From an uncultured Acidobacteriota bacterium (GTDB lineage Bacteria > Acidobacteriota > Terriglobia > UBA7540): a DNA stretch of 64,000 bases. The stretch is from NCBI GenBank assembly GCA_963804995.1, contig CAWDSK010000002.1:608001-672000 (forward strand), given 5' to 3'. This document shows positions 1 through 64,000 of this stretch, one piece after another. The position numbers and the translations under genes were made by a program. A model generated the notes under the pieces. That model searched no databases. It was not told the origin of the DNA and worked only from the letters and a program-made list of their open reading frames with translations. Positions within the stretch are counted from its first letter, which is position 1. Each line of letters opens with the position of its first letter.

Positions 1-153
1 CTGGCCCGGTCCCGTCCCCGGCGCGCTGCTCGGCTTCCTGTGGATCTTGGCATGAGCCAGACTCCAAGGGGCGAGCGCCAACCCGATCAGGCAAACCCCC
101 ACTGCGACGGCAAACACCTTAAACTGGCCAAAAGTCGAAGCACGCTTAACCAT
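1..153 (-). CDS. N-terminus of an exported protein (partial, runs off window edge)
   Basis: Manual translation MVKRASTFGQFKVFAVAVGVCLIGLALAPWSLAHAKIHRKPSSAPGTGPGQ; AGGGGAG SD-like motif upstream; signal-peptide-like N-terminus. Confidence 0.6.
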   Translation of the reverse strand, partial: MVKRASTFGQFKVFAVAVGVCLIGLALAPWSLAHAKIHRKPSSAPGTGPGQ

Positions 154-445
154 CTGAGCTCCCCTTGAATCCTGCGACCGGCCATCGCCCATGTGGAAAC
201 CCTCTCCATCCATTGTTGGGTTCCGGGCCCTCTGATTCATCCACTCTTCCTCGGGATAAGGTGTCATTTCCGCCAGACACACCCGGCTAGTCGCCAGATG
301 AATGAAAAAGAGCACGGAATAAGTAACCCAGCCTTTGACCGAAAGGACTGCCACCTCCCAGTCCCCGCGGAATCATGGAATAGCGATTGTAGGTTCTATG
401 GGAGTTTTGGAGAAGGCACGGGAGAAATATTGATGACCGACGTTG

Positions 446-532
446 TGGTGCCGAAGAGAGGACTCGAACCTCCACTCCCTGACGGGAACTACACCCTGAA
501 TGTAGCGCGTCTGCCAATTCCGCCACTTCGGC
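446..532 (-). tRNA. tRNA-Leu (anticodon CAG), CCA encoded
   Basis: GCCGAAGTGGCGGAATTGGCAGACGCG...CTACA-TTCAGGG-TGTAG...GGTTCGAGTCC...TTCGGCACCA; long variable arm, 87 nt. Confidence 0.97.
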
Positions 533-669
533 ACGTGCGATTTCAGTCTACAGCAACCGGCCGGAGGCTTACAGAGTTCAGGGGCACGCCAGCCGCGACT
601 TTTCATCTTGCCATTCGCACCCCCGCCTGTCAAGGACGGGCAGAAACAGGTGCTCTCCTAATTTCAAAC

Positions 670-813
670 GTAGCGCCGGCTTCCAGCCGGCATTGAGCCC
701 CGATGAATCGGGGCGCTACGTTCAAATTAGTCGGTCACCCAAAAACAGAGGCGGCGGCTTTCATCCCGAACTGATCAGGACGCCGGCATATGGCGAGGTA
801 AACTCGCCGCTAC
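670..813. repeat. Cluster of GTAG-type REP-like palindromes
   Basis: GTAGCGCCGGC-TTCCA-GCCGGC...GGGCGCTAC, then AGAGGCGGC...TGGCGAGGTAAACTCGCCGCTAC shared with copies at 6612, 13380 and 29667. Confidence 0.85.
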
Positions 814-907
814 GTCATCCCGCGATTTCTTCCCTGGGAACTGAGTTCTGAGACGGCCTCCCTCGGAGAAGGCTAGGAATTCAAATCCCCGTGGTGAGGA
901 GACCGGC

Positions 908-1930
908 TTACGCGACCGCCACGGGCAAACCCGTCTGCGCGGATTGTTCCGCCGCGGCCAGCACCCGGGCTGCGGCGAGGCCGTCCTCTCCGGTTACCAT
1001 AGGAGCCTGGTCGTTCACGACGCAATCCACAAAATGCTGGATGGCTGCCACTGCGAATCCCACCGGTTTGCCATAAAGGTCCGCCGCCGCGGAAACGTCA
1101 GGGAACTCCACGCCCTTGTCGCTGTAAACCTCGGCCATGCGGTGATGGCTGGCGTTGACGTATGCCGTCCCCTTGCTGCACACGATTTCACTTTGAAAAT
1201 CGAAAACGCTGGGGCCGTGCTCATCAAGTATCCAGCAATTTTCCACCACCGCCGTCGCGCCCGTGGAGAGTTCCAGGATGGACTGGTAAAAGTCCGGCGT
1301 GTCGACCCCCATACCCTTCAGCACTACCGACCGGCTCACCGAATAGACGCGGTTGATGGTGGCCCCCGAAAGGAAGCGGATGAGGTCAACCACATGACAC
1401 CCCAGGAAGTGCAGGGGTGACGACTTGGCGGCCCAGCTCAACATTTGCGTGGGAACAAACCGCGTGTCGTTCAGCCGGATGTTCATCATCATCAGGGAGC
1501 CGAGTTGCCCCGCCGCAAGCGCCCGGCGGAGATTGACGAACGGCAGGCTCCAACGGTTGTGAAAATCCACCATCAGCTTGACGCCCTGCTGCTTCTGGGC
1601 CGCCAGGATTTCTTCGCACTCCCCGACCGTGGTGGCGAGCGGCTTTTCCACCAGGACGTGCTTCCCGGCCCGAATGGCCGCGAGCGCAATCTCTCCGTGG
1701 GCAAAATCCGGCGTGGCAATGCCCACCGCCTGAATATCCGGGTGGGCAATGAGCGCGCGCCAGTCCGCTAAGTGGTTACTGATTCCAAATTCCCCAGCGA
1801 GCGCCGCCGCCCGGCCCGCGTCCTGGTCACAGACCGCCACTAAACGCGCCGCCGTCGAAGCCGTGTAGGCGCGAGCATGAATGCGCCCCCAGTTGCCACA
1901 ACCGATCAAACCAAAACCAACCTTGCTCAT
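908..1930 (-). CDS. Gfo/Idh/MocA family NAD(P)-dependent oxidoreductase
   Basis: GLIGCGNWG Rossmann motif, GKHVLVEKP motif; start set at MSKVG after GGAGGAG SD. Confidence 0.92.
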   Translation of the reverse strand: MSKVGFGLIGCGNWGRIHARAYTASTAARLVAVCDQDAGRAAALAGEFGISNHLADWRALIAHPDIQAVGIATPDFAHGEIALAAIRAGKHVLVEKPLATTVGECEEILAAQKQQGVKLMVDFHNRWSLPFVNLRRALAAGQLGSLMMMNIRLNDTRFVPTQMLSWAAKSSPLHFLGCHVVDLIRFLSGATINRVYSVSRSVVLKGMGVDTPDFYQSILELSTGATAVVENCWILDEHGPSVFDFQSEIVCSKGTAYVNASHHRMAEVYSDKGVEFPDVSAAADLYGKPVGFAVAAIQHFVDCVVNDQAPMVTGEDGLAAARVLAAAEQSAQTGLPVAVA

Positions 1931-1959
1931 AAGTGCTCCTCCCCTGGAATCCAAAGTGA

Positions 1960-4017
1960 CTATTTTATGAATTCGTCGAAGTAAATCTTTTCCAGTTCCT
2001 CCTTATAGGCTGGGGCGCTGCCGAAGATGGCATAGCGATACTCAAAGGGCGCACCGAGCGGCACGACCTCATCCATCCAATCCGTGGGGTCAACCCACAT
2101 GAGCGGCCGGCTTCCCAGTGCCTTGATCAAATCCTCAGTATCCCAATGCAGCACAAAGCCCGGAATCACGGCACTGAATAGATCAGTGTCCATGGGCCTT
2201 TCGAGAGCGGCCCGCAAGCTGTGCGGGGTTCGGTCCAGCCAGATCTTGCTGATGCGGTTATCCACCGCAGCCGCCAGAAGAAGCCAGAAGCCCTTTACGC
2301 CCTTGGCCGCGGCGCGAATCGATGCGGGGTTGACATCACTCCGCGCCACAAGGACATCCACTCCGCGCAGAATGTCGTGGGCGCGCATGGCGGCCAGGCT
2401 GCGCCCGATCTGGTCAGCCCGCCAATTGGTGTACCAATTCCCAATGTACACGCGGTTGGCATCAAACTCTCGCGGTGAGTCGCGGGGCGCCAGTTCCAGC
2501 ACGACCCTTCCTTCCTTCGCGAGCTTTTGTGCGAGCAACGAGGTTGAGTCATCCGCCACCAGAAGGACCGCCGGCTTCTTCCCGGGTGAATGGGGAATGT
2601 ACAACGTTCCGCCAATTTCGACCCCCGGCTCGCTTTCGAACTGGATGCGCTGGCGATGGCCCTCCGGCGCCTCCGCGTCGTCCAACACTTTCACTTCCGG
2701 AGCGGGACCTTCCGTGGGGATTTCCAGTCTCCGCAGCTCCGCCAACATTTCGGGCACGGTTCCGGGCCGCCTCCGGGCATGATAATCGTCCAAGATCAGT
2801 TGATACACCTTGCGGCTGCCCGGCAGGTCTTCCACACGGCCCGTGCGCGTCACTCGCAGATCAAAGTTGGTGTAAACATGAATCGGTTGCTCATGGAAAT
2901 CGCCCTGGCCGTTTTTCAGCCAGCGGATCATCCACTTGTAGACGGCTTCCCGGTTTTCCAATGGAGTCCCATGCGGGCCGTGGCCCACGAAAAGGTCTAC
3001 CTTATCCTCAGCGCCGTAGAGCGCGAACCAACGCCGGGCCTCGTCGAACACCAGCTTTGCCCCCGCCGCCGGGAAATAATCACCATCGGTCTCCATGATG
3101 AGCCAGGGTGTGGGGGCGGACATCTCCATGAAATCGGCGGTGTCCAGACCACTCGCTATCGATTGCGGGAAACTCATTTCCGCGTCAGGGCCGCCATGCA
3201 CCACATACAGCAATCGGTAGGAACTGGGAAAGCAGGCGGGAATAGCCGCTTTGATTCGCGGGTCCATGCCCCCGATAAACGTCGTCAAAGCACCGCCACC
3301 TGAGCAGCCCATCGCCCCAATACGCGTGGGATCAACGTCCGCCCGAGTGTCCAGGTAGTCGAGCGCCCGCATCGCGTCCCAAATGAAGTATCGAGCCAAA
3401 GCCTCACCAACCAGAATGCTCTGGGCGCCCGTGTGGGAGTGCTCATTCACGGACCAGCCCGCCGCCGGCCGGCTGGTGAGCCGGTCATACGTCTGCTCCC
3501 GCTCCCCTTGACCAATGGGATCGAAGGCCAGCGCGACGAATCCTTTCAAAGCCAGGTTGGCGGCAATTTTCTCTTCCGCAGGCTTGCCCTCCTGCACGTG
3601 GCCCGCCTGCAAAAGCACCGCGGGATATCGGCCCGGCTGGTTCGGGCGGTAAAGATTGGCGGTGACGTAGAAGTGCGGCAGGCTTTCAAAAATTATCTTC
3701 TCGATGACGTAGCTATCCGCCTGGATTTGACCGGTGACCTTGGCGTTCAACGGACCTTTGTAGGTTGGCAATCCGCCCAGAAGCTGGAGGAGTTTCTCGC
3801 GAACCTCTTTCTTGCGGCGCTCCGCGTCGGCCACAGTTTTGATTGCCGCAATCTTGTCCTCCCTCTCCTGAAGTTGCCGCTGCGCGGTCTGGTCCATCCA
3901 CTGCAGAAGGGAATCTTGAGTGCGCTGTTGGGCGGCAAGCCAGGAAGGCATGAGAAGCGTGGCGCCTAGCAGGACAAGCAGGAGCGTTCTAGCTTTCAGT
4001 TTCATGGTATTACCCAT
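1960..4017 (-). CDS. Secreted alpha/beta hydrolase, acetylxylan-esterase-like, two-domain
   Basis: Signal peptide; GCSGGG nucleophile elbow, DPIGQGER and WDAMRALDYL motifs; degenerate second hydrolase domain. Confidence 0.8.
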   Translation of the reverse strand: MGNTMKLKARTLLLVLLGATLLMPSWLAAQQRTQDSLLQWMDQTAQRQLQEREDKIAAIKTVADAERRKKEVREKLLQLLGGLPTYKGPLNAKVTGQIQADSYVIEKIIFESLPHFYVTANLYRPNQPGRYPAVLLQAGHVQEGKPAEEKIAANLALKGFVALAFDPIGQGEREQTYDRLTSRPAAGWSVNEHSHTGAQSILVGEALARYFIWDAMRALDYLDTRADVDPTRIGAMGCSGGGALTTFIGGMDPRIKAAIPACFPSSYRLLYVVHGGPDAEMSFPQSIASGLDTADFMEMSAPTPWLIMETDGDYFPAAGAKLVFDEARRWFALYGAEDKVDLFVGHGPHGTPLENREAVYKWMIRWLKNGQGDFHEQPIHVYTNFDLRVTRTGRVEDLPGSRKVYQLILDDYHARRRPGTVPEMLAELRRLEIPTEGPAPEVKVLDDAEAPEGHRQRIQFESEPGVEIGGTLYIPHSPGKKPAVLLVADDSTSLLAQKLAKEGRVVLELAPRDSPREFDANRVYIGNWYTNWRADQIGRSLAAMRAHDILRGVDVLVARSDVNPASIRAAAKGVKGFWLLLAAAVDNRISKIWLDRTPHSLRAALERPMDTDLFSAVIPGFVLHWDTEDLIKALGSRPLMWVDPTDWMDEVVPLGAPFEYRYAIFGSAPAYKEELEKIYFDEFIK

Positions 4018-4400
4018 CGCAGGGAGCTTCGATTTTCTGAAAACCTCGTCCCACCAACGCGTGGGGAAGTGGGACCTGGAGCGCTATGCCCCGCGGAAGC
4101 GCAACAAGTGGGACACGCAGCGGCATTTTGGCCGTCACCTTCTCAGGGTCTTGGCGGAGGCTCATTTCCGACCTTTCGGCCGGCACGACTATACACCTTC
4201 TTGTGCTTACCTGAACTAGGTGCGTGCAGTTTTTCACGCAGGGAAGGTTTCCGTAGCCCTGGCCGGCTCGGCTGGAAATTGCGAAGATTTGGAGTGGCCA
4301 TGCGTCGAATGGCAGAAAGGATTTCGATGCAGACTTTGCACGCGCCCCTTTTCGATCCAGGGCGCAACACTTGGAAAGTGGATTGAAGTTCTCGAACCTC

Positions 4401-4982
4401 TCAGGAATCTTCTGACCCCGCTTGCCATTTTTCGAAGGCGGTTTGCATTTCAGGTTCGGGATCGATGCCGAGCGCGTCAGCGATGCGATTGATGTAATTG
4501 AAATAGGCGATGACTTCAACCGCGTCGAGGATATCGCGGTCGCTCAAACCGTGGAGGCGCAGGGTCTCGAGATGACGATCGGTGAGAGCCGCGGGAGCGC
4601 GCGTCGCCATCTCCGCAAATTTGCACAGAGCCTTCTGGCGTGGCGTAAGCTGGGCGCGACGATAGTCGTGCTTGACGTGCTCCGCCAGAACCTGGTCATT
4701 CGATTCGGCACGGAGATCCTCTCCGTGGGCTTCGATTCAATAGAAGCAGTGATTGGCCCAGGAAACCACGGTGCCCAGCATTTCGCGTTCGGTGCGCGAG
4801 AGGCCCGAAGGCGCAAGCATGGTGGCGCGATACATTTGCATAGACGCCCGCAACACGCCCGGATTCAGACTCTGCACCTTGAGGATGTTGAAGACCTTGC
4901 CGGCCCGCTTGAGGGCGGCGTCATATTCCTGCTTCAACTCGCCGGTGGCATCTGCGGGTTCGACCACTTTGATCCAAGGCAT
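4401..4982 (-). CDS. AhpD-like / peroxidase-related (CMD family) selenoprotein, CxxU motif, 193 aa
   Basis: ORF 4737-4982 ends ...NHCFY at TGA (4737-4739); the same frame continues IEAHGEDLRAES... into ORF 4401-4610 (AYFNYINRIADALG); TGA sits at the second Cys of the family CxxC; hairpin follows. Confidence 0.88.
4709..4727 (-). promoter_or_regulatory. Bacterial SECIS-like hairpin
   Basis: CACGGAG-AGGAU-CUCCGUG perfect stem starting 10 nt after the UGA. Confidence 0.75.
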
Positions 4983-5014
4983 AGCGTTATCGCCTCAACA
5001 TGGTCTTGACCGTT

Positions 5015-5101
5015 GTAGCGCCGCCCTTTAGGGCGGCACATGTAGAAACTCCAGGCGCCGCCCTTTAGGGCGGCAAGTACCGGGCTAAAGCCCGGCGTTA
5101 C
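5015..5101. repeat. GTAG REP-like cluster
   Basis: Two copies of GCCGCCC-TTTA-GGGCGGC plus CCGGGCT-AA-AGCCCGG. Confidence 0.8.
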
Positions 5102-5115
5102 CACTGTTGCTGCAC

Positions 5116-6507
5116 TCACGACTCAGTGAAATCAATCACGACCGGCTTCTCGCGGAACCAGTTCGTCTTAAAGCCCAGGTAGATGAGTCCGATTGTGAAC
5201 CAGACTCCGCCCACGATTTTTGCCACGATATTCAGGTTGAGCCAGATCCAGCCGCAAAACACAAAGCCGAAGAGCGGAAGAATGATATCTCCGAGGGGGC
5301 TGATTTTGCGGCCGGTGGCGCGCTTGACGCCGAACTGCCAGAAGGTGGCAAAATTAACTCCCATGAAGGCGATGAAAGCGCCGAAGTTCAGTAACTCCGC
5401 GGCGTTCTCATAGCCATGTCCGTTCATGGAAATGCCGATTCCGCCGGCGAGAGCGAGGATGGAAACGATCCAGATATTGTAATTGGGCGTGTTGCGTTTC
5501 GGATGGAGGTGCCCGAAGATTTTCCGGGGCAGAACATTGTCGCGCCCCATGCCGAAAAGCAAGCGCGCGGCCCCCAAGCCTCCGGTAAGCGCGCTGCCTG
5601 TCCCAGCGAGAATCGTCACCGCAGTCATGCTGAGAAACAGCCAGCGCCCCCCGACTCGCATGCAGACATCCATAAACGCGCCGGTAATGTTTTCAAAATG
5701 ATAGCCCGGCCACACCCGTTGCCCCAAGTAGACCTCAACGCTGCTGAAAATACCGGTAAACAAGCAGACCAGAACCGTGGCCAGGAGCACATTCCGCTTG
5801 GGATTCACCACATCCTCGGCCAGGGTCGTGACGCCGTCAAATCCGATGTAGGTGAGCGCGGCCAGCGGCACGGCGGCGCGGATGATCCGGTAGTCAAAGG
5901 TTTGGGGATCGTAAAAGGGCAGCGTGGAAAAAAGGCCATCCCAACCATCCAGGTGGAAAAGGTAGCGGATGGCCAGGAGCACAAATGCCGCGATGACCAC
6001 CGACATGAAGAGAAGAAGCAACTTGTTGGCCAGGGCGCTGGCGCGGATTCCGCGCAAATTCAGTATGGTCACAATCCCTATAAACAGCAGCATCATCGCG
6101 TAGGTTGGAATCCAGTGCACCCAGCCGTGGATGGTTTCCGCCACCCACACGGCGTTGAGCAGGGGTTGCAGCAGATAATCAAGAATCATCGCCCACCCGA
6201 CCAGGAATCCCAGGTGGAGATTGATGCCGCGACCCACATAGGTGTATGCCGATCCGGCCGAGGGATACAGAGCCGCCATGCGCCCGTAACTGAACGCGGT
6301 GATCATCATGGCGAACATCGCAATCAGGATGGTGTCTACAATGTAGCCGTGGGATTTTTCCTGGACAACGCCGAAGAGCGGAACGGGCGCGATCGGCTGG
6401 ATCAGGATGATGCCGTAGAAAATCAGATCCCACAGAGTCAGTACGCGGCGCAAGCGCGGCGCTGCCGCCGATCCATTCGCCTGCCCGGAAGGTTTTGCGT
6501 CGCCCAT
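5116..6507 (-). CDS. APC family amino acid/polyamine permease (PuuP-like)
   Basis: About 12 TM segments; PSAGSAYTY and YIGFDGVTTLAED motifs. Confidence 0.9.
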   Translation of the reverse strand: MGDAKPSGQANGSAAAPRLRRVLTLWDLIFYGIILIQPIAPVPLFGVVQEKSHGYIVDTILIAMFAMMITAFSYGRMAALYPSAGSAYTYVGRGINLHLGFLVGWAMILDYLLQPLLNAVWVAETIHGWVHWIPTYAMMLLFIGIVTILNLRGIRASALANKLLLLFMSVVIAAFVLLAIRYLFHLDGWDGLFSTLPFYDPQTFDYRIIRAAVPLAALTYIGFDGVTTLAEDVVNPKRNVLLATVLVCLFTGIFSSVEVYLGQRVWPGYHFENITGAFMDVCMRVGGRWLFLSMTAVTILAGTGSALTGGLGAARLLFGMGRDNVLPRKIFGHLHPKRNTPNYNIWIVSILALAGGIGISMNGHGYENAAELLNFGAFIAFMGVNFATFWQFGVKRATGRKISPLGDIILPLFGFVFCGWIWLNLNIVAKIVGGVWFTIGLIYLGFKTNWFREKPVVIDFTES

Positions 6508-6611
6508 AATGATAGTTGTCCTCTCGTTCGCCCCGAGCCAGCCGGAAGCTTCTCTGAAAAGCCAGCCAGTATCTCACGAGTGGGTTGGATGGTAAACGCG
6601 AATCTCCGTTC

Positions 6612-6721
6612 GGTAACGGTTCAGTTTGATGTAGAGGCGGCGGCATTCATCCCGATCTTATCGGGACGCCGCCATATGGCGAGGTGAACTCGCCGCTACA
6701 AGATCAAACTGAACCACTACC
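6612..6721. repeat. MITE-like unit: TIR-flanked REP doublet
   Basis: Ends GGTAACGGTTCAGTTTGA / TCAAACTGAACCACTACC enclose GTAGAGGCGGC...CGCCGCTAC. Confidence 0.8.
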
Positions 6722-7529
6722 CTCCGTTCGGGAGTAGATCCATTCGGGAAACCAGAGCCGTGGGAGGATGGTTTCGGAGTGCGCCGTCGCTCGCCCATAG
6801 CTTCGGATTGCCCCTAAGGCAAAGCCCATAAACAAAAGGCGACAAGGCGGAGCAATTTCCCAGAACCCCGTTTGGACTCTCCCGCTGTCCGACCGCTTTC
6901 TCGTCGGCGCGCTTCCGATACAGCACTAACGTTTCGAGAGATGTGAACGGGACGGGCCATTTTTCCGGTTTGGCGACTATACATCCAAGTGACGAGAACG
7001 ATTTTGATTTTTCCCACTGTCATGGCAGAGCGTTTTTCGCTCCCAATCCTGTGAACTACCCACTCGGCAAAGTTTTCGGGCCCACCGGACACAATCGCCG
7101 AAGGTGACTGGATAAACTATATGTACAGTTTGCCAACCACCCAGCCAATTCGTCCACGCGATTGACGTTGCGCCGGCTCCTTACCTCTATGGTCCCGGAA
7201 CATCCCGGCGCGTCCCGCTCTAGTCCTCGGTTACGGCGGCTCGAACCGGGCAAAATGAGTGCCTCGGAGGCAGGATGGCTTCGTTAACAGCGCGGTACCC
7301 ACTCCGAGTAAAATCCCGCATGGTTGATCAGGGAAAAGCCCCATTGCGCACAACTTGGAGGATACATAGGTTCGGAACAAGCTGCTCTCCCTTACAGGGA
7401 CCCGACGGATTGTCTGGTCAGGGAAAGGGAAATGTATAAACCATCAACACAGGGCGCTAATTGTGACCCGGACCGGGCGGCTTTCCGCACAGAGACCGCC
7501 GCTCTCGATGCCCATTGGGGCGTATGCTC

Positions 7530-7546
7530 TTGGCACGTCGTGTGCA
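7530..7546 (+). promoter_or_regulatory. Putative sigma-54 (-24/-12) promoter
   Basis: TTGGCACGtcgtgTGCA with exact GG-N10-GC spacing, one mismatch to TGGCACGNNNNTTGC. Confidence 0.6.
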
Positions 7547-7782
7547 GTTTCACCATAGCGGTTGCTGAATTATGCAACTCCTCAGAGAGCGTGAGCCTCA
7601 TGTGGGAGTACGTTCATCGCGTTGCAGCCAGACTTGCTGTCCCCTCGACGGAAATCTCACAAAGAAAAACGCGACGTTTAGAAGCTTGCGGAACCTCAGA
7701 GGTGTTACTCCACGAAGCGACGGGAAGAGGGCGGATAAAACCCACCCCGGTGCCTATTCGCGGCCTCACTAAGGAGCGCACC

Positions 7783-10700
7783 ATGCGTTCGCCACGCTTA
7801 GCGTTCATCGCGATTCTTGCTTTCGCATTCATATGCCCCCCATCGTTATGGGCGAAGGAGAAATCCGGATATGGGATTGGCTCCTTTGCGAAGTACGTGC
7901 AGATTGCAGGCGCCACGCGGGTAGGTTCTGATACGTGTGTGCGGTGTCATGACCACGTGGCCAATGATTTCAGGCACGCGTTCCACGCCCAGCAAGGGGT
8001 GGAATGCGAGGACTGCCACGGCCCCGGAAGCCTGCACGTGGACGGCAATGGGGACGTGGCCAAGATCATCGAATTTCGTTCCCGGCCAGTCAAGGATGCC
8101 AATGGCGTTTGCCTAAGCTGCCACATCCAGAATGCGGGGGTCCGACACTGGGTGGCTGGCCCCCACGAGGCGAACAGCGTTCGATGCACGGATTGTCACC
8201 AAGTCCACGCCGCAGCCGCGCCGGGCCCGACGCCGCCCCGAATGAATTTTGACACAGCTTCCCCGGGCCACACCACGTTCGTTGAGAAATTCGTGCCGGA
8301 AAGTGGTGTGATGATGGAACGGCGGTCCGCGATAAACGATGCCTGCCTGAAGTGCCATCAGGCACAACGCGCCCAAATGCAACTTCCTTACCACCACCCG
8401 CTGCGCGAGGGAAAGCTCGACTGCGTAGATTGCCACGACCCGCATGGTGGCCCGGCGGGTAACAACCTGCGGATGGCCAATGCCAATCAACTCTGCCTGA
8501 GCTGCCACGCGCAGTACCGCGGCCCGTTCATGTACCAGCATCCTCCCGTGAATGAGAACTGCATGAATTGCCACACCCCGCACGGCTCGGCCAACACGAA
8601 TCTTCTGACCTTGAGCGAACCGGCGTTGTGTTTGCAGTGCCACATCGGCCACCACGATGGGGCCGGGTTACCCCTGGTGGACCGATGCACAGATTGTCAC
8701 AACACGATCCATGGCTCCGACGTGCCCACCGCCACCGGCGGCAGCAGATTCCTTGACAAAGGCGGAAATGGGGTGCCCAGCCTTCCTCCGCAACCGGCGA
8801 TGGCTCAGGGGTTGAACTCGCAGCGTGTCAGGGCCGCTCTGGCGCCGGTCGCCGCTCACAATCCGATGATGCTTCGAACCCGAATTCCGCAACTTCTGGC
8901 CGCCCCTCCGCCGGCTGGAACCTTCTCGGCAGGGCACCTGTCTCCCGTACCATCTCATTCTCCGGTTATGAACCTGGCGGGGATGGCATTTCCCGGGGCG
9001 CTCGCTGCCTCGCTAGGAACCTTCCCGGGCGGGATGTCGGCGATGATGGGCGGGCTCCCGGATTCCGCCCAGGCTCCCAACAGCTACTGGGGCCTGTATT
9101 TCACTCCCGGTGCTTATCGGTTCAAAAATGTGACGGGATACGGCGGCCGGGTGGGAGAGTACGACAGCCTTCAGTCTTCGGAAGGCGGTGACTTCGAAGG
9201 GGATTACGTTTCCTTGCCTCACCACCTGAGCCTGCTCACGCGCGGCACGGTTCTGACCGGTTCAGATTTTGACTTCAAATCGCGACTGACGATGGGCGAC
9301 AGCCTGGAAGTCGGAGCTGACCTGCGGAGCTTTGTGGAGCAACAGGATGATTATCCGTTCCTCTCCTCGACCATCTCTCCGGACATCACGGTCTCTGACG
9401 GCATCACCCCGGGAACCGTCTTCGGGGTGAAGAGGAGAATGGGCAACGCTTACGCCCGCGTGAAGGTACCGAAGTGGCCTGTGCATTTGTTTGTCAAGGG
9501 AAGCTGGCAGGCCAGGGTCGGCGAATGCCAGCTCAGGTATTTGGATGAGAACATCAATACCTCTTGCGGTATGACCTGCCACTATAATTCGCAGTTTCAG
9601 CGGCTGAACTACACCACGCGCGACCTGGGCGGCGGGGTGGAAGTGAACGCGCACGGGTTGGCCCTGACCTACGAGCATGATTACAGCAGCTTCAATGACC
9701 GGCTGCCGTTCCCGGTTGGCCAGTATGGCCCCATGCTGAACAAGGACGAGCCCGGTCCGGTTTTTGTGCCGGACACCCCCGCCGGCAACTATTATCTCTC
9801 CATCCCCTCTCCCAGCCGCTACTCAGCGGATCTGCTGAGCGTGAACTGGACAGCTTCACCCAAGCTGATTTTCAACGGCCAGGCCACCTACCGCCGCACA
9901 CGCGACATATTCACCAACAACCCTCAGAATGGGTTCGATGCGGATACAACCCTGAGCTGGCACCCCCACGACCGTTTACGCATCACCGGTGATTACCGCC
10001 AGCAGAACCTCGTGAATGGCTTCGTTCCTTACTACGCATTATTCGGCAACATGTCCTACCATCAGTACTGGGCAGGCCTAAAAGGCGATTATGAGTTATG
10101 GGGCCATCTTAACCTGGAGACCGAATATCATCACGCTGGCATCACGCGCTCCAACGCCTTCCTGTGGCCTCAAATCTACTCCTTTGATAACACGGACAAG
10201 CTACCGGTCGTCGCCTCCTCATCCAGCAACAAGACGGGTGTGGCATTGCACTACCACTCGAGTGGCCACTTGAATGGGCGTGCGGGCTACGAATGGACTG
10301 GTACCCACAACCCTGGCTACTTGATCGTTCCCCTGAATAACAACCGAATTTTTGGGGACGTTACCCTCACGCCGGCGCGCTGGCTGGCCTTTACCAACGA
10401 TACCAGCCTCAACGTGCAGAACGGCTTCCAGTTGATTCAACGCCGTGATCGTTTCTATGCCGAGACGGCAAGCGCGACCCTAACCCCCGTGCCCTTTTGG
10501 ACGCTGGCTCTCGGATATTCGTACCAGCAGGACAATCTTGCCACGTACATGGGCTTCCAACACGACACTGTAGCCGGCTATGTTATAGACGAACCCTTCG
10601 TCCCCTTCCGCCAGCTCAGCCAAACCTATTGGGTTCAATCTGGGTACAAATTAAAGGATCGCTTCGGACTGAACCTGTCGCTCGCGCACAGCTCGGCACA

Positions 10701-11007
10701 TAGCGGAATGCGGCCGGACGTAAACCCAAACGACTACTTGCTGTTAGGCAACGGGCCACTTGTGCAGGACGGCACTTTCCTCCCGGACGTTTTCCAGCAG
10801 GCCCTGACGCAAGGGCTCGCCTACGGAGCACAGGCAACGCAGGTCGACGTGCCCCAGTTCATTGGTCAAGGCAAAGTCTACTATTTACTGCCACACGGAC
10901 TTGACGCGGGCGTCCTCCTCTATTACGGCAGCTATCGGGATTACACCAATCCGAGCCTGAATGGAATCCTCCGGTCGTACAGTATCTACTTCGGCCGCTC
11001 CTGGTAA
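7783..11007 (+). CDS. DmsE/MtrA-family decaheme c-type cytochrome fused to an MtrB/PioB-like outer-membrane beta-barrel (1074 aa)
   Basis: AAGGAG SD then MRSPRL signal peptide; 10 CxxCH motifs; HHPLREG, CxDCHDPHG, GPFMYQHPPV and IHGS signatures; ~100-aa Pro/Ala linker; ~640-aa aromatic beta-strand-rich domain ending YSIYFGRSW. Confidence 0.88.
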   Translation: MRSPRLAFIAILAFAFICPPSLWAKEKSGYGIGSFAKYVQIAGATRVGSDTCVRCHDHVANDFRHAFHAQQGVECEDCHGPGSLHVDGNGDVAKIIEFRSRPVKDANGVCLSCHIQNAGVRHWVAGPHEANSVRCTDCHQVHAAAAPGPTPPRMNFDTASPGHTTFVEKFVPESGVMMERRSAINDACLKCHQAQRAQMQLPYHHPLREGKLDCVDCHDPHGGPAGNNLRMANANQLCLSCHAQYRGPFMYQHPPVNENCMNCHTPHGSANTNLLTLSEPALCLQCHIGHHDGAGLPLVDRCTDCHNTIHGSDVPTATGGSRFLDKGGNGVPSLPPQPAMAQGLNSQRVRAALAPVAAHNPMMLRTRIPQLLAAPPPAGTFSAGHLSPVPSHSPVMNLAGMAFPGALAASLGTFPGGMSAMMGGLPDSAQAPNSYWGLYFTPGAYRFKNVTGYGGRVGEYDSLQSSEGGDFEGDYVSLPHHLSLLTRGTVLTGSDFDFKSRLTMGDSLEVGADLRSFVEQQDDYPFLSSTISPDITVSDGITPGTVFGVKRRMGNAYARVKVPKWPVHLFVKGSWQARVGECQLRYLDENINTSCGMTCHYNSQFQRLNYTTRDLGGGVEVNAHGLALTYEHDYSSFNDRLPFPVGQYGPMLNKDEPGPVFVPDTPAGNYYLSIPSPSRYSADLLSVNWTASPKLIFNGQATYRRTRDIFTNNPQNGFDADTTLSWHPHDRLRITGDYRQQNLVNGFVPYYALFGNMSYHQYWAGLKGDYELWGHLNLETEYHHAGITRSNAFLWPQIYSFDNTDKLPVVASSSSNKTGVALHYHSSGHLNGRAGYEWTGTHNPGYLIVPLNNNRIFGDVTLTPARWLAFTNDTSLNVQNGFQLIQRRDRFYAETASATLTPVPFWTLALGYSYQQDNLATYMGFQHDTVAGYVIDEPFVPFRQLSQTYWVQSGYKLKDRFGLNLSLAHSSAHSGMRPDVNPNDYLLLGNGPLVQDGTFLPDVFQQALTQGLAYGAQATQVDVPQFIGQGKVYYLLPHGLDAGVLLYYGSYRDYTNPSLNGILRSYSIYFGRSW

Positions 11008-11413
11008 ATCCGCTCCTTTTTCCGCAGGGCGAAGGGAGCAAGGTAGGGGGCATCATTTAGTTCGGCGCTGGCAGGGGATTTGGCCTGGAAGTCGCCTTCG
11101 AGGAAGCTTGGGGTGGCACTGCACTCGCTGGGATAGACCGCGCACGTCGTAGGGTGAAGCAAAGTCGCTCAACTCCTGCATCTTCGCCAAATCAGAAGTG
11201 ATCGAAGATTCGCCTTTCAAATTGGCCCTCCGCCCCAGGCCGAGACGCTGTGAAGAATCCTGCTGTAGCGTCCCGATTTATCGGGACAACGCCGGTCCCA
11301 GCCCCGCACGCACGGGATTCAACTATTCCAAGGGCTCACGTTTTTTTTCATCAAGGCACGAATCCACGGTAGAGCCCTGGGAGAAAAAACCAACTGTGAC
11401 CTCCTAAAATGAG

Positions 11414-11640
11414 GGTGGGTTTGAGGTGGCACGGCCCACCTGCCCCGATCCATCGGGGTCTTGGCCGTGACTGGGCGCGGGCGGGAGAAGGTGTGAAAAA
11501 ATCGTCTAGAACCTTCTTACCGCAGAGGCGCTGAGGCGCAGAGGAATGAAAATAAAGGTCCTTTTCTCTGCGCCTCCGCGGTAAGAATACTATTTCTTCA
11601 CACCTTCGGCTGCCCGTGGCACCTCAAAATAAGTCGCGGC
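11414..11640. mobile_element. Composite nested REP/MITE, copy 1 (copy 2 at 42568-42806)
   Basis: GTGGCACGGC...GCCCGTGGCAC REP interrupted by an inner element with TIRs GAAGGTGTGAAAAAAT / ATTTCTTCACACCTTC (11487-11607). Confidence 0.8.
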
Positions 11641-11747
11641 CTGAGGTTGCGGGGGTGGATTTCTAGGAGCACGACACCTTATTATGGAGAGCCCAGCGTC
11701 ACGAGGCATCGCTGGATTCTCCTCTTTTTTCATGGGAGGCCCTCCGG

Positions 11748-13262
11748 TTGTCGAACCCACGCTTGCACTTCATCTTGACGGCCCACACTTGGATACGGCT
11801 GGCGAGGACTTTCCAGACCCTGACCGCTTTTCGAAAGATCATTCGTGCCGCGGCACGTGTCTTGATGCTCGCCGGGACAGCCCACCTGTGGTGCGTGCTA
11901 TCCTTGGCGCAGGACGATGCTCTTTCGCGGCCCGTCTATCAGAACCTGCGACAGAACGAGGATTGGTCGGTATTGGCGAACCCCGGAGGAGTTCAGGGTC
12001 ACGACTTCTTCGATCCCATTAAATACATTCCCCTGACCGACGATGGCTCGATTTGGCTGAGCCTGGGAGGCCAGGTTCGCGAACGGGTGGAGAACTGGAA
12101 CGAGTTCAATTTTGGAGCCCCGATTACGGCTGTCCATGACGACACGTTTCTTTATTCACGGCTGATGTGGCACGCGGATCTGCACCTGGGGTCAGTCGTC
12201 CGCATCTTCCTGCAAGAACGGAGCGCCTTTTCGACTCATCGGTCGCTCACCGGCGGCGTCAAAGGAAATGTGGACGAACTGGATTTCGAAAACGCTTTTA
12301 TTGATGTGAAAGTTCCGGTCTCCGAAAGTGCCCGGCTCACGCTGCGCGCCGGAGAGCAGGAAATTGCCTTTGGGAGGGAGAGGTTTGTCGGTGCGTCGGA
12401 TTGGACGAATACCCGGCGGACGTGGTACGGCTTTTCAGGAATCCTGGATTCGGGAAAATCCAACCTTACGTTTTTCTGGGGGCGTCCCGTTCGAATAACA
12501 GAATATCATTTCAATCCTCCTGATTCCGGAACGCAGCTCTATGGGCTGGATTTCAATCGCAAGCTGCCCGCGCCCTGGGGAAACTTGGAGTTGTATTGGT
12601 ACGGGTTGAATAACCGGTCCGCGACTTACGACGGGACAACCGGCCCGGAGAACCGGCACACCTTTGGCGGGCGCAATCTGAACCAGATTGGCAACTCGGG
12701 CTTCGATTATGACTTGGAGGGAAACGTCCAAGTCGGCTCATTGGGAATGCGCAGCATCCGAGCGGGCTCAATCGCGCCCCAGTTGGGCTATACCGTGCGC
12801 AAGATCCGGGGTACTCCCCGCTTCTATTTCGGTAGCGACTATGCGAGCGGCGGCCATCCAGGCACAGGTAGTGTGGGATCCTTCAACGTGCTGTTCCCGA
12901 CTTCGCATGACACTCTGGGCTACGCCGACATCGTGGGCCGGGAGAACGTGATCGATTTGAACGGAGGCGTGGGCGTTAACCCGGCCCGTAAGTGGAAGGT
13001 TCGCCTCAACACCTACTCCTATTGGCGCGCTTCGACAAGCGATGCCTTTTATGATAAGCGTGGCGCGGTCATCCGGGCGGCCAGCCTTGGCACCGCGAGA
13101 AAAACGGGAGCGGAAGCGGACTTGACAGTCCGATACCAGCATGACGTTCATACCGTCATCCAACTTGGGTACAGCCACTTCTTCCCCGGACCGTTTGTGC
13201 TGCAGTCAGGCCCTCACGAGCCCGTGGATTTCCTCTATACCTTTCTTCAGTTCACATTTTGA
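11748..13262 (+). CDS. Alginate export (AlgE-like) family outer-membrane porin
   Basis: RQNEDWS..DPIKYIPL..LSLGGQVRER N-terminus, LRAGEQE..GRERFVG motif, C-terminal FTF; start uncertain (ATG at 11865 possible). Confidence 0.8.
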   Translation: MSNPRLHFILTAHTWIRLARTFQTLTAFRKIIRAAARVLMLAGTAHLWCVLSLAQDDALSRPVYQNLRQNEDWSVLANPGGVQGHDFFDPIKYIPLTDDGSIWLSLGGQVRERVENWNEFNFGAPITAVHDDTFLYSRLMWHADLHLGSVVRIFLQERSAFSTHRSLTGGVKGNVDELDFENAFIDVKVPVSESARLTLRAGEQEIAFGRERFVGASDWTNTRRTWYGFSGILDSGKSNLTFFWGRPVRITEYHFNPPDSGTQLYGLDFNRKLPAPWGNLELYWYGLNNRSATYDGTTGPENRHTFGGRNLNQIGNSGFDYDLEGNVQVGSLGMRSIRAGSIAPQLGYTVRKIRGTPRFYFGSDYASGGHPGTGSVGSFNVLFPTSHDTLGYADIVGRENVIDLNGGVGVNPARKWKVRLNTYSYWRASTSDAFYDKRGAVIRAASLGTARKTGAEADLTVRYQHDVHTVIQLGYSHFFPGPFVLQSGPHEPVDFLYTFLQFTF

Positions 13263-13379
13263 TAAGAGTAAGACGCGATCCGCTTCAACATTGATAACCT
13301 GCCCGGATGTGGCCCAGCGCCCCTGCGGAGAACCACGTTGAGGTCTGTCCGCCTTGAGCTGACCCACTACCGTCGGTCT

Positions 13380-13466
13380 GGTAGTGTCGCAGTTTGATGT
13401 AGAGGCGGCTTTACGCCGCCATATGGCGAGGTAAACTCGCCGCTACATCATCAAACTGAGACACCC
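13380..13466. repeat. TIR-flanked REP doublet (form with empty loop)
   Basis: GGTAGTGTCGCAGTTTGA-TGTAGAGGCGGCTTTACGCCGCC-ATATGGCGAGGTAAACTCGCCGCTAC-ATCA-TCAAACTGAGACACC. Confidence 0.85.
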
Positions 13467-13596
13467 CGTCGGTCTACCCGGCTTCTCGTTTCCGCGCCAG
13501 CTATGTTACGATGCATGATTAGCGAAATTTCGCCGAAACGCTAATCGACGAGGCCCCGGCGGGTCTCGGAAGGCCTCCAGGGGAATATCGAAATCA

Positions 13597-14751
13597 GTGA
13601 GCTCAACCACTCCTCTACGTCCACGCATTTTGAGCGGCATGCGCCCCACGGGCAAGCTGCATCTCGGGAATCTCGTGGGCGCTCTACAGAATTGGGTGAA
13701 GCTTCAGGACGAGTATGACAGCTTTCACTTCGTCGCCGACTGGCACATGCTGACCACCGGATACGAAAATACACGCGACCTGCGGCAGGACACCTGGGAA
13801 ATGGTCGCCGACTGGCTGGCCTGCGGGCTGGATCCCACGAAAGCCACTTTCTTTGTCCAGTCGCGCTTGCCGGAGCACGCGGAGTTGCACCTGCTCTTCT
13901 CCATGGTGACGCCGCTGGGGTGGCTTGAGCGCGTGCCCACTTACAAGGAGCAACTCGAAAACATTCGAGACCGCGACATCAACACGTATGGCTTCCTCGG
14001 TTATCCGCTGCTGCAGGCCGCGGACATCCTGATGTATAAGGCCAACGCGGTGCCCGTGGGTGAAGACCAGGTACCGCACGTGGAGTTGACGCGCGAAGTG
14101 GCGCGACGGTTTAACCTGATTTTTGGCGAACTCCGGGCAGTAAACGCTGTGGGAACTAGTGCCGGTCGTCCGCTGAGTGGGGGCCGGGGTTCGGAGGCGA
14201 ATGCTTCCGGCGATTTCTCGAAGGCATCCCTCGACCAGAAAGCGGAGTTCTTGAACAAGGGGCTGGCTGAGCTTCGCCCGATCTTCCCGGAGCCGGAGGC
14301 TCTGCTGACTTCCGCTCCCCGCCTTCCGGGCACCGACGGTCGCAAGATGTCGAAGAGTTACGCCAACGCCATATTCCTCACCGACGCGCCGGCAGCAGTC
14401 TCAAAGAAGCTGGCCGGCTACATGACGGATCCGGCACGCAAGCGACGCACCGACCCCGGCGATCCTGACGTTTGTCCGGTGTTCGACCTGCACAAGATAT
14501 TTTCGCCTTCCGAGGTTATTGAGCGTGTCAACCGTGAGTGCCGCACCGCGGAGATCGGCTGCGTGGATTGCAAAAAGCTGGCGGCCGGTCATCTGAACAA
14601 TTTTCTTGGCCCGATTCAGGAACGGCGAAAACCCTACGAGCAGAATCCTCAAAAGGTGTGGGATGTCCTCGAGGAAGGAACCGCGAAAGCCCGCAAGGTT
14701 GCGCAGGAGACGATGGCGGAGGTCCGCAAGGCCGTGAATCTTATGCCATGA
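13597..14751 (+). CDS. trpS: Tryptophan--tRNA ligase
   Basis: SGMRPTGKLHLGN (HIGH-like), VPVGEDQ and KMSKS motifs. Confidence 0.97.
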   Translation: MSSTTPLRPRILSGMRPTGKLHLGNLVGALQNWVKLQDEYDSFHFVADWHMLTTGYENTRDLRQDTWEMVADWLACGLDPTKATFFVQSRLPEHAELHLLFSMVTPLGWLERVPTYKEQLENIRDRDINTYGFLGYPLLQAADILMYKANAVPVGEDQVPHVELTREVARRFNLIFGELRAVNAVGTSAGRPLSGGRGSEANASGDFSKASLDQKAEFLNKGLAELRPIFPEPEALLTSAPRLPGTDGRKMSKSYANAIFLTDAPAAVSKKLAGYMTDPARKRRTDPGDPDVCPVFDLHKIFSPSEVIERVNRECRTAEIGCVDCKKLAAGHLNNFLGPIQERRKPYEQNPQKVWDVLEEGTAKARKVAQETMAEVRKAVNLMP

Positions 14752-14760
14752 AAGGGAGTA

Positions 14761-14884
14761 ATCAGCCCTCAGCCGTCAGTTAGCGTCCCCTTCCTCAGCC
14801 CTTCTTCCTTGGAGAGGGTAGCAGAGGACAAAGGCCGGGTGAGGGGTTTCGAAAGCTGAAAGCTGAGAGCTGATAGCTGAAGGC
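14761..14884. repeat. Heptamer arrays flanking a CCCT..GGAGAGGG..GGGTGAGGGG palindrome
   Basis: ATCAGCC/CTCAGCC/GTCAG on the left, (AGCTGAN)x4 on the right; core resembles 39618-39747. Confidence 0.6.
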
Positions 14885-14893
14885 TTTTTTCGT

Positions 14894-15774
14894 ATGATCG
14901 ACGAGCCTCGTGAGCCAAACCCGGAGACGCCCGAAGCGGGAGGCCCTGCGGAAGCAGCGCTTCCAGCCGCCAAGCGCGTTTCTCACGGCACGGCGCCGCC
15001 TCCGCCCATCAAGCTGGCGGCTTACGAAGGCCCCCTTGACCTGTTGCTCGACCTGATCCGCAAGCAGCAGGTTAATATCTATGACATCCCCATCGCCAGG
15101 ATCACGCAACAATATCTCAACTATCTCCACATGATGGAGGAGTTGAACATCGACGTGGCCGGTGAATTTATTTTCATGGCGGCCACGCTTATCTACATCA
15201 AATCGCGGATGCTGTTGCCCGTCGACCCCACGGCTCCCCCGAGGAGCAGGAAGATCCGCGTGCCGAACTCGTCCACCGGCTGCTTGAGCACGAGCAGTTC
15301 AAGAATGCTGCGGAAATGCTGAACTCCAAGCGCATGGTGGAAGACGCCATGTGGTCGCAGGCCGGCATCGGCGAATTTGCGGAGGCGGAAGACGAGCCGG
15401 GGATCGCGGTGTCAGTATTTGATCTGATTTCCGTGTTCCGGGAAATTCTGGAACGCGCCAAGAAACGGACCCAGATTCAGATCAAGCGGGAAGAAGTCAG
15501 TGTGGCGCAGATGGTCGAGCACGTGAAGCAAGTGCTACGCCGCAGCTCCGGGCCCGTTCCCATTGAGGACCTGATTGGTGATTTCCTCTGGCGGCAGGCA
15601 CTGATTGCTCTGTTCCTGGCGCTGCTCGAACTGGTGCGGCTGCGTGCCGTATTGCTCCGGCAGAAGGACCTCTTCACACCCATCACCGTGGCGAAGAGCC
15701 GTAGGTTTGATGAAATCCTCACGGCCACAACCGCGCAGGAATTGGCGGCAGGTTTGGATGAAAGTTTTAGCTAG
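14894..15774 (+). CDS. scpA: Segregation/condensation protein ScpA (frameshift near 15236-15240)
   Basis: [22 protein letters not shown] and FLALLELVR motifs; adding one C to the CCCCC run restores [23 protein letters not shown]. Confidence 0.9.
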
Positions 15775-15873
15775 TTGGCTGTCACTTTTGGCCGTCGAAA
15801 AATGAAACTCGCACCGATTTTTGGTTTTCGAGTTTCGACGTGATTGCCACGAACCACAAACATCTTATGCTAA

Positions 15874-16734
15874 GTGACGAACATTCTGAAGGCCCTCATC
15901 GAGGGCATCATCTATGTGGCGCCGGAGCCGGTCCCGCTGGACGTGATCTTGAAAACCCTGGAAGGCGAGGAGCGCGAGCGGATAAAAGCCAAGCTCGAAG
16001 AGTTGGTCGCCGATTACGAGCAGAACCAGCACGGCATTCAGATCAGGCAGGTGGCGAGCGGTTACAAGTTCTCAACCAAGGCTGAGCACCACGAAGTATT
16101 GCGGAAATATGTGAAGAGCTTGAAGCCACCGGTACGACTTTCGAAGCCGGCGCTCGAAACGCTGGCGGTCATCGCCTACCGGCAGCCCGTGACGCTCCCG
16201 GAAATCGAGGAGATTCGCGGCGTGGACACAGGCGGCGTCATCCACACGCTGATGGAAAAGAAGTTGGTGGTGACGGCGGGGCGGAAGAGCGTGGTAGGGC
16301 GGCCAATTCTCTACCGCACTTCGCGCGACTTCCTGGTGCACTTCGGATTGAAGGATGTGGGGGAGCTTCCCAGCCTGAAGGAATTCGAGGAGCTGGCCAA
16401 GCGCGCGCTGGGCTCCGAGTGGGCTGCGGAAGCACAAGCCGCCGGCCTCGAACCCGCGCCGGCTGCAATTGCGGAGCCTTCTGACTCAACGGCTGGAGAA
16501 GCTTCAGCGCCGACGGTCACGGAACCCGCGACTTCAACCGGAACGGAGACCGCTCCCGAACCAAGCGAGAAAGCGGTAGCACCGGCGAGCGAATCCACCG
16601 CTGCAGAGCCGGCCGCACCCAGTGAAGAAAATGCTTTACCACCTGCAGAACCCGCCCCTTCCTCCGCAGAGGGAGCCGCGTCCGGGGAGAATCAGGAAGG
16701 AACAGCTCCGGCAAGCGAATCGACTGAGAACTGA
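15874..16734 (+). CDS. scpB: SMC-Scp complex subunit ScpB with acidic Pro/Ala tail
   Basis: LSKPALETLAVIAYRQPVT..IEEIRGV and GRPILY..FLVHFGL motifs. Confidence 0.95.
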   Translation: MTNILKALIEGIIYVAPEPVPLDVILKTLEGEERERIKAKLEELVADYEQNQHGIQIRQVASGYKFSTKAEHHEVLRKYVKSLKPPVRLSKPALETLAVIAYRQPVTLPEIEEIRGVDTGGVIHTLMEKKLVVTAGRKSVVGRPILYRTSRDFLVHFGLKDVGELPSLKEFEELAKRALGSEWAAEAQAAGLEPAPAAIAEPSDSTAGEASAPTVTEPATSTGTETAPEPSEKAVAPASESTAAEPAAPSEENALPPAEPAPSSAEGAASGENQEGTAPASESTEN

Positions 16735-16756
16735 AATCAGACTTCGGACCCTATCT

Positions 16757-17480
16757 ATGCAACAGCGCCTTCAGAAGATCATTGCTGACGCCGGGCTTAC
16801 TTCGCGCCGCAAGGCCGAACAGATAATTCTGGAAGGCCGTGTCAGCGTCAACGGTGAAGTGGTCAGCAAGCTTGGATCAAAGGCCGATCCCGACCGCGAC
16901 AAAATCCGCGTGGACGGCCGCCTCATGAAGCCGGTCACCCAGCACGTCTATCTGCTGCTCAACAAACCCGTGGGTTACGTCTCTACGGTCAGCGACCCGG
17001 AGCATCGGCCCACGGTGATGACTCTGGTGCGCGGAATCAAGGAGCGGGTCTATCCGGTGGGAAGACTGGACTATCACTCCTCGGGCTTGATGATTCTGAC
17101 CAACGACGGCGAGCTGGCGAATTTTCTGATGTCGGCCGCTTCGGCTATCCCCAGAACCTATCAGGTGAAACTGCCGGGTTCCCCGCAGGCCTGCCGAGCT
17201 TGCCAAACTGCAAAGCGGCATGGTCCTCAACGGACGCCGGACAGCGCCCTGCCAGATCCGCCCCCTTGCTCAAAGCGACAGACCCTGGTATGAAATCACG
17301 CTTGTCGAGGGCCGCTACCACCAGGTTCGGCGCATGTTCGAGCGCATCGGACAACCGGTGGTAAAGTTAAAGCGGGTGGGGATCGCGTTCCTCACTGACC
17401 ATGGCCTTGGGCCGGGCCGGTTTCGCCACCTGACACGAGCTGAAGTTGAGCGGTTGAAAAGCTGGAAGGGGACAAAGTAG
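16757..17480 (+). CDS. rluB: rRNA pseudouridine synthase RluB/RsuA family (frameshift near 17188)
   Basis: S4 domain RLQKIIADAGLTSRRKAE, VGRLD catalytic motif, EGRYHQVRRMF in the shifted frame; follows scpAB. Confidence 0.88.
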
Positions 17481-17685
17481 GGAAAGTCCAAGTCCCTTCT
17501 TGTGTAGGGTCCACACCTCCCCCAGACTCCACGCCGCGATCTTCCATTCACGACTTCCTTCCGCCCTGGTCTTCGTGCTGCCCTCCCCGGTGAGGCTTGG
17601 CATGCGTTGAAGGAAACTTCCGACCTCGCTAAACTATGAGGTCACCCAACCATTGGCTTCAAGACAGCTGTCGAGGGTGGTGTTA

Positions 17686-18096
17686 ATGGTTGACTCAATC
17701 AAGGAAATCCTCGAGCACGGCAAGACGCTGGCGGTGGTGGGTCTTTCGTCGAAAGTCATGCGCCCAAGCCACGGCGTAGCGGAATATATGCAGAGCCACG
17801 GATATCGGATCATTCCCGTGAACCCGCATGAGGAATCAGTTTTGGGTGAGAAGGGATATGCCTCACTCGACGAAGTCCCGGAGACTGTCGACATCGTGGT
17901 GATTTTCCGTCGTCCGGAGTTCGTGCCGGAAGTTGTGGAAGCCGCAATTCGCAAGGGCGCGAAGGTGGTGTGGATGCAAGAAGGTGTGATCCACGAGGGA
18001 GCTGCGGAGACCGCTCGCCGAGCGGGTCTCGATGTCGTCATGGACCGCTGCATTCTGAAAGAACACGCCAAACGATTTGTAACCGAAGGGATTTAA
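17686..18096 (+). CDS. CoA-binding protein (YccU-like)
   Basis: AVVGLS, GYRIIPVNP, VWMQEG and VVMDRC motifs. Confidence 0.93.
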   Translation: MVDSIKEILEHGKTLAVVGLSSKVMRPSHGVAEYMQSHGYRIIPVNPHEESVLGEKGYASLDEVPETVDIVVIFRRPEFVPEVVEAAIRKGAKVVWMQEGVIHEGAAETARRAGLDVVMDRCILKEHAKRFVTEGI

Positions 18097-18120
18097 GAGA
18101 AACCCGCCCGCCATCCGCCT

Positions 18121-20160
18121 TCAGGAAAGCTCTGCCGCCCGCCTTTGAAAGATTTCAATAAAGCAATTGACCAGTGAAACGGCCGCGGGCGTTATGCCGG
18201 GGATGCGTGAGGCTTGGCCGAGGGTGAGTGGGCGAACTTTGGTGAGCTTCTCCACGACCTCGCGTGAAAGGCCGGAAACCTTGCGGTAGTCGAACCAATC
18301 CGGAATGCGCCGTGCTTCCGCGCGCTTCATCCGTTCCATTTGTTTTTCCTGCTGCTGCAAGTAGCCTGCATATTTGAAGTCTGTCTCCACGCGGCGCGCT
18401 TCCTCGCGGGAAAGGACTGACGGTTCATGAATTGTCCCGGCCAACAAATCTTCGCCCCTCGTAGGGCCGGTTCGAGCATCGCCCCTACTACCCAATTCTT
18501 CCAGTCCCTTGCTGACCCAGGCTATTAAATCGTCAATGGATACGTCCGACCGTTTCAAGAGCTGTGCGCCAGTCAAGGGAGACGGGCCGGTAAAACGCTC
18601 GCCCTCCATCAACCCCAGCCGTGTGTAGACCTCGCGGCCCACGCGCGAGTCGGGAGCCAAGCGAGTTTCCAGCAGGAACTTCGTCGCGGCGGAAATGCGC
18701 AGTTTCTTCGCGAGAAACGCCTCGTAGTCTTTTTGCTTGACCGTCCCCACCTGGTATCCCAGCGGCGTCAGGCGCTCGTCAGCATTATCGATGCGCAGGT
18801 GCAGGCGGAATTCCGCGCGCGAGGTAAACATGCGGTAGGGCTCGTCCACACCCTTCGAGATCAGATCATCGATCAGGATTCCCACATACCCCTGGTCGCG
18901 GCCGATCGTCACGGGGTCTTTCCCTTCGACGCGCCGCGCCGCATTGATTCCCGCCATCAGGCCCTGGCAACCGGCTTCCTCGTAACCCGTCGTGCCGTTG
19001 ATCTGTCCAGCCAGAAAAAGGTTCCGAATCTTCTTCGTTTCGAGCCACGGATAGAGCTCTGTGGGCTGCACCATGTCGTACTCGATGGCGTATCCGGGCC
19101 GAATCATGTCTGCGCTCTCCAGGCCTGGAATCGACTTCACCATGGCCATCTGCACGTCGATGGGCATGGAGGTGGACATGCCGTTGAGATAAATCTCGTT
19201 GGTGTCCAGTCCTTCGGGTTCGAGGAAGAGCTGATGCTGCGTCTTATCAGGAAACTTCACGATCTTATCTTCGATGGAGGGACAGTAGCGCGGCCCGATG
19301 CCTTTAATCTGGCCGGAGTACAGAGGCGCGCGATGCACGTTCTCACGAATCGTTCGGTGCGTCTCGGCATTCGTATACGTGATCCAGCAGACCGTCTGTG
19401 GCTGGGTGATTGACTTGGTGCGAAAGCTGAAGGGTGTGGGAACCGGATCGCCGGCTTGCATTTGAAACTTCGAGAAATCGATGGTGCGCGCGTCCAGCCG
19501 CGGCGGCGTGCCCGTCTTGAGCCTGCCCACTTCGAAGCCCTGCCGGCGCAGCGCTTCGCCCAACAGCACGGAGGGCGGCTCGCCCGAGCGTCCCGCGGAA
19601 TACGTATTCTCTCCGCAATGGATCAGACCGTTCAGAAAAGTACCGGTCGTGACGATTACCGCGCCCGCCTCAACCGTGCGCCCGTCGAGCAAGCGAATAC
19701 CCCGCACGTGTAGCGCTGGCCTCGTGCCAGCGGTGTCGTGCGCGGACGTGATGCCACTATCTTCCAAAACCAGGTCGACTACCTCCGCCTGCTTGATGCG
19801 CAGGTTGGGTTCCGACTCAAGCACCTGACGCATCCTGGCGCGATAGAGCTTCTTGTCGGCTTGCGCGCGTGGGGACCATACGGCGGGCCCGCGACTGGTG
19901 TTGAGCAAGCGGAACTGAATTCCCACGGCGTCGATGACCTCACCCATCACGCCCCCCAGCGCGTCGATCTCTCGCACCAGGTGACCCTTGGCGATGCCTC
20001 CCACAGCAGGATTGCAGGACATCTGCGCAATCAGATCAAGATTGATAGTGTAAAGCGCGGTGCGCAAGCCCATGCGAGCCGCAGCCATCGCCGCCTCGCA
20101 GCCCGCGTGCCCGGCGCCCACCACCACCACGTCGTATTTTTCCGTAAAGCTCGAAAGCAT
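18121..20160 (-). CDS. mnmG: tRNA uridine 5-carboxymethylaminomethyl modification enzyme
   Basis: [50 protein letters not shown] and [11 protein letters not shown] motifs. Confidence 0.98.
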
Positions 20161-20350
20161 GTTTGGAAGTCCCGCCCCGTCCCGGAACAATCATTTTAAC
20201 AGTCCGGCTCCTGTTTGGCACGTGGCACCGATACAGACTCATCCAGAAACCATATTTGTGAAGGTGGATCATCTTAGGCAACCGATGAGATTACAATTTG
20301 CACTAACGGATTGACAAACTCGGGTGATTGCGAATAGTGTACGCCATCCT

Positions 20351-21688
20351 ATGAGAGTTTTAGTCCTCGGATCAGGTGGCCGCGAACACGCTCTCGCTTG
20401 GAAGCTGCATGAGAGCCAGCAGGTTGAGGAGCTGTATTGTGCCCCCGGCAATGCCGGTATCGCGCAAGAGGCGGAGTGTCTGCCGGTCGACCTCTCGCAG
20501 CCGAAGGCGATCGTGGAGGTCGCCAAACAAGTTCGCGCCGACCTGACTATCGTCGGGCCGGAAGCCCCGCTGGTGGCCGGGGTGGTCGATGAGTTCGAGA
20601 AAGAGGGCCTGGCGGTCATTGGCCCCAACAAAGCCGCTTCCCGCCTGGAAGGAAGCAAAATCTTTTCCAAGGAGTTCATGCAGCGACACGGCATTCCTTC
20701 CGCCCGATTCATGGTTGCCGATAACTTCGAATCTGCAATGCAGGGCCTGGCCCTCTTCCCACTTCCCGTGGTCATCAAAGCTGACGGGTTGGCCGCGGGC
20801 AAGGGCGTGGTCGTCGCACATAGCAAAGAGGAAGCAGAACAGGCGATCGACGACTTTATGCGGAAGAAGACGCTGGGTGACGCCGGCGACCGCGTGGTCA
20901 TCGAAGAATGCCTGACGGGCGAGGAGACGTCCTTTATCGTGCTCACCGACGGCCGCGGCATTCTCCCTCTCGTGCCGACGCAGGATCATAAAGCGCTGCT
21001 AGATGACGACCGCGGTCCCAATACGGGGGGCATGGGAGCTTTCAGCGATGACTCCATTCTCAGCGAGGAGTTGCGCGATGAAATCCTCCGCTCCATCGTC
21101 GCACCCACGCTGGCAGGCATGGAGATGGAGGGCACCCCTTATCGCGGCTTCCTGTATTGCGGGCTGATGCTGACGCCCGCAGGTCCCATGGTGCTCGAAT
21201 ATAATGTACGCATGGGTGACCCGGAGACCCAGCCCATCCTCATGCGGCTGCGCTCCGATCTCATGGAATTGCTATTGCCGTTGCGGGAAGGCCAGCTCGC
21301 AGCAGTGGATGCCCACTGGAGCCCGAGCCCTGCGGTTTGCGTTGTTCTCGCTTCCAAGGGTTACCCGGGAAGGCCTGAGATTGGCAAGGTCATTACGGGC
21401 TACGAAGGGGCGGAGGCCCTGGGAGGTGTTAAGATATTCCACGCCGGGACCCGGGTGGAGGATCACCAATTGCTCACCGCCGGCGGTCGCGTGCTGGGTG
21501 CTACGGCTATCGCGGAGGATTTGCCTGCCGCCATCCAACGGGCCTATGCGGCGGTCAGCAAGCTGCAGTTTGAAGGGATGCAATACCGCAAGGACATTGG
21601 TGCCAAAGGGCTGCGGGGGATTGCAACCCCGGCGGCGCCCAAGCGTTCACGGAACACGAAAAGTGAGCGTCTTTCGCCACGTAAGTAG
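20351..21688 (+). CDS. purD: Phosphoribosylamine--glycine ligase
   Basis: GSGGREHAL, KADGLAAGKGV, QDHK and GPNTGGMGA motifs. Confidence 0.98.
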   Translation: MRVLVLGSGGREHALAWKLHESQQVEELYCAPGNAGIAQEAECLPVDLSQPKAIVEVAKQVRADLTIVGPEAPLVAGVVDEFEKEGLAVIGPNKAASRLEGSKIFSKEFMQRHGIPSARFMVADNFESAMQGLALFPLPVVIKADGLAAGKGVVVAHSKEEAEQAIDDFMRKKTLGDAGDRVVIEECLTGEETSFIVLTDGRGILPLVPTQDHKALLDDDRGPNTGGMGAFSDDSILSEELRDEILRSIVAPTLAGMEMEGTPYRGFLYCGLMLTPAGPMVLEYNVRMGDPETQPILMRLRSDLMELLLPLREGQLAAVDAHWSPSPAVCVVLASKGYPGRPEIGKVITGYEGAEALGGVKIFHAGTRVEDHQLLTAGGRVLGATAIAEDLPAAIQRAYAAVSKLQFEGMQYRKDIGAKGLRGIATPAAPKRSRNTKSERLSPRK

Positions 21689-21744
21689 CACCGGCACATT
21701 CGGCCGGTGTCATTCAAACCGATCTGAAACGGAGGAGATAGACG

Positions 21745-22254
21745 ATGCCTGAGAAGCCATTGGTTGGCATCCTCATGGGTAGTGACACGGACCTGCCTGT
21801 GATGACAGAAACCGCGCAAACCCTGAAGAAATTCGGTGTTCCCTTTGAAATAGAAATCACTTCTGCCCACCGCTCACCGGCGCGCACGTCGGAGTACGCG
21901 CGCACAGCCGTCAAGCGCGGGTTGAAAGTGCTCATCGTGGGCGCCGGGGGAGCTTCGCACCTGGCGGGCGTGATCGCTGCAGAAACCATTCTACCCGTCA
22001 TCGGTGTGCCCATGGCCACTACCACACTGGCCGGACTTGACGCGCTGCTTTCTACCGTGCAGATGCCCGGCGGCGTGCCCGTGGCCTGCACGGCGATCGG
22101 CAAGCCGGGGGCAATCAACGCCGCTATCTTCGCAGCCCAGATCATCGCCACCTCCGACCCCGCAATCGCGCAGAAGCTATTTGAACATAAGGAACAATTG
22201 GCGCGCTCGGTTGCGGAAAAGTCGGAAAAGCTCAAGCGCGAGTTCCAAATCTAG
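21745..22254 (+). CDS. purE: N5-CAIR mutase
   Basis: MGSDTD, SAHRSP and VQMPGGVPVA motifs. Confidence 0.97.
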   Translation: MPEKPLVGILMGSDTDLPVMTETAQTLKKFGVPFEIEITSAHRSPARTSEYARTAVKRGLKVLIVGAGGASHLAGVIAAETILPVIGVPMATTTLAGLDALLSTVQMPGGVPVACTAIGKPGAINAAIFAAQIIATSDPAIAQKLFEHKEQLARSVAEKSEKLKREFQI

Positions 22255-22378
22255 TTCAGGCCAGGTGCAGCGCGGTTCGGTGACTGTTTCGGATTCCCTC
22301 TGGCGCGGTACTCTGTTTCCTGTAGCGCCGGCCTCGATGACATCTTAGACCAAGCCGCCTGCTCCTCTGGAGGCCAGG

Positions 22379-23329
22379 GTGCTGAGAATTGATTTCCAGG
22401 GTGGCAACACATCCCCGGCTAGATCCTTGCGGTGGTCGGCGCTGGCCGCGTTGGTCTTCCTCTTGGGCACGGCTTCGACGATGGCGGTGCAGGGCGCGAC
22501 ACCTATAAATCGCACCCCCGTGGATGACGCTACGTTCGCGCAGATCGCCGATCTTTTTCAGTACGACCACAACCTGCCGCTCGAGTCCGCGACTATCGGG
22601 GCGTGGCCCTATCGTATCCCCTACGTGATCGAGAAAATCACTTACCGCAGCGCGCACCACGAGCGCGTGCCCGGGTATTTTGCTCATCCCGTTGCAGAGC
22701 AGGGCCGGCGCTTTCCCGCTGTCTTGCTAGTGCATGGCTCAAACGGTTTCTGGGGCAAGAATGAAGATTGGGTGCTGGACTGGCTCAACGTGCTGGTGCG
22801 TTCCGGCCGCGCGGTGCTCGTGATCGATAACTATGGGTTCGGAGAACGCATGTTGACCCCCGACATCGAGGAGGAAAGACTCCTACCTTATGCGATGCGC
22901 GACATGGTTGTGCAGAGTGTGATCGACCAGCGGCGCGGCCTCGACTACCTTGAGACGCGCCCGGAAGTCGACCCCAAGAAGCTCGGCCTCCTGGGGGGTA
23001 GCAGAGGCAGTTGGATTGGGGCAATGGTCGCCGGGCTCAACGGCCGGCTCTCCGCCGTTGTCCTGATTGTCACGCAGGAATCGAACGGTTCGACTGATGA
23101 CCTCGTCCGGCGCTATCGTCACACGCTCAACTTTGTACCTCGCATCACCGCTCCTGTGATGTTAGTGAACGCCACACAGGATAAACCCGTGCGCTCCGAG
23201 CTTGCCAAAGAGATGATGAAACTCCTGCGCGTACCCAAGCGCCAGGTCTGGTATGAGAGCGGGCATTACATCGCCCCGAAGACCGGCAACAAGGAAGCGT
23301 TGGAATGGTTTGACAACTATCTGAAATGA
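22379..23329 (+). CDS. Secreted alpha/beta hydrolase (esterase/peptidase-like)
   Basis: Signal-like N-terminus, LLVHG, RGLDYLETRPEVD, GGSRG elbow, C-terminal SGH. Confidence 0.8.
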   Translation: MLRIDFQGGNTSPARSLRWSALAALVFLLGTASTMAVQGATPINRTPVDDATFAQIADLFQYDHNLPLESATIGAWPYRIPYVIEKITYRSAHHERVPGYFAHPVAEQGRRFPAVLLVHGSNGFWGKNEDWVLDWLNVLVRSGRAVLVIDNYGFGERMLTPDIEEERLLPYAMRDMVVQSVIDQRRGLDYLETRPEVDPKKLGLLGGSRGSWIGAMVAGLNGRLSAVVLIVTQESNGSTDDLVRRYRHTLNFVPRITAPVMLVNATQDKPVRSELAKEMMKLLRVPKRQVWYESGHYIAPKTGNKEALEWFDNYLK

Positions 23330-23455
23330 CCGGGCGCGCGGCGAGTTCCGGGTGACCGCTGCGAGCTCAGTCAATTCCTTTCCATTTAGACTCCCTTTGC
23401 TGATTCCTATATTCGTAGTAGGCTCAGAGAGCACCGTCAGCAAGGAGCGTTTTTG

Positions 23456-24130
23456 ATGTTCATCGGGCACTTTGGAGTCGCGCTGGCCGCGAAAAAAGTG
23501 ACGCCACGCACCTCGCTCGGCACGCTGGTGATGGCGGCGCAGTTCACCGACCTCCTCTGGCCGATCTTCCTTCTCCTGGGGGTCGAGAAAGTCGTAATTG
23601 CTCCGGGCAACACGGTGGTCACGCCGCTGGATTTTATTTCCTACCCCCTCTCACACAGCCTGCTCGCCGACCTTGGGTGGGCCAGCCTTTTTGCGGGTAT
23701 CTACAAACTAGTGAAACACGACTCGCGCGGGGCCCTCTGCCTGTGGTTTGTGCTGATGAGCCACTGGATACTTGATGCGCTCACCCATCGCCCTGACCTC
23801 CCACTCTATCCTGGTAGTTCAACATACGTCGGCCTGGGTCTTTGGAATTCGCGCCTGGGGACTATTCTCGTTGAGGGGGCGATTTTCACGCTCGGCGTGA
23901 TGCTTTACGCGAACACCACTCGGCCGCGCGACCGTATCGGCATTTACGCATTCAGGACATTTGTTGCGCTGCTGGTCTTGTTCTACGTTGCGAACCTCTT
24001 CGGCCCACCGCCGCCTAGCTCGAAGGCCGTCGCCCTCGGCAGCCTCAGCCTTTGGCTCTTCGTAGCTTGGGCTTACTGGTTTGATCGCCACCGGCAGCAA
24101 CCGCCCCTTCTAAATCCGGGTTGCGAATAA
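23456..24130 (+). CDS. Membrane metal-dependent hydrolase (YdjM-like)
   Basis: MFIGH, PLSHSL and SHWILD..THRPD motifs; multiple TM segments. Confidence 0.75.
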   Translation: MFIGHFGVALAAKKVTPRTSLGTLVMAAQFTDLLWPIFLLLGVEKVVIAPGNTVVTPLDFISYPLSHSLLADLGWASLFAGIYKLVKHDSRGALCLWFVLMSHWILDALTHRPDLPLYPGSSTYVGLGLWNSRLGTILVEGAIFTLGVMLYANTTRPRDRIGIYAFRTFVALLVLFYVANLFGPPPPSSKAVALGSLSLWLFVAWAYWFDRHRQQPPLLNPGCE

Positions 24131-24292
24131 GCTTCAGTCCGAGCATGCTCCCGCCTCGGCAGCGTTCGGAGCGGTCTTTTGCAAATACGTAAACGCTGCT
24201 TGACTCCCACCACGCAGAACACTATCTTTCCTTCCATACCATTGCTGGGAACTTTCGCGAACCGTTGAAGACTCGCCGAAGGGGATTCCAAG

Positions 24293-25400
24293 ATGCCCAA
24301 GCCCTTATCTGCTGTCGATTGCATCAGCCCCGCGCTGGAGCGGACCAAGCGGCAACTCTTCGCGCCCTTTCGCTTCCGCCGTTGGGCGCGCCTCGCGATC
24401 GTTTGCCTGATCACGGGCGAATTCGCCGGTGGTGGCGGATATACAGGGGGCTTCAACTACCAGCCGACACGGTCCCGCGGCGGCCACACTGCCTTACTCC
24501 TCCGGCCCATCGATTGGCGAGTTCTTGAAAGCTTCTTGCCATGGATTATCCTCGGCGTTGGCCTGCTGCTCCTGCTCATCCTCCTCTGGATTTATGCCGC
24601 CGCAGTGTATCGCTTCGTCCTCTTCGACTCCGTCGTTTACGATCGCTGCGAGTTGAAAGGAAGCTGGAGCCGTTGGGAATCTGCGGGCCGAAGCTACTTC
24701 TTCTGGTGCCTCTCGCTGTTTTTCACTGTCTGGGCAGCGCTGCTCGTGCTGATTGGCGGGCCGGTCTTTCTTGCATGGCGCGCCGGGATTTTTCAACACC
24801 CTCGCGCACACCTGGCCCCCCTGATTCTGGGCGGTATCGCGCTCCTCTTCCTGGTGGTTGTGATTTTTGTGACCAGCGCGATCGTGGCGGTCTTTGCCAA
24901 GGATTTCTGCGTTGCCGCTCATGGCGATGGAAAACGTGGGTGTGCTTGACGCCTGGCGCCGCCTGCTCCCCATGCTGGCGGCTGAGAAGATGGCTTACAC
25001 CGGCTTCGTGCTGATGAAGATCATTCTGGCCATGGGGAGCGCCATCATCTTCGGCATCGCCACGCTGCTGGCCCTGATTATTGTGGCAATTCCGTTGGTC
25101 ATCGCCGGAGTGATCTTATTCTTTGTGGGCAAAGCTGCCGGCCTCGCGTGGGGCCCCGCAACCCTCATCATCTTGGTTATCGTGGGAGGCATCCTGCTAA
25201 CTGGCATTATCTATTTGATTGCGCTCATCAGCACGCCGCCCATGGTGTTCTTCCAATCTTACGTGCTTCACTTCTTCGGCGGCCGTTACCCGGCGCTCGG
25301 CGCCATTGTTTCTCCCCCTCCGCCTGAACCCCAGCCTGCTCCTTCCCTGGAAGGACCACCGGGATTTGAGCTGCCCCCGGCACCGGCACCCACAGCGTAA
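24293..25400 (+). CDS. Multi-pass membrane protein of unknown function (frameshift near 24911-24914)
   Basis: Two overlapping hydrophobic ORFs join as KDFCVPLMAMEN after removing one base; Pro-rich tail. Confidence 0.7.
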
Positions 25401-25506
25401 AACGGCTTCTTGAATTGATCCGGATTGGATAAGGGAACCTCGCGGAAAGTTATTCTAGGCCGCAGGAGTTAAGGGTATCCCACCAGTGGACCCGGAAGGT
25501 CGCTGG

Positions 25507-26083
25507 CTACTTCTTTGTTCGGCTGCCGGGTTTTACGGCGGGGATACCGGCTTTGCACAGCGGACAGTCGGCAGGATTGTAGTTCTGAATCTGCAGTGTG
25601 ACGAGCGCGGCTTTGGGCAAACCCAGGTCCGCCGTGCCGCCGCTGCGGTCAATAAGCGCGCCCGTGCCCACCACCTTGGCGCCTGCCTGCTCGACGCACT
25701 GGATCGTCTCGCGCGTGGACAGGCCCGTGGTGATCACATCCTCAACCACCAGGGCGAGCTTCGCCGGGCGCCAGACTGAACCCGCGCCGCAGCGTCATGG
25801 CGCCTTCCTGCCGCTCCGTGAAAAGTGCGCGCACGCCCAGGGCTCGAGCCACCTCGTGGGCCACCAGGACTCCACCCAGCGCCGGCGCCGCCACCACCGC
25901 GGCTCCCAGGTGACGCAACTTTTCCGCTAATAAAGCGCCCAACTGTTCCGCCACGCGCGGATGTTGCAGCACCAGCGCGCACTGCACATAGCGATTACTG
26001 TGCAGGCCCGATGAAAGTATGAAGTGCCCTTCGAGAACAGCCGAATGTTTGCGAAAGATATCGAGAATCTCGTTTTCAGTCAT
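25507..26083 (-). CDS. pyrE: Orotate phosphoribosyltransferase (frameshift near 25760)
   Basis: LEGHFILSSGLHS in ORF 25742-26083; PRPP motif VVEDVITTG in ORF 25507-25749. Confidence 0.92.
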
Positions 26084-26838
26084 GAGTGTTGAACCTGGGA
26101 TGCAGGGGATAGGAGTGCCTTTTCCATTTCCGCGGCGATGGCGCCCGCGGCTGCAGCGGGGTCTGACGCCCCAGTGATGGGCCGTCCGATGACCAGATAA
26201 TCTGCGCCGGCCCGGAGGGCGCTCTCAGGAGTTGCGATCCGGGCCTGATCGTCACTGGAGGCGGAGGCAGGCCTGATGCCGGGCGTAACAATCAGGAAGT
26301 CAGGCCCGCAAGCTTTGCGAATCGCGGAGATTTCCTGCGGCGAGGCCACGACGCCATCGACCCCGGCCGATTGCGCCAGCCGCGCCAACCGAACCACCAT
26401 CTCTTCCGGAGAGCCCTGGAAGCCCACTTCCGCCAGGTCCTCTGCGCCGAGGCTGGTAAGCACCGTGACCGCCAGCAGACGGGTGGGCGTTGCGGCCCGC
26501 GCACTCTGAGCTGAGCGAATCCCTTCGAGGGCCGCTTCCATCATCTTGCGTCCGCCGGAGGCGTGAACGTTCACCAGGCTCACGCCCAGCGTTGCCGCCT
26601 GCCGTGCTGCCGCACGCACGGTGTTCGGGATATCGTGGAACTTGAGATCGAGGAAAACCTTCTCGCCTGTGGCAATAAGGTAGCGCGCCAGCACGGGGCC
26701 CTCCGCCGTGAAGACCTCTGAGCCGACCTTAAACATCCCCACATGGCCGTGCAGCTTTTGCGCAATGTGCAGGGCGGCGTCCGCGCTCGGAACATCGAGC
26801 GCCACAATGATTTTTTCTCTGGCAGGCATGGACCCCAT
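26080..26838 (-). CDS. pyrF: Orotidine-5'-phosphate decarboxylase
   Basis: IVALD, FLDLKFHDIPNTV, VTPGIR, DDQAR and VIGRPIT motifs. Confidence 0.97.
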   Translation of the reverse strand: MGSMPAREKIIVALDVPSADAALHIAQKLHGHVGMFKVGSEVFTAEGPVLARYLIATGEKVFLDLKFHDIPNTVRAAARQAATLGVSLVNVHASGGRKMMEAALEGIRSAQSARAATPTRLLAVTVLTSLGAEDLAEVGFQGSPEEMVVRLARLAQSAGVDGVVASPQEISAIRKACGPDFLIVTPGIRPASASSDDQARIATPESALRAGADYLVIGRPITGASDPAAAAGAIAAEMEKALLSPASQVQHS

Positions 26839-26899
26839 TTTAATGGAACTGTGTTGAAAGGGGAAATTGAAACTTCCCGGGCCGCAAATCCGGCACGTT

Positions 26900-27395
26900 T
26901 CGTAGGGGCACCACGTGTGGCAAGCTTGTCCAAATTATGCTCCGCGCGGCAAGGCATGACCTGCGGCGCTGGTCGCCACGGCGACAAAGGCTGCGGAACT
27001 CCCCTCCTGATTTAGGAGGGGTGGCGCCGTAGGCGACGGGGTGGTTACCCATCCGCCGGGCGGGTTGACACTACGATCAGCACGACGTCTTTATCTTGTC
27101 AGCACCACCCCGGCGCGCGGCCCCGATGATCAATTTGGAAAGAACGCGCTATCGGGGCTCGGCGCGCCACCCCTCCTCATCTGAGGCTGTCTCAAAACTA
27201 GGTATTTCTGACTGTTGCACAGCGTAAGTTATTGATTATTCGTCGTAAAAACCGTGAATTTGCCAGTTTTGAGACAGCCTCATCTGAGGAGGGGAGTTCT
27301 TTTTACGGTGAGGCCGCTCGGGTCACTCGCTAATTTGGACAGCCCTGCCCCTTGTGGGCGCCCCCCACAAGGGCCCCACGAGGGGTGCCCCTACA
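26900..27395. repeat. Intergenic cluster of palindromic repeats
   Basis: CCCCTCCT..AGGAGGGG pair, CCCCGAT..ATCGGGG, GTAGGGGCACC and GGGTGCCCCTAC. Confidence 0.75.
27183..27281. mobile_element. 99-bp MITE with 17-bp TIRs inserted in a palindrome loop
   Basis: GAGGCTGTCTCAAAACT...AGTTTTGAGACAGCCTC flanked by duplicated ATCT. Confidence 0.8.
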
Positions 27396-27981
27396 AGATG
27401 CGTTGGTCGTGGCCTCGCCGCGCTGTGTCACCCTCCGCGCCAAAGAGTTCACGGAACTCATCAGAGGATTTCCGCAACGCCAGCCAATCCTCGATCAGGT
27501 CTGGTGTTTCGAGCCAGACCTGAAACCAGCGTGCGATCTCCAACTTTTCGCGGCGCTTTTCAGCCTTAACGCGCGGGTTCCGAGACAGGCTCTGCGCGCG
27601 CAACTTCCCTTTCTTCACGAGCGCCAGTACCCACCTTGCCCCGTCATCATCCCCGGCGCCTTGATACTCGCGATGCATGGTATCAAGCTTTCGCAAGGAC
27701 CTTTCCGCGCTCGCGAGATCATGAAACTCCAGCACACCTTTCAGCCGGCTCGCGTAAGGCTCCGGCATCATAGGATCCGAATAACGGTCTTCGTATTGGA
27801 CCTTGTACTCCGCGTCTCGTAGAACCGCGGCAATGTAAGCGAGCGAGGTCCGGTCGTCAGGCCCCAGCCGGCGCCGGAGCTCGTCGCGGATGGCGCGCAG
27901 GTCAGAAGCCTCGACGGTTTGCAGGTTTTGCGCCGCACAAAAATCAAGAATGATCCGCTTTTTGCTGATCTCGGGAGACAT
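27391..27981 (-). CDS. Hypothetical helical protein overlapping the 3' end of mltG
   Basis: MSPEISKKRIILDFC...EIARWFQVWLETPDLIEDWLALRK; coding-like codon usage, operonic position. Confidence 0.7.
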   Translation of the reverse strand: MSPEISKKRIILDFCAAQNLQTVEASDLRAIRDELRRRLGPDDRTSLAYIAAVLRDAEYKVQYEDRYSDPMMPEPYASRLKGVLEFHDLASAERSLRKLDTMHREYQGAGDDDGARWVLALVKKGKLRAQSLSRNPRVKAEKRREKLEIARWFQVWLETPDLIEDWLALRKSSDEFRELFGAEGDTARRGHDQRIL

Positions 27982-29077
27982 CTTTTTTTGCCCCGCCAAT
28001 CTTCCGGGAGTCGCCCTTCCGCTGGGTCGTGGAAGATTTGCCGGGAGAATCGGGTTTTTGCGATGCCGCGCGCCGCAGGGCTGCAACTTCGCGCCGGTAA
28101 TGCGCCACATTGCGCTGGTGTTCAGCAAGGTTTGCAGCAAATATGTGGCCCCCGTGATTGTTGCTCACGAAGTAAAGCGTATCGCCATCATCCGGGTGGA
28201 ATGCCGCGCGTATCGAGGCCTCACCGGGACTGGCAATGGGCCCAGGAGGCAAACCTGCGTGTCGATACGTATTGAACGGTGAGTCAAAGTTCAGGTCTTT
28301 CGTTGTGATGGCGCCGATGGCCCGGTGGGCGATGCGCGCGGCGTAGACCACGGTTGGGTCGCACTGCAAAGGCATGCCTTTTTCGAGCCGGCGGGTGAAC
28401 ACACCTGCCACCATCGGCCGCTCCGCGGGGTTGGGCGTCTCCTTTTCCACGAGGGAGGCCAACGATATCGCCGCATGAAGTTTCTCGAGCCCCGCAGCCA
28501 TTTCGTTATGAAAGCGCGTTTGGAGGACGTGCCGGAAGCGTGCCAGCATCGTGGCAACAACAGTCGCTGCTACTGTCCGCCGTGGGAATCGGTAGGTGTC
28601 CGGAAAAAGGTAACCTTCGAGTGAGGGCGCCTGGGGATCCAGGTCCTGGATCAGCGCCGTCTGCTCGGTGGTGCGCAGGAAAGCAGCAGGGTCGATACCC
28701 ATGCGCTCCTCGAAGACTCGCGCCATATCGAATCGGTCGGAGCCTTCGGGAATCACCACGGGATGGAGATAGACTTCCCCCAGAATCAATTTGCGGTAAA
28801 CATCGATAGGGCGCAGCGGCCGATCAAAAAAATATTCGCCTGCCTCTAGACGCTTATGGGCGCGTCCCAGGCCGTAGCGGATGAGAAAGGGAATCCGATG
28901 CGCGAGCACTCCCCGTTCGACGAGCAGGCCAGCGATGGCGCGCCCGTCCATGCCAGGTGCAATTTCGACCATTAGGTCGCCCGTGAAGCCGCGGTAAGGA
29001 CGATAGAGGTCGCGTGCCACCCAGGCTGCGCCCGCCAGGCCCAGAACCACGACCACCGCTGCGAGTTTACGCTTCAT
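27944..29077 (-). CDS. mltG: Endolytic transglycosylase
   Basis: LEGYLFPDTY, LASLVEKET, LQCDPTV and FNTY..GLPPGPI motifs. Confidence 0.96.
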   Translation of the reverse strand: MKRKLAAVVVVLGLAGAAWVARDLYRPYRGFTGDLMVEIAPGMDGRAIAGLLVERGVLAHRIPFLIRYGLGRAHKRLEAGEYFFDRPLRPIDVYRKLILGEVYLHPVVIPEGSDRFDMARVFEERMGIDPAAFLRTTEQTALIQDLDPQAPSLEGYLFPDTYRFPRRTVAATVVATMLARFRHVLQTRFHNEMAAGLEKLHAAISLASLVEKETPNPAERPMVAGVFTRRLEKGMPLQCDPTVVYAARIAHRAIGAITTKDLNFDSPFNTYRHAGLPPGPIASPGEASIRAAFHPDDGDTLYFVSNNHGGHIFAANLAEHQRNVAHYRREVAALRRAASQKPDSPGKSSTTQRKGDSRKIGGAKKDVSRDQQKADHS

Positions 29078-29523
29078 TCCTCGGTCCTGCCCTGCCGGTT
29101 GCGTTCGTTTTCGAGGTAGTCCAGATAACTTTGCAACAGCAAGACCGCCGCCACGCGGTCGACGGCGCGCTGGCGCTTGCCGAGGCTCATTCCGGATTCC
29201 CGCAACGCCCGGTTCGCCTCGACGCTGGTCAGGCGCTCGTCCCGCAATTCCACCTTGCACGGAAGATGCCGTCGAAGCTTTTCCGCAAATTCCGCGGCCC
29301 GTTGCGACATGTCTGTCGCGCCGCCTCCGTGGCCGATGGGGTTTCCCACCAGAACCTGCTCAACGGAGTATTCCTCCACAAGGGCACGCAGTCGCTCCAG
29401 ATCATGGGCCAAGCGCGTCCGCTCGAGCGTGGGCAAACCCTGCGCCGTGATGCCCAGGGCGTCAGACACAGCCAAGCCCATACGCCGGGTGCCAAAATCA
29501 ATCGCTAAGATGCGCGAACTCAT
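29074..29523 (-). CDS. ruvX: Holliday-junction-resolvase-like RuvX/YqgF
   Basis: ILAIDFGTRRMGLAVSD, DERLTS and VDRVAAVLLLQSYL motifs. Confidence 0.95.
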   Translation of the reverse strand: MSSRILAIDFGTRRMGLAVSDALGITAQGLPTLERTRLAHDLERLRALVEEYSVEQVLVGNPIGHGGGATDMSQRAAEFAEKLRRHLPCKVELRDERLTSVEANRALRESGMSLGKRQRAVDRVAAVLLLQSYLDYLENERNRQGRTEE

Positions 29524-29666
29524 AAGCATATTCCGGTGGCCCGAGAAGCTGTCAGCCTTTCCAGCAGCGGCCTGAATACGCCATCTTCGCCGCTGCATCC
29601 TGAGTTCGATGATACACCCATCCAGCAGAATCGCGAGCGCAGACGGCAATCGTTGCGACGGCGGAT

Positions 29667-29814
29667 GGTGGATCAATTGGATGTAGAGGCGGCGGAATTT
29701 ATGCCGATCTTATCGGGACGCCGCCATTTGGCGAGGTAATGGCGAGGTAAACTCGCCCCTACGTTTCGAGGTGGCGGGGTAAACTCGCCGCTACGACATC
29801 AAATTAACCCACCC
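29667..29814. repeat. TIR-flanked REP array with duplicated right arm
   Basis: GTAGAGGCGGC..CCGATCTTATCGGG..CGCCGCC, repeated GGCGAGGTAAACTCGCC, end TCAAATTAACCCACCC. Confidence 0.8.
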
Positions 29815-29962
29815 CCCGACGGCGCCCCTCCTGGGATTCGCGCGTGGGGCGTGATACACAATTGTCGAAGCTTGCTTGAGTTCAGGGATAATCGTATAAC
29901 CAAGGAAACCGCTCGGGAGACGGGCATCAGCATACTGTGCGTGGACGGGACGGACGACAAAC

Positions 29963-31567
29963 ATGGCAGCTATAGAGAGCAAACAATCCGCACCGGTGGA
30001 GAGTTCCGAAGGCCATTCCGGTAATTTCCCCCGTCTTTGGCGGCGGACCATCCGTAATGAAATCGTGGGCAGCGCCATTTCAGTTTTGCCCGCCTGGTTC
30101 TTCTATAACGCGGCGTTCTCTTACACGGCGATACAGTTCAAAGCCCTGATGAAGCTTGCGCCCCTTCCGGTGATAGCTTTTCTGGCTGTGGATTTGAGTT
30201 TGAACTGGTGGTACCTCACGCCCTTTCGACGTCTGTCGAAGGATTCGCCAACTGCGGTGGAACTGAGCCGCGTCTACACGCGTCTGCACAATCTTCCGGT
30301 CTTCAGTTTTTTTCGCGTCTTCGGGCCACACGCGTTGACCGCCTGTGTCGCGGCTCAGTTCGGGGTCTTTTACGCCAACGCGCACTGGGACCTGGGAATG
30401 CCCCGCAGTGATTACTGGATCTACTGGTTGCTCAACCTCACGCTGGTTCCTGTCGGCCACGCTATTTATGAATATCATGCCAACGGCTGGGCCGCCCGCG
30501 AGGAGCTGGCTGAGCTCGCCGCAAAGTACCGGCTTCCCACCGAATCCCGCGACGTGTGGCGCGTAGGCCTGGCGGTGCGGCTTGCCATTTTTTACACTCT
30601 CCTGGCGCTCTCTCCGCTGGCGCTGCTTGCGGCCGCGTCGCAACTTCATCCCCTGCGTGCCACAACCGCGGGAATGGGTTCGGATGTGGTCAAGATTGTC
30701 GGCGGCGTGGTTGTTCTCAACCTGGTATTGCTGATTCTGTTTGCCTCCGACGTGAACCAGCAAACGCGCGTGCTGCTGACAGGCCTCGAAAAGGTGGAGC
30801 AGGGAGATTTTACCGGCCGGGTCGATATTTACACCCCCGACGAGTTCGGCACCATTACCGAGGGAATCAACAAGATGATCCACGGCCTAGCGGAGCGGCA
30901 GCGGATTCGCGACCTGTTTGGGGTTTATCTGAGCCCGGGAATCTCCCGGGCGATTCTGGAAGGGCGCGTGGCGCTGGAGGGTGAGGGGCGCCATGTTTCT
31001 ATCCTCTTTTGTGACATCCGTGATTTCACCCGCTTCAGCGCCGCGCGCGGCCCCCGCGAGGTCGTGGGCCGGCTCAACCGATTCTTCACGTGCATGGCGG
31101 GGGCCATCAGCGCCCAGGGTGGAACCATCAACAAGTTTCTGGGGGACGGCTTTCTGGCCGTCTTCGGTGCACCGGCCGATCAGCCGGACCACGCCCGGCG
31201 GGCCGTCGAAGCCGCCCTCGAAATGGAGCGCGAACTCGCGACACTCAACGCCGAACTGGCAGGGTTGAACGAACCGCCCCTGGAAATCGGGATTGGCATC
31301 GACAGCGGTGAGGTGATTGCCGGCAACGTGGGGTCCCGAGATCGCCTGGAATACACCGTCATCGGAGACCCGGTGAACCGCTCCTCGCGCATCGAGCAAC
31401 TCAACAAATCGCTTGAAACGCGCATCCTGATTTCGGAACGAACGCACCGCGAATCTCAGATGGAAGGCGGCCGGGCGCTTCCCCTCGTCAATGTGAAAGG
31501 GATTGATGAACCGTTGCAGGTCTACACGGTGGGTCTCAGGGCGCAGGGCAACCGCAAATCAGCTTGA
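29963..31567 (+). CDS. Membrane-bound class III adenylate/guanylate cyclase with HAMP domain
   Basis: About 6 TM segments, DEFGTITEGINKM HAMP, LFCDIRDFT, INKFLGDG, IGIGIDSG and YTVIGDPVNRSSRIE motifs. Confidence 0.93.
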   Translation: MAAIESKQSAPVESSEGHSGNFPRLWRRTIRNEIVGSAISVLPAWFFYNAAFSYTAIQFKALMKLAPLPVIAFLAVDLSLNWWYLTPFRRLSKDSPTAVELSRVYTRLHNLPVFSFFRVFGPHALTACVAAQFGVFYANAHWDLGMPRSDYWIYWLLNLTLVPVGHAIYEYHANGWAAREELAELAAKYRLPTESRDVWRVGLAVRLAIFYTLLALSPLALLAAASQLHPLRATTAGMGSDVVKIVGGVVVLNLVLLILFASDVNQQTRVLLTGLEKVEQGDFTGRVDIYTPDEFGTITEGINKMIHGLAERQRIRDLFGVYLSPGISRAILEGRVALEGEGRHVSILFCDIRDFTRFSAARGPREVVGRLNRFFTCMAGAISAQGGTINKFLGDGFLAVFGAPADQPDHARRAVEAALEMERELATLNAELAGLNEPPLEIGIGIDSGEVIAGNVGSRDRLEYTVIGDPVNRSSRIEQLNKSLETRILISERTHRESQMEGGRALPLVNVKGIDEPLQVYTVGLRAQGNRKSA

Positions 31568-32068
31568 AACTCCAGCCGTTTCGGTCGTGGGATCTTCAAG
31601 CTGCCGGGTGGGACGGTCGGCCAGGTCCAGCGTTACGGCCTTCTCGTTGCAGCAGGAATAGCGTTCGCAGCGCAGGCAATCACGCCAGACCTTGGTGGGG
31701 AATCTTTCTCTGGGCACTTCACGAAATCCCAACTTTTCAAAAAACGTGGGAGCGACCGTCAAGGCGAAGACGGTCTTCAAGCCGAAGCCCTCGGCCTCAT
31801 CGAGGAGCTGCTCGGCAATCTCCCGGCCTATGCCCTTTGAGTGCAATTCCGCGTCAACGCACAAGGAGCGGATTTCTGCAATCTCCTGGCTATAGAGCTT
31901 AAGGGCGCCGCTGCCCACCAATTTGCCATCCTCTTCGGCTACGGTAAACTCCCACACGTTCTCGTAAAGGTCCGTAAGCGTGCGGGGCAGCATGATGCGC
32001 TCACCGGCGTAGTAGTTGATCAGCCGGTGGAGGTCAGGCACATCGCTTAGTTTGGCCTTGCGAATCAT
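31559..32068 (-). CDS. argA: GNAT N-acetyltransferase, short-type N-acetylglutamate synthase
   Basis: MIRKA..MLPR..AEIRSLCV..VFALT..FFEKLGF..KVWRDC; last gene of the arg operon. Confidence 0.78.
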   Translation of the reverse strand: MIRKAKLSDVPDLHRLINYYAGERIMLPRTLTDLYENVWEFTVAEEDGKLVGSGALKLYSQEIAEIRSLCVDAELHSKGIGREIAEQLLDEAEGFGLKTVFALTVAPTFFEKLGFREVPRERFPTKVWRDCLRCERYSCCNEKAVTLDLADRPTRQLEDPTTETAGVSS

Positions 32069-32138
32069 CAGTGAAACATTCCCTTTTTGAAGCCGTTCGC
32101 TGCCGGCCAGCGCCACGGCAGCCCCGGGGCATCCCCTT

Positions 32139-32213
32139 GTAGCGCTGACCTTCAGAGCCTGCCCTGAGCACCGCGAAGGGTCAGCACGTGCCGACCTGAA
32201 GGTCGGCGGTACA
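32139..32213. repeat. GTAG REP doublet with inserted GCCTGCCCTGAG..CGAAGG segment
   Basis: GTAGCGCTGACC..GGTCAGC / GCCGACCTGAAGGTCGGC. Confidence 0.7.
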
Positions 32214-32223
32214 AGTACCTACC

Positions 32224-33195
32224 CTAGGTCCCCTCATTTTGCAGGAGCAGCATCATGAGCGCCTTCTGCACGTGCAACCGGTTCTCCGCCTGGTCATAGA
32301 CGACGGATTGAGGCGAATCGATGACCTCGTCCGTAACTTCGTGGCCCCGGTGCGCCGGAAGACAGTGCATGAACACGGCCGCAGGATCGGCGCCGGCCAT
32401 CAGGTCTTTGGTCACGCGGTAGTTCGCAAAGACCTGGGACCGCAGGTGCGCGGCGTATTCCTGCCCCATGCTGGTCCAGACATCAGTATAAACCGCCTGC
32501 GCCCCCAATACCGCATGAATCGGGTCGTGCATGGCCTCGATGGTCGCTCCGGTTTCGGTGGCAAAGGCGCGAGCGGTTTCCAGAATCTCCGCTTTGGGCT
32601 CATAACCGGGCGGCGTCGCGACGCGAATGGACGCCCCGAACTTGGCGGCCAGGATCATCAGCGAGTGGCAGACGTTGTTGCCGTCACCCACGAACGCCAG
32701 CTTCAATCCCTTCAGGCCGCCGAACTTCTCGTGCAGGGTGAAGAAATCTGCCAGCGCCTGACAGGGGTGGAAGAGGTCGGTCAGGGCGTTGATGACGGGA
32801 ATGGACGAATTCGCGGCCAGCTCCAGAACGGAATCATGCGTGAAAGTCCGCGCCACGATGCCATGCACCCAGCGTTCGAGATTGCGGGCGATGTCCTTGA
32901 TGGCCTCGCGCTCGCCCAGTCTTGGCTTGGTGTGGTCCAGGTAGACTGCATAACCACCCATGCTGGTCATGCCGACTTCAAAGGTGGTGCGAGTGCGCAG
33001 GGAGGGCTTCTCGAAAATCATTGCCAGTTGTTTTCCCCGCAGCGCCTGCGAGTATTTGCCGGGCACGGCCTTTACCCGTTCCGAAAGGTCAAAGATGAGC
33101 CTCAGATCGTCGTGCGTCAGATCCTGGTCAGCCAAGAGGCTCCGAACACTTAGGGTTACCGGTTTCTTCATGGTGGTTGTCATGACCGCGCTCAT
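32224..33195 (-). CDS. argF: Ornithine carbamoyltransferase
   Basis: FEKPSLRT, HPCQ, DVWTSMG, HCLPAHRG and QAENR motifs. Confidence 0.95.
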   Translation of the reverse strand: MSAVMTTTMKKPVTLSVRSLLADQDLTHDDLRLIFDLSERVKAVPGKYSQALRGKQLAMIFEKPSLRTRTTFEVGMTSMGGYAVYLDHTKPRLGEREAIKDIARNLERWVHGIVARTFTHDSVLELAANSSIPVINALTDLFHPCQALADFFTLHEKFGGLKGLKLAFVGDGNNVCHSLMILAAKFGASIRVATPPGYEPKAEILETARAFATETGATIEAMHDPIHAVLGAQAVYTDVWTSMGQEYAAHLRSQVFANYRVTKDLMAGADPAAVFMHCLPAHRGHEVTDEVIDSPQSVVYDQAENRLHVQKALMMLLLQNEGT

Positions 33196-34424
33196 GCGTT
33201 CACTCCCTTCATCTCGACCGCAGGCTGGAGGGCAGCCAGGATCGGCCGTAGCACCGCAACTAATTCGTCAACATGCCGGGGTTCGATAATCAGAGGCGGG
33301 AGGAAGCGCAGCACCTTGTCCTGCGTGCAGTTGATTACCACACCTGCTTCCAAGGCCTGCTGGACCACGGACTTGCCGGAGGTCCAGAGTTCCGCCGCCA
33401 CCATTAATCCCTCGCCGCGGACTTCCCGGATCACGGGAAGCTCCGACTGCAACTTTTCAAGCTGTGCGCGGAAATAAGCTCCCACTTGGCTGACTTGCGC
33501 TAAGAACCCGGGGCGCTCAAGAATCTCCAGCACCTTCAGCGCCAAACGGCATTGCAGCGGTCCACCCCCGAACGTCGTTCCGTGCATGCCGGGGGAAAAT
33601 GCCTGCGCGACTTGCTCTCGCGCCAGGATGGCAGCCAGGGGTAATCCCGCAGCCAGGGGTTTCGCTACCACCACCACGTCAGGCTGCAAGCCGAATTTCT
33701 CGTAGGCAAAGAAGCGCCCGGTCCGCCCCATCCCGCACTGGATCTCATCACAGATCAGCAGCGCTCCCTGGAGTTTGCAGAGTTCCGCAGCGGCCTTCAG
33801 AAAGTCTTCGTGGATTCGAACGACGCCGCCCTCGCCCTGAATCACTTCCACCAACACTGCCGCAACACGTGGTGTGAGATTCTCACGCAGGTGCGCAATA
33901 TCGTTCGGCCGGACAAACCGGACTCCGGGCGGCAGAGGCTCGAAGGGCTCGCGATACTTCTTCGGCCAAGTCGCCGAAAGCGCGCCAAACGTGCGCCCGT
34001 GAAAGGAATTTTCCAGGGCCAGAATCTCGTAACGATCAAAGGGCCCAGCTGGCGCGTGCTGGCGCGCATTAGCGCGGGCCAATTTCATCGCCCCCTCGAC
34101 GGCTTCCGTGCCGCTGTTCGCAAAGAAGGCGCGGCCCATTCCCGAAAGGCGTGTGAGCTTCTCCGCCAACGGCGCTTGATACGGGTGGTAGATCAGGTTG
34201 GAAACATGCAGGAGGGTTTCCGCCTCGTCGCGCAGCACAGCCAGGATTTCCGGGTGAGCATACCCGAGAGCATTCACCGCCAGGCCGCCCAGGAAATCGA
34301 GATACTTCTTCCCATTCTCATCGTAGAGGTAGCAACCCTCACCGCCCACGGCCAGGAGGGGAAGCCGTTCGTACGTGGGAATCAACACCTGCTTTTCGAG
34401 TTCTGCAATCTGTTGGCGGTTCAT
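33192..34424 (-). CDS. argD: Acetylornithine aminotransferase
   Basis: NSGTEAVE, SFHGRT, DEIQCGMGRTG and HGTTFGG motifs. Confidence 0.94.
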   Translation of the reverse strand: MNRQQIAELEKQVLIPTYERLPLLAVGGEGCYLYDENGKKYLDFLGGLAVNALGYAHPEILAVLRDEAETLLHVSNLIYHPYQAPLAEKLTRLSGMGRAFFANSGTEAVEGAMKLARANARQHAPAGPFDRYEILALENSFHGRTFGALSATWPKKYREPFEPLPPGVRFVRPNDIAHLRENLTPRVAAVLVEVIQGEGGVVRIHEDFLKAAAELCKLQGALLICDEIQCGMGRTGRFFAYEKFGLQPDVVVVAKPLAAGLPLAAILAREQVAQAFSPGMHGTTFGGGPLQCRLALKVLEILERPGFLAQVSQVGAYFRAQLEKLQSELPVIREVRGEGLMVAAELWTSGKSVVQQALEAGVVINCTQDKVLRFLPPLIIEPRHVDELVAVLRPILAALQPAVEMKGVNA

Positions 34425-35227
34425 TTGCCCTTCACAATCCGTGTGCCGGCGGTTTTCCCGCTCTCGATCGCACGCCGCAACGCGTTGGGGGCAGTCGTTG
34501 AGAGGATGTCTACTTCGCCCACGTCGTTGCGCAGCGTCCGCGCGCAGGAGAGCAGCTTCGGAATCATGCCGTCACGAACCACGCCTTTGTCGATTAGGTG
34601 GCGGATCTCACTGAGCTTCACCACGGGGAGCAGGCGCTTCTCCGCGTCCCAAACGCCGCCTGATTCCGTGAGGTAGAGGAGGCGGTCGGCCTTCAGCGCC
34701 ACCGCCAGCGCCGCCGCCAAATCGTCGGCGTTGATGTTTAGAAATTCGCCGCGGGCATTCACGCCCAGGCTGGCGACGACCGGGATCATGCCGCCTTGCA
34801 TGGCAATGTCCAGCACAGTGGTCTTGACCTTGTGCGGCCGCCCGACAAAGCCCAAATCCTTCTTGTGGCCATTCACGCCCACAGTCAACTTGCGCGCCCG
34901 CACCAGGCTGCCATCGCCACCACAGAGGCCCAATGCAGGCTGTCCCAGGCTTTCGAGCTCCGCCACCCACTGCTTGTTCACGAGGCCCGCCAGCACCATC
35001 ATGGCTACGTCGCGGGTAGCCGCGTCGGTGACGCGCAGGCCGTTGTGAAACTCCGTCGAGATGCCCAGGCGCTCGAGAGTGCGGGTCAGAACCTTGCCGC
35101 CGCCATGCACCACCACTACGGAATGGCCGGCCCGGCATATTGCCGCGATTTGGCGCGCCAAGTTCTTGCGGCCCTTGGGATCCTCTGCACCGTGCCCGCC
35201 GATTTTGATGACCAACTTCATTTTCAA
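34421..35227 (-). CDS. argB: Acetylglutamate kinase
   Basis: VIKIGG, VHGGG, GLRVTD, NINAD and GMIPK motifs. Confidence 0.96.
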   Translation of the reverse strand: MKMKLVIKIGGHGAEDPKGRKNLARQIAAICRAGHSVVVVHGGGKVLTRTLERLGISTEFHNGLRVTDAATRDVAMMVLAGLVNKQWVAELESLGQPALGLCGGDGSLVRARKLTVGVNGHKKDLGFVGRPHKVKTTVLDIAMQGGMIPVVASLGVNARGEFLNINADDLAAALAVALKADRLLYLTESGGVWDAEKRLLPVVKLSEIRHLIDKGVVRDGMIPKLLSCARTLRNDVGEVDILSTTAPNALRRAIESGKTAGTRIVKGK

Positions 35228-35237
35228 ATCTCAAATT

Positions 35238-36278
35238 TCAGAGCAAGCCGGTTTCTTGAGGGAAGCCAAACATCACGTTCATGTTCTGAACCGCCTGCCC
35301 CGCTGCACCCTTGCCCAGGTTGTCGAGAGTGGAGACCAGGATCAGTCTTCCCGTCGCGGCATTCAGCGCGAACCCGATGTCGGCAAACTGCGTGTTCGCT
35401 ACACCTTGGATCTCCGGCAACGTTCCCGCCGGATAAATGCGCACCATGGGCGCCCCTGCGTAAAAATCCTGGAAGAGCGCTTCGACCTCGCTCACCTCAT
35501 GCGGCTTGGTAAGACGCAAGTAAATCGTGCTCAGGATGCCCCGCGTGATCGGCAGGAGGTGAGGCGTGAAGATGAAATCCTTTTCCGCGAGATCAAGAGC
35601 CTGAAGCATCTCCGGCACGTGGCGATGATGGAAAACACCGTAAGCGCGCAGGTTCTCGTTGACCTCAGGGAAGTGATATTTCTCGCCGGGTGTCCGGCCG
35701 GCTCCGCTGACGCCGGATTTCGAATCTGCGATGATGCCCGCGCGGACATCCACCCAGCCGGCCCGGAGGAGCGGCGCCAGCGCCAGGATGACGGACGTGG
35801 CGTAGCAGCCGGGATTCGCGATCAGCCGCGCCTTGGCGATAGCCGGCGAATCAAATTCCGGAATACCGTAAACCGCCTCGGCAAGCGCCTCTGGCTGATG
35901 GTGTTCAAAACCGTACCAGCGCGGGTAGACCTCAGAGTTTTTCAACCGGAAGGCTGCGCTCAGATCCACCACGCGCAGGCCGCTTTCAACAAGCGCCGGG
36001 GCCACCTGGAGTGAAGTCTCGTGGGGAGTGGCGAGGAAAACCACTTCGCACCCGGAGGCCGTCAGTTGCTCGACGTCCAGCGGCTCGCACAAAGCGGCAA
36101 AACGCCCCCGCAATTTGGGATGGACCTGCTCAATGGGGAAGGCCTTCTTGCCGCCCTTTCCGGACGACATCAGCCGGGTTACGGCAGCGTTGGGGTGGCG
36201 GCCCAGGATGGTCAGGATCTCGCCCCCGGCGTAACCCGTGGCACCGACGAGGGCGGCATGAATCAGCGGCCGGCTCAC
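35238..36278 (-). CDS. argC: N-acetyl-gamma-glutamyl-phosphate reductase
   Basis: GATGYAG, IANPGCYAT, SGVSGAG and DNLGKGAAGQAVQNMN motifs; start uncertain (36278 GTG or 36347 ATG). Confidence 0.95.
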   Translation of the reverse strand: MSRPLIHAALVGATGYAGGEILTILGRHPNAAVTRLMSSGKGGKKAFPIEQVHPKLRGRFAALCEPLDVEQLTASGCEVVFLATPHETSLQVAPALVESGLRVVDLSAAFRLKNSEVYPRWYGFEHHQPEALAEAVYGIPEFDSPAIAKARLIANPGCYATSVILALAPLLRAGWVDVRAGIIADSKSGVSGAGRTPGEKYHFPEVNENLRAYGVFHHRHVPEMLQALDLAEKDFIFTPHLLPITRGILSTIYLRLTKPHEVSEVEALFQDFYAGAPMVRIYPAGTLPEIQGVANTQFADIGFALNAATGRLILVSTLDNLGKGAAGQAVQNMNVMFGFPQETGLL

Positions 36279-36355
36279 CGACCCTGCCCCTGTCCGTTTA
36301 GACGTCTTGGTTTCAACTGCAGTGCTCAAGGCTCTCCCACACCCCATGTTTGGCT

Positions 36356-36392
36356 AAAGCATATTTATACAGGCTGTGTATAAATATTCTCT
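36356..36392. promoter_or_regulatory. Tandem ARG-box-like operator
   Basis: AGCATATTTATACA (36358-36371) and TGTATAAATATTCT (36377-36390) resemble TGAATAAwwATTCA; directly upstream of argC. Confidence 0.6.
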
Positions 36393-36610
36393 TTTATAGC
36401 GGAGGAGGGGCTTGCCTGTCAAGAAAAAACTCAATCCCCTGAAAGGTTTAGCCGACTGGTAAGTGTGCGAACGGGCGCTCCGGCAGTGCCGAGAATTCGA
36501 TTGGAGATCTCATGCTAAGCTCGGAAAGCGCGCCACTACCGCATCCGCTCAAGTATAATATCGGCTTCGGGCCCTGCCAGATTGAGGTTCATATGCCGGG
36601 AGGATTGGGA

Positions 36611-37363
36611 ATGCGTCGTCTCGCCTTGCTTGCCTGCTGGTGTTTACTTGGAGTTTCCGCGACCGGACTTGCGGCGCAGGTCAAAACTCAGGACATTACC
36701 TTCCCCAGCGGCGATGAGACCATTGCGGGTTATCTGGCTCTACCCGAATCTGGCGGCAAGCATCCGGCCTTGGTGGTCATCCACGAATGGTGGGGGTTGA
36801 ACGACTGGGTCAAAGAGCAGGCCCGCAAGTTGGCGGAGCAGGGGTACGTAGCTCTGGCAGTGGATCTTTATCGCGGCCAAGTTGCTTACGACCCCACCCT
36901 GGCCTACGAACTGAGCCATGGCATGCCGCAAGACCGTGCCCTGCGCGACCTGAAGGCCGCCTATGATTACCTGGCGGCGCGTCCTGACGTGCTGAGTGCG
37001 AAAATCGGTTCCATCGGCTGGTGCATGGGGGGCGGGCTTTCCCTGCAATTGGCGGTTAACGAGCCGCGGCTGGCGGCTTGCGTCGTGAGCTATGGTTCCA
37101 TGCCCAGAGACGCGGCGGACATTCAAAAGATTCACGCCCCGGTGCTCGGCAGTTTCGGCGCTGAGGATCGCGACATTCCCCCCAGCGTCGTCGAGGCTTT
37201 CGAGAAAGCTATGGAGGCGGCGAACAAATCCATCGACGTGAAGATCTATCCGGGCGCCGGCCACGCCTTTGAGAATCCCAACAATAAATTGGGCTATAAA
37301 GAAGGTCCTGCTACGGACGCCTGGAATCGCACCTTGGCCTTCCTCGATCACAACCTAAAATAG
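36611..37363 (+). CDS. Dienelactone hydrolase family protein, exported
   Basis: IHEWWGLN, GWCMGG and YPGAGHAF motifs; signal peptide. Confidence 0.92.
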   Translation: MRRLALLACWCLLGVSATGLAAQVKTQDITFPSGDETIAGYLALPESGGKHPALVVIHEWWGLNDWVKEQARKLAEQGYVALAVDLYRGQVAYDPTLAYELSHGMPQDRALRDLKAAYDYLAARPDVLSAKIGSIGWCMGGGLSLQLAVNEPRLAACVVSYGSMPRDAADIQKIHAPVLGSFGAEDRDIPPSVVEAFEKAMEAANKSIDVKIYPGAGHAFENPNNKLGYKEGPATDAWNRTLAFLDHNLK

Positions 37364-37403
37364 CTCCGGAGGGATTCGAGACGCGGCACTAACCCTTGCT
37401 TTC

Positions 37404-38689
37404 TCATGCCAGGGGGTAGAAGAGCTTCCCTCCGCGCACCGTCACGACAGGAAAAAGCTTGTGCTGTCCCGTGCGGGTCTTGGCCACCGAATCCGTATAG
37501 GTGAATTCACCGTCGCGCAGTTCGAGGACGCTCACATCGGCTTCGGCGCCCGGCCTCAGCGTGCCGATTTCTGCACCAAAATCGAAGGTCGCGGCGGCAT
37601 TCACGGTCGAGCGCGTGATGACATCTCGCAGGTTCATGCCTAAGAGAAGGAATTTCGAAAGCGTGGTGGTCAGATCGTAGACGGGTCCATTGATGTTGGC
37701 GGTGTACAGATCGCTGGAAATAGTGTCGGGCGGGAACCCATCCTGCAAGCACTTCTCGATGATGTCGAAAGAAAAGCTCCCCGCCCCGTGGCCAACATCG
37801 AATCGCACCCCGCGCTGTCGAGCCTCGCGCACTTCCGGGGTGATTTTGCCCGCACTGTCGAGCAAGCCATGCGGGTGATCATTATAAGAGTGGGTCACCA
37901 CATCCCCCTTCCGCATCAGCGCCAGCAAATCTCCCAGAGGCGTGTAAGAACCTCCAATGTGAATCATCAAGGGCAGGCGTGCTTCGTCGGCGGCAGCACG
38001 TGCTCGCTTCATGCCTTCCAAATCGTTTGGCCCAGTATATTTCTCAGAAAAGCGAATTTTGAAACCCACGATCACATCGCGGTTTTCGCCCGCGACCTGG
38101 GCGGCGAGCTTGGGATCGCAATAGCGCAGGTCTTCGAGTTCACCCAGGTTGCCGCCCACCATGCCGATGGAAACGATGTGCAGCAGCGCCCGGACACGCG
38201 TGGCGGCTTGTGAAATTGTGAATTTGCGGAAGGCCGCGAAGGTAAACGCTCCGGAAGTCCCGGCGTCAATCACGGTTGTGACGCCGCGCGTGACGAAGTA
38301 GGGGTCAGGTTCAATGCCGTAAGGTCCGACGTAAGGAAACACATGCGTGTGCAAATCAATAAGGCCGGGCGTGACGATTTTGCCGGAAGCGTTGACCACC
38401 TGGCGCGCCTGTGCGGCGGGAAGGTCGCGCTCCAGGCGGGCGATCTTGCCTCCTGCGATGGCAACGTCGCGGGCCTCCTCGAGGTCTTGGGAAGGGTCGA
38501 TGACTTTGCCACCCTTGATGAGCAAGTCAAAGGGTTTGCCATCGGCTGTCGGGCGGGCGAGGTCTGCTGTCCCAGGGGCGCCTGCCTCGGCTGGCCAGCG
38601 GTGAGGCCGCGAAGAGGAGGGGATCTCCCGGCGCCTGCCAGCCACTCCCGCCGCGAGAGGCTCAGCGCGGCTTGTCCCACTATTCCCAT
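37404..38689 (-). CDS. Amidohydrolase/deacetylase family metallohydrolase, probable Tat substrate (N-terminal frameshift)
   Basis: PGLIDLHTH, DAGTSG, DVGHGAGSF and ISSD motifs; SRREWL Tat-like motif after AAGGAG SD at 38689 lies in another frame. Confidence 0.85.
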
Positions 38690-38766
38690 GGTGTTTCTCC
38701 TTTTAGGGTCCCTTTGTTGACAAAGCGATTTTTCCGGACCGGAGTTGTCGAATTCCAGTCTTGACG

Positions 38767-38792
38767 AAAAAGGCCGCCCGTGAAGGGCGGCC
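38767..38792 (-). terminator. Rho-independent terminator after sdhB
   Basis: GGCCGCCC-TTCAC-GGGCGGCC followed by TTTTT on the minus strand. Confidence 0.8.
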
Positions 38793-38816
38793 GTGGTCCG
38801 AAAAGCGCAGTGGTCG

Positions 38817-39518
38817 TCAAATCTTCCGGTACAGCAGCGCCTTCTTCACCTCGCCGATGGCGCGCGTCACATTAATGTCGCGCGGACAAGCCTCCACGCA
38901 ATTAAAAATCGTTCGGCAGCGCCAGACACCTTCGACTGTGTTCAAGACTTCCATGCGATCCTCGCCGCCCTCATCGCGGGAGTCGAAGAGGAAGCGATGG
39001 GCATTGACGATTGCGGCCGGGCCCACGTACTCGCCGTCCGCCCAGAAGGACGGGCAACCGGATGTGCACGCACCACACAGAATGCACTTGGTCGTGTCGT
39101 CGAACTTCTCGCGGTCTTCGGGTGACTGGAGGCGTTCCTTTTCCGGCTCGGGAGTGTGCGTGATGAGGTACGGTTTGACACTGCGATATTTGGCCAGGAA
39201 CGCGTCCATATCCACAAGCAGGTCTTTGATGACGCTGTAGCCACGCAATGGCTCGATGGTAATCTTCTGCCCCAGGTCTTTGAGCAGCAGCTTGCACGCC
39301 AGGCGGTTGGATCCGTTGATCTGCATCGCGTCGGAGCCACAGACTCCGTGCGCGCAGGAGCGTCGATAGGTGAGCGAGCCGTCCAGGTACCACTTTACAT
39401 GGTTCAGCGCATCGAGCAGGCGGTCCGTGGGCTCGGCATCAATCTTGTATTCGCCCCACCAGGCTTGCTTGTCCTTTTCAGGATTGAAGCGCTTGATTCG
39501 AAGAGTGACCTGCATCAT
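38817..39518 (-). CDS. sdhB: Succinate dehydrogenase iron-sulfur subunit
   Basis: RRSCAHGVCGSD, CILCGAC..GCP and CRTIFNC..ACP motifs. Confidence 0.96.
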   Translation of the reverse strand: MMQVTLRIKRFNPEKDKQAWWGEYKIDAEPTDRLLDALNHVKWYLDGSLTYRRSCAHGVCGSDAMQINGSNRLACKLLLKDLGQKITIEPLRGYSVIKDLLVDMDAFLAKYRSVKPYLITHTPEPEKERLQSPEDREKFDDTTKCILCGACTSGCPSFWADGEYVGPAAIVNAHRFLFDSRDEGGEDRMEVLNTVEGVWRCRTIFNCVEACPRDINVTRAIGEVKKALLYRKI

Positions 39519-39524
39519 GAACTC

Positions 39525-39805
39525 CTGGGGACTGGAGGCTGGGTTCTGGGGGCTGGAGAGCGACTTAACCCAGTCCCTAGTGTGGTGTCCCGGTTAATAT
39601 TTGACAAGGCTGTCCGACCCCCTCACCCCCCAGCCCCTCTCCCCCAAAGGGGCGAGGGGAGAGTTAATTCTCTTGCCCTCGCCCCTTTGGGGGAGAGGGT
39701 GGCTGGACGAGGCGTTCTCATCAGCCGAGGCCAGACGGGTGAGGGGGTTCTACCCCTTGTCAACTCTAGCACGGGACACCACACTAGAACCCAGCCCCTA
39801 GCACC
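39525..39805. repeat. Composite intergenic repeat inside the sdh operon
   Basis: CCCTCACCCC..CCCTCTCCCCCAAAGGGGCGAGGG / CCCTCGCCCCTTTGGGGGAGAGGG..GGGTGAGGGG, flanked by TTGACAAGG/CCTTGTCAA, GTGTCCCG/CGGGACAC and heptamer arms. Confidence 0.75.
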
Positions 39806-39811
39806 GCTTTT

Positions 39812-41536
39812 TCAGTACTTTCTCTCCATGGGCTGAAACTTGGTAATAGTCACGGGTTTAAACTTCAGCTCAACACCCTGGGGTGATTGATAGGCCAGCG
39901 TATGTTTCAGCCAGTTAACGTCGTCTCGCTTCGAGAAATCTTCCCGCGAGTGGCCACCGCGGCTTTCCTGGCGTGCCAGGGCGCTCTCCACCAGAACATC
40001 TGCCAAATCCAGCAGGCCACCGAGTTCGATCACCTCCAGCAACTCGGTGTTGTAACGCATGCCGCGATCCTCAGATTTCACATGCCGGTAGCGCTCACGC
40101 AACTCCCGCAACTTCTCGCGCAGGGCGGTAAGCCCCTGGGCGTCGCGGAATACGGAGGCTTTGTCCATCATTTCGTCCTGGAGCACGTCGCGAATGTCCG
40201 CCGCGCGTTCCTTGCCTGTGGAATTGAGCACCTGGCTCACCATGGCGCGGGAGCGTTCGTCAGCGTTGGCGGGAAGTGGAACCCAGTCATTCTCCTGAAT
40301 AAACTTACGCGCGTGCCGACCGCCGCGCCGGCCAAAGACCAGGATATCCACCAGTGAATTCGTCCCCAGGCGGTTCGCCCCATGCACGGATACGCAAGCG
40401 ACCTCGCCCGCGGCATAGAGTCCTGGCAGCGGTGTATTCTTTTCGTCGATCACCACCCGTCCGTCAACGTCGGTGGGAATCCCGCCCATGGCGTAGTGGG
40501 CGGTGGGTTGGACGGGAACGGGTTGGGTCAGCGGGTCGATGCCCAGATAGGTCCTGACAAATTCTGTAATGTCCGGGAGCTTCTTATCCAAAACCTCGCT
40601 TCCCAGGTGCGTCATGTCCAGGTGAACGTAATTCTTTCCGTCGATGCCGCGCCCCTCGCGGATTTCCCGATACATGGCGCGTGAGACCATGTCGCGCGGA
40701 GCGAGGTCGAGCAGGGTAGGCGCGTAGCGCTCCATAAAGCGCTCGTTGAGCTTGTTCCGCAGGATAGCGCCCTCGCCGCGCGCCGCTTCACTGAGCAGGA
40801 TGCCCATCTTGTAAATGCCCGTGGGGTGAAACTGGAAGAATTCCATATCCTCCAGCGGAATCCCGCGGCGATAGACCACCGCCATACCGTCGCCTGTCAG
40901 CGAGTGTGCGTTGGAGCTGACGCGAAACATCTTGCCGCAGCCACCTGTAGCGAAGAGGACTGCCTTGGCATGGAAGGTGTGAATCTCCCCCGTGGCCAGG
41001 CAGAGCGCCACCACCCCCGCGCACCGGCCATTCTCTACCAGCAGGTCAAGGACGTGATACTCGTTGTAGAAGTGGACGTTGTTCTTAATGCATTGCTGGT
41101 AGCAGGTTTGGAGAATCATGTGCCCGGTGCGGTCCGCGGCGTAACAAGCCCGGCGCACCGGAGCTTTGCCAAACTCCTTGGTGTGCCCGCCGAAGGGCCG
41201 CTGCGCGATCTTCCCTTCGGGTGTGCGGCTGAAAGGCAAGCCCCAGTGTTCGAGGTCATACACGGTCTCGATCGCTTCCCGGCAGAGGATTTCGACTGCG
41301 TCCTGGTCAGCCAGGTAGTCGCTGCCCTTGACCGTGTCGAACATGTGCCATTCCCAATGGTCTTCTTCCATATTGCCGAGTGCGGCGCCTATACCCCCCT
41401 GCGCCGTGCCTGTGTGCGACCGCGTGGGATAGAGTTTACTAAGCACCGCGACATTCCCCTGTCCGGCCAGTTGCAGCGCAGCCATCAGGCCGGCGCCCCC
41501 TGCTCCAACTACCACTGCGTCATAACGTTGGACCAT
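39812..41536 (-). CDS. sdhA: Succinate dehydrogenase flavoprotein subunit
   Basis: GAGGAG, RSHTGTAQGG, QFHPTG, HYAMGG and HGANRLG motifs. Confidence 0.97.
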   Translation of the reverse strand: MVQRYDAVVVGAGGAGLMAALQLAGQGNVAVLSKLYPTRSHTGTAQGGIGAALGNMEEDHWEWHMFDTVKGSDYLADQDAVEILCREAIETVYDLEHWGLPFSRTPEGKIAQRPFGGHTKEFGKAPVRRACYAADRTGHMILQTCYQQCIKNNVHFYNEYHVLDLLVENGRCAGVVALCLATGEIHTFHAKAVLFATGGCGKMFRVSSNAHSLTGDGMAVVYRRGIPLEDMEFFQFHPTGIYKMGILLSEAARGEGAILRNKLNERFMERYAPTLLDLAPRDMVSRAMYREIREGRGIDGKNYVHLDMTHLGSEVLDKKLPDITEFVRTYLGIDPLTQPVPVQPTAHYAMGGIPTDVDGRVVIDEKNTPLPGLYAAGEVACVSVHGANRLGTNSLVDILVFGRRGGRHARKFIQENDWVPLPANADERSRAMVSQVLNSTGKERAADIRDVLQDEMMDKASVFRDAQGLTALREKLRELRERYRHVKSEDRGMRYNTELLEVIELGGLLDLADVLVESALARQESRGGHSREDFSKRDDVNWLKHTLAYQSPQGVELKFKPVTITKFQPMERKY

Positions 41537-41638
41537 GTGATCAAGCCTCAGAATAATTTCAAGCGTGTTGTGGCTTCCCGTTTTTGGTGGCCTCTGGGAG
41601 AATCTGTCCCGGAAGCTTCCTGGTCCTCCCGTCGCCGC

Positions 41639-42019
41639 TCAAGGAGCTACGGGAGCCTGGAATGTCAGGATAGCGATTGATCCCAGCGCCAGGAGAACAA
41701 AACCGAGCAGGTAAAGAGAAGCCAGGGAAGCGGCCCGCCAGCCGCGCGGACTTATGTAATCCACCAGTACAGTCCGCACGCCATTCACGCCGTGGATCAT
41801 CGCCAGCCACAACATCACCAAGTCGTAAGTCCGCCAGAAGGGCGTGGCGTAACGTGCCGCCACAAATTGGAAGTCAATATTATCGACGTTATGGATAATG
41901 TGCATGATCAGGAGATGGCCCAGTGCCAGGAAAAGCAGGGCAAGGCCTGAGATCCGCATGAAGATCCAGGCGTAGAGCTCCAGCCCACTCTCCGGTCTCG
42001 GTTTTCCCGCTCCACTCAT
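41639..42019 (-). CDS. sdhD: Succinate dehydrogenase hydrophobic anchor subunit
   Basis: MRISG..LGH and IHGVNG..DY motifs; three TM segments. Confidence 0.88.
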   Translation of the reverse strand: MSGAGKPRPESGLELYAWIFMRISGLALLFLALGHLLIMHIIHNVDNIDFQFVAARYATPFWRTYDLVMLWLAMIHGVNGVRTVLVDYISPRGWRAASLASLYLLGFVLLALGSIAILTFQAPVAP

Positions 42020-42028
42020 TGCTCCCCC

Positions 42029-42403
42029 CTACTTCACAATGAAGCTCAACATGTAGATAGCTGTGGGAATGAAAAGGATTGTGAAGGTGATCCCCACCGC
42101 GTAGCTAAGTTTACGGTGGGAGGCCATAGTCTCCGGCCAGAAATCGATGATACAGATTCGAACGCCGTTGATGGCGTGATAGAGGACCGCTCCCACCAGA
42201 GCAACTTCGCCCACTCGAAACGGCGGGTAACGATAGAGAAAAAGCAGCTTGTTAAAGACCTTTGGCCCCCATCCAATCAAGGCAATGTCTACGATGTGGA
42301 TGAGCAGGAAAAGAAAGACCCCAATTCCTGTCAAGCGGTGGAGAATCCAGGACCAGTGTCCGGGCCCTCCCCGATACGTCAGATATTCCAGAGGTTTGAC
42401 CAT
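42029..42403 (-). CDS. sdhC: Succinate dehydrogenase cytochrome b556 subunit
   Basis: SWILHRLTG and YHAINGVR motifs. Confidence 0.9.
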   Translation of the reverse strand: MVKPLEYLTYRGGPGHWSWILHRLTGIGVFLFLLIHIVDIALIGWGPKVFNKLLFLYRYPPFRVGEVALVGAVLYHAINGVRICIIDFWPETMASHRKLSYAVGITFTILFIPTAIYMLSFIVK

Positions 42404-42567
42404 GCTTGTTCCATTCTCCTCTTCGCACTGCAGGCCCGGAATGGATGGGAATGCACAGTGCTAAATGCGTCTCGAAAGCCTGTGCCAATGGTTGCGCGCC
42501 CGCCCTGGGTCAATCCGCCATCCTACCGCAATCTTTCGACACAATGCAATCAAGTGAGCGCATTGGT

Positions 42568-42806
42568 GGTGGTGTCATTTGCTGTGGCACGGCCGACCTG
42601 CCCCGATGCATCGGGGTCTTGGCCGTGACGGGACACGGGCGGGAGAAGCTGTGAAAAAATCCTATCAAACCTTTCACCGCGGAGACGCGGAGGCGCTGAG
42701 GTTTGAAAACAAAGGGTCATTTCTCTGCGTCTCAGCGACTCAGCGGTGAAAATGGTATTTTTTCACACCTTCGGACGCCCGTGGCACCTCAAAATGAGTC
42801 ACTACC
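42568..42806. mobile_element. Composite nested REP/MITE, copy 2
   Basis: Inner element 42645-42772 with TIRs GAAGCTGTGAAAAAAT / ATTTTTTCACACCTTC flanked by duplicated GGA inside CACGGGCG-GGA-CGCCCGTG; outer end TCAAAATGAGTCACTACC. Confidence 0.82.
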
Positions 42807-42982
42807 AGCGCATGGGGAATTAGCTCCTGCCTTGTCGCCTTGTGTTTACCGATGAATCCGCAAAGGCAATCCGAAGTTCTGGGCGAGCAACCTCGTATAT
42901 GAAAACTATGCGGGAGCTTCGCCGGATGGGGAATCAAGAACACCCAACTGAAATTGGCCAGGCTGAGCCGCCATCCTGTTTC

Positions 42983-43121
42983 GTAGCGCGGTCCCCCGTT
43001 TTTGGGGTCCGCGGTTTTTCCTTTGAACATTCTGCAAATCCCGAACCCGGCTTCGCCACGACACAGTTGCCCAAATGGCACGGGAAGAACCGCGGACCTC
43101 AACGGCGGAGGTCCGCGCTAC
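42983..43121. repeat. GTAGCGCGG-family REP doublet
   Basis: GTAGCGCGGTCCCCCGTTTTTGGGGTCCGCGG ... CCGCGGACCTC..GAGGTCCGCGCTAC; left arm near-identical to 52961. Confidence 0.85.
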
Positions 43122-43469
43122 GCTGGCTCGACCACCCGTGCCCGTCCGATTTCTGGAGTCCTCCATGGGAGTCCGCAAACCGGGCCTCCCGAACCAAAAG
43201 AGGAATTCGCAAACGCACAAGGTTAAAACTCCGCGCGCACGAATGATTTCGGACAATTTGCCGCACCTCATTTACGGTTTGGGCTACCGGTAGCCCAAAC
43301 CCACACATTGCCTATTGACATAGGCCAGTCGGATGGGAGCACAATAGAGGTGAGGAAGCGTAGCGCCCCGATGCGTCCAGGCAGCCCATTCTACCCAAGA
43401 ACCACGGGCCCCAAAAATCGGGGGGTCTCCCATGCCCTACCGTGAATGCTTGTTTTTCCAGGCAAGCAT

Positions 43470-43666
43470 TTCTCTGTGCCCCTTGTGTCCCGAAGCGCTT
43501 TCACACAGAGGTCACGGAGACGCTTTGGGCGCTCTGTGTTAAAGCTTGCGAGGCACGGAGGACACGGAGAGTCTCGTTGTGGCGTGGGAGATGGAAACTG
43601 GTTTCCCCGCGATTATGTAGGGCCGGGGCTCGCCCCGGCCAAGGCCGACGCGAGCGTCGGCCCTAC
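43470..43666. repeat. CACAGAG/CACGGAG-type repeat plus GTAGGG..CCCTAC REP
   Basis: CTCTGTG..CACAGAGGTCACGGAG..GGCACGGAGGACACGGAG; GTAGGGCCGGGGC..GTCGGCCCTAC. Confidence 0.65.
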
Positions 43667-43860
43667 GTGAAATTCAGAACTTTTGCCAAAAAAATGAATT
43701 TAGGGTGTTGCGTCAGGGAGGACACGCAGAATTTCGTTGTGGCACGGGAGGCGTACCAACTTGATTGGCTATTGCACCTCGCGAAGTCCGGCGCGTCACG
43801 AACCTGCTGGTGAGGATCAAACGCTATGAGCGTCAGAGGGAAGCGTTAGAAAAAGCGCGG

Positions 43861-44257
43861 CTCTCCATGATGTGCAAGAAAAAAAGTGGGTTAGCCGTTG
43901 AGAGTAAGAATGTCTGAAATCTTTAACTCATTCAGATAGCGAGAGTTATGCTGAAATATCGGAGCCAAGGCGAAAAAACTGGACCGGCCCTCCATGATGT
44001 AATAGAAACAAAAGGGATTAGCCATGATCAGCAAAAATTGCGCAAAAATCTATATTATTGAAATTAAAATAGTTAGCTTGTCTTCGCTGGTCAGGGTCAA
44101 AGGAGGAAGGGGGGGATCAAAAAATGACGCTGACATTCTGTAAGTCACTGAAAACAAATGTAGAGGAAATGTCTGTTCTGCGCCTCTCCATGATGTTGAT
44201 GAAAACACGCTAGTTAAACCATTCTCTCCATTATGTTGGTGAAAAGAAAGGGAGTTG
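43861..44257 (+). repeat. AT-rich array of degenerate ~35-bp direct repeats
   Basis: CTCCATGATGT..GAAA..GTTA-like units at about 43863, 43990, 44050, 44187 and 44226. Confidence 0.6.
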
Positions 44258-44496
44258 TGCGCCGGGATAAACCGGCAGGAAGCAGAGGATGAAAAATCCT
44301 TACGAGGAAGGAGTAGCGAACCACTCGGCCCCGAGTTTTGCGCGGCGTGTCGCGAGGCATGTGGGGAAGCGCGGGACGCAAGGCCGAACTTCCTCAAGCC
44401 AATAGGCCGTGGCGGGGAGGACTCTGCCGCCGGCGTACCGGCGATGTTTTTTGACTCCCTGCCGTGGCTGTGTGAAGATAGCGCGGGAGTTTTTCC

Positions 44497-47247
44497 ATGG
44501 CGAACAACCGGCGTGCTCGAATCATTCTGGCTTTGATCTTGTTTTTCCTGATCTTTCTGCCGCTCTTGACGAACGGTGTGGACCTGCTGGTGGATTGGTT
44601 ATGGTTCAAGCAGGAAGGCTACCGCCTGATCTACCTGACCATCCTGCAAGCGCAGATTTCCCTAAGCGGCATCGCGGGTATGGGCTTCATTATAGCTGCA
44701 GGATTAAATCTCCTTCTGGCCCACATGTTGGCCAAAGGTTCGGGATATCGCGTCTACGGCGAATACATCGAGTTCCCGGCGCTCGATCGAATGAGTCTTG
44801 TCCTGCGCTGGCTGATCTGGGGGGGAGTGCTCTTCCTCGGTTACGTGATCAGCCAGTGGGGGATGGGTCATTGGCTGACCTATCTGCGCGCGAAGCAGGT
44901 GCCCGTGATGGGGCAGGCTGACCCGCTCTTCGGTATTGACCTGGGTTTCTATCTTTTTCAATTGCCCTACAACTGGTTTCTCTATCACCTCGCGTTGGTC
45001 ACCATCATCTGCTGCGCTCTGAGTGCCACATTCCTCTACCTGCTGGAAGGCGGCATTTGGGTAACGCAGCGCGGGCCAGTGGTGGGGCGCCCGGCGCGGG
45101 CGCACTTGATGGTGCTGGGAGGCATTCTCTTTCTCCTCATTGCTTACCGCATCCGCTTGGGCATGTATGATCTGCTCTACTCACCGCGCGGCGTGGTGTT
45201 CGGGGCAGGCTACACGGACGTGCACGCCACCCTGCCGGTTCTGAAACTGCTGCTCATTCTCTCCCTGATCACGGCCGGCACTTTCTTCCTCCGCGCCTGG
45301 AAGGGAAATTTCCGCACACCTCTCTACGCGATTGGAGCCCTAGTGGCGGTCGGGATCGTCGGCGGGTCATTCTATCCGGAAATCATTCAACGCTTTATCG
45401 TAGCTCCCAACGAGATCGACAAGGAGCGGCCCTATATCGCCAACTCCATCGAATTCACCCGGAACGCCTACGGGCTGAATCGCTTCGAGGAGCGGAGTTT
45501 TTCCGCCGTCGAAGACTTGTCGTTGGACGATATCCGCCAGAACGAAGCCACTTTCCGCAATGTGCGCCTGTGGGACCACAAGCCTTTGCTGACCACCTTT
45601 GCGCAGTTGCAGGAAATCCGCACCTACTATGATTTCGTGCACATCGACAACGACCGCTACTTGATCAACGGTGTCTACCGCCAAGTCTCGCTTTCACCGC
45701 GGGAACTAAATCCCGCGAGCCTGCCCGAGCGGAACTGGATCAATGAATATCTTTATTACACCCACGGATACGGCTTATGCCTGGGGCCGGTGAACGAATT
45801 CACCAGCGAAGGGCTGCCGGTGCTCTTTATCAAGGATCTTCCCCCCGCTTCCAGTGTTTCATTGAAGGTAACCCGGCCGGAAATTTACTATGGCGAGCAA
45901 GGCAGCGATTATTGTTTCGTCAAAACGCGAGCGCAGGAGTTCGATTACCCCCGTGGCGACAAGGATGTCTACACCAGCTACCAGGGCGCCGGGGGCATTC
46001 CCGTCGAGAGCTTCTGGCGGCGCTTGCTGTTCGCCCTGGCTTTTGGCGAGAAGAACATCCTGTTCTCGACCGACATCCAACCGGAAAGCCGCCTGATGAT
46101 TTATCGCCGCGTGCTGGATCGCGCGGAACGTTTGACGCCCTTTCTTCGGTACGACCACGACCCCTACATGGTCATCTCAGATGATGGGGCGCTTTACTGG
46201 ATTCTGGACGGTTATACGCTCTCCGGACGGTATCCCTACTCGCAACCTGCCCCCAATGGGGAGAATTACATCCGCAACTCCGTCAAGGCCACCATAAACG
46301 CCTATTCCGGCGAAGTGAGGTTCTATATCAGTGACCCGGAGGACCCCTTCATCCAAACCTACGCCCGCCTCTTCCCGGGAGTTTTCCATCCGCTCTCCGA
46401 AATGCCTAAGGACCTGCGCGCCCACATCCGCTACCCAGAGGAAATTTTTTCCATTCAGGCAAACATGTACGCCCTGTATCACATGACCGACCCCCGCGTG
46501 TTTTACAACAAGGAGGATTTGTGGCGCGTCGCCCAGAGCGCTGCCGGAGGTCCTGGCACGCCCATGACGCCCTATTACAACATCATGAAGCTCGCGGAAG
46601 TGGGCACGCGCGAGGAGTTCATCCTCATGGCGCCCTTTACGCCCGCGCGGAAGGACAACATGATTGCCTGGATGGCCGCGCGCTGTGACGATCCGAATTA
46701 CGGCAAGGTTCTGGTCTTTACGTTCCCCAAACAAAAGCTCATCTACGGTCCACAGCAAATTGAATCACGCATCGATCAGGACCCGGGAATCTCGCAACAA
46801 CTGACTCTGTGGGGACAGGGCGGCTCGAAAGTGATTCGTGGAACTCTGCTCGTGACCCCAGTGCTTAATTCTGTTCTCTATGTCGAACCGCTTTACCTGG
46901 CCGCCGAAGCCGGGGGCGGCCTGCCCCAACTGCAGCGCGTGCTGGTGGCCTATTCGGATCATGTGGTCATGGAAGCGACGCTCGACGCAGCCTTGACCAA
47001 GATCTTCGGCGGCACCGTGACCACAACGGAATCGCGGCCTGCCTCGACGCCCGGCCAGCCGGCGTCGAGCACAGCGCTGCCAGGCTCGAAGCCCACAGCA
47101 CCCGATACGCAGACGCTCATCCGCGAAGCTAATCAGCATTTCGAGCGTGCCCTGCAACTCCAGCGGCAGGGCGACTGGGCCGGATATGGAGATGAGGTTA
47201 AGAAACTTGGTGAAGCCCTGAAAAAACTGGCAGCACAGCAACACTGA
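44497..47247 (+). CDS. UPF0182 family membrane protein
   Basis: DWLWF, DLGFYLFQLP, GAGYTDVHA, NVRLWD, QEIRTYYDF, YTHGYG and NYIRNSVKA motifs. Confidence 0.95.
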   Translation: MANNRRARIILALILFFLIFLPLLTNGVDLLVDWLWFKQEGYRLIYLTILQAQISLSGIAGMGFIIAAGLNLLLAHMLAKGSGYRVYGEYIEFPALDRMSLVLRWLIWGGVLFLGYVISQWGMGHWLTYLRAKQVPVMGQADPLFGIDLGFYLFQLPYNWFLYHLALVTIICCALSATFLYLLEGGIWVTQRGPVVGRPARAHLMVLGGILFLLIAYRIRLGMYDLLYSPRGVVFGAGYTDVHATLPVLKLLLILSLITAGTFFLRAWKGNFRTPLYAIGALVAVGIVGGSFYPEIIQRFIVAPNEIDKERPYIANSIEFTRNAYGLNRFEERSFSAVEDLSLDDIRQNEATFRNVRLWDHKPLLTTFAQLQEIRTYYDFVHIDNDRYLINGVYRQVSLSPRELNPASLPERNWINEYLYYTHGYGLCLGPVNEFTSEGLPVLFIKDLPPASSVSLKVTRPEIYYGEQGSDYCFVKTRAQEFDYPRGDKDVYTSYQGAGGIPVESFWRRLLFALAFGEKNILFSTDIQPESRLMIYRRVLDRAERLTPFLRYDHDPYMVISDDGALYWILDGYTLSGRYPYSQPAPNGENYIRNSVKATINAYSGEVRFYISDPEDPFIQTYARLFPGVFHPLSEMPKDLRAHIRYPEEIFSIQANMYALYHMTDPRVFYNKEDLWRVAQSAAGGPGTPMTPYYNIMKLAEVGTREEFILMAPFTPARKDNMIAWMAARCDDPNYGKVLVFTFPKQKLIYGPQQIESRIDQDPGISQQLTLWGQGGSKVIRGTLLVTPVLNSVLYVEPLYLAAEAGGGLPQLQRVLVAYSDHVVMEATLDAALTKIFGGTVTTTESRPASTPGQPASSTALPGSKPTAPDTQTLIREANQHFERALQLQRQGDWAGYGDEVKKLGEALKKLAAQQH

Positions 47248-47269
47248 AGCTCGGCAGCGCGAAACCACG

Positions 47270-47788
47270 ATGAGAAAAGTCCTGGCCATTCCCCTGGAGG
47301 AAGTCCTTGAGCATTTCACGCAGAACGCTCGCCAGGATGTGAAAATCGTGGCGCCGGAAATCCTGGCCGTTGAGTTGATCGCCAGGCTGAGAGCCGCGGG
47401 CAAACTGCTGAAACCGGAGCAACCGGTGGAGGGCGTCGAATGGCAGCACTCAGCGAGCGACTCCCCGAATAAGCTGTGTGAATCTCGCGATTTTGCCACC
47501 AGGCTTGCCGAGGAGACGGCAGGCCCCTTCGCCCTCTGCTTCGCCAATGAAAAGGGCCCGCAAGACGCCCACTATCACCCGCATCATATCGAAATCTATT
47601 TCTCCGAGCATCCGCTGGAAGCAGAATACCGCAGCGATGCGGACACGCGCATTGAACGCGTGAGGCTTGAGCAGGGTGGAGTGCTTGTTTTCGCAGCAGG
47701 TGTCGTGCACCGCGCCCGCTTGGGTGGCCTGACGGTCGTCATTGAAATCCCCGCAGTTGCCAATGACAAGGTCGTCGCGGATCTCTGA
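47270..47788 (+). CDS. Hypothetical protein with cupin-like His motifs
   Basis: HYHPHHIEIY ... GVVH; downstream of the UPF0182 gene. Confidence 0.55.
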   Translation: MRKVLAIPLEEVLEHFTQNARQDVKIVAPEILAVELIARLRAAGKLLKPEQPVEGVEWQHSASDSPNKLCESRDFATRLAEETAGPFALCFANEKGPQDAHYHPHHIEIYFSEHPLEAEYRSDADTRIERVRLEQGGVLVFAAGVVHRARLGGLTVVIEIPAVANDKVVADL

Positions 47789-47827
47789 GAGGGAGCCAAC
47801 CGGGTGAAGGCCACTCGTGCCTTCTGG

Positions 47828-48355
47828 CTATTGTCTTCCGGGCAGGGTGCAGGACTGGCGAGCGCCTGCGGGATCAATGGCATCGGAGCCTTCGTCAATG
47901 TGGCGGATAATGCCGTCCCTGTCGATCACGAAGGTGACCCGGTTGGCGAAGAGGCGGGTGAAATTGAGGACTCCGTAGGCCTTGGCCACCTTCTTGTCGG
48001 TGTCGCTCAGCAGAGGAAATTTCGCGCCCGTTTCCTCGGCGAATTTGCGGTTTCTTTCCTGGCTGTCGAGGCTGATCCCTAACACCTGGGCGCCGGCAGA
48101 TTCGAACTTGGCGATATCAGCCTGATACGCCTTAATCTCTTTGGTTCAACCCGGCGTTGAAGCTCGTATGTAAAACGCCAGAACGACACTCTTCTTTCCC
48201 CGAAAATCCTCGAGCTTGACGAGCTTGCCGTTTTGGTCGGGCAACGTAAAGTCCGGGGCGCGATCGCCAACCTTCAGAGTCGCAGCCGGGGCAAATAGTG
48301 GCATGAGGATTACGCTCACCCAGAAAATCATCGCGCTTTGTGCCGGACAAACCAC
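47828..48355 (-). CDS. Selenocysteine-containing peroxiredoxin (BCP/AhpC-TSA type), TPGU, paralog 2
   Basis: ...[12 protein letters not shown](48146-48148)[28 protein letters not shown]... in one frame; start codon uncertain. Confidence 0.88.
48110..48131 (-). promoter_or_regulatory. SECIS-like hairpin
   Basis: GGCGUAUC-AGGCU-GAUA(U)CGCC starting 15 nt after the UGA. Confidence 0.8.
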
Positions 48356-48442
48356 GCGAGGATTAAGGCGGGGGCACTCGGTATGTCGCCACCCGCCTCT
48401 TGCTCCTTCACGGCCTTCTAACTTGTGGGTTCTGGTTTCTGC

Positions 48443-48976
48443 CTACTGCTTCTTGTGCTCGAGCAAACTACAGGCAGCGCCGGCGCCGCTCGGGTCAAGG
48501 GCTTCCTTGCCCATCTCAATATGCTGAATCACGCCGGTCTTGTCCACAACGAATGTGGCACGGTTGGCAAAACCATGTTCTTCGTTCAGAATTCCGTATT
48601 CTTTTGAAACTGTCCTTTGGAAATCGCTGAGGAGCGGAAATTTGATGTCCTCTTGCTTGGCGAAGGCACGGTTCGCAGGAGAGCTATCTACACTGATTCC
48701 CAACACCGCAGTTCCTGTCTTCTCGAATTTGGCGATATCAGCCTGATACGCCTTGAGCTCCTTTGTTCAACCGCCCGTGAAGGCGAGGACATAAAACGCC
48801 AACACTACGTTCTTCTTCCCCAGAAATTGATTGAGTGAAATCTTGTCGCCGTTCTGATCGGGTAGAGTAAAGTCCGGTGCCTTGTCGCCGACCTTCAACG
48901 CCCCAGTCTGCGCCGCGAGCGTGCTTGCCAGAGCCAGCAACGCCGCGCCCACCATTACGCGAAGTCGGGTCTGCAT
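48443..48976 (-). CDS. Selenocysteine-containing peroxiredoxin, TGGU, with signal peptide, paralog 1 (177 aa, U70)
   Basis: [31 protein letters not shown] signal; ...[12 protein letters not shown](48767-48769)[28 protein letters not shown]... Confidence 0.9.
48731..48752 (-). promoter_or_regulatory. SECIS-like hairpin, identical to that in the paralog
   Basis: GGCGTATCAGGCTGATATCGCC, same offset from UGA as in paralog 2. Confidence 0.8.
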
Positions 48977-49279
48977 GGAGTAGCCTCCTTCTGAAGATGT
49001 CCTGGTCCAAAGCCCGAGCGGGATTATACGCCCAATGCGATGTTGCGAGAAGCCGTTTGACGACCTTGTGCGGCTCAAGATGGGGAGGCCGAGTCACTCT
49101 GTTCTTAAGGATCTGGAATGACGGGAAGAAATGAATGGGGGCGGGCTGGCTTGCCTTGGGAATCACTTGACAAGACCCCATGTCCCTATAAATAGACCTA
49201 ACACCCAAGAAAAGAGGCTGTGCCTCAATGAATGGCCTCGTACCACTATAAGTTATTGAAAAAAGGCATAAAATAATAC

Positions 49280-49308
49280 TTGACAGCATTACGCTCATAT
49301 TTTATTAT
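49280..49308 (+). promoter_or_regulatory. Sigma-70-type promoter of hsp20
   Basis: TTGACA-17 bp-TATTAT with an AT-rich upstream tract. Confidence 0.75.
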
Positions 49309-49357
49309 GCTAATGTATATAGGATATAGCAAGACCAACTTACGGAGGTATACGACC

Positions 49358-49810
49358 ATGGCGATTGTTCGATGGGAACCTTTACGAGACCTGATGGCTA
49401 CTCAGCGTGACTTTGACCGCTTGTTCCGCGAAGCCTTCTCTCCCGTATTGGGTGAGGGCGAGGTTTCGACCCGGACTTGGGCGCCGCCCGTGGACATCTA
49501 CGAGAATGGCGACAACCTGGTGCTGAAGGCAGAGCTGCCCGGCGTGAATCCTGATGATGTGGAGATTCGCGTTGAGGACAACACCTTGTACCTGAAGGGT
49601 GAGCGCAAGTTCGAAAAGGAAGTGAAGGAGCAGAACTACCATCGCGTCGAGCGTTCTTACGGAACCTTCACGCGCACCTTCTCACTCCCCAACAGCATCG
49701 ACGCGGACAAGGTTGCGGCGAATTACCAGGACGGCGTTCTGACGCTGACGATGCCCAAAAAGGAAGAGGCGAAACCGAAGACGATCAAGATCAACGTCAA
49801 CAAGAACTGA
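49358..49810 (+). CDS. Hsp20/alpha-crystallin small heat-shock protein
   Basis: WAPPVDIYE, AELPGV, ERSYGTFTRTFSLP and GVLTLTMPK motifs; GGAGG SD. Confidence 0.96.
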   Translation: MAIVRWEPLRDLMATQRDFDRLFREAFSPVLGEGEVSTRTWAPPVDIYENGDNLVLKAELPGVNPDDVEIRVEDNTLYLKGERKFEKEVKEQNYHRVERSYGTFTRTFSLPNSIDADKVAANYQDGVLTLTMPKKEEAKPKTIKINVNKN

Positions 49811-50274
49811 TATGGCGCCTCCATGCGGGTGGGGCAGAGCGGCTGAGCCTCCGCCCCTCTCGCAGGGTAGGTTTTCTGCCGCGTCGCGAACGCTGGAGAG
49901 CTCGACCACTCCGGTGTTTCCCGACGCGGCTTGTTTTCTGGGGGGATTATGGTGCGCGAGTATTTCGAACCCGCCGCCGCGTCCCTCCATCGGATTAGGT
50001 ACAATTGAAGAGGAGCTGTCGGCTATCAGCGGTCAGCAATCAGCTAAAGACGGCGGTACCGCCCAGGGTGTCACGCAAACTTGATGATTAAGCCTTTGCC
50101 TACGGCTCGCCGTGGTTTAGGGCTGACGTTGAAAGCACACAAGCTAAGCAGGGGAGCGTAGAACAATCAGCCGTCAGCGATCATCCAAGGATAAAGGATA
50201 AGGGATGCGCACGCGGGTTCTTCCGAGGGCGGAATGCTGATAGCCGATAGCTGACAGCTAAGAGGTGTTTCAAC

Positions 50275-52953
<2,679 letters not shown>

Positions 52954-52960
52954 AGGGAGG

Positions 52961-53046
52961 GTAGCGCGGACCCCCGTTTTTGGGGTCCGCGGCTTTTCCT
53001 TGCCCATAAGGGACGAGCCGCGGAATCACAAAACAGTCCGCGCTAC
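52961..53046. repeat. GTAGCGCGG-family REP doublet at the island left edge
   Basis: GTAGCGCGGACCCCCGTTTTTGGGGTCCGCGGC ... GCCGCGGA..TCCGCGCTAC. Confidence 0.85.
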
Positions 53047-53222
53047 AGCTGCTGATGGAGCGCATACATGAAAGGCCGTGTATCCGCCATCCGCGCTTCA
53101 CTGGTAAACATTCTGTCGGATTTGCAGGAGTCTGTGTGTAACACCCGCTATGGAAGCTGGAATCACAGAGCATGAGTGGACGGTTGAAGAAATGCTGAGT
53201 AAATTTGGTCAAGGTATTGTTT

Positions 53223-53885
53223 ATGTCATTAGAAGGCTGGAAAACACTATTTGAGTTAGGCGGAGTGATTCTGCTGTTTCTAACTTTCGTGTTTGGTGCT
53301 GGAGCGCTATTCACTGGGACTAAGATAAACGAACGCCAAGCTGGGGAACTGCGACAATTTGAGGCCAAACTTACTGATGCACAAACAGAAATGGGTAAGC
53401 AGCAAGAACGTGCTGCCAACGCAGAGGCGAGGTTGTCTGAACTCCAAAGGCAGCGTTTACCCAGAATGCTGCAGCTAACGAAGTTCATTGAGGCCCTGAA
53501 GCCTAAGCCTCATGCGACTGCAGAGATCATGTACAAAAAAGACGACGGGGAAGCGTTTTCTCTGGCCTGGCAGATAAATGGCGGATTGTCCGCTGCTGAA
53601 TGGGAAGTATCCCGACCTGTGCCGATTCCAGAAGGTTTAACGTCTGGAGTAATGTCCACGGTGGACCCAGACCTTCTGCACGGTTTCCCGCTGAGCGTGC
53701 GGATTGGAGCACAGCCAATGGGGGTCACTATCATAGCGAGAACGCTGCCAGCCAATCCGGCAATGGATGTTCCGTTTAACGCCCTAACACACGCACTTAG
53801 CGAATCTCTTGGCCAAGTCTATGGTGGTTTCGATCCGGTTCTCCCAGAAGATTCCATCCGAATCATAGTTTTACAAAAACCCTAG
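53223..53885 (+). CDS. Hypothetical membrane-anchored coiled-coil protein, visibly lower GC
   Basis: One N-terminal TM segment, then a heptad-like stretch (QQERAANAEARLSELQ); AT-richer codons. Confidence 0.7.
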   Translation: MSLEGWKTLFELGGVILLFLTFVFGAGALFTGTKINERQAGELRQFEAKLTDAQTEMGKQQERAANAEARLSELQRQRLPRMLQLTKFIEALKPKPHATAEIMYKKDDGEAFSLAWQINGGLSAAEWEVSRPVPIPEGLTSGVMSTVDPDLLHGFPLSVRIGAQPMGVTIIARTLPANPAMDVPFNALTHALSESLGQVYGGFDPVLPEDSIRIIVLQKP

Positions 53886-53909
53886 ACTGTGAAATTAGGA
53901 CACAGCGAG

Positions 53910-54083
53910 GTAGCGCAGACGTAGGCGTCTTTTGCCTTCGTCTGCGGCTTTTCGCCATTTGACACTAACGGCCATGTGGATGGACCCCAGACTACGAGCC
54001 GCAGCGGTGGCTGGCGTAGATCGAGCCCAGATCTGCGATTCACCTTGACGTGTGGGACTTGCACGAAATCGCACGGCTGCGCT
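53910..54083. repeat. GTAGCGC-family REP array
   Basis: GTAGCGCAGACG..CGTCTGCGGCTTTTC ... GAGCCGCAG ... CTGCGCT. Confidence 0.65.
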
Positions 54084-54106
54084 CGCCGTGCGCCAGCCTG
54101 CGGTCT

Positions 54107-54595
54107 CTATGGTTTTCGGCGATGGGAATGCTTCTTGGTTTTTTTATCCTTCAGGGCAAAGGTTGGCTCATAAAGTGGGATGAGTGTCTCGATGAAGTGC
54201 TTCGCGTCTCTGGTAGTGGCGCTGGCCTCGTCATCCTCTGAAAAGTAACCCTGATGGACAATTGCATTTCGCTTTTTGTTAATTCGTTCTGCGGTCGCCT
54301 TTAATGTTGCGATGGTTTTGTGATTGGGGCTGCCTTTGGTGAGAGGGAGCAAGAGGCGATCAATCTTTCCGGCAAGGCCATTAGCCCAAAGTAGAAGGCT
54401 GTCGACAAATTCGGAGTTAAAGCTGCTGTGTGACTGGAATTCCTTGCGGATAGCGAAGTTGGCGGCTAGTTCGGTAGCGGTTGCTGCCCGGACAATCGCG
54501 GCAGACCACTGTTGCTCATCGTTGAACCTCGGGAGTTTGTTCCATTGAGACTGTATCTTTTCAAGATCGGTTCGGCTCTCGTATGGTTTGCCCAT
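54107..54595 (-). CDS. Hypothetical protein with HEPN-like Rx4H motif
   Basis: Helical, SAAIVRAATATE N-terminal helix and RNAIVH motif; lower GC. Confidence 0.6.
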   Translation of the reverse strand: MGKPYESRTDLEKIQSQWNKLPRFNDEQQWSAAIVRAATATELAANFAIRKEFQSHSSFNSEFVDSLLLWANGLAGKIDRLLLPLTKGSPNHKTIATLKATAERINKKRNAIVHQGYFSEDDEASATTRDAKHFIETLIPLYEPTFALKDKKTKKHSHRRKP

Positions 54596-54658
54596 ATTCA
54601 ACTCCCCCGTTCAAAACGGTCATGCGGACGCGGCGGTTACCCTTTTCGAGACGACTCA

Positions 54659-55198
54659 TCAGGGGTTTTGTTTTTTATTTTCCGGTGCCGTATTGAAACA
54701 ACTGAACATACCAAGAAACCCGCACCTATGTTCACTTCCGGGGATGCGCTCGCCGGGAGCGCGGTTCAACGCTCGGGCACATACTGCCTTTGCATCGTCG
54801 GTGAGTTTAATTCTGTCGTCTTGGCACGAAAGGAAGCGGCCCTTTTCGCTCATGTGCTCCAGCGCATAAGCGTTGGCCATGTGATGTTTTATTGCTTCAC
54901 CACGCGTTCCATCAAAATCGCTTAAAAAGCCATCCCATGCGCCCAGCACAAGAGCAGAATACAGACAAATCGGCACCATAACCCACAGGACAGGTTTCGC
55001 TATTCGTTGGACAAGTGTGAATGTACCGAAACAAATCCCGGCTCCCAGAGTGAAGAAAAGATCGGAAATGACACCCGCGTCCCCTCTCGACGCAATCGCC
55101 TCAGCGCCGCTCCACCCGGCTTGACTTGCTGCCAATGCCCCTATCAGGAGGGCTACGGCAACAACCGGGGTTTTCCAAACGAACGACGGAGTCTTCAT
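54659..55198 (-). CDS. Hypothetical membrane protein with Cys-containing C-terminal domain
   Basis: Three hydrophobic segments; GAGG SD. Confidence 0.6.
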   Translation of the reverse strand: MKTPSFVWKTPVVAVALLIGALAASQAGWSGAEAIASRGDAGVISDLFFTLGAGICFGTFTLVQRIAKPVLWVMVPICLYSALVLGAWDGFLSDFDGTRGEAIKHHMANAYALEHMSEKGRFLSCQDDRIKLTDDAKAVCARALNRAPGERIPGSEHRCGFLGMFSCFNTAPENKKQNP

Positions 55199-55222
55199 TG
55201 CGTTCCTCGGCGTGGGATGCGC

Positions 55223-55504
55223 CTAGGCGGGTTGCAGCTTCTTCAGCTTTATGCGGTCGCGGCGGACTTGCGCAAGGTCGTACTGGACCTGTTGCACAAG
55301 CCAGCCTTCCTCGGTGCCGCCGAAAACCTTAGATAACCGCACGGCCATTTCCGGCGATATGCCGCGCTTCTCGTTTACGAGTTCCGAAAGCGTGTTGCGC
55401 GTCACTCCCAGGGCTTCCGCTGCTTGCGTGATGGTCAAGCCTGTCGGCTCAATGCACTCCTCGAACACGACAACTCCGGGGTGGGGCGGGTTTTTCATGG
55501 TCAT
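55223..55504 (-). CDS. higA: HigA family antitoxin
   Basis: [42 protein letters not shown]. Confidence 0.93.
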
Positions 55505-55520
55505 GGATCGTTCTCCCTGT

Positions 55521-55796
55521 CTAGTGGTAATCGACATAATCAACGTCCTCCGCGCCGCCGTCGAAGCGGAAGATAACCCGCCAGTTGGCACGAACGGTCA
55601 CGGCCCAAAAATTCTTCATCTGGCCTTTGAGCGGATGCAACCGGAACCCCGGCAGGTCCATGTGGGCAACGGTTGGGGCGGCGTGAAGCGTCGCCAGAAT
55701 ATTTCGCAGTTTGCCGACGTGTTCCGGGTTTACGCCGCTCGGGTCGTCCTGTTCAAAAAGCCGTTTCAGTCCCTTGTGGCGAATTGTCCGTATCAT
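55521..55796 (-). CDS. higB: HigB (RelE/ParE-family) toxin
   Basis: [45 protein letters not shown]; palindrome GCGCCACGTGGCGC upstream. Confidence 0.93.
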
Positions 55797-55848
55797 CTCC
55801 CGTACCGTAACGCGCCACGTGGCGCATGTCAACAGCAATCTCAGCGGG

Positions 55849-55965
55849 GTAGCAGAGGTATTTGGCTCCGAGCCGAATTCCTCCGCGGCCCTTTCTCATT
55901 GCCCGGCAATGAGCAGGTCGAAATTCCAATCTTACGAGCCGCAGAGGAAAGCAAACTGCGCTTAC
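55849..55965. repeat. ~120-bp REP-like direct repeat, copy A
   Basis: 45 nt identical to copy B (55855-55899 = 56541-56585). Confidence 0.85.
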
Positions 55966-56231
55966 CGCTGATGCGGTACCGGCCTGTGCCCTGCATGTCG
56001 AGGCCCCTGCTGCGGCAAGCGTACCGATTCAGTGATCTTCAGGAGGGCGCGCAGGGCGCCATTGACGGCGGCCTCGGTGGGAAAGGCCTTGGCCAGTTCG
56101 GGATCGAGGAGAATGAGGTTGGTGCCAGCGCGATAGCGCTTCGCGTACTTCCCGCGAACTCCACCCTTCATCGTGGCGAAATCGTACTCCGAGCGCATGT
56201 CGTTTATGGTTTTTCGATTAGCTTTCTTCAT
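55962..56231 (-). CDS. BrnA-like antitoxin
   Basis: DMRSEYDF..GVRGKYA..LDPELAKAFPTEAAVNGALR; downstream of BrnT. Confidence 0.8.
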   Translation of the reverse strand: MKKANRKTINDMRSEYDFATMKGGVRGKYAKRYRAGTNLILLDPELAKAFPTEAAVNGALRALLKITESVRLPQQGPRHAGHRPVPHQR

Positions 56232-56493
56232 AGAATCTTCGTTCGTGGCGCGTAGCGCGCCTGGCAGTGATGATCCGGATCAGCGCGTCTTCCTCAGTGT
56301 GCGCCACCACCAGCAGGCGATTGCGGCTGGACACGCCGATGGTTAGGAACCGCGGTTCAAGGCCGGAATGATCGATGTCCGGGAAAGTGGTTGACAGCGT
56401 GTTGTCCAGCACCGTTACAGCTTCGCGGAAATCGACTCCATGCTTCTTTAAATTGGCGGCGGCTTTTCTCGGATCCCATACAAAAACCGCATT
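56218..56493 (-). CDS. brnT: BrnT family toxin (DUF497); start codon unresolved
   Basis: FVWDPRKAAANLKKHGVDFREA..EPRFLTIG..LLVVAHT..IRIITARRAT; nearest ATG (56493) is out of frame across a T5 run. Confidence 0.85.
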   Translation of the reverse strand, partial: NAVFVWDPRKAAANLKKHGVDFREAVTVLDNTLSTTFPDIDHSGLEPRFLTIGVSSRNRLLVVAHTEEDALIRIITARRATRHERRFYEES

Positions 56494-56532
56494 GCTAGTA
56501 TACGCTTTATCGGGGCAGATGTGCAGAAGCGG

Positions 56533-56651
56533 GTAGCGTGGAGGTATTTGGCTCCGAGCCGAATTCCTCCGCGGCCCTTTCTCATCGCCCGGCGATGAGC
56601 AGGTTGAGATTCCGATTTTTCGTGCCGCAGATGAAAGCAAACCGCGCTTAT
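56533..56651. repeat. ~120-bp REP-like direct repeat, copy B
   Basis: See copy A; compensatory stem change CTCATTGCCCGGCAATGAG vs CTCATCGCCCGGCGATGAG. Confidence 0.85.
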
Positions 56652-56733
56652 CGCTGCGCTGCCGGTTGCCGGCTCGCGAGTATAGAGCCTATCTGGTGGT
56701 ACAATTCTTGACAGAAGGTAAGGAGGAGGCAGC

Positions 56734-56937
56734 TTGAAAATCAAGGTTGTCGTGCACGAAGCGGAGGAAGGCGGCTACTGGGCCGAGGTGCCGGCGATTC
56801 CCGGCTGTGCCACGCAGGGCGAAACCATGGAAGAGTTAATGGCGAACGTCCACGAGGCCATTGAGGCTTGTCTGGACGTTGAAGTCGATCCGCCCGAGCA
56901 TGCCCCCAGCGACAAGATATTGGAAATCGCCCTATGA
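56734..56937 (+). CDS. hicB: HicB family antitoxin (short form)
   Basis: EEGGYWAEVPAIPGCATQGETMEE..NVHEAI; AGGAGG SD, TTG start. Confidence 0.92.
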   Translation: MKIKVVVHEAEEGGYWAEVPAIPGCATQGETMEELMANVHEAIEACLDVEVDPPEHAPSDKILEIAL

Positions 56938-57143
56938 AGGCGCTCTCCGGCAAGGACCTTGCCCGCCTGGTCGAGAGTCACGGCTGGCAACTCCTCCGAA
57001 TTCATGGCAGCCATCACATTTACGGCAAGTCGGGCAGCACCGTGCGGCTTTCCATCCCCATCCACGGAAACACAGCTTTGAAAACCGGACTCCTGAAGCA
57101 CCTCCTCAAAATGGCAGGGCTCGAAGAAGAGGGCATCCGTTAA
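56934..57143 (+). CDS. hicA: HicA family mRNA interferase
   Basis: GWQLLRIHGSHHIY..IPIHGN..LKTGLL; ATGA overlap with hicB. Confidence 0.92.
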   Translation: MKALSGKDLARLVESHGWQLLRIHGSHHIYGKSGSTVRLSIPIHGNTALKTGLLKHLLKMAGLEEEGIR

Positions 57144-57194
57144 GCAGGCGAAATATGCTCCTAGCGTCCGCCTTGTCGATTGAAGGCGCGAGGG

Positions 57195-57704
57195 TCACTG
57201 GCCAGGGCCGTTCGGTTCCGGGGGCTTTGGGGGGCTCTGTGGCGCCTGGCTTTCGGCTGCCTTGAGTATGGCGTCGACGTTGGCAAGATCTTGTGGTCTG
57301 CCGGACGCCAATTTCCCTGCGATCAGGTCCTCGCGGGAAATGAAGCTCGCTTTCAATCCGCTCGCCGGGTCAATGACGTCCTCAACCCGGCGCCCCCATG
57401 CGCCATCAAACTCAACGCCGGGTATGGCTGTGAGAATGTCAATGCAAACCGGCTCACGGCCCATGCGAAGAAACGGCCCTTGCTCCGCGAAGTCAGCGGC
57501 GGTCAAACCTTCAAGCGGCGCTCCGAAATGCGCCAGGGCCGCGAAAATCGCTTGGGCGTTCTCTGCGTCAGCCTTCACCAGAATATCGAGGTCTTTGGTT
57601 GCTCGTGGCTGTGCGTGAATGGAGACCGCGTAAGCTCCCACGATAAGATACTTAACGCGGTGCGCGTTCAAAACGGACAAGAGTTCTTTGAAGTCTGGAT
57701 ACAT
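57195..57704 (-). CDS. Nucleotidyltransferase-fold protein
   Basis: YLIVGAYAVSIH..PRATKDLDILV and KLASGRPQDL motifs. Confidence 0.8.
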   Translation of the reverse strand: MYPDFKELLSVLNAHRVKYLIVGAYAVSIHAQPRATKDLDILVKADAENAQAIFAALAHFGAPLEGLTAADFAEQGPFLRMGREPVCIDILTAIPGVEFDGAWGRRVEDVIDPASGLKASFISREDLIAGKLASGRPQDLANVDAILKAAESQAPQSPPKPPEPNGPGQ

Positions 57705-57852
57705 CCGTAACCGCGCCCCTCATCGCGAAATGCTCCTGGGTGAGTTCGGAAACTGCATTGACACGCTCATGCACGGGCCGACTCTGCCAGTACCGATATT
57801 CGTCAGCCTTCATTTCATCGAGGCTGGTGTACTTCTGGATGGTCTTGTCCAT
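57652..57852 (-). CDS. Small protein overlapping the nucleotidyltransferase start (putative TA partner)
   Basis: DEYRYWQSRPVHERVNAVSEL..RLQR; AAGGA SD. Confidence 0.7.
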   Translation of the reverse strand: MDKTIQKYTSLDEMKADEYRYWQSRPVHERVNAVSELTQEHFAMRGAVTDVSRLQRTLVRFERAPR

Positions 57853-57943
57853 GCGTTCCTTTGTAGCACGTCCGGCGCTTCACTTCAAACCGGAAGGGGG
57901 GCGTAGGTTATGCAGCCTCTTTCCATACACCGCACGGGGTTTG

Positions 57944-58267
57944 CTATCGGCCCGCGAAAGAGCCCTGCCGCGCCTTGTGCCCTGCCTGTCGAGACCCCTG
58001 CTGCGGCAAGCGTACCGATTCAGTCAGTTTCAGGAGGGCGCGGAGGGCGCCATTGACGGCGGCCTCGGTGGGAAAGGCCTTGGCCAGTTCGGGGTCGAGG
58101 AGGATGAGGCTGGCGTCCGCGCGAAATCGCTTCGCGTACTTGCCGCGAACTCCACCCTTCATCGAGGCGAAATCGTACTCCGGGCGTATGTCGTTTACGG
58201 TTTTTCGATTAGCCTTCTTGGCCACTCGGATCCCATACAAAAACCACAATACTAGTATACGCTTCAT
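57944..58267 (-). CDS. Second copy of the BrnA-like antitoxin, cognate toxin deleted
   Basis: Close paralog of 55962-56231; directly preceded by a fragment matching the brnT 5' end; start at 58267 (ATG) or 58225 (GTG). Confidence 0.72.
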   Translation of the reverse strand: MKRILVLWFLYGIRVAKKANRKTVNDIRPEYDFASMKGGVRGKYAKRFRADASLILLDPELAKAFPTEAAVNGALRALLKLTESVRLPQQGSRQAGHKARQGSFAGR

Positions 58268-58388
58268 GGGGGCACCTGCTTCGGACTTTTGAGATGCAAC
58301 AACGACTTGGTTTACGGTAAACTTCCAAAGAAGTGAGACGCATCCCCCGCCTTCCCTGAATCCGCAGTGAGGAGCTGACCGCCAGATT

Positions 58389-59165
58389 ATGAAAATGCCC
58401 GTTCTATTCGTCGGGCACGGATCGCCGATGAATGCCATCGAGCAGAACCGGTTTACGGAGACGCTCGCGGGGCTCTCGAAGCGCCTGCCGCGCCCGAAGG
58501 CGGTGTGCGTGGTCTCAGCGCATTGGGTGACGCGCGGGTCTGAGGTTCTGGCCGTCGCCCAGCCGCGCACCATTCACGACTTCTACGGCTTTCCTGCGCC
58601 GCTCTATGAGGTCGAGTATCCTGCGCCCGGTGCGCCCGCTGAAGCCGAACGAGTGGCGGAGGAACTCAAGATCCAACCGGATGAGACCTGGGGGTTCGAT
58701 CACGGCGCCTGGAGCGTCTTACGGCATCTTTATCCCGAAGCCGACGTGCCGGTGTTTCAGGTGAGTCTCGACGAGCGTCGCGGCCTGGCGCGTCACGTCG
58801 ACCTTGGAAGCGAGCTTGCCGGGCTGCGCGAGCGCGGCGTGCTTATACTGGGCAGCGGCAACATCGTGCACAATCTGCGCCGCATGGAGGGTGAGAAGAA
58901 CGTCCAACCTTTTCCCTGGACCATCGAATTCGACTCGCAGGTGAAAAATGCGATTGAAACTCGCGACCTCGCGTCGCTCGCCGCGCCCGAGCACTGGGGC
59001 AAGCCGCTGGCATCACTCGCGCATCCCACGCTCGAACATTACGTGCCTCTGCTTTACTGCATGGGCAGCACAACTGAAAGCGATGCAGTGAGTTATCCCT
59101 ACGAAGGCTTCGAGTATGGGAGCCTCTCGATGCGCATAGTGTTGTTTGGTGAGGAGTCGAAGTGA
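58389..59165 (+). CDS. ygiD: 4,5-DOPA extradiol dioxygenase (LigB family)
   Basis: MPVLFVGHGSPMNA, SAHW, TIHDFYGFP, DHGAW, GSGNIVHNL and AHPTLEHYVPL motifs. Confidence 0.93.
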   Translation: MKMPVLFVGHGSPMNAIEQNRFTETLAGLSKRLPRPKAVCVVSAHWVTRGSEVLAVAQPRTIHDFYGFPAPLYEVEYPAPGAPAEAERVAEELKIQPDETWGFDHGAWSVLRHLYPEADVPVFQVSLDERRGLARHVDLGSELAGLRERGVLILGSGNIVHNLRRMEGEKNVQPFPWTIEFDSQVKNAIETRDLASLAAPEHWGKPLASLAHPTLEHYVPLLYCMGSTTESDAVSYPYEGFEYGSLSMRIVLFGEESK

Positions 59166-59280
59166 GCCGGTCGTGGATGTGTGAAGGGTCTCTTCGCGGG
59201 TGATGCGAACATGGCCTTGGAGGTACGCGACGCCCACGAATCTGACCGAGCGCTATGGACGCGCACCAACTGAGTTGCAG

Positions 59281-59303
59281 AATGATATCAATATGATATC
59301 ATT
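59281..59303. promoter_or_regulatory. Probable antitoxin operator: two TGATATCA palindromes
   Basis: AATGATATCA-ATA-TGATATCATT about 20 nt upstream of the RHH antitoxin start. Confidence 0.65.
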
Positions 59304-59322
59304 GCAGTTGAGGAGGCCCAAG

Positions 59323-59577
59323 ATGCCTAACCTGACCGTGCGGAAGATCCCTAAGGATATATACAGACGCCTGAAGGCAACTGCGAAGCGTAACCACCGG
59401 AGCCTGAACGCAGAAATCCTGGCAGTCCTGGCAGATGAGGAAGCCTGGGCCATACGCCGATTGCAGATTGCGGCCGTCCTGCCTGATCTTGCCAAAGCAC
59501 GTGAGGAAATAGCTCGGAAATACCCAAACGCTCCTGAGAGCGTGGTGCTCATCCGGGAGGATCGTGACAGCCGATGA
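59323..59577 (+). CDS. Arc/FitA-like ribbon-helix-helix antitoxin
   Basis: MPNLTVRKIP..RLKATAKRNHRSLNAEI..IREDRD; AGGAGG SD. Confidence 0.88.
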   Translation: MPNLTVRKIPKDIYRRLKATAKRNHRSLNAEILAVLADEEAWAIRRLQIAAVLPDLAKAREEIARKYPNAPESVVLIREDRDSR

Positions 59578-60002
59578 ACATCGTCGTGGACGCGAGCGTT
59601 GCCGCGAAATGGCTCTTCTCAGAACGAGACTCCGACCGCGCCGAGGCGCTGTTGCTCGAGGCTGTGGGGGGACGACTGAAATCTCTGGCGCCAGATATTC
59701 TGCCCGCAGAGATCGGGAATGTCCTCGCCATGCGAGTCTCGCGAGGTTTGCTGCAACAGCAGCAGGCTTTAGCCGGATACCAACGGTTTCAACAAAGCTG
59801 CCCGGCATTGATCAGCAACGGAATCCTCGCCGACCGAGCCCTGCGATTGGCGCTCCGGCAGCGGCACCCGATTTATGATTGCCTTTACCTTGCTCTGGCC
59901 TTGGAGGCCGGGTGTGACCTCATTACGGCGGACGAGAAACTGCACCGCGTATTTTCCCCTAACTTCCCGCAAGTTCGCCTCTTGCGCGATTGGCAGCCGT
60001 AA
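59574..60002 (+). CDS. vapC: VapC family PIN-domain toxin
   Basis: IVVDASVAAKW, AEIGN, IYDCLYLALA and LITADEKL motifs. Confidence 0.92.
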   Translation: MNIVVDASVAAKWLFSERDSDRAEALLLEAVGGRLKSLAPDILPAEIGNVLAMRVSRGLLQQQQALAGYQRFQQSCPALISNGILADRALRLALRQRHPIYDCLYLALALEAGCDLITADEKLHRVFSPNFPQVRLLRDWQP

Positions 60003-60071
60003 GCGAGACCTGAAGGGCTGGTTCGGCATCTAATCAAGTGGCTTATTGGAGGATTGAAGGAGTAAGGCACG

Positions 60072-60932
60072 ATGTGGAACAATTTCAAAACAACCATTTT
60101 GCTTGCTGCCATGACCGGCCTGGTGTTGGGCATTGGGGAGCTTTGGGGCGGCCAGAACGGCCTGGTTCTCGCCCTGGTGATCGCCGCGGTCATGAACCTG
60201 GGCACTTATTTCTTCTCCGATAAGATCGCGCTGGCCTCCTCGGGCGCCAAGCCTATTGCGCGCGAAGACAATCCACGCATTTACCAGATTGTCGAACGCC
60301 TGGCCGCCAAGGCCAACATCCCGGTTCCCAAGATCTATTTTATTCCCACCGACTCTCCCAACGCTTTTGCCACGGGCCGCAATCCCAGCCACGCTTCGGT
60401 AGCCGTGACGCGTGGCATTTTGGAAATCTGCGACGACGAGGAAATTGAGGGTGTACTGGCGCACGAACTCGGCCACGTCAAGAATCGCGATATTCTGACC
60501 AGCACCGTGGTGGCCACACTGGCCGGCGCCATCACCCTGATTGGCCGCATGCTCTGGTATGCCGAATTGTTCGGAGGATTTGGTGGCGGCGGTCGCAGCG
60601 ATAACCGTCGTGGCGGCGTTTTGTCCATGCTCGCCATGATGATCCTGGCGCCGCTCGCGGCCACACTCATCCAACTTGCCATTTCGCGTTCGCGCGAATA
60701 TGAAGCTGACGCCACCGGCGCGCGTATCACCGGCAACCCGCAAGGCCTGGCGCGGGCGCTCGACAAGATCGACAAGTGGGCGAAGCGCATCCCTATGCAG
60801 GTCTCGCCTTCGATGGCGCACCTATACATCTATCAGCCTCTCACCTCGGGTGAAATTTTTTCCAGCCTGTTCTCCACTCACCCGCCCATCCGCAAGCGCA
60901 TCGAGCGGCTGATCGGACGCGAGTTTGTTTAA
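60072..60932 (+). CDS. htpX: Zinc metalloprotease
   Basis: PNAFATGRNP, HELGH, AISRSREYEAD and FSTHPP motifs. Confidence 0.96.
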   Translation: MWNNFKTTILLAAMTGLVLGIGELWGGQNGLVLALVIAAVMNLGTYFFSDKIALASSGAKPIAREDNPRIYQIVERLAAKANIPVPKIYFIPTDSPNAFATGRNPSHASVAVTRGILEICDDEEIEGVLAHELGHVKNRDILTSTVVATLAGAITLIGRMLWYAELFGGFGGGGRSDNRRGGVLSMLAMMILAPLAATLIQLAISRSREYEADATGARITGNPQGLARALDKIDKWAKRIPMQVSPSMAHLYIYQPLTSGEIFSSLFSTHPPIRKRIERLIGREFV

Positions 60933-61126
60933 AACTTACGGTTCACCACCAGGACACCAGACACGAAAGAAAGGCATTAAATGCTTATAGGTTACAGGGA
61001 TAAGGCGGTGCTTTTCCCTGTAACCTTCTACCTGGTTCTCTTGGTACCGATGTGTATTTGTGGTCGATGGATCGGTGCCGGTGGCCGCACTTGCTTAAGT
61101 GCCTCGAAGCAAGTTAGGATACAAAT

Positions 61127-61231
61127 ATTCTCCGAGCCCGCCGTGCTAACGGAGCCTTAAAATCCCAGGCGCAGCGGGCCGATAGGGTAGCGTGAGAAAT
61201 CGCGCCGCCTCCCGTGTTTGGAAAGGAGAAT
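61127..61231 (+). ncRNA. Molybdenum cofactor (Moco) riboswitch
   Basis: P1 ATTCTCC/GGAGAAT, CCGAG..CTAA, GGCCGATAGGGT, GAAA-loop stem, GCCTCCCGTGTTTGGAAAGGAG 3' signature; upstream of moaA. Confidence 0.88.
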
Positions 61232-61234
61232 GCC

Positions 61235-61267
61235 GCCGGCTCCAAACACGTGCCGGCATTTTTGTTT
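61235..61267 (+). terminator. Riboswitch-controlled intrinsic terminator
   Basis: GCCGGC-TCCAAACACGT-GCCGGC-ATTTTTGTTT. Confidence 0.75.
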
Positions 61268-61279
61268 GGGGGACTTGCT

Positions 61280-61426
61280 AGGGAATAGGGAACAGGGAAT
61301 AGGTGACGGGTCAGAGGAATGGTTATTGGTGACTATGAACAGCAAAATTGCCTTTCATTCACCTTATCTGTTCCCTGTTCCCTATTCCCTGTTCCCTTTA
61401 GCCTGTTCCCTGTTCCCTGTAACCTG
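61280..61426. repeat. Inverted pair of heptamer tandem arrays
   Basis: AGGGAAT/AGGGAAC units on the left; (TTCCCTG)n-like units on the right ending just before the moaA ATG. Confidence 0.8.
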
Positions 61427-61431
61427 CTCTT

Positions 61432-62418
61432 ATGCTGCACGATAAATTAGGGCGTGAGATTCACGACCTGCGGATTTCGGTGACGGACCGTTGCAACTTC
61501 AGTTGCGTTTATTGCAAGGGGGCCGACCCGAAGAACTACTTCCCGCACCGCGACTTGCTGACGTGGGAGGAATTCCTGCGCCTCAGCCGCGTGCTGGTGG
61601 GCCAGGGGATTCGCAAAATCCGTGTGACGGGAGGCGAGCCGCTGCTGCGCGAGGGAGTCATCGATTTCATTGCGGCCTTGCGCGGTATCGACGGCTTGGC
61701 TGACGTCGCGATCACCACCAACGGCTACCTGTTGCCGGAGATGGCGCGGGAACTGGCGGCCGCCGGCGCCCCGCGCGTTACCGTCAGCCTGGATTCGACG
61801 GACCCCGAAAAGTTCGCGAAGATCACGCGCACACCGCGCTCTTATGAAAAAGTCATGGCCGGTATTGACGCCGCTCTGGAAGCGGGTCTGCGTCCGGTAA
61901 AGGTCAATATTGTTCTGGTGCGTGGCTTCAACGACGACGAAATCGTGGAATTCGCGCGCCTCGCGCGCCGTCGCGACATCGTGGTGCGGTTCATAGAATT
62001 CATGCCGCTCAACGCCGACCACACCTGGAAGAGGGAATTAGTGATCACGGCCAGGGAAATTGTGGATGCCATCCACCCCGTGTTTCCGCTCGTCGAGGTT
62101 CCCCGCCACTCGCCCAGTGAGACGGCGCTGCGCTACCGGTTCGCGGACGGCCAGGGTGAGCTCGGCATCATTGCGCCCGTTTCCATTCCCTTCTGCGGGC
62201 AGTGCAGCCGCATTCGGCTAACCGCCGAGGGTAAGCTGCGCACCTGCCTTTTCTCCATGCGCGAACATGACGTGCGGCACCTGGTCCGTAACGGCGCCAC
62301 CGATCACGATATCGCGAGCTTCATGGAAAAGGTCGTGCACCAGAAGGAACCCGGCCATCGCATCAATGAACCGGATTTCGTGCAGCCCTCCCGTACCATG
62401 GTTTACATCGGAGGGTGA
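61432..62418 (+). CDS. moaA: GTP 3',8-cyclase
   Basis: LRISVTDRCNFSCVYC, TGGEPL, RFIEFMP, FCGQCSRIRLT and C-terminal IGG motifs. Confidence 0.97.
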   Translation: MLHDKLGREIHDLRISVTDRCNFSCVYCKGADPKNYFPHRDLLTWEEFLRLSRVLVGQGIRKIRVTGGEPLLREGVIDFIAALRGIDGLADVAITTNGYLLPEMARELAAAGAPRVTVSLDSTDPEKFAKITRTPRSYEKVMAGIDAALEAGLRPVKVNIVLVRGFNDDEIVEFARLARRRDIVVRFIEFMPLNADHTWKRELVITAREIVDAIHPVFPLVEVPRHSPSETALRYRFADGQGELGIIAPVSIPFCGQCSRIRLTAEGKLRTCLFSMREHDVRHLVRNGATDHDIASFMEKVVHQKEPGHRINEPDFVQPSRTMVYIGG

Positions 62419-62439
62419 TAAAATATCAGCAGGGCAATT

Positions 62440-63534
62440 ATGGCGACGGCAACACTTACTCTTCTTCCCGAGACCTACGTTGAGCTTTCCGCGTTGGAAC
62501 TCGAGGAGCGCATTACGCGTGCCAAGGCGCAACTCGGCTCGCGGCTGGTGATCCTGGGGCACCACTATCAGCGTGACGAAGTGGTGAAATTCGCTGATTA
62601 CCGTGGTGATTCGCTGCGTCTCTCGCGGCTCGCTGCCAGCCGCCCGGAAGCGGAGTACATCGTGTTCTGCGGCGTGCATTTCATGGCGGAGAGCGCTGAC
62701 ATCCTGAGTGGCGAACATCAAATCGTCATGCTTCCCGACCTCAACGCGGGCTGCTCCATGGCGGACATGGCGAACCTCGAGCAGGTGGAAGTTTGCTGGG
62801 AAGCTCTGTGTGGGGTGAACAGCGGCAAGATCGTGCCGGTAACTTATATCAACTCCACTGCGGCCATCAAAGCTTTCGTGGGGAGGAATGGCGGAGCGGT
62901 TTGCACTTCCTCGAACGCGCGAAAAATCATGGAGTGGGCGCTTGCACACGGCGAGAAGGCCTTGTTCCTGCCTGATGAGCACCTGGGCCGCAATACGGGT
63001 TACGGGCTGGGGATTCCGCTCGAGGCGATGGTGGTGTGGGACCCGCGGGAAGAAAACGGCGGTCTCAGCGACAACCAGATTCGCGCGGCGCGCATTTACT
63101 TGTGGAAGGGTCACTGCTCCGTGCACCAGCGTTTCCGCCCTGAGCACGTCGAGCGTGTGCGCAAGACCCACCCGGGTATCCGCGTGATAGCCCATCCCGA
63201 GTGCTCATGGGAAGTTTGCCAGTTGGCCGACGAAGTGGGCTCAACGGAATACATCATGAAGCGCGTTGTGGAAGCGCCGCCGGGCAGCGCCTGGGCGGTG
63301 GGGACGGAAATCCACATGATTCGCCGCCTGGCCGCCGAGCACCCGGACCGGCTGGTGGTTTCGCTCGACGATTGTGTTTGCATGTGCAGCACCATGTACC
63401 GGATCTCGCCCCAGCATCTCTGCTGGACACTGGAGAGCCTGCTGTCCGGCCAAGTCGTCAACCGTGTGACCGTCGACCCTGAAACCAAGCGTTGGGCGCT
63501 CGGCGCTCTGAATCGCATGTTGGAAATCAAGTGA
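62440..63534 (+). CDS. nadA: Quinolinate synthase
   Basis: LGHHYQ, FCGVHFMAE, AGCSMA, TYINS, CTSSNA and HPEC motifs. Confidence 0.96.
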   Translation: MATATLTLLPETYVELSALELEERITRAKAQLGSRLVILGHHYQRDEVVKFADYRGDSLRLSRLAASRPEAEYIVFCGVHFMAESADILSGEHQIVMLPDLNAGCSMADMANLEQVEVCWEALCGVNSGKIVPVTYINSTAAIKAFVGRNGGAVCTSSNARKIMEWALAHGEKALFLPDEHLGRNTGYGLGIPLEAMVVWDPREENGGLSDNQIRAARIYLWKGHCSVHQRFRPEHVERVRKTHPGIRVIAHPECSWEVCQLADEVGSTEYIMKRVVEAPPGSAWAVGTEIHMIRRLAAEHPDRLVVSLDDCVCMCSTMYRISPQHLCWTLESLLSGQVVNRVTVDPETKRWALGALNRMLEIK

Positions 63535-63625
63535 CGGTGCAACGCGAGCCGAGCCCTTAGGCGTGCCCTGAAGCTGGCGGCAGGGCGGCGCAATAATTCA
63601 CACGCGTCAGGCATCCTTACATCCC

Positions 63626-64000
63626 ATGGCCGACAAATATTTTGACCGTCGCGAAGCGGAAGAACTTCTGCCCACCCTCACGCCCTGGCTTGAAGAAGCG
63701 CGGGGCGAGAAGAAGAAAATCGACGCTTACAAAGAAGAGTTGGCGCAGGCTGCTTCCCGGATCATGGTGCTGGGCGGCACCTTCCCACCTTTTGCCGACC
63801 TCATGCGCAAGAAATCTGAGCACGATGCCGCCGCGGCGCGCCTCTCAGAAATCGTCAATCAAATTCAAGAGACCGGGTGCCTGGTAAAGGACCTTGACGA
63901 GGGGTTGGTGGATTTCCCCAGCCTTCTTGACGGAGAAGAGATTTACCTCTGCTGGAAGCTTGGCGAGGAACGCATTGGGTTCTGGCACGGGATTGAGGAA
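63626..64000 (+). CDS. DUF2203 family protein (partial, runs off window edge)
   Basis: Manual translation MADKYFDRREAEELLP...GCLVKDLDEGLVDFPS..EIYLCWKLGEERIGFWH. Confidence 0.85.
   Translation, partial: MADKYFDRREAEELLPTLTPWLEEARGEKKKIDAYKEELAQAASRIMVLGGTFPPFADLMRKKSEHDAAAARLSEIVNQIQETGCLVKDLDEGLVDFPSLLDGEEIYLCWKLGEERIGFWHGIEE

Follow-up and report, generated by a model that had tools for sequence, protein, structure and literature searches.

A decahaem cytochrome and an MtrB-fold barrel in a single reading frame: a probable one-gene porin-cytochrome conduit of Terriglobia

The gene described here, from an acidobacterium of soil or peat, occupies positions 7783..11007 on the forward strand of the window (the 64-kb stretch of DNA that was analysed, positions 608001-672000 of contig 2 of the genome) and, judging by its translation and the lengths of its homologues, encodes a decahaem cytochrome fused to an outer-membrane barrel. 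A preliminary description made from the same DNA had reported an uninterrupted ORF of 1074 codons, and translation bears this out: from 7783 to 11007 there are no internal stops, giving 1074 residues and a stop codon. The stop-to-stop frame starts upstream, at 7324; we took the ATG at 7783 as the start because it yields a standard signal peptide, MRSPRLAFIAILAFAFICPPSLWA|KEK, and a Shine-Dalgarno sequence, AAGGAG, can be read at 7771-7776 (+), with the ATG 6 bases downstream. The signal peptide, also claimed earlier, is of the standard Sec type, covers residues 1-24 (7783..7854, +) and forms a helix at residues 4-17 in the AF2 model; judging from the sequence, its cleavage would fall after LWA. 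A decahaem domain, a 107-residue linker and a C-terminal domain of 640 residues complete the layout.

By its sequence, the domain at residues 25-326 (7855..8760, +) is a decahaem cytochrome of the MtrA/DmsE type, with OmcK also among its relatives. A regular-expression count finds exactly ten CxxCH haem-binding motifs from C52 to H306 (7936..8700, +; starts at residues 52, 75, 110, 135, 188, 214, 238, 260, 283 and 302), each invariant across 65 aligned homologues. Ten such motifs within about 300 residues are a trait of the DmsE family TIGR03508, whose curated threshold the domain exceeds (206.1 bits, cut-off 192.2). The score against NF041028, the GSU2203/OmcK family (232.4 bits, cut-off 325), marks it as a relative and not a member, and solved MtrA (6R2Q_A) was matched at E 1.2e-50 when the profile of the homologue alignment was used for this domain. 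The ten motifs and the DmsE/MtrA likeness had been recognised from the outset, but the earlier tally of haem motifs was incomplete, as it overlooked a further motif, CGMTCH, in the barrel.

The two domains are joined by a low-complexity linker rich in Ala, Pro, Gly and Ser (residues 327-433; 8761..9081, +), delimited by its composition (19 Ala, 17 Pro, 13 Gly, 11 Leu, 9 Ser and 8 Met over 107 residues) and by a pLDDT below 50. Residues 327-433 contain neither a stop nor a second signal peptide, in agreement with the initial claim of an open linker of about 100 residues. In 65 homologues the linker is 63-124 residues long (median 81), and it is on average 28% identical to them, whereas the cytochrome domain reaches 68% and the barrel 60%; short conserved islands within it read DKGPxGVP, PVPSHxP and PLSGG. 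A continuous frame, without the stop or indel that had been named as a refuting outcome, is favoured by an 83%-identical protein from a different assembly (P0002), which aligns in frame all the way across.

The C-terminal domain (residues 434-1074; 9082..11004, +) models as an MtrB-fold outer-membrane beta-barrel, according to AF2, Foldseek, VIA-align and the family model NF041027. Its AF2 block (pLDDT mostly 70-90) comprises 27 beta segments by DSSP, 5 short and 22 long. MtrB (6R2Q_B) is matched by Foldseek at E 1.3e-17 and is the best solved match in VIA-align, at Z 20.8 with an rmsd of 3.0 Å over 547/649 residues, the runner-up reaching Z 15.3. The MtrB/PioB likeness first proposed therefore holds for the fold but not for the sequence: Pfam MtrB_PioB gave no match at E up to 1, where matches are limited to cytochrome families and DUF6510, and the nearest family is that of GSU2204 (NF041027), which matches residues 440-655 at E 5e-15 (profile positions 24-245 of 580) with 55-58 bits, below its curated threshold of 350. 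The last strand, GILRSYSIYFGRSW (10963..11004, +; AF2 strand 1061-1072), ends the protein in ...YFGRSW, so that the expected barrel with a final aromatic residue is indeed present; the last residue is W here and W, F or Y in 119 of the best 120 of 414 database matches. In outer-membrane proteins generally, a C-terminal aromatic strand is the presumed recognition signal for BAM. The overlooked motif, CGMTCH (CX3CH; residues 595-600; 9565..9582, +), lies at the tip of the longest hairpin of the modelled barrel, between strands 567-589 and 599-623, and its conservation and pattern make it a candidate eleventh haem site.

Fused one-piece forms are common in this lineage. A whole-protein search returned 414 database matches, the best 120 of them near full length; among these 120, 119 have at least 1000 residues and 118 have at least ten CxxCH motifs within the first 420 residues. 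Homologues covering both domains, for which the preliminary description had advised searching, thus exist in single-gene form in 118-119 of the best 120, and its caveat that all relatives might be encoded by two genes does not apply, although some are. Genome contigs yielded 113 relatives, of which we kept 80, nearly all from Terriglobia/Acidobacteriaceae MAGs, for the most part of peat or soil origin; the one-frame architecture is found in most of these 80 loci, and among 301 genomes taken as a sample of the same class, 10 have an intact copy in a single frame. Twelve short, barrel-only matches in the close family start within the linker and lack a signal peptide, which identifies them as truncated gene calls. 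The two-gene relatives in Terriglobia (L072, L073; P0126-P0143) belong to the same barrel family at 30-46% identity; they have the conserved N-terminal strands and the putative haem motif in common with the fused form and lie next to a decahaem gene. Unlike in the fused form, their cytochrome stops right behind ...FIDK and their barrel lacks a linker and carries a separate signal peptide. On the tree, fusion must have occurred independently at least twice; the main fused clade is kept across 24 sampled fused rows. We found no experiment on any family member in the literature, and the one-piece decahaem-barrel form appears to be undescribed so far. As the fused relatives carry uninformative database names ('cytochrome c3 family protein', 'CXXCH protein'), surveys seeking pairs of cytochrome and porin genes may undercount electron-transfer capacity. 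Such an undercount is of consequence in Terriglobia, a group dominant in peat and acidic soils; there, respiration of this kind is believed to hold back methane formation.

Both halves have counterparts in Shewanella MtrAB (PDB 6R2Q; PMC7198977): the N-terminal domain is homologous to decahaem MtrA, the C-terminal domain has the MtrB fold, and short first barrel strands are seen in both, as far as the accessible part of that paper describes them. MtrAB is encoded by two genes, whereas here one polypeptide has a 107-residue linker; MtrAB acts within MtrCAB, whereas here no gene for an MtrC-type surface cytochrome is nearby; and the fused barrel is 8% identical to MtrB, is missed by Pfam MtrB_PioB, has the CX3CH motif and is modelled with 27 beta segments against the 26 strands of MtrB. 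By sequence, both halves come closest, among named families, to those of Geobacter sulfurreducens GSU2203 (OmcK) and GSU2204, which are two separate genes in Geobacter. GSU2204-family barrels are listed as MtrB/PioB-type in the accessible part of PMC13188914, and the family is defined as 'CXXCH-containing', with the motif of the fused protein inside the matched residues 440-655. Compared through the family models, the fused protein falls under both cut-offs (232 vs 325 bits for NF041028, 55 vs 350 for NF041027); some GSU2204-family members are selenoproteins, whereas the fused gene has no in-frame TGA. For GSU2203/GSU2204 themselves, our literature search found only expression values, in the accessible part of PMC4070692. 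Cyc2/Cyt572 of iron oxidisers likewise are single polypeptides in which a c-type cytochrome at the N-terminus is followed by an outer-membrane barrel at the C-terminus, and among the papers we found, none names a natural fused porin-cytochrome other than Cyc2. We rejected an assignment to this type: Cyc2 has one haem and about 16-17 strands, whereas the protein described here has ten plus one motifs and a barrel the size of MtrB, with about 26-27 strands; the searches made showed no homology between the two, and the likeness is confined to the fusion.

We modelled the complex with the two domains as separate chains and without haems. The cytochrome was placed inside the barrel lumen with MtrA-like polarity at an ipSAE of 0.91 in all three runs, like the solved MtrAB complex, against 0.00 as the best of three for the controls; 116 of 157 solved complexes attain this ipSAE mark, as do 2 of 215 mismatched pairs. 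Runs agreed in at least 72% of contacts, with partner pLDDT of at least 76 and about 500 inter-domain contacts. As the MtrAB structure is solved, this pass may reflect learned likeness and not independent evidence of binding. Modelled contacts of the cytochrome with the barrel are dense at residues 155-322 and sparse at 30-150, and the same asymmetry is described for MtrA within MtrB in the accessible part of PMC7198977, so that the modelled nesting resembles MtrAB in polarity and in its tightly held C-terminal half. The lowest-error residue pairs ascend monotonically against the AF2 strand list (193-197 with 895, 913 and 948; 206-211 with 460, 517 and 551; 243-248 with 612, 637, 708 and 713; 277-285 with 921-925 and 940-942). 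In the AF2 monomer, the cytochrome domain and linker have low confidence (pLDDT mostly below 60, and below 50 for residues 260-431). The arrangement poses a topological difficulty, in that MtrA polarity points the C-terminus of the cytochrome outward, whereas the chain of a normal barrel begins on the periplasmic side.

The fused gene stands alone, with no conserved partner gene nearby. The 64-kb window holds no other ORF with at least three CxxCH motifs, in line with the earlier statement that no MtrC-type partner is close, and of the multihaem ORFs listed genome-wide (at least 80 residues, at least three CxxCH) the only one within the window's range is C2:615324-619007, the frame of the fused gene. 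No neighbour cluster is common to more than 8 of 81 loci (the 80 fetched and the window); a second ORF with at least three CxxCH was flagged at 9 of the 81, or at 6 after exclusion of L011, where the main gene is broken, and of L079 and L080, proteobacterial loci outside the family. In 4-5 of the 81 loci the gene has a multicopper oxidase and a chromate transporter in its neighbourhood. The genome carries CcmE and CcmF/CcmC-type genes; candidate inner-membrane or periplasmic partners among its multihaem ORFs elsewhere are two in which a segment resembles FdnI (formate dehydrogenase gamma-type) and two whose N-termini resemble NrfH.

Porin-cytochrome conduits serve Gram-negative bacteria in the respiration of minerals, humics and electrodes, and to our knowledge all characterised multihaem conduits are multi-gene complexes. 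Given the computed architecture, the homology of both halves, the conserved fusion and motif and the modelled threading, we consider it probable that the gene encodes a genuine MtrAB-type conduit in a single piece. The chain would be exported by Sec and receive haems at its ten CxxCH sites from Ccm (system I), which would probably also load the CX3CH site of the barrel; folded by BAM, the C-terminal domain would then close around the cytochrome domain of its own chain as an MtrB-like barrel with about 26-27 strands. As modelled, the cytochrome would fill the lumen, its N-terminal haems reaching into the periplasm and its C-terminal half facing outward and tightly held. In an uncleaved chain, the flexible linker, at least 63 residues long, would secure 1:1 stoichiometry and co-assembly. 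Cytochromes of the periplasm or inner membrane, with genes at other places in the genome, would supply the electrons, and the haem chain would carry them through the outer membrane; the acceptors outside the cell would in peat and soil most plausibly be Fe(III) or humic or particulate organic matter, and an MtrC-type partner would be unnecessary. A one-gene decahaem-in-barrel protein would be the smallest known unit for electron transfer across the outer membrane, attractive for transferring the trait to other hosts and for studying how haem proteins and BAM co-assemble.

Other readings of the gene and its product differ widely in how well they fit these data. That an assembly error or frameshift has joined two adjacent genes is hardly conceivable: frameshifts in scpA and in a pseudouridine synthase gene, 4-6 kb downstream, show that single-base errors exist in this assembly, and public reads give no cover over the linker, but the same one-frame layout recurs in the best 120 matches from many sources, in most of the 80 loci and in the 10 of 301 genomes, P0002 has an identical linker frame, and the true two-gene relatives differ at precisely this point, with their stop and fresh signal peptide. 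We regard it as very improbable that the domains are not nested and that a periplasmic cytochrome accompanies a porin or transporter with some other cargo. The AF2 monomer would allow this, as it does not place the cytochrome domain confidently, but the roughly 500 inter-domain contacts and the ipSAE far above that of the controls speak against it, as do the lead of MtrB over transporters by 5 Z units in structural matching and the fact that split members of the barrel family always adjoin decahaem genes. Cleavage of the linker after export, giving a two-chain MtrA/MtrB-like complex from a fusion that serves co-expression and co-targeting, seems unlikely to us. With its low identity, variable length and modelled disorder the linker is typical of segments open to proteases, cleavage would do away with the problem of an outward cytochrome C-terminus joined to a barrel N-terminus, and the two-gene relatives with separately exported barrels are evidently functional; against this, there is no known or conserved cleavage motif, the conserved islands suggest more than a disposable spacer, and repeated fusion followed by retention in the main fused clade argues that the tether itself has value. 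Rather unlikely, too, is a conduit that works inward, oxidising Fe(II) or reduced humics and taking up electrons like MtoAB/PioAB. MtrA-type decahaem/barrel modules run either way in different organisms (in their accessible parts, PMC8415449 calls the MTR complex bidirectional and PMC10654088 describes PioAB/MtoAB as oxidative), the sequence bears no sign of direction, and the occasional neighbouring multicopper oxidase and chromate transporter count on the same side. Outward flow is favoured, though only indirectly, by the origin of the relatives, mostly peat and soil Terriglobia MAGs, organisms that the accessible part of a preprint (10.64898/2026.05.27.727921) argues respire extracellular acceptors anaerobically, and by the nearest named pair, GSU2203/GSU2204, which comes from an Fe(III) reducer and is up-regulated with iron oxides according to the accessible part of PMC4070692.

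How many haems the conduit would hold turns on the barrel motif, which likely represents an eleventh, surface haem site. C595, C599 and H600 are invariant in 65/65 aligned homologues, and 100 of the best 120 of 414 matches have the strict pattern, 73 as CX3CH and 27 as CX2CH; the spacing flips between the two, even between the protein's closest relatives, without any change in C, C or H. The motif is shared by split relatives (25-46% identity) and distant ones and agrees with the Cys-Xn-Cys-His trait of the GSU2204 family; residues 584-587 and 601 are part of the modelled cytochrome-barrel interface. It is possible, though we doubt it, that this CX2-4CH motif instead binds a metal or forms a disulfide and that the protein has ten haems only. 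MtrB has an N-terminal CXXC, no haem c has been demonstrated on a barrel loop in the literature we found, the motif is modelled by AF2 at a strand-loop junction and not in a helix, and 5 of 43 fetched relatives, all distant (P0213, P0219, P0221, P0248 and P0255), lack it. However, the whole C...C-H triad is fixed, beyond the two cysteines, and the spacing varies between 2, 3 and 4 residues with the histidine always directly behind the second cysteine, a combination that is the signature of haem c, unlike CXXC redox motifs; NCBI curators, too, named the family 'CXXCH-containing'. If occupied, the barrel haem would be a new position for a redox cofactor on an outer-membrane barrel and would explain how conduits manage without a surface cytochrome. 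On the presumed extracellular face, level with or beyond haem 10, it would be the outermost redox centre.

More tentatively, and with more doubt than conviction for the proposal as a whole, we suggest a self-sufficient wire of eleven haems in one chain, in which a terminal surface haem on the barrel would replace the MtrC-type cytochrome. The topological difficulty would be met in an unusual manner: behind the outward-pointing end of the cytochrome domain, the linker would run outside the barrel or down a side channel, residues 434-441 would enter the wall from the extracellular side, and the barrel would have an odd number of segments, 27. Haem c on this loop would then be a trait of the whole unstudied GSU2204-like barrel superfamily, beyond the fused forms. 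The extra first segment, residues 434-441, would pass through a tight Pro-Gly turn into the strand equivalent to the first of MtrB.

The fused gene is a single stop-free reading frame of 1074 residues (7783–11007, + strand), as the preliminary description had it. Translation likewise bore out the count of exactly ten CxxCH motifs (residues 52–306), a linker rich in Ala, Pro and Gly (residues 327–433; 107 residues, with Ala 19, Pro 17, Gly 13, Leu 11, Ser 9 and Met 8) and an aromatic C-terminus (...YFGRSW). The sole omission from that otherwise accurate account was an eleventh Cys-Cys-His motif, CGMTCH, at residues 595–600 in the C-terminal domain. The stop-to-stop frame reaches upstream to 7324; the ATG at 7783 yields a normal signal peptide (MRSPRLAFIAILAFAFICPPSLWA/KEK), and an AAGGAG, read from the sequence, lies six bases 5' of it on the same strand.

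The fused gene is real and not two genes joined. We searched 5.8 billion clustered proteins with the whole chain and obtained 414 matches. Among the best 120 of these 414, 119 have at least 1000 residues, 118 carry at least ten CxxCH motifs within the first 420 residues, and identity to the fused protein ranges from 51 to 83%. Full-length homologues spanning both domains, which the preliminary description had proposed seeking, proved abundant: 115 of the same best 120 cover 96–100% of the query in one local alignment, with lower cover in four proteins at 59–61% and in P0016 (924 aa) at 86%. Twelve short, barrel-only close matches are truncated gene calls, since they start inside the linker and have no signal peptide. 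In P0002, a protein of another assembly with 83% identity, the whole linker aligns in frame, one 8-residue insertion being the difference. A scan of one genome per species gave 113 relatives, from which 80 loci were kept; most have both domains in a single frame, and two copies occur in several genomes. Six loci considered as two-gene forms (L016, L029, L036, L048, L068 and L074) were rejected, as their frame changes fall inside the domains and mark broken or mis-assembled copies. Two of these, L016 and L068, come from the peat MAG SbA1 (OMOD01), where each copy has one frame change (at about aa 451–468 and aa 287–293, respectively) attributable to assembly error or decay. Public reads told us nothing about either the linker or expression: of the sampled words, a small share (0.06–0.12) was found in four DNA contig sets, three from peat metagenomes and one from freshwater, and no RNA set was listed. 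At 90% likeness these sets gave short pieces of relatives, none of which bridged 8863–9078, and no indels were reported.

We next consider what the two domains are. The N-terminal domain scores 206.1 bits on the DmsE/MtrA model, over its cut-off of 192.2, in agreement with the decahaem assignment in the preliminary description; against the model of the GSU2203 (OmcK) family it reaches 232 bits, short of the cut-off of 325, and a profile of 65 homologues matches solved MtrA (6R2Q chain A) at E 1.2e-50. The MtrB/PioB label proposed for the C-terminal domain found no counterpart in Pfam, where this domain has no match, MtrB_PioB included. Residues 440–655 match the first part of the NCBIfam 'GSU2204 family CXXCH-containing (seleno)protein' (E 5e-15, far under its cut-off). 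GSU2203 and GSU2204 bear consecutive locus numbers in Geobacter sulfurreducens and both are up with iron oxides according to one table of a published study (PMC4070692, table 2), and the GSU2204 family is entered as an MtrB/PioB-type outer-membrane barrel in the table of a 2026 review (PMC13188914). The OmcK/GSU2204 pair is nearest by sequence for both halves, with neither family cut-off reached. Structure spoke for the barrel as first described. AlphaFold2 of the whole chain with a 65-sequence alignment (mean pLDDT 61.9, pTM 0.67) is confident over 434–1072, with block means mostly 70–90, and the best PDB match of the C-terminal domain is MtrB by both Foldseek (E 1.3e-17, TM 0.68 normalised by target length) and VIA-align (Z 20.8, rmsd 3.0 Å over 547 residues, model 433–1074 on chain 48–695); the VIA-align runner-up is a TonB-dependent receptor (Z 15.3).

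In the monomer model the cytochrome domain and linker have low confidence, and threading is not visible. We modelled residues 30–330 and 432–1074 as separate chains, each with its own alignment slice. Each of the three runs gave the complex an ipSAE of 0.91, with about 500 contacts, contact agreement between runs of at least 72% and partner pLDDT of at least 76; the best of three controls scored 0.00, and 116 of 157 solved complexes, against 2 of 215 mismatched pairs, attain the ipSAE mark. These results support a cytochrome domain nested in the barrel, although the pass may reflect learned likeness because MtrAB is already solved. In the modelled interface cytochrome residues 30–150 are sparsely contacted and 155–322 densely. 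Published excerpts on MtrCAB describe MtrA as projecting its N-terminus into the periplasm, with its C-terminal half hydrogen-bonded to MtrB and facing outward (PMC7198977); the same asymmetry is modelled here, the cytochrome's C-terminal half being the densely contacted part. Combining the lowest-error residue pairs with the strand list, and assigning the membrane side of each loop from turn and loop lengths by the MtrB rule of tight periplasmic turns and long surface loops (same excerpts), we find cytochrome 193–197 against barrel 895, 913 and 948 (7–9 residues above the tight turns), 206–211 against 460, 517 and 551 (9–10 residues), 243–248 against 612, 637, 708 and 713 (11–13 residues), and 277–285 against 921–925 and 940–942 (15–19 residues). 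We infer that the cytochrome contacts would climb the barrel in sequence order. On these models the fused protein would work much as MtrAB does; its likeness to Cyc2 lies in fusion alone.

Joining the two domains in one chain poses a topological difficulty, since MtrA polarity points the cytochrome C-terminus outward while barrels normally begin in the periplasm. We count 27 beta segments in the barrel model (5 short, 22 long), against 4 short and 22 long strands reported for MtrB (PMC7198977). Counted back from the C-terminus, tight turns of 2–5 residues alternate regularly with longer loops, and on this count the first segment (434–441, with a Thr-Pro-Gly-Ala turn to the next) would run from the outside to the periplasm. 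The loop touching cytochrome 206–211 comes after segment 2 in the model, and in MtrB the equivalent capping loop, over MtrA Trp204/Gln206, is described after strand 1 (same source). This arrangement would suit an additional first segment leading the chain inward from the surface, perhaps at the position of MtrB's side channel. Against such an extra segment, split relatives have the same first segment, and the aligner sets model residue 433 on MtrB residue 48.

The barrel's own motif is well conserved. C595, C599 and H600 are invariant in 65 of 65 aligned homologues, and a strict pattern of C-X2-4-C-H, aromatic, X, Ser occurs in 100 of the best 120 of 414 matches, with three residues between the cysteines in 73 of these and two in 27. 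The spacing flips even among the nearest relatives (CGMTCH in P0001; CxxCH in P0004, P0007, P0010 and P0018), with the triad kept throughout. The motif is also found in two-gene relatives at 30–46% identity and in most barrels at 22–36% identity, as CX2CH, CX3CH, CX4CH and one CX8CH; it is missing from 5 of 43 related sequences examined. A triad kept while its spacing varies is more in line with haem c attachment than with a redox CXXC. Sites of the CX3CH type can be matured by Ccm, and the window's own genome has CcmE and four CcmF/CcmC/CcsA-type genes. The modelled motif occupies the turn that links the two longest strands, 567–589 (23 residues) and 599–623 (25), on the long-loop face, and the adjacent residues 584–587 and 601 lie in the modelled cytochrome interface. 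This position points to a probable eleventh haem at CGMTCH, level with haem 10 or farther out, at the cell surface.

The gene's surroundings, in a genome of 7.55 Mb in 9 contigs, are housekeeping or transport genes unrelated to a conduit: an amino-acid permease, an esterase and a Gfo/Idh/MocA oxidoreductase upstream on the opposite strand and, downstream, TrpRS, ScpA/B and others after an Alginate_exp-family outer-membrane barrel (11748–13262, +, 740 bases downstream of the fused gene; 504 aa, Pfam E 7.7e-69). The last is absent from the neighbour clusters common to other loci. The 64-kb window (C2:608001–672000) has no second ORF with at least three CxxCH, Rfam gave 0 matches over 6400–11900 at E up to 0.1, and promoter and terminator scans gave no more matches than shuffled sequence expects. 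Two downstream genes are interrupted. In scpA (14894–15774, +) two overlapping ORFs (14894–15322 and 15316–15774) reflect a shift of the true reading to another frame by a single-base frameshift, an assembly indel or a pseudogene; an S4/pseudouridine-synthase gene (16622–17700, +) changes frame near 17190–17200 in a C-rich run. Two frameshifted housekeeping genes in a stretch of 2.5 kb point to indel errors in the assembly.

ORFs of 110 aa or more, clustered all against all, gave no conserved partner gene across 81 loci, with no neighbour cluster in more than 8. The largest non-self clusters were discarded as partners, being antisense or alternative-frame ORFs inside the fused gene; the next largest are a beta-propeller protein (8 loci) and, in 4–5 of 81, a multicopper oxidase accompanied by a chromate transporter. 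The latter two lie a few kb downstream of the fused gene at L039 (13229–15984) and 3–4 further loci. A second multihaem ORF was flagged in 9 of 81 loci, or 6 once a broken main gene and two loci outside the family are left out. Given the absence of a conserved partner nearby, the conduit looks self-contained at the outer membrane. For the inner leg, two ORFs about 600 kb from the fused gene (L083 and L084, C2:14309–18740; 986 aa with 19 CxxCH and 455 aa with 5) each have an FdnI-like (formate dehydrogenase gamma-type) segment, which we take to be a membrane cytochrome b domain, making them possible inner-membrane quinol-linked cytochromes; L087 and L089, elsewhere in the genome, have NrfH-like N-termini. 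All four are sequence-based candidates, and no link to the fused gene was found. As to direction, we lean, at a little above an even chance, towards outward electron transfer to Fe(III) or humic/particulate organic matter, on account of the peat and soil origin of the relatives and the argument, in the available part of a 2026 preprint (10.64898/2026.05.27.727921), that peat Acidobacteriota express multihaem conduits. Inward electron uptake is a serious rival to outward transfer.

Fused decahaem barrels are widespread in sequence databases, under uninformative names. The 80 kept loci are almost all from MAGs (Terriglobia, Terriglobales, Acidobacteriaceae, Ca. Sulfotelmatobacter, Ca. Acidiferrum, Granulicella and Terracidiphilus, with one Nitrospirae). 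The search of open full-text literature found Cyc2-type proteins as the only named fused porin-cytochromes, no description of a fused decahaem barrel and, beyond the NCBIfam family name, none of haem on an MtrB-like barrel. The available part of the peat preprint (10.64898/2026.05.27.727921) describes gene clusters, not fusions, and its supplements could hold such genes. The predicted fused conduit is of clear interest for both mechanism and ecology.

Among 301 evenly sampled genomes of the window's class, five of them unpublished, 253 gave some match, mostly separate decahaem genes, and ten, none from the unpublished five, have an intact single-frame copy over both domains: six in the window's own family (G000, G065, G242, G202, G154 and G004) and four in three other families (G158, G269, G273 and G046). 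Two more copies, in G227 and a second in G242, are broken. Long open frames beside decahaem matches in G099, G252, G078 and G153 were dismissed as extra fusions, being ordinary two-gene decahaem-plus-barrel modules, which are far commoner than the fused form. The window's genome has such a module too (C1:677062–680790, minus strand): L081, a decahaem of the DmsE family (260.8 bits) with 33% identity to the fused cytochrome, and about 320 bases after it L082, a 792-aa ORF with no NCBIfam match and presumably its barrel partner.

True two-gene forms of the family itself occur in Terriglobia. At L072 and L073 the reading frame of the cytochrome ends with ...GGSKFIDK, and the barrel gene has its own signal peptide, with the same two conserved N-terminal strands about 17 residues past it. 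We built a FastTree barrel-domain tree of 42 rows (every third row of the 65-row alignment, 22 in all, with 15 further family members and 5 distant barrels) and gave it a provisional midpoint root. Fused proteins fall at two separate places: a main clade of 24 fused rows and P0134, sister to the split P0126/L072/L073 group, and the pair P0133 and P0137, sister to the split P0136. At least three fused/split label changes are forced, one being an artefact of P0134, a truncated call with no signal peptide. Two independent fusions would be the simplest reading of this midpoint-rooted tree. The linker is the least conserved part (mean identity 28%, against 68% and 60% for the two domains) and spans 63–124 aa in homologues, with conserved islands DKGPxGVP, PVPSHxP and PLSGG. 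The stretch before the barrel, ...LPDSAQAPNS, looks like the split form's signal-peptidase region, ...LPCAAQAPAPGS, which hints weakly at descent of the linker from an old signal peptide.

Fused and two-gene forms can coexist, as suggested by the MAG DASQGJ01 (labelled Candidatus Dormiibacterota), which has the fused L039 (about 51% identity) and the two-gene L073 (41%) in one bin; its contigs may be mis-binned, since the phylum label is at odds with all other relatives. Lastly, P0207, a distant barrel-family member (783 aa, 28% identity), has an N-terminal monohaem cytochrome c domain (CAVCH) together with a barrel motif (CATCH), making it a third type of fusion between cytochrome and barrel within the superfamily.
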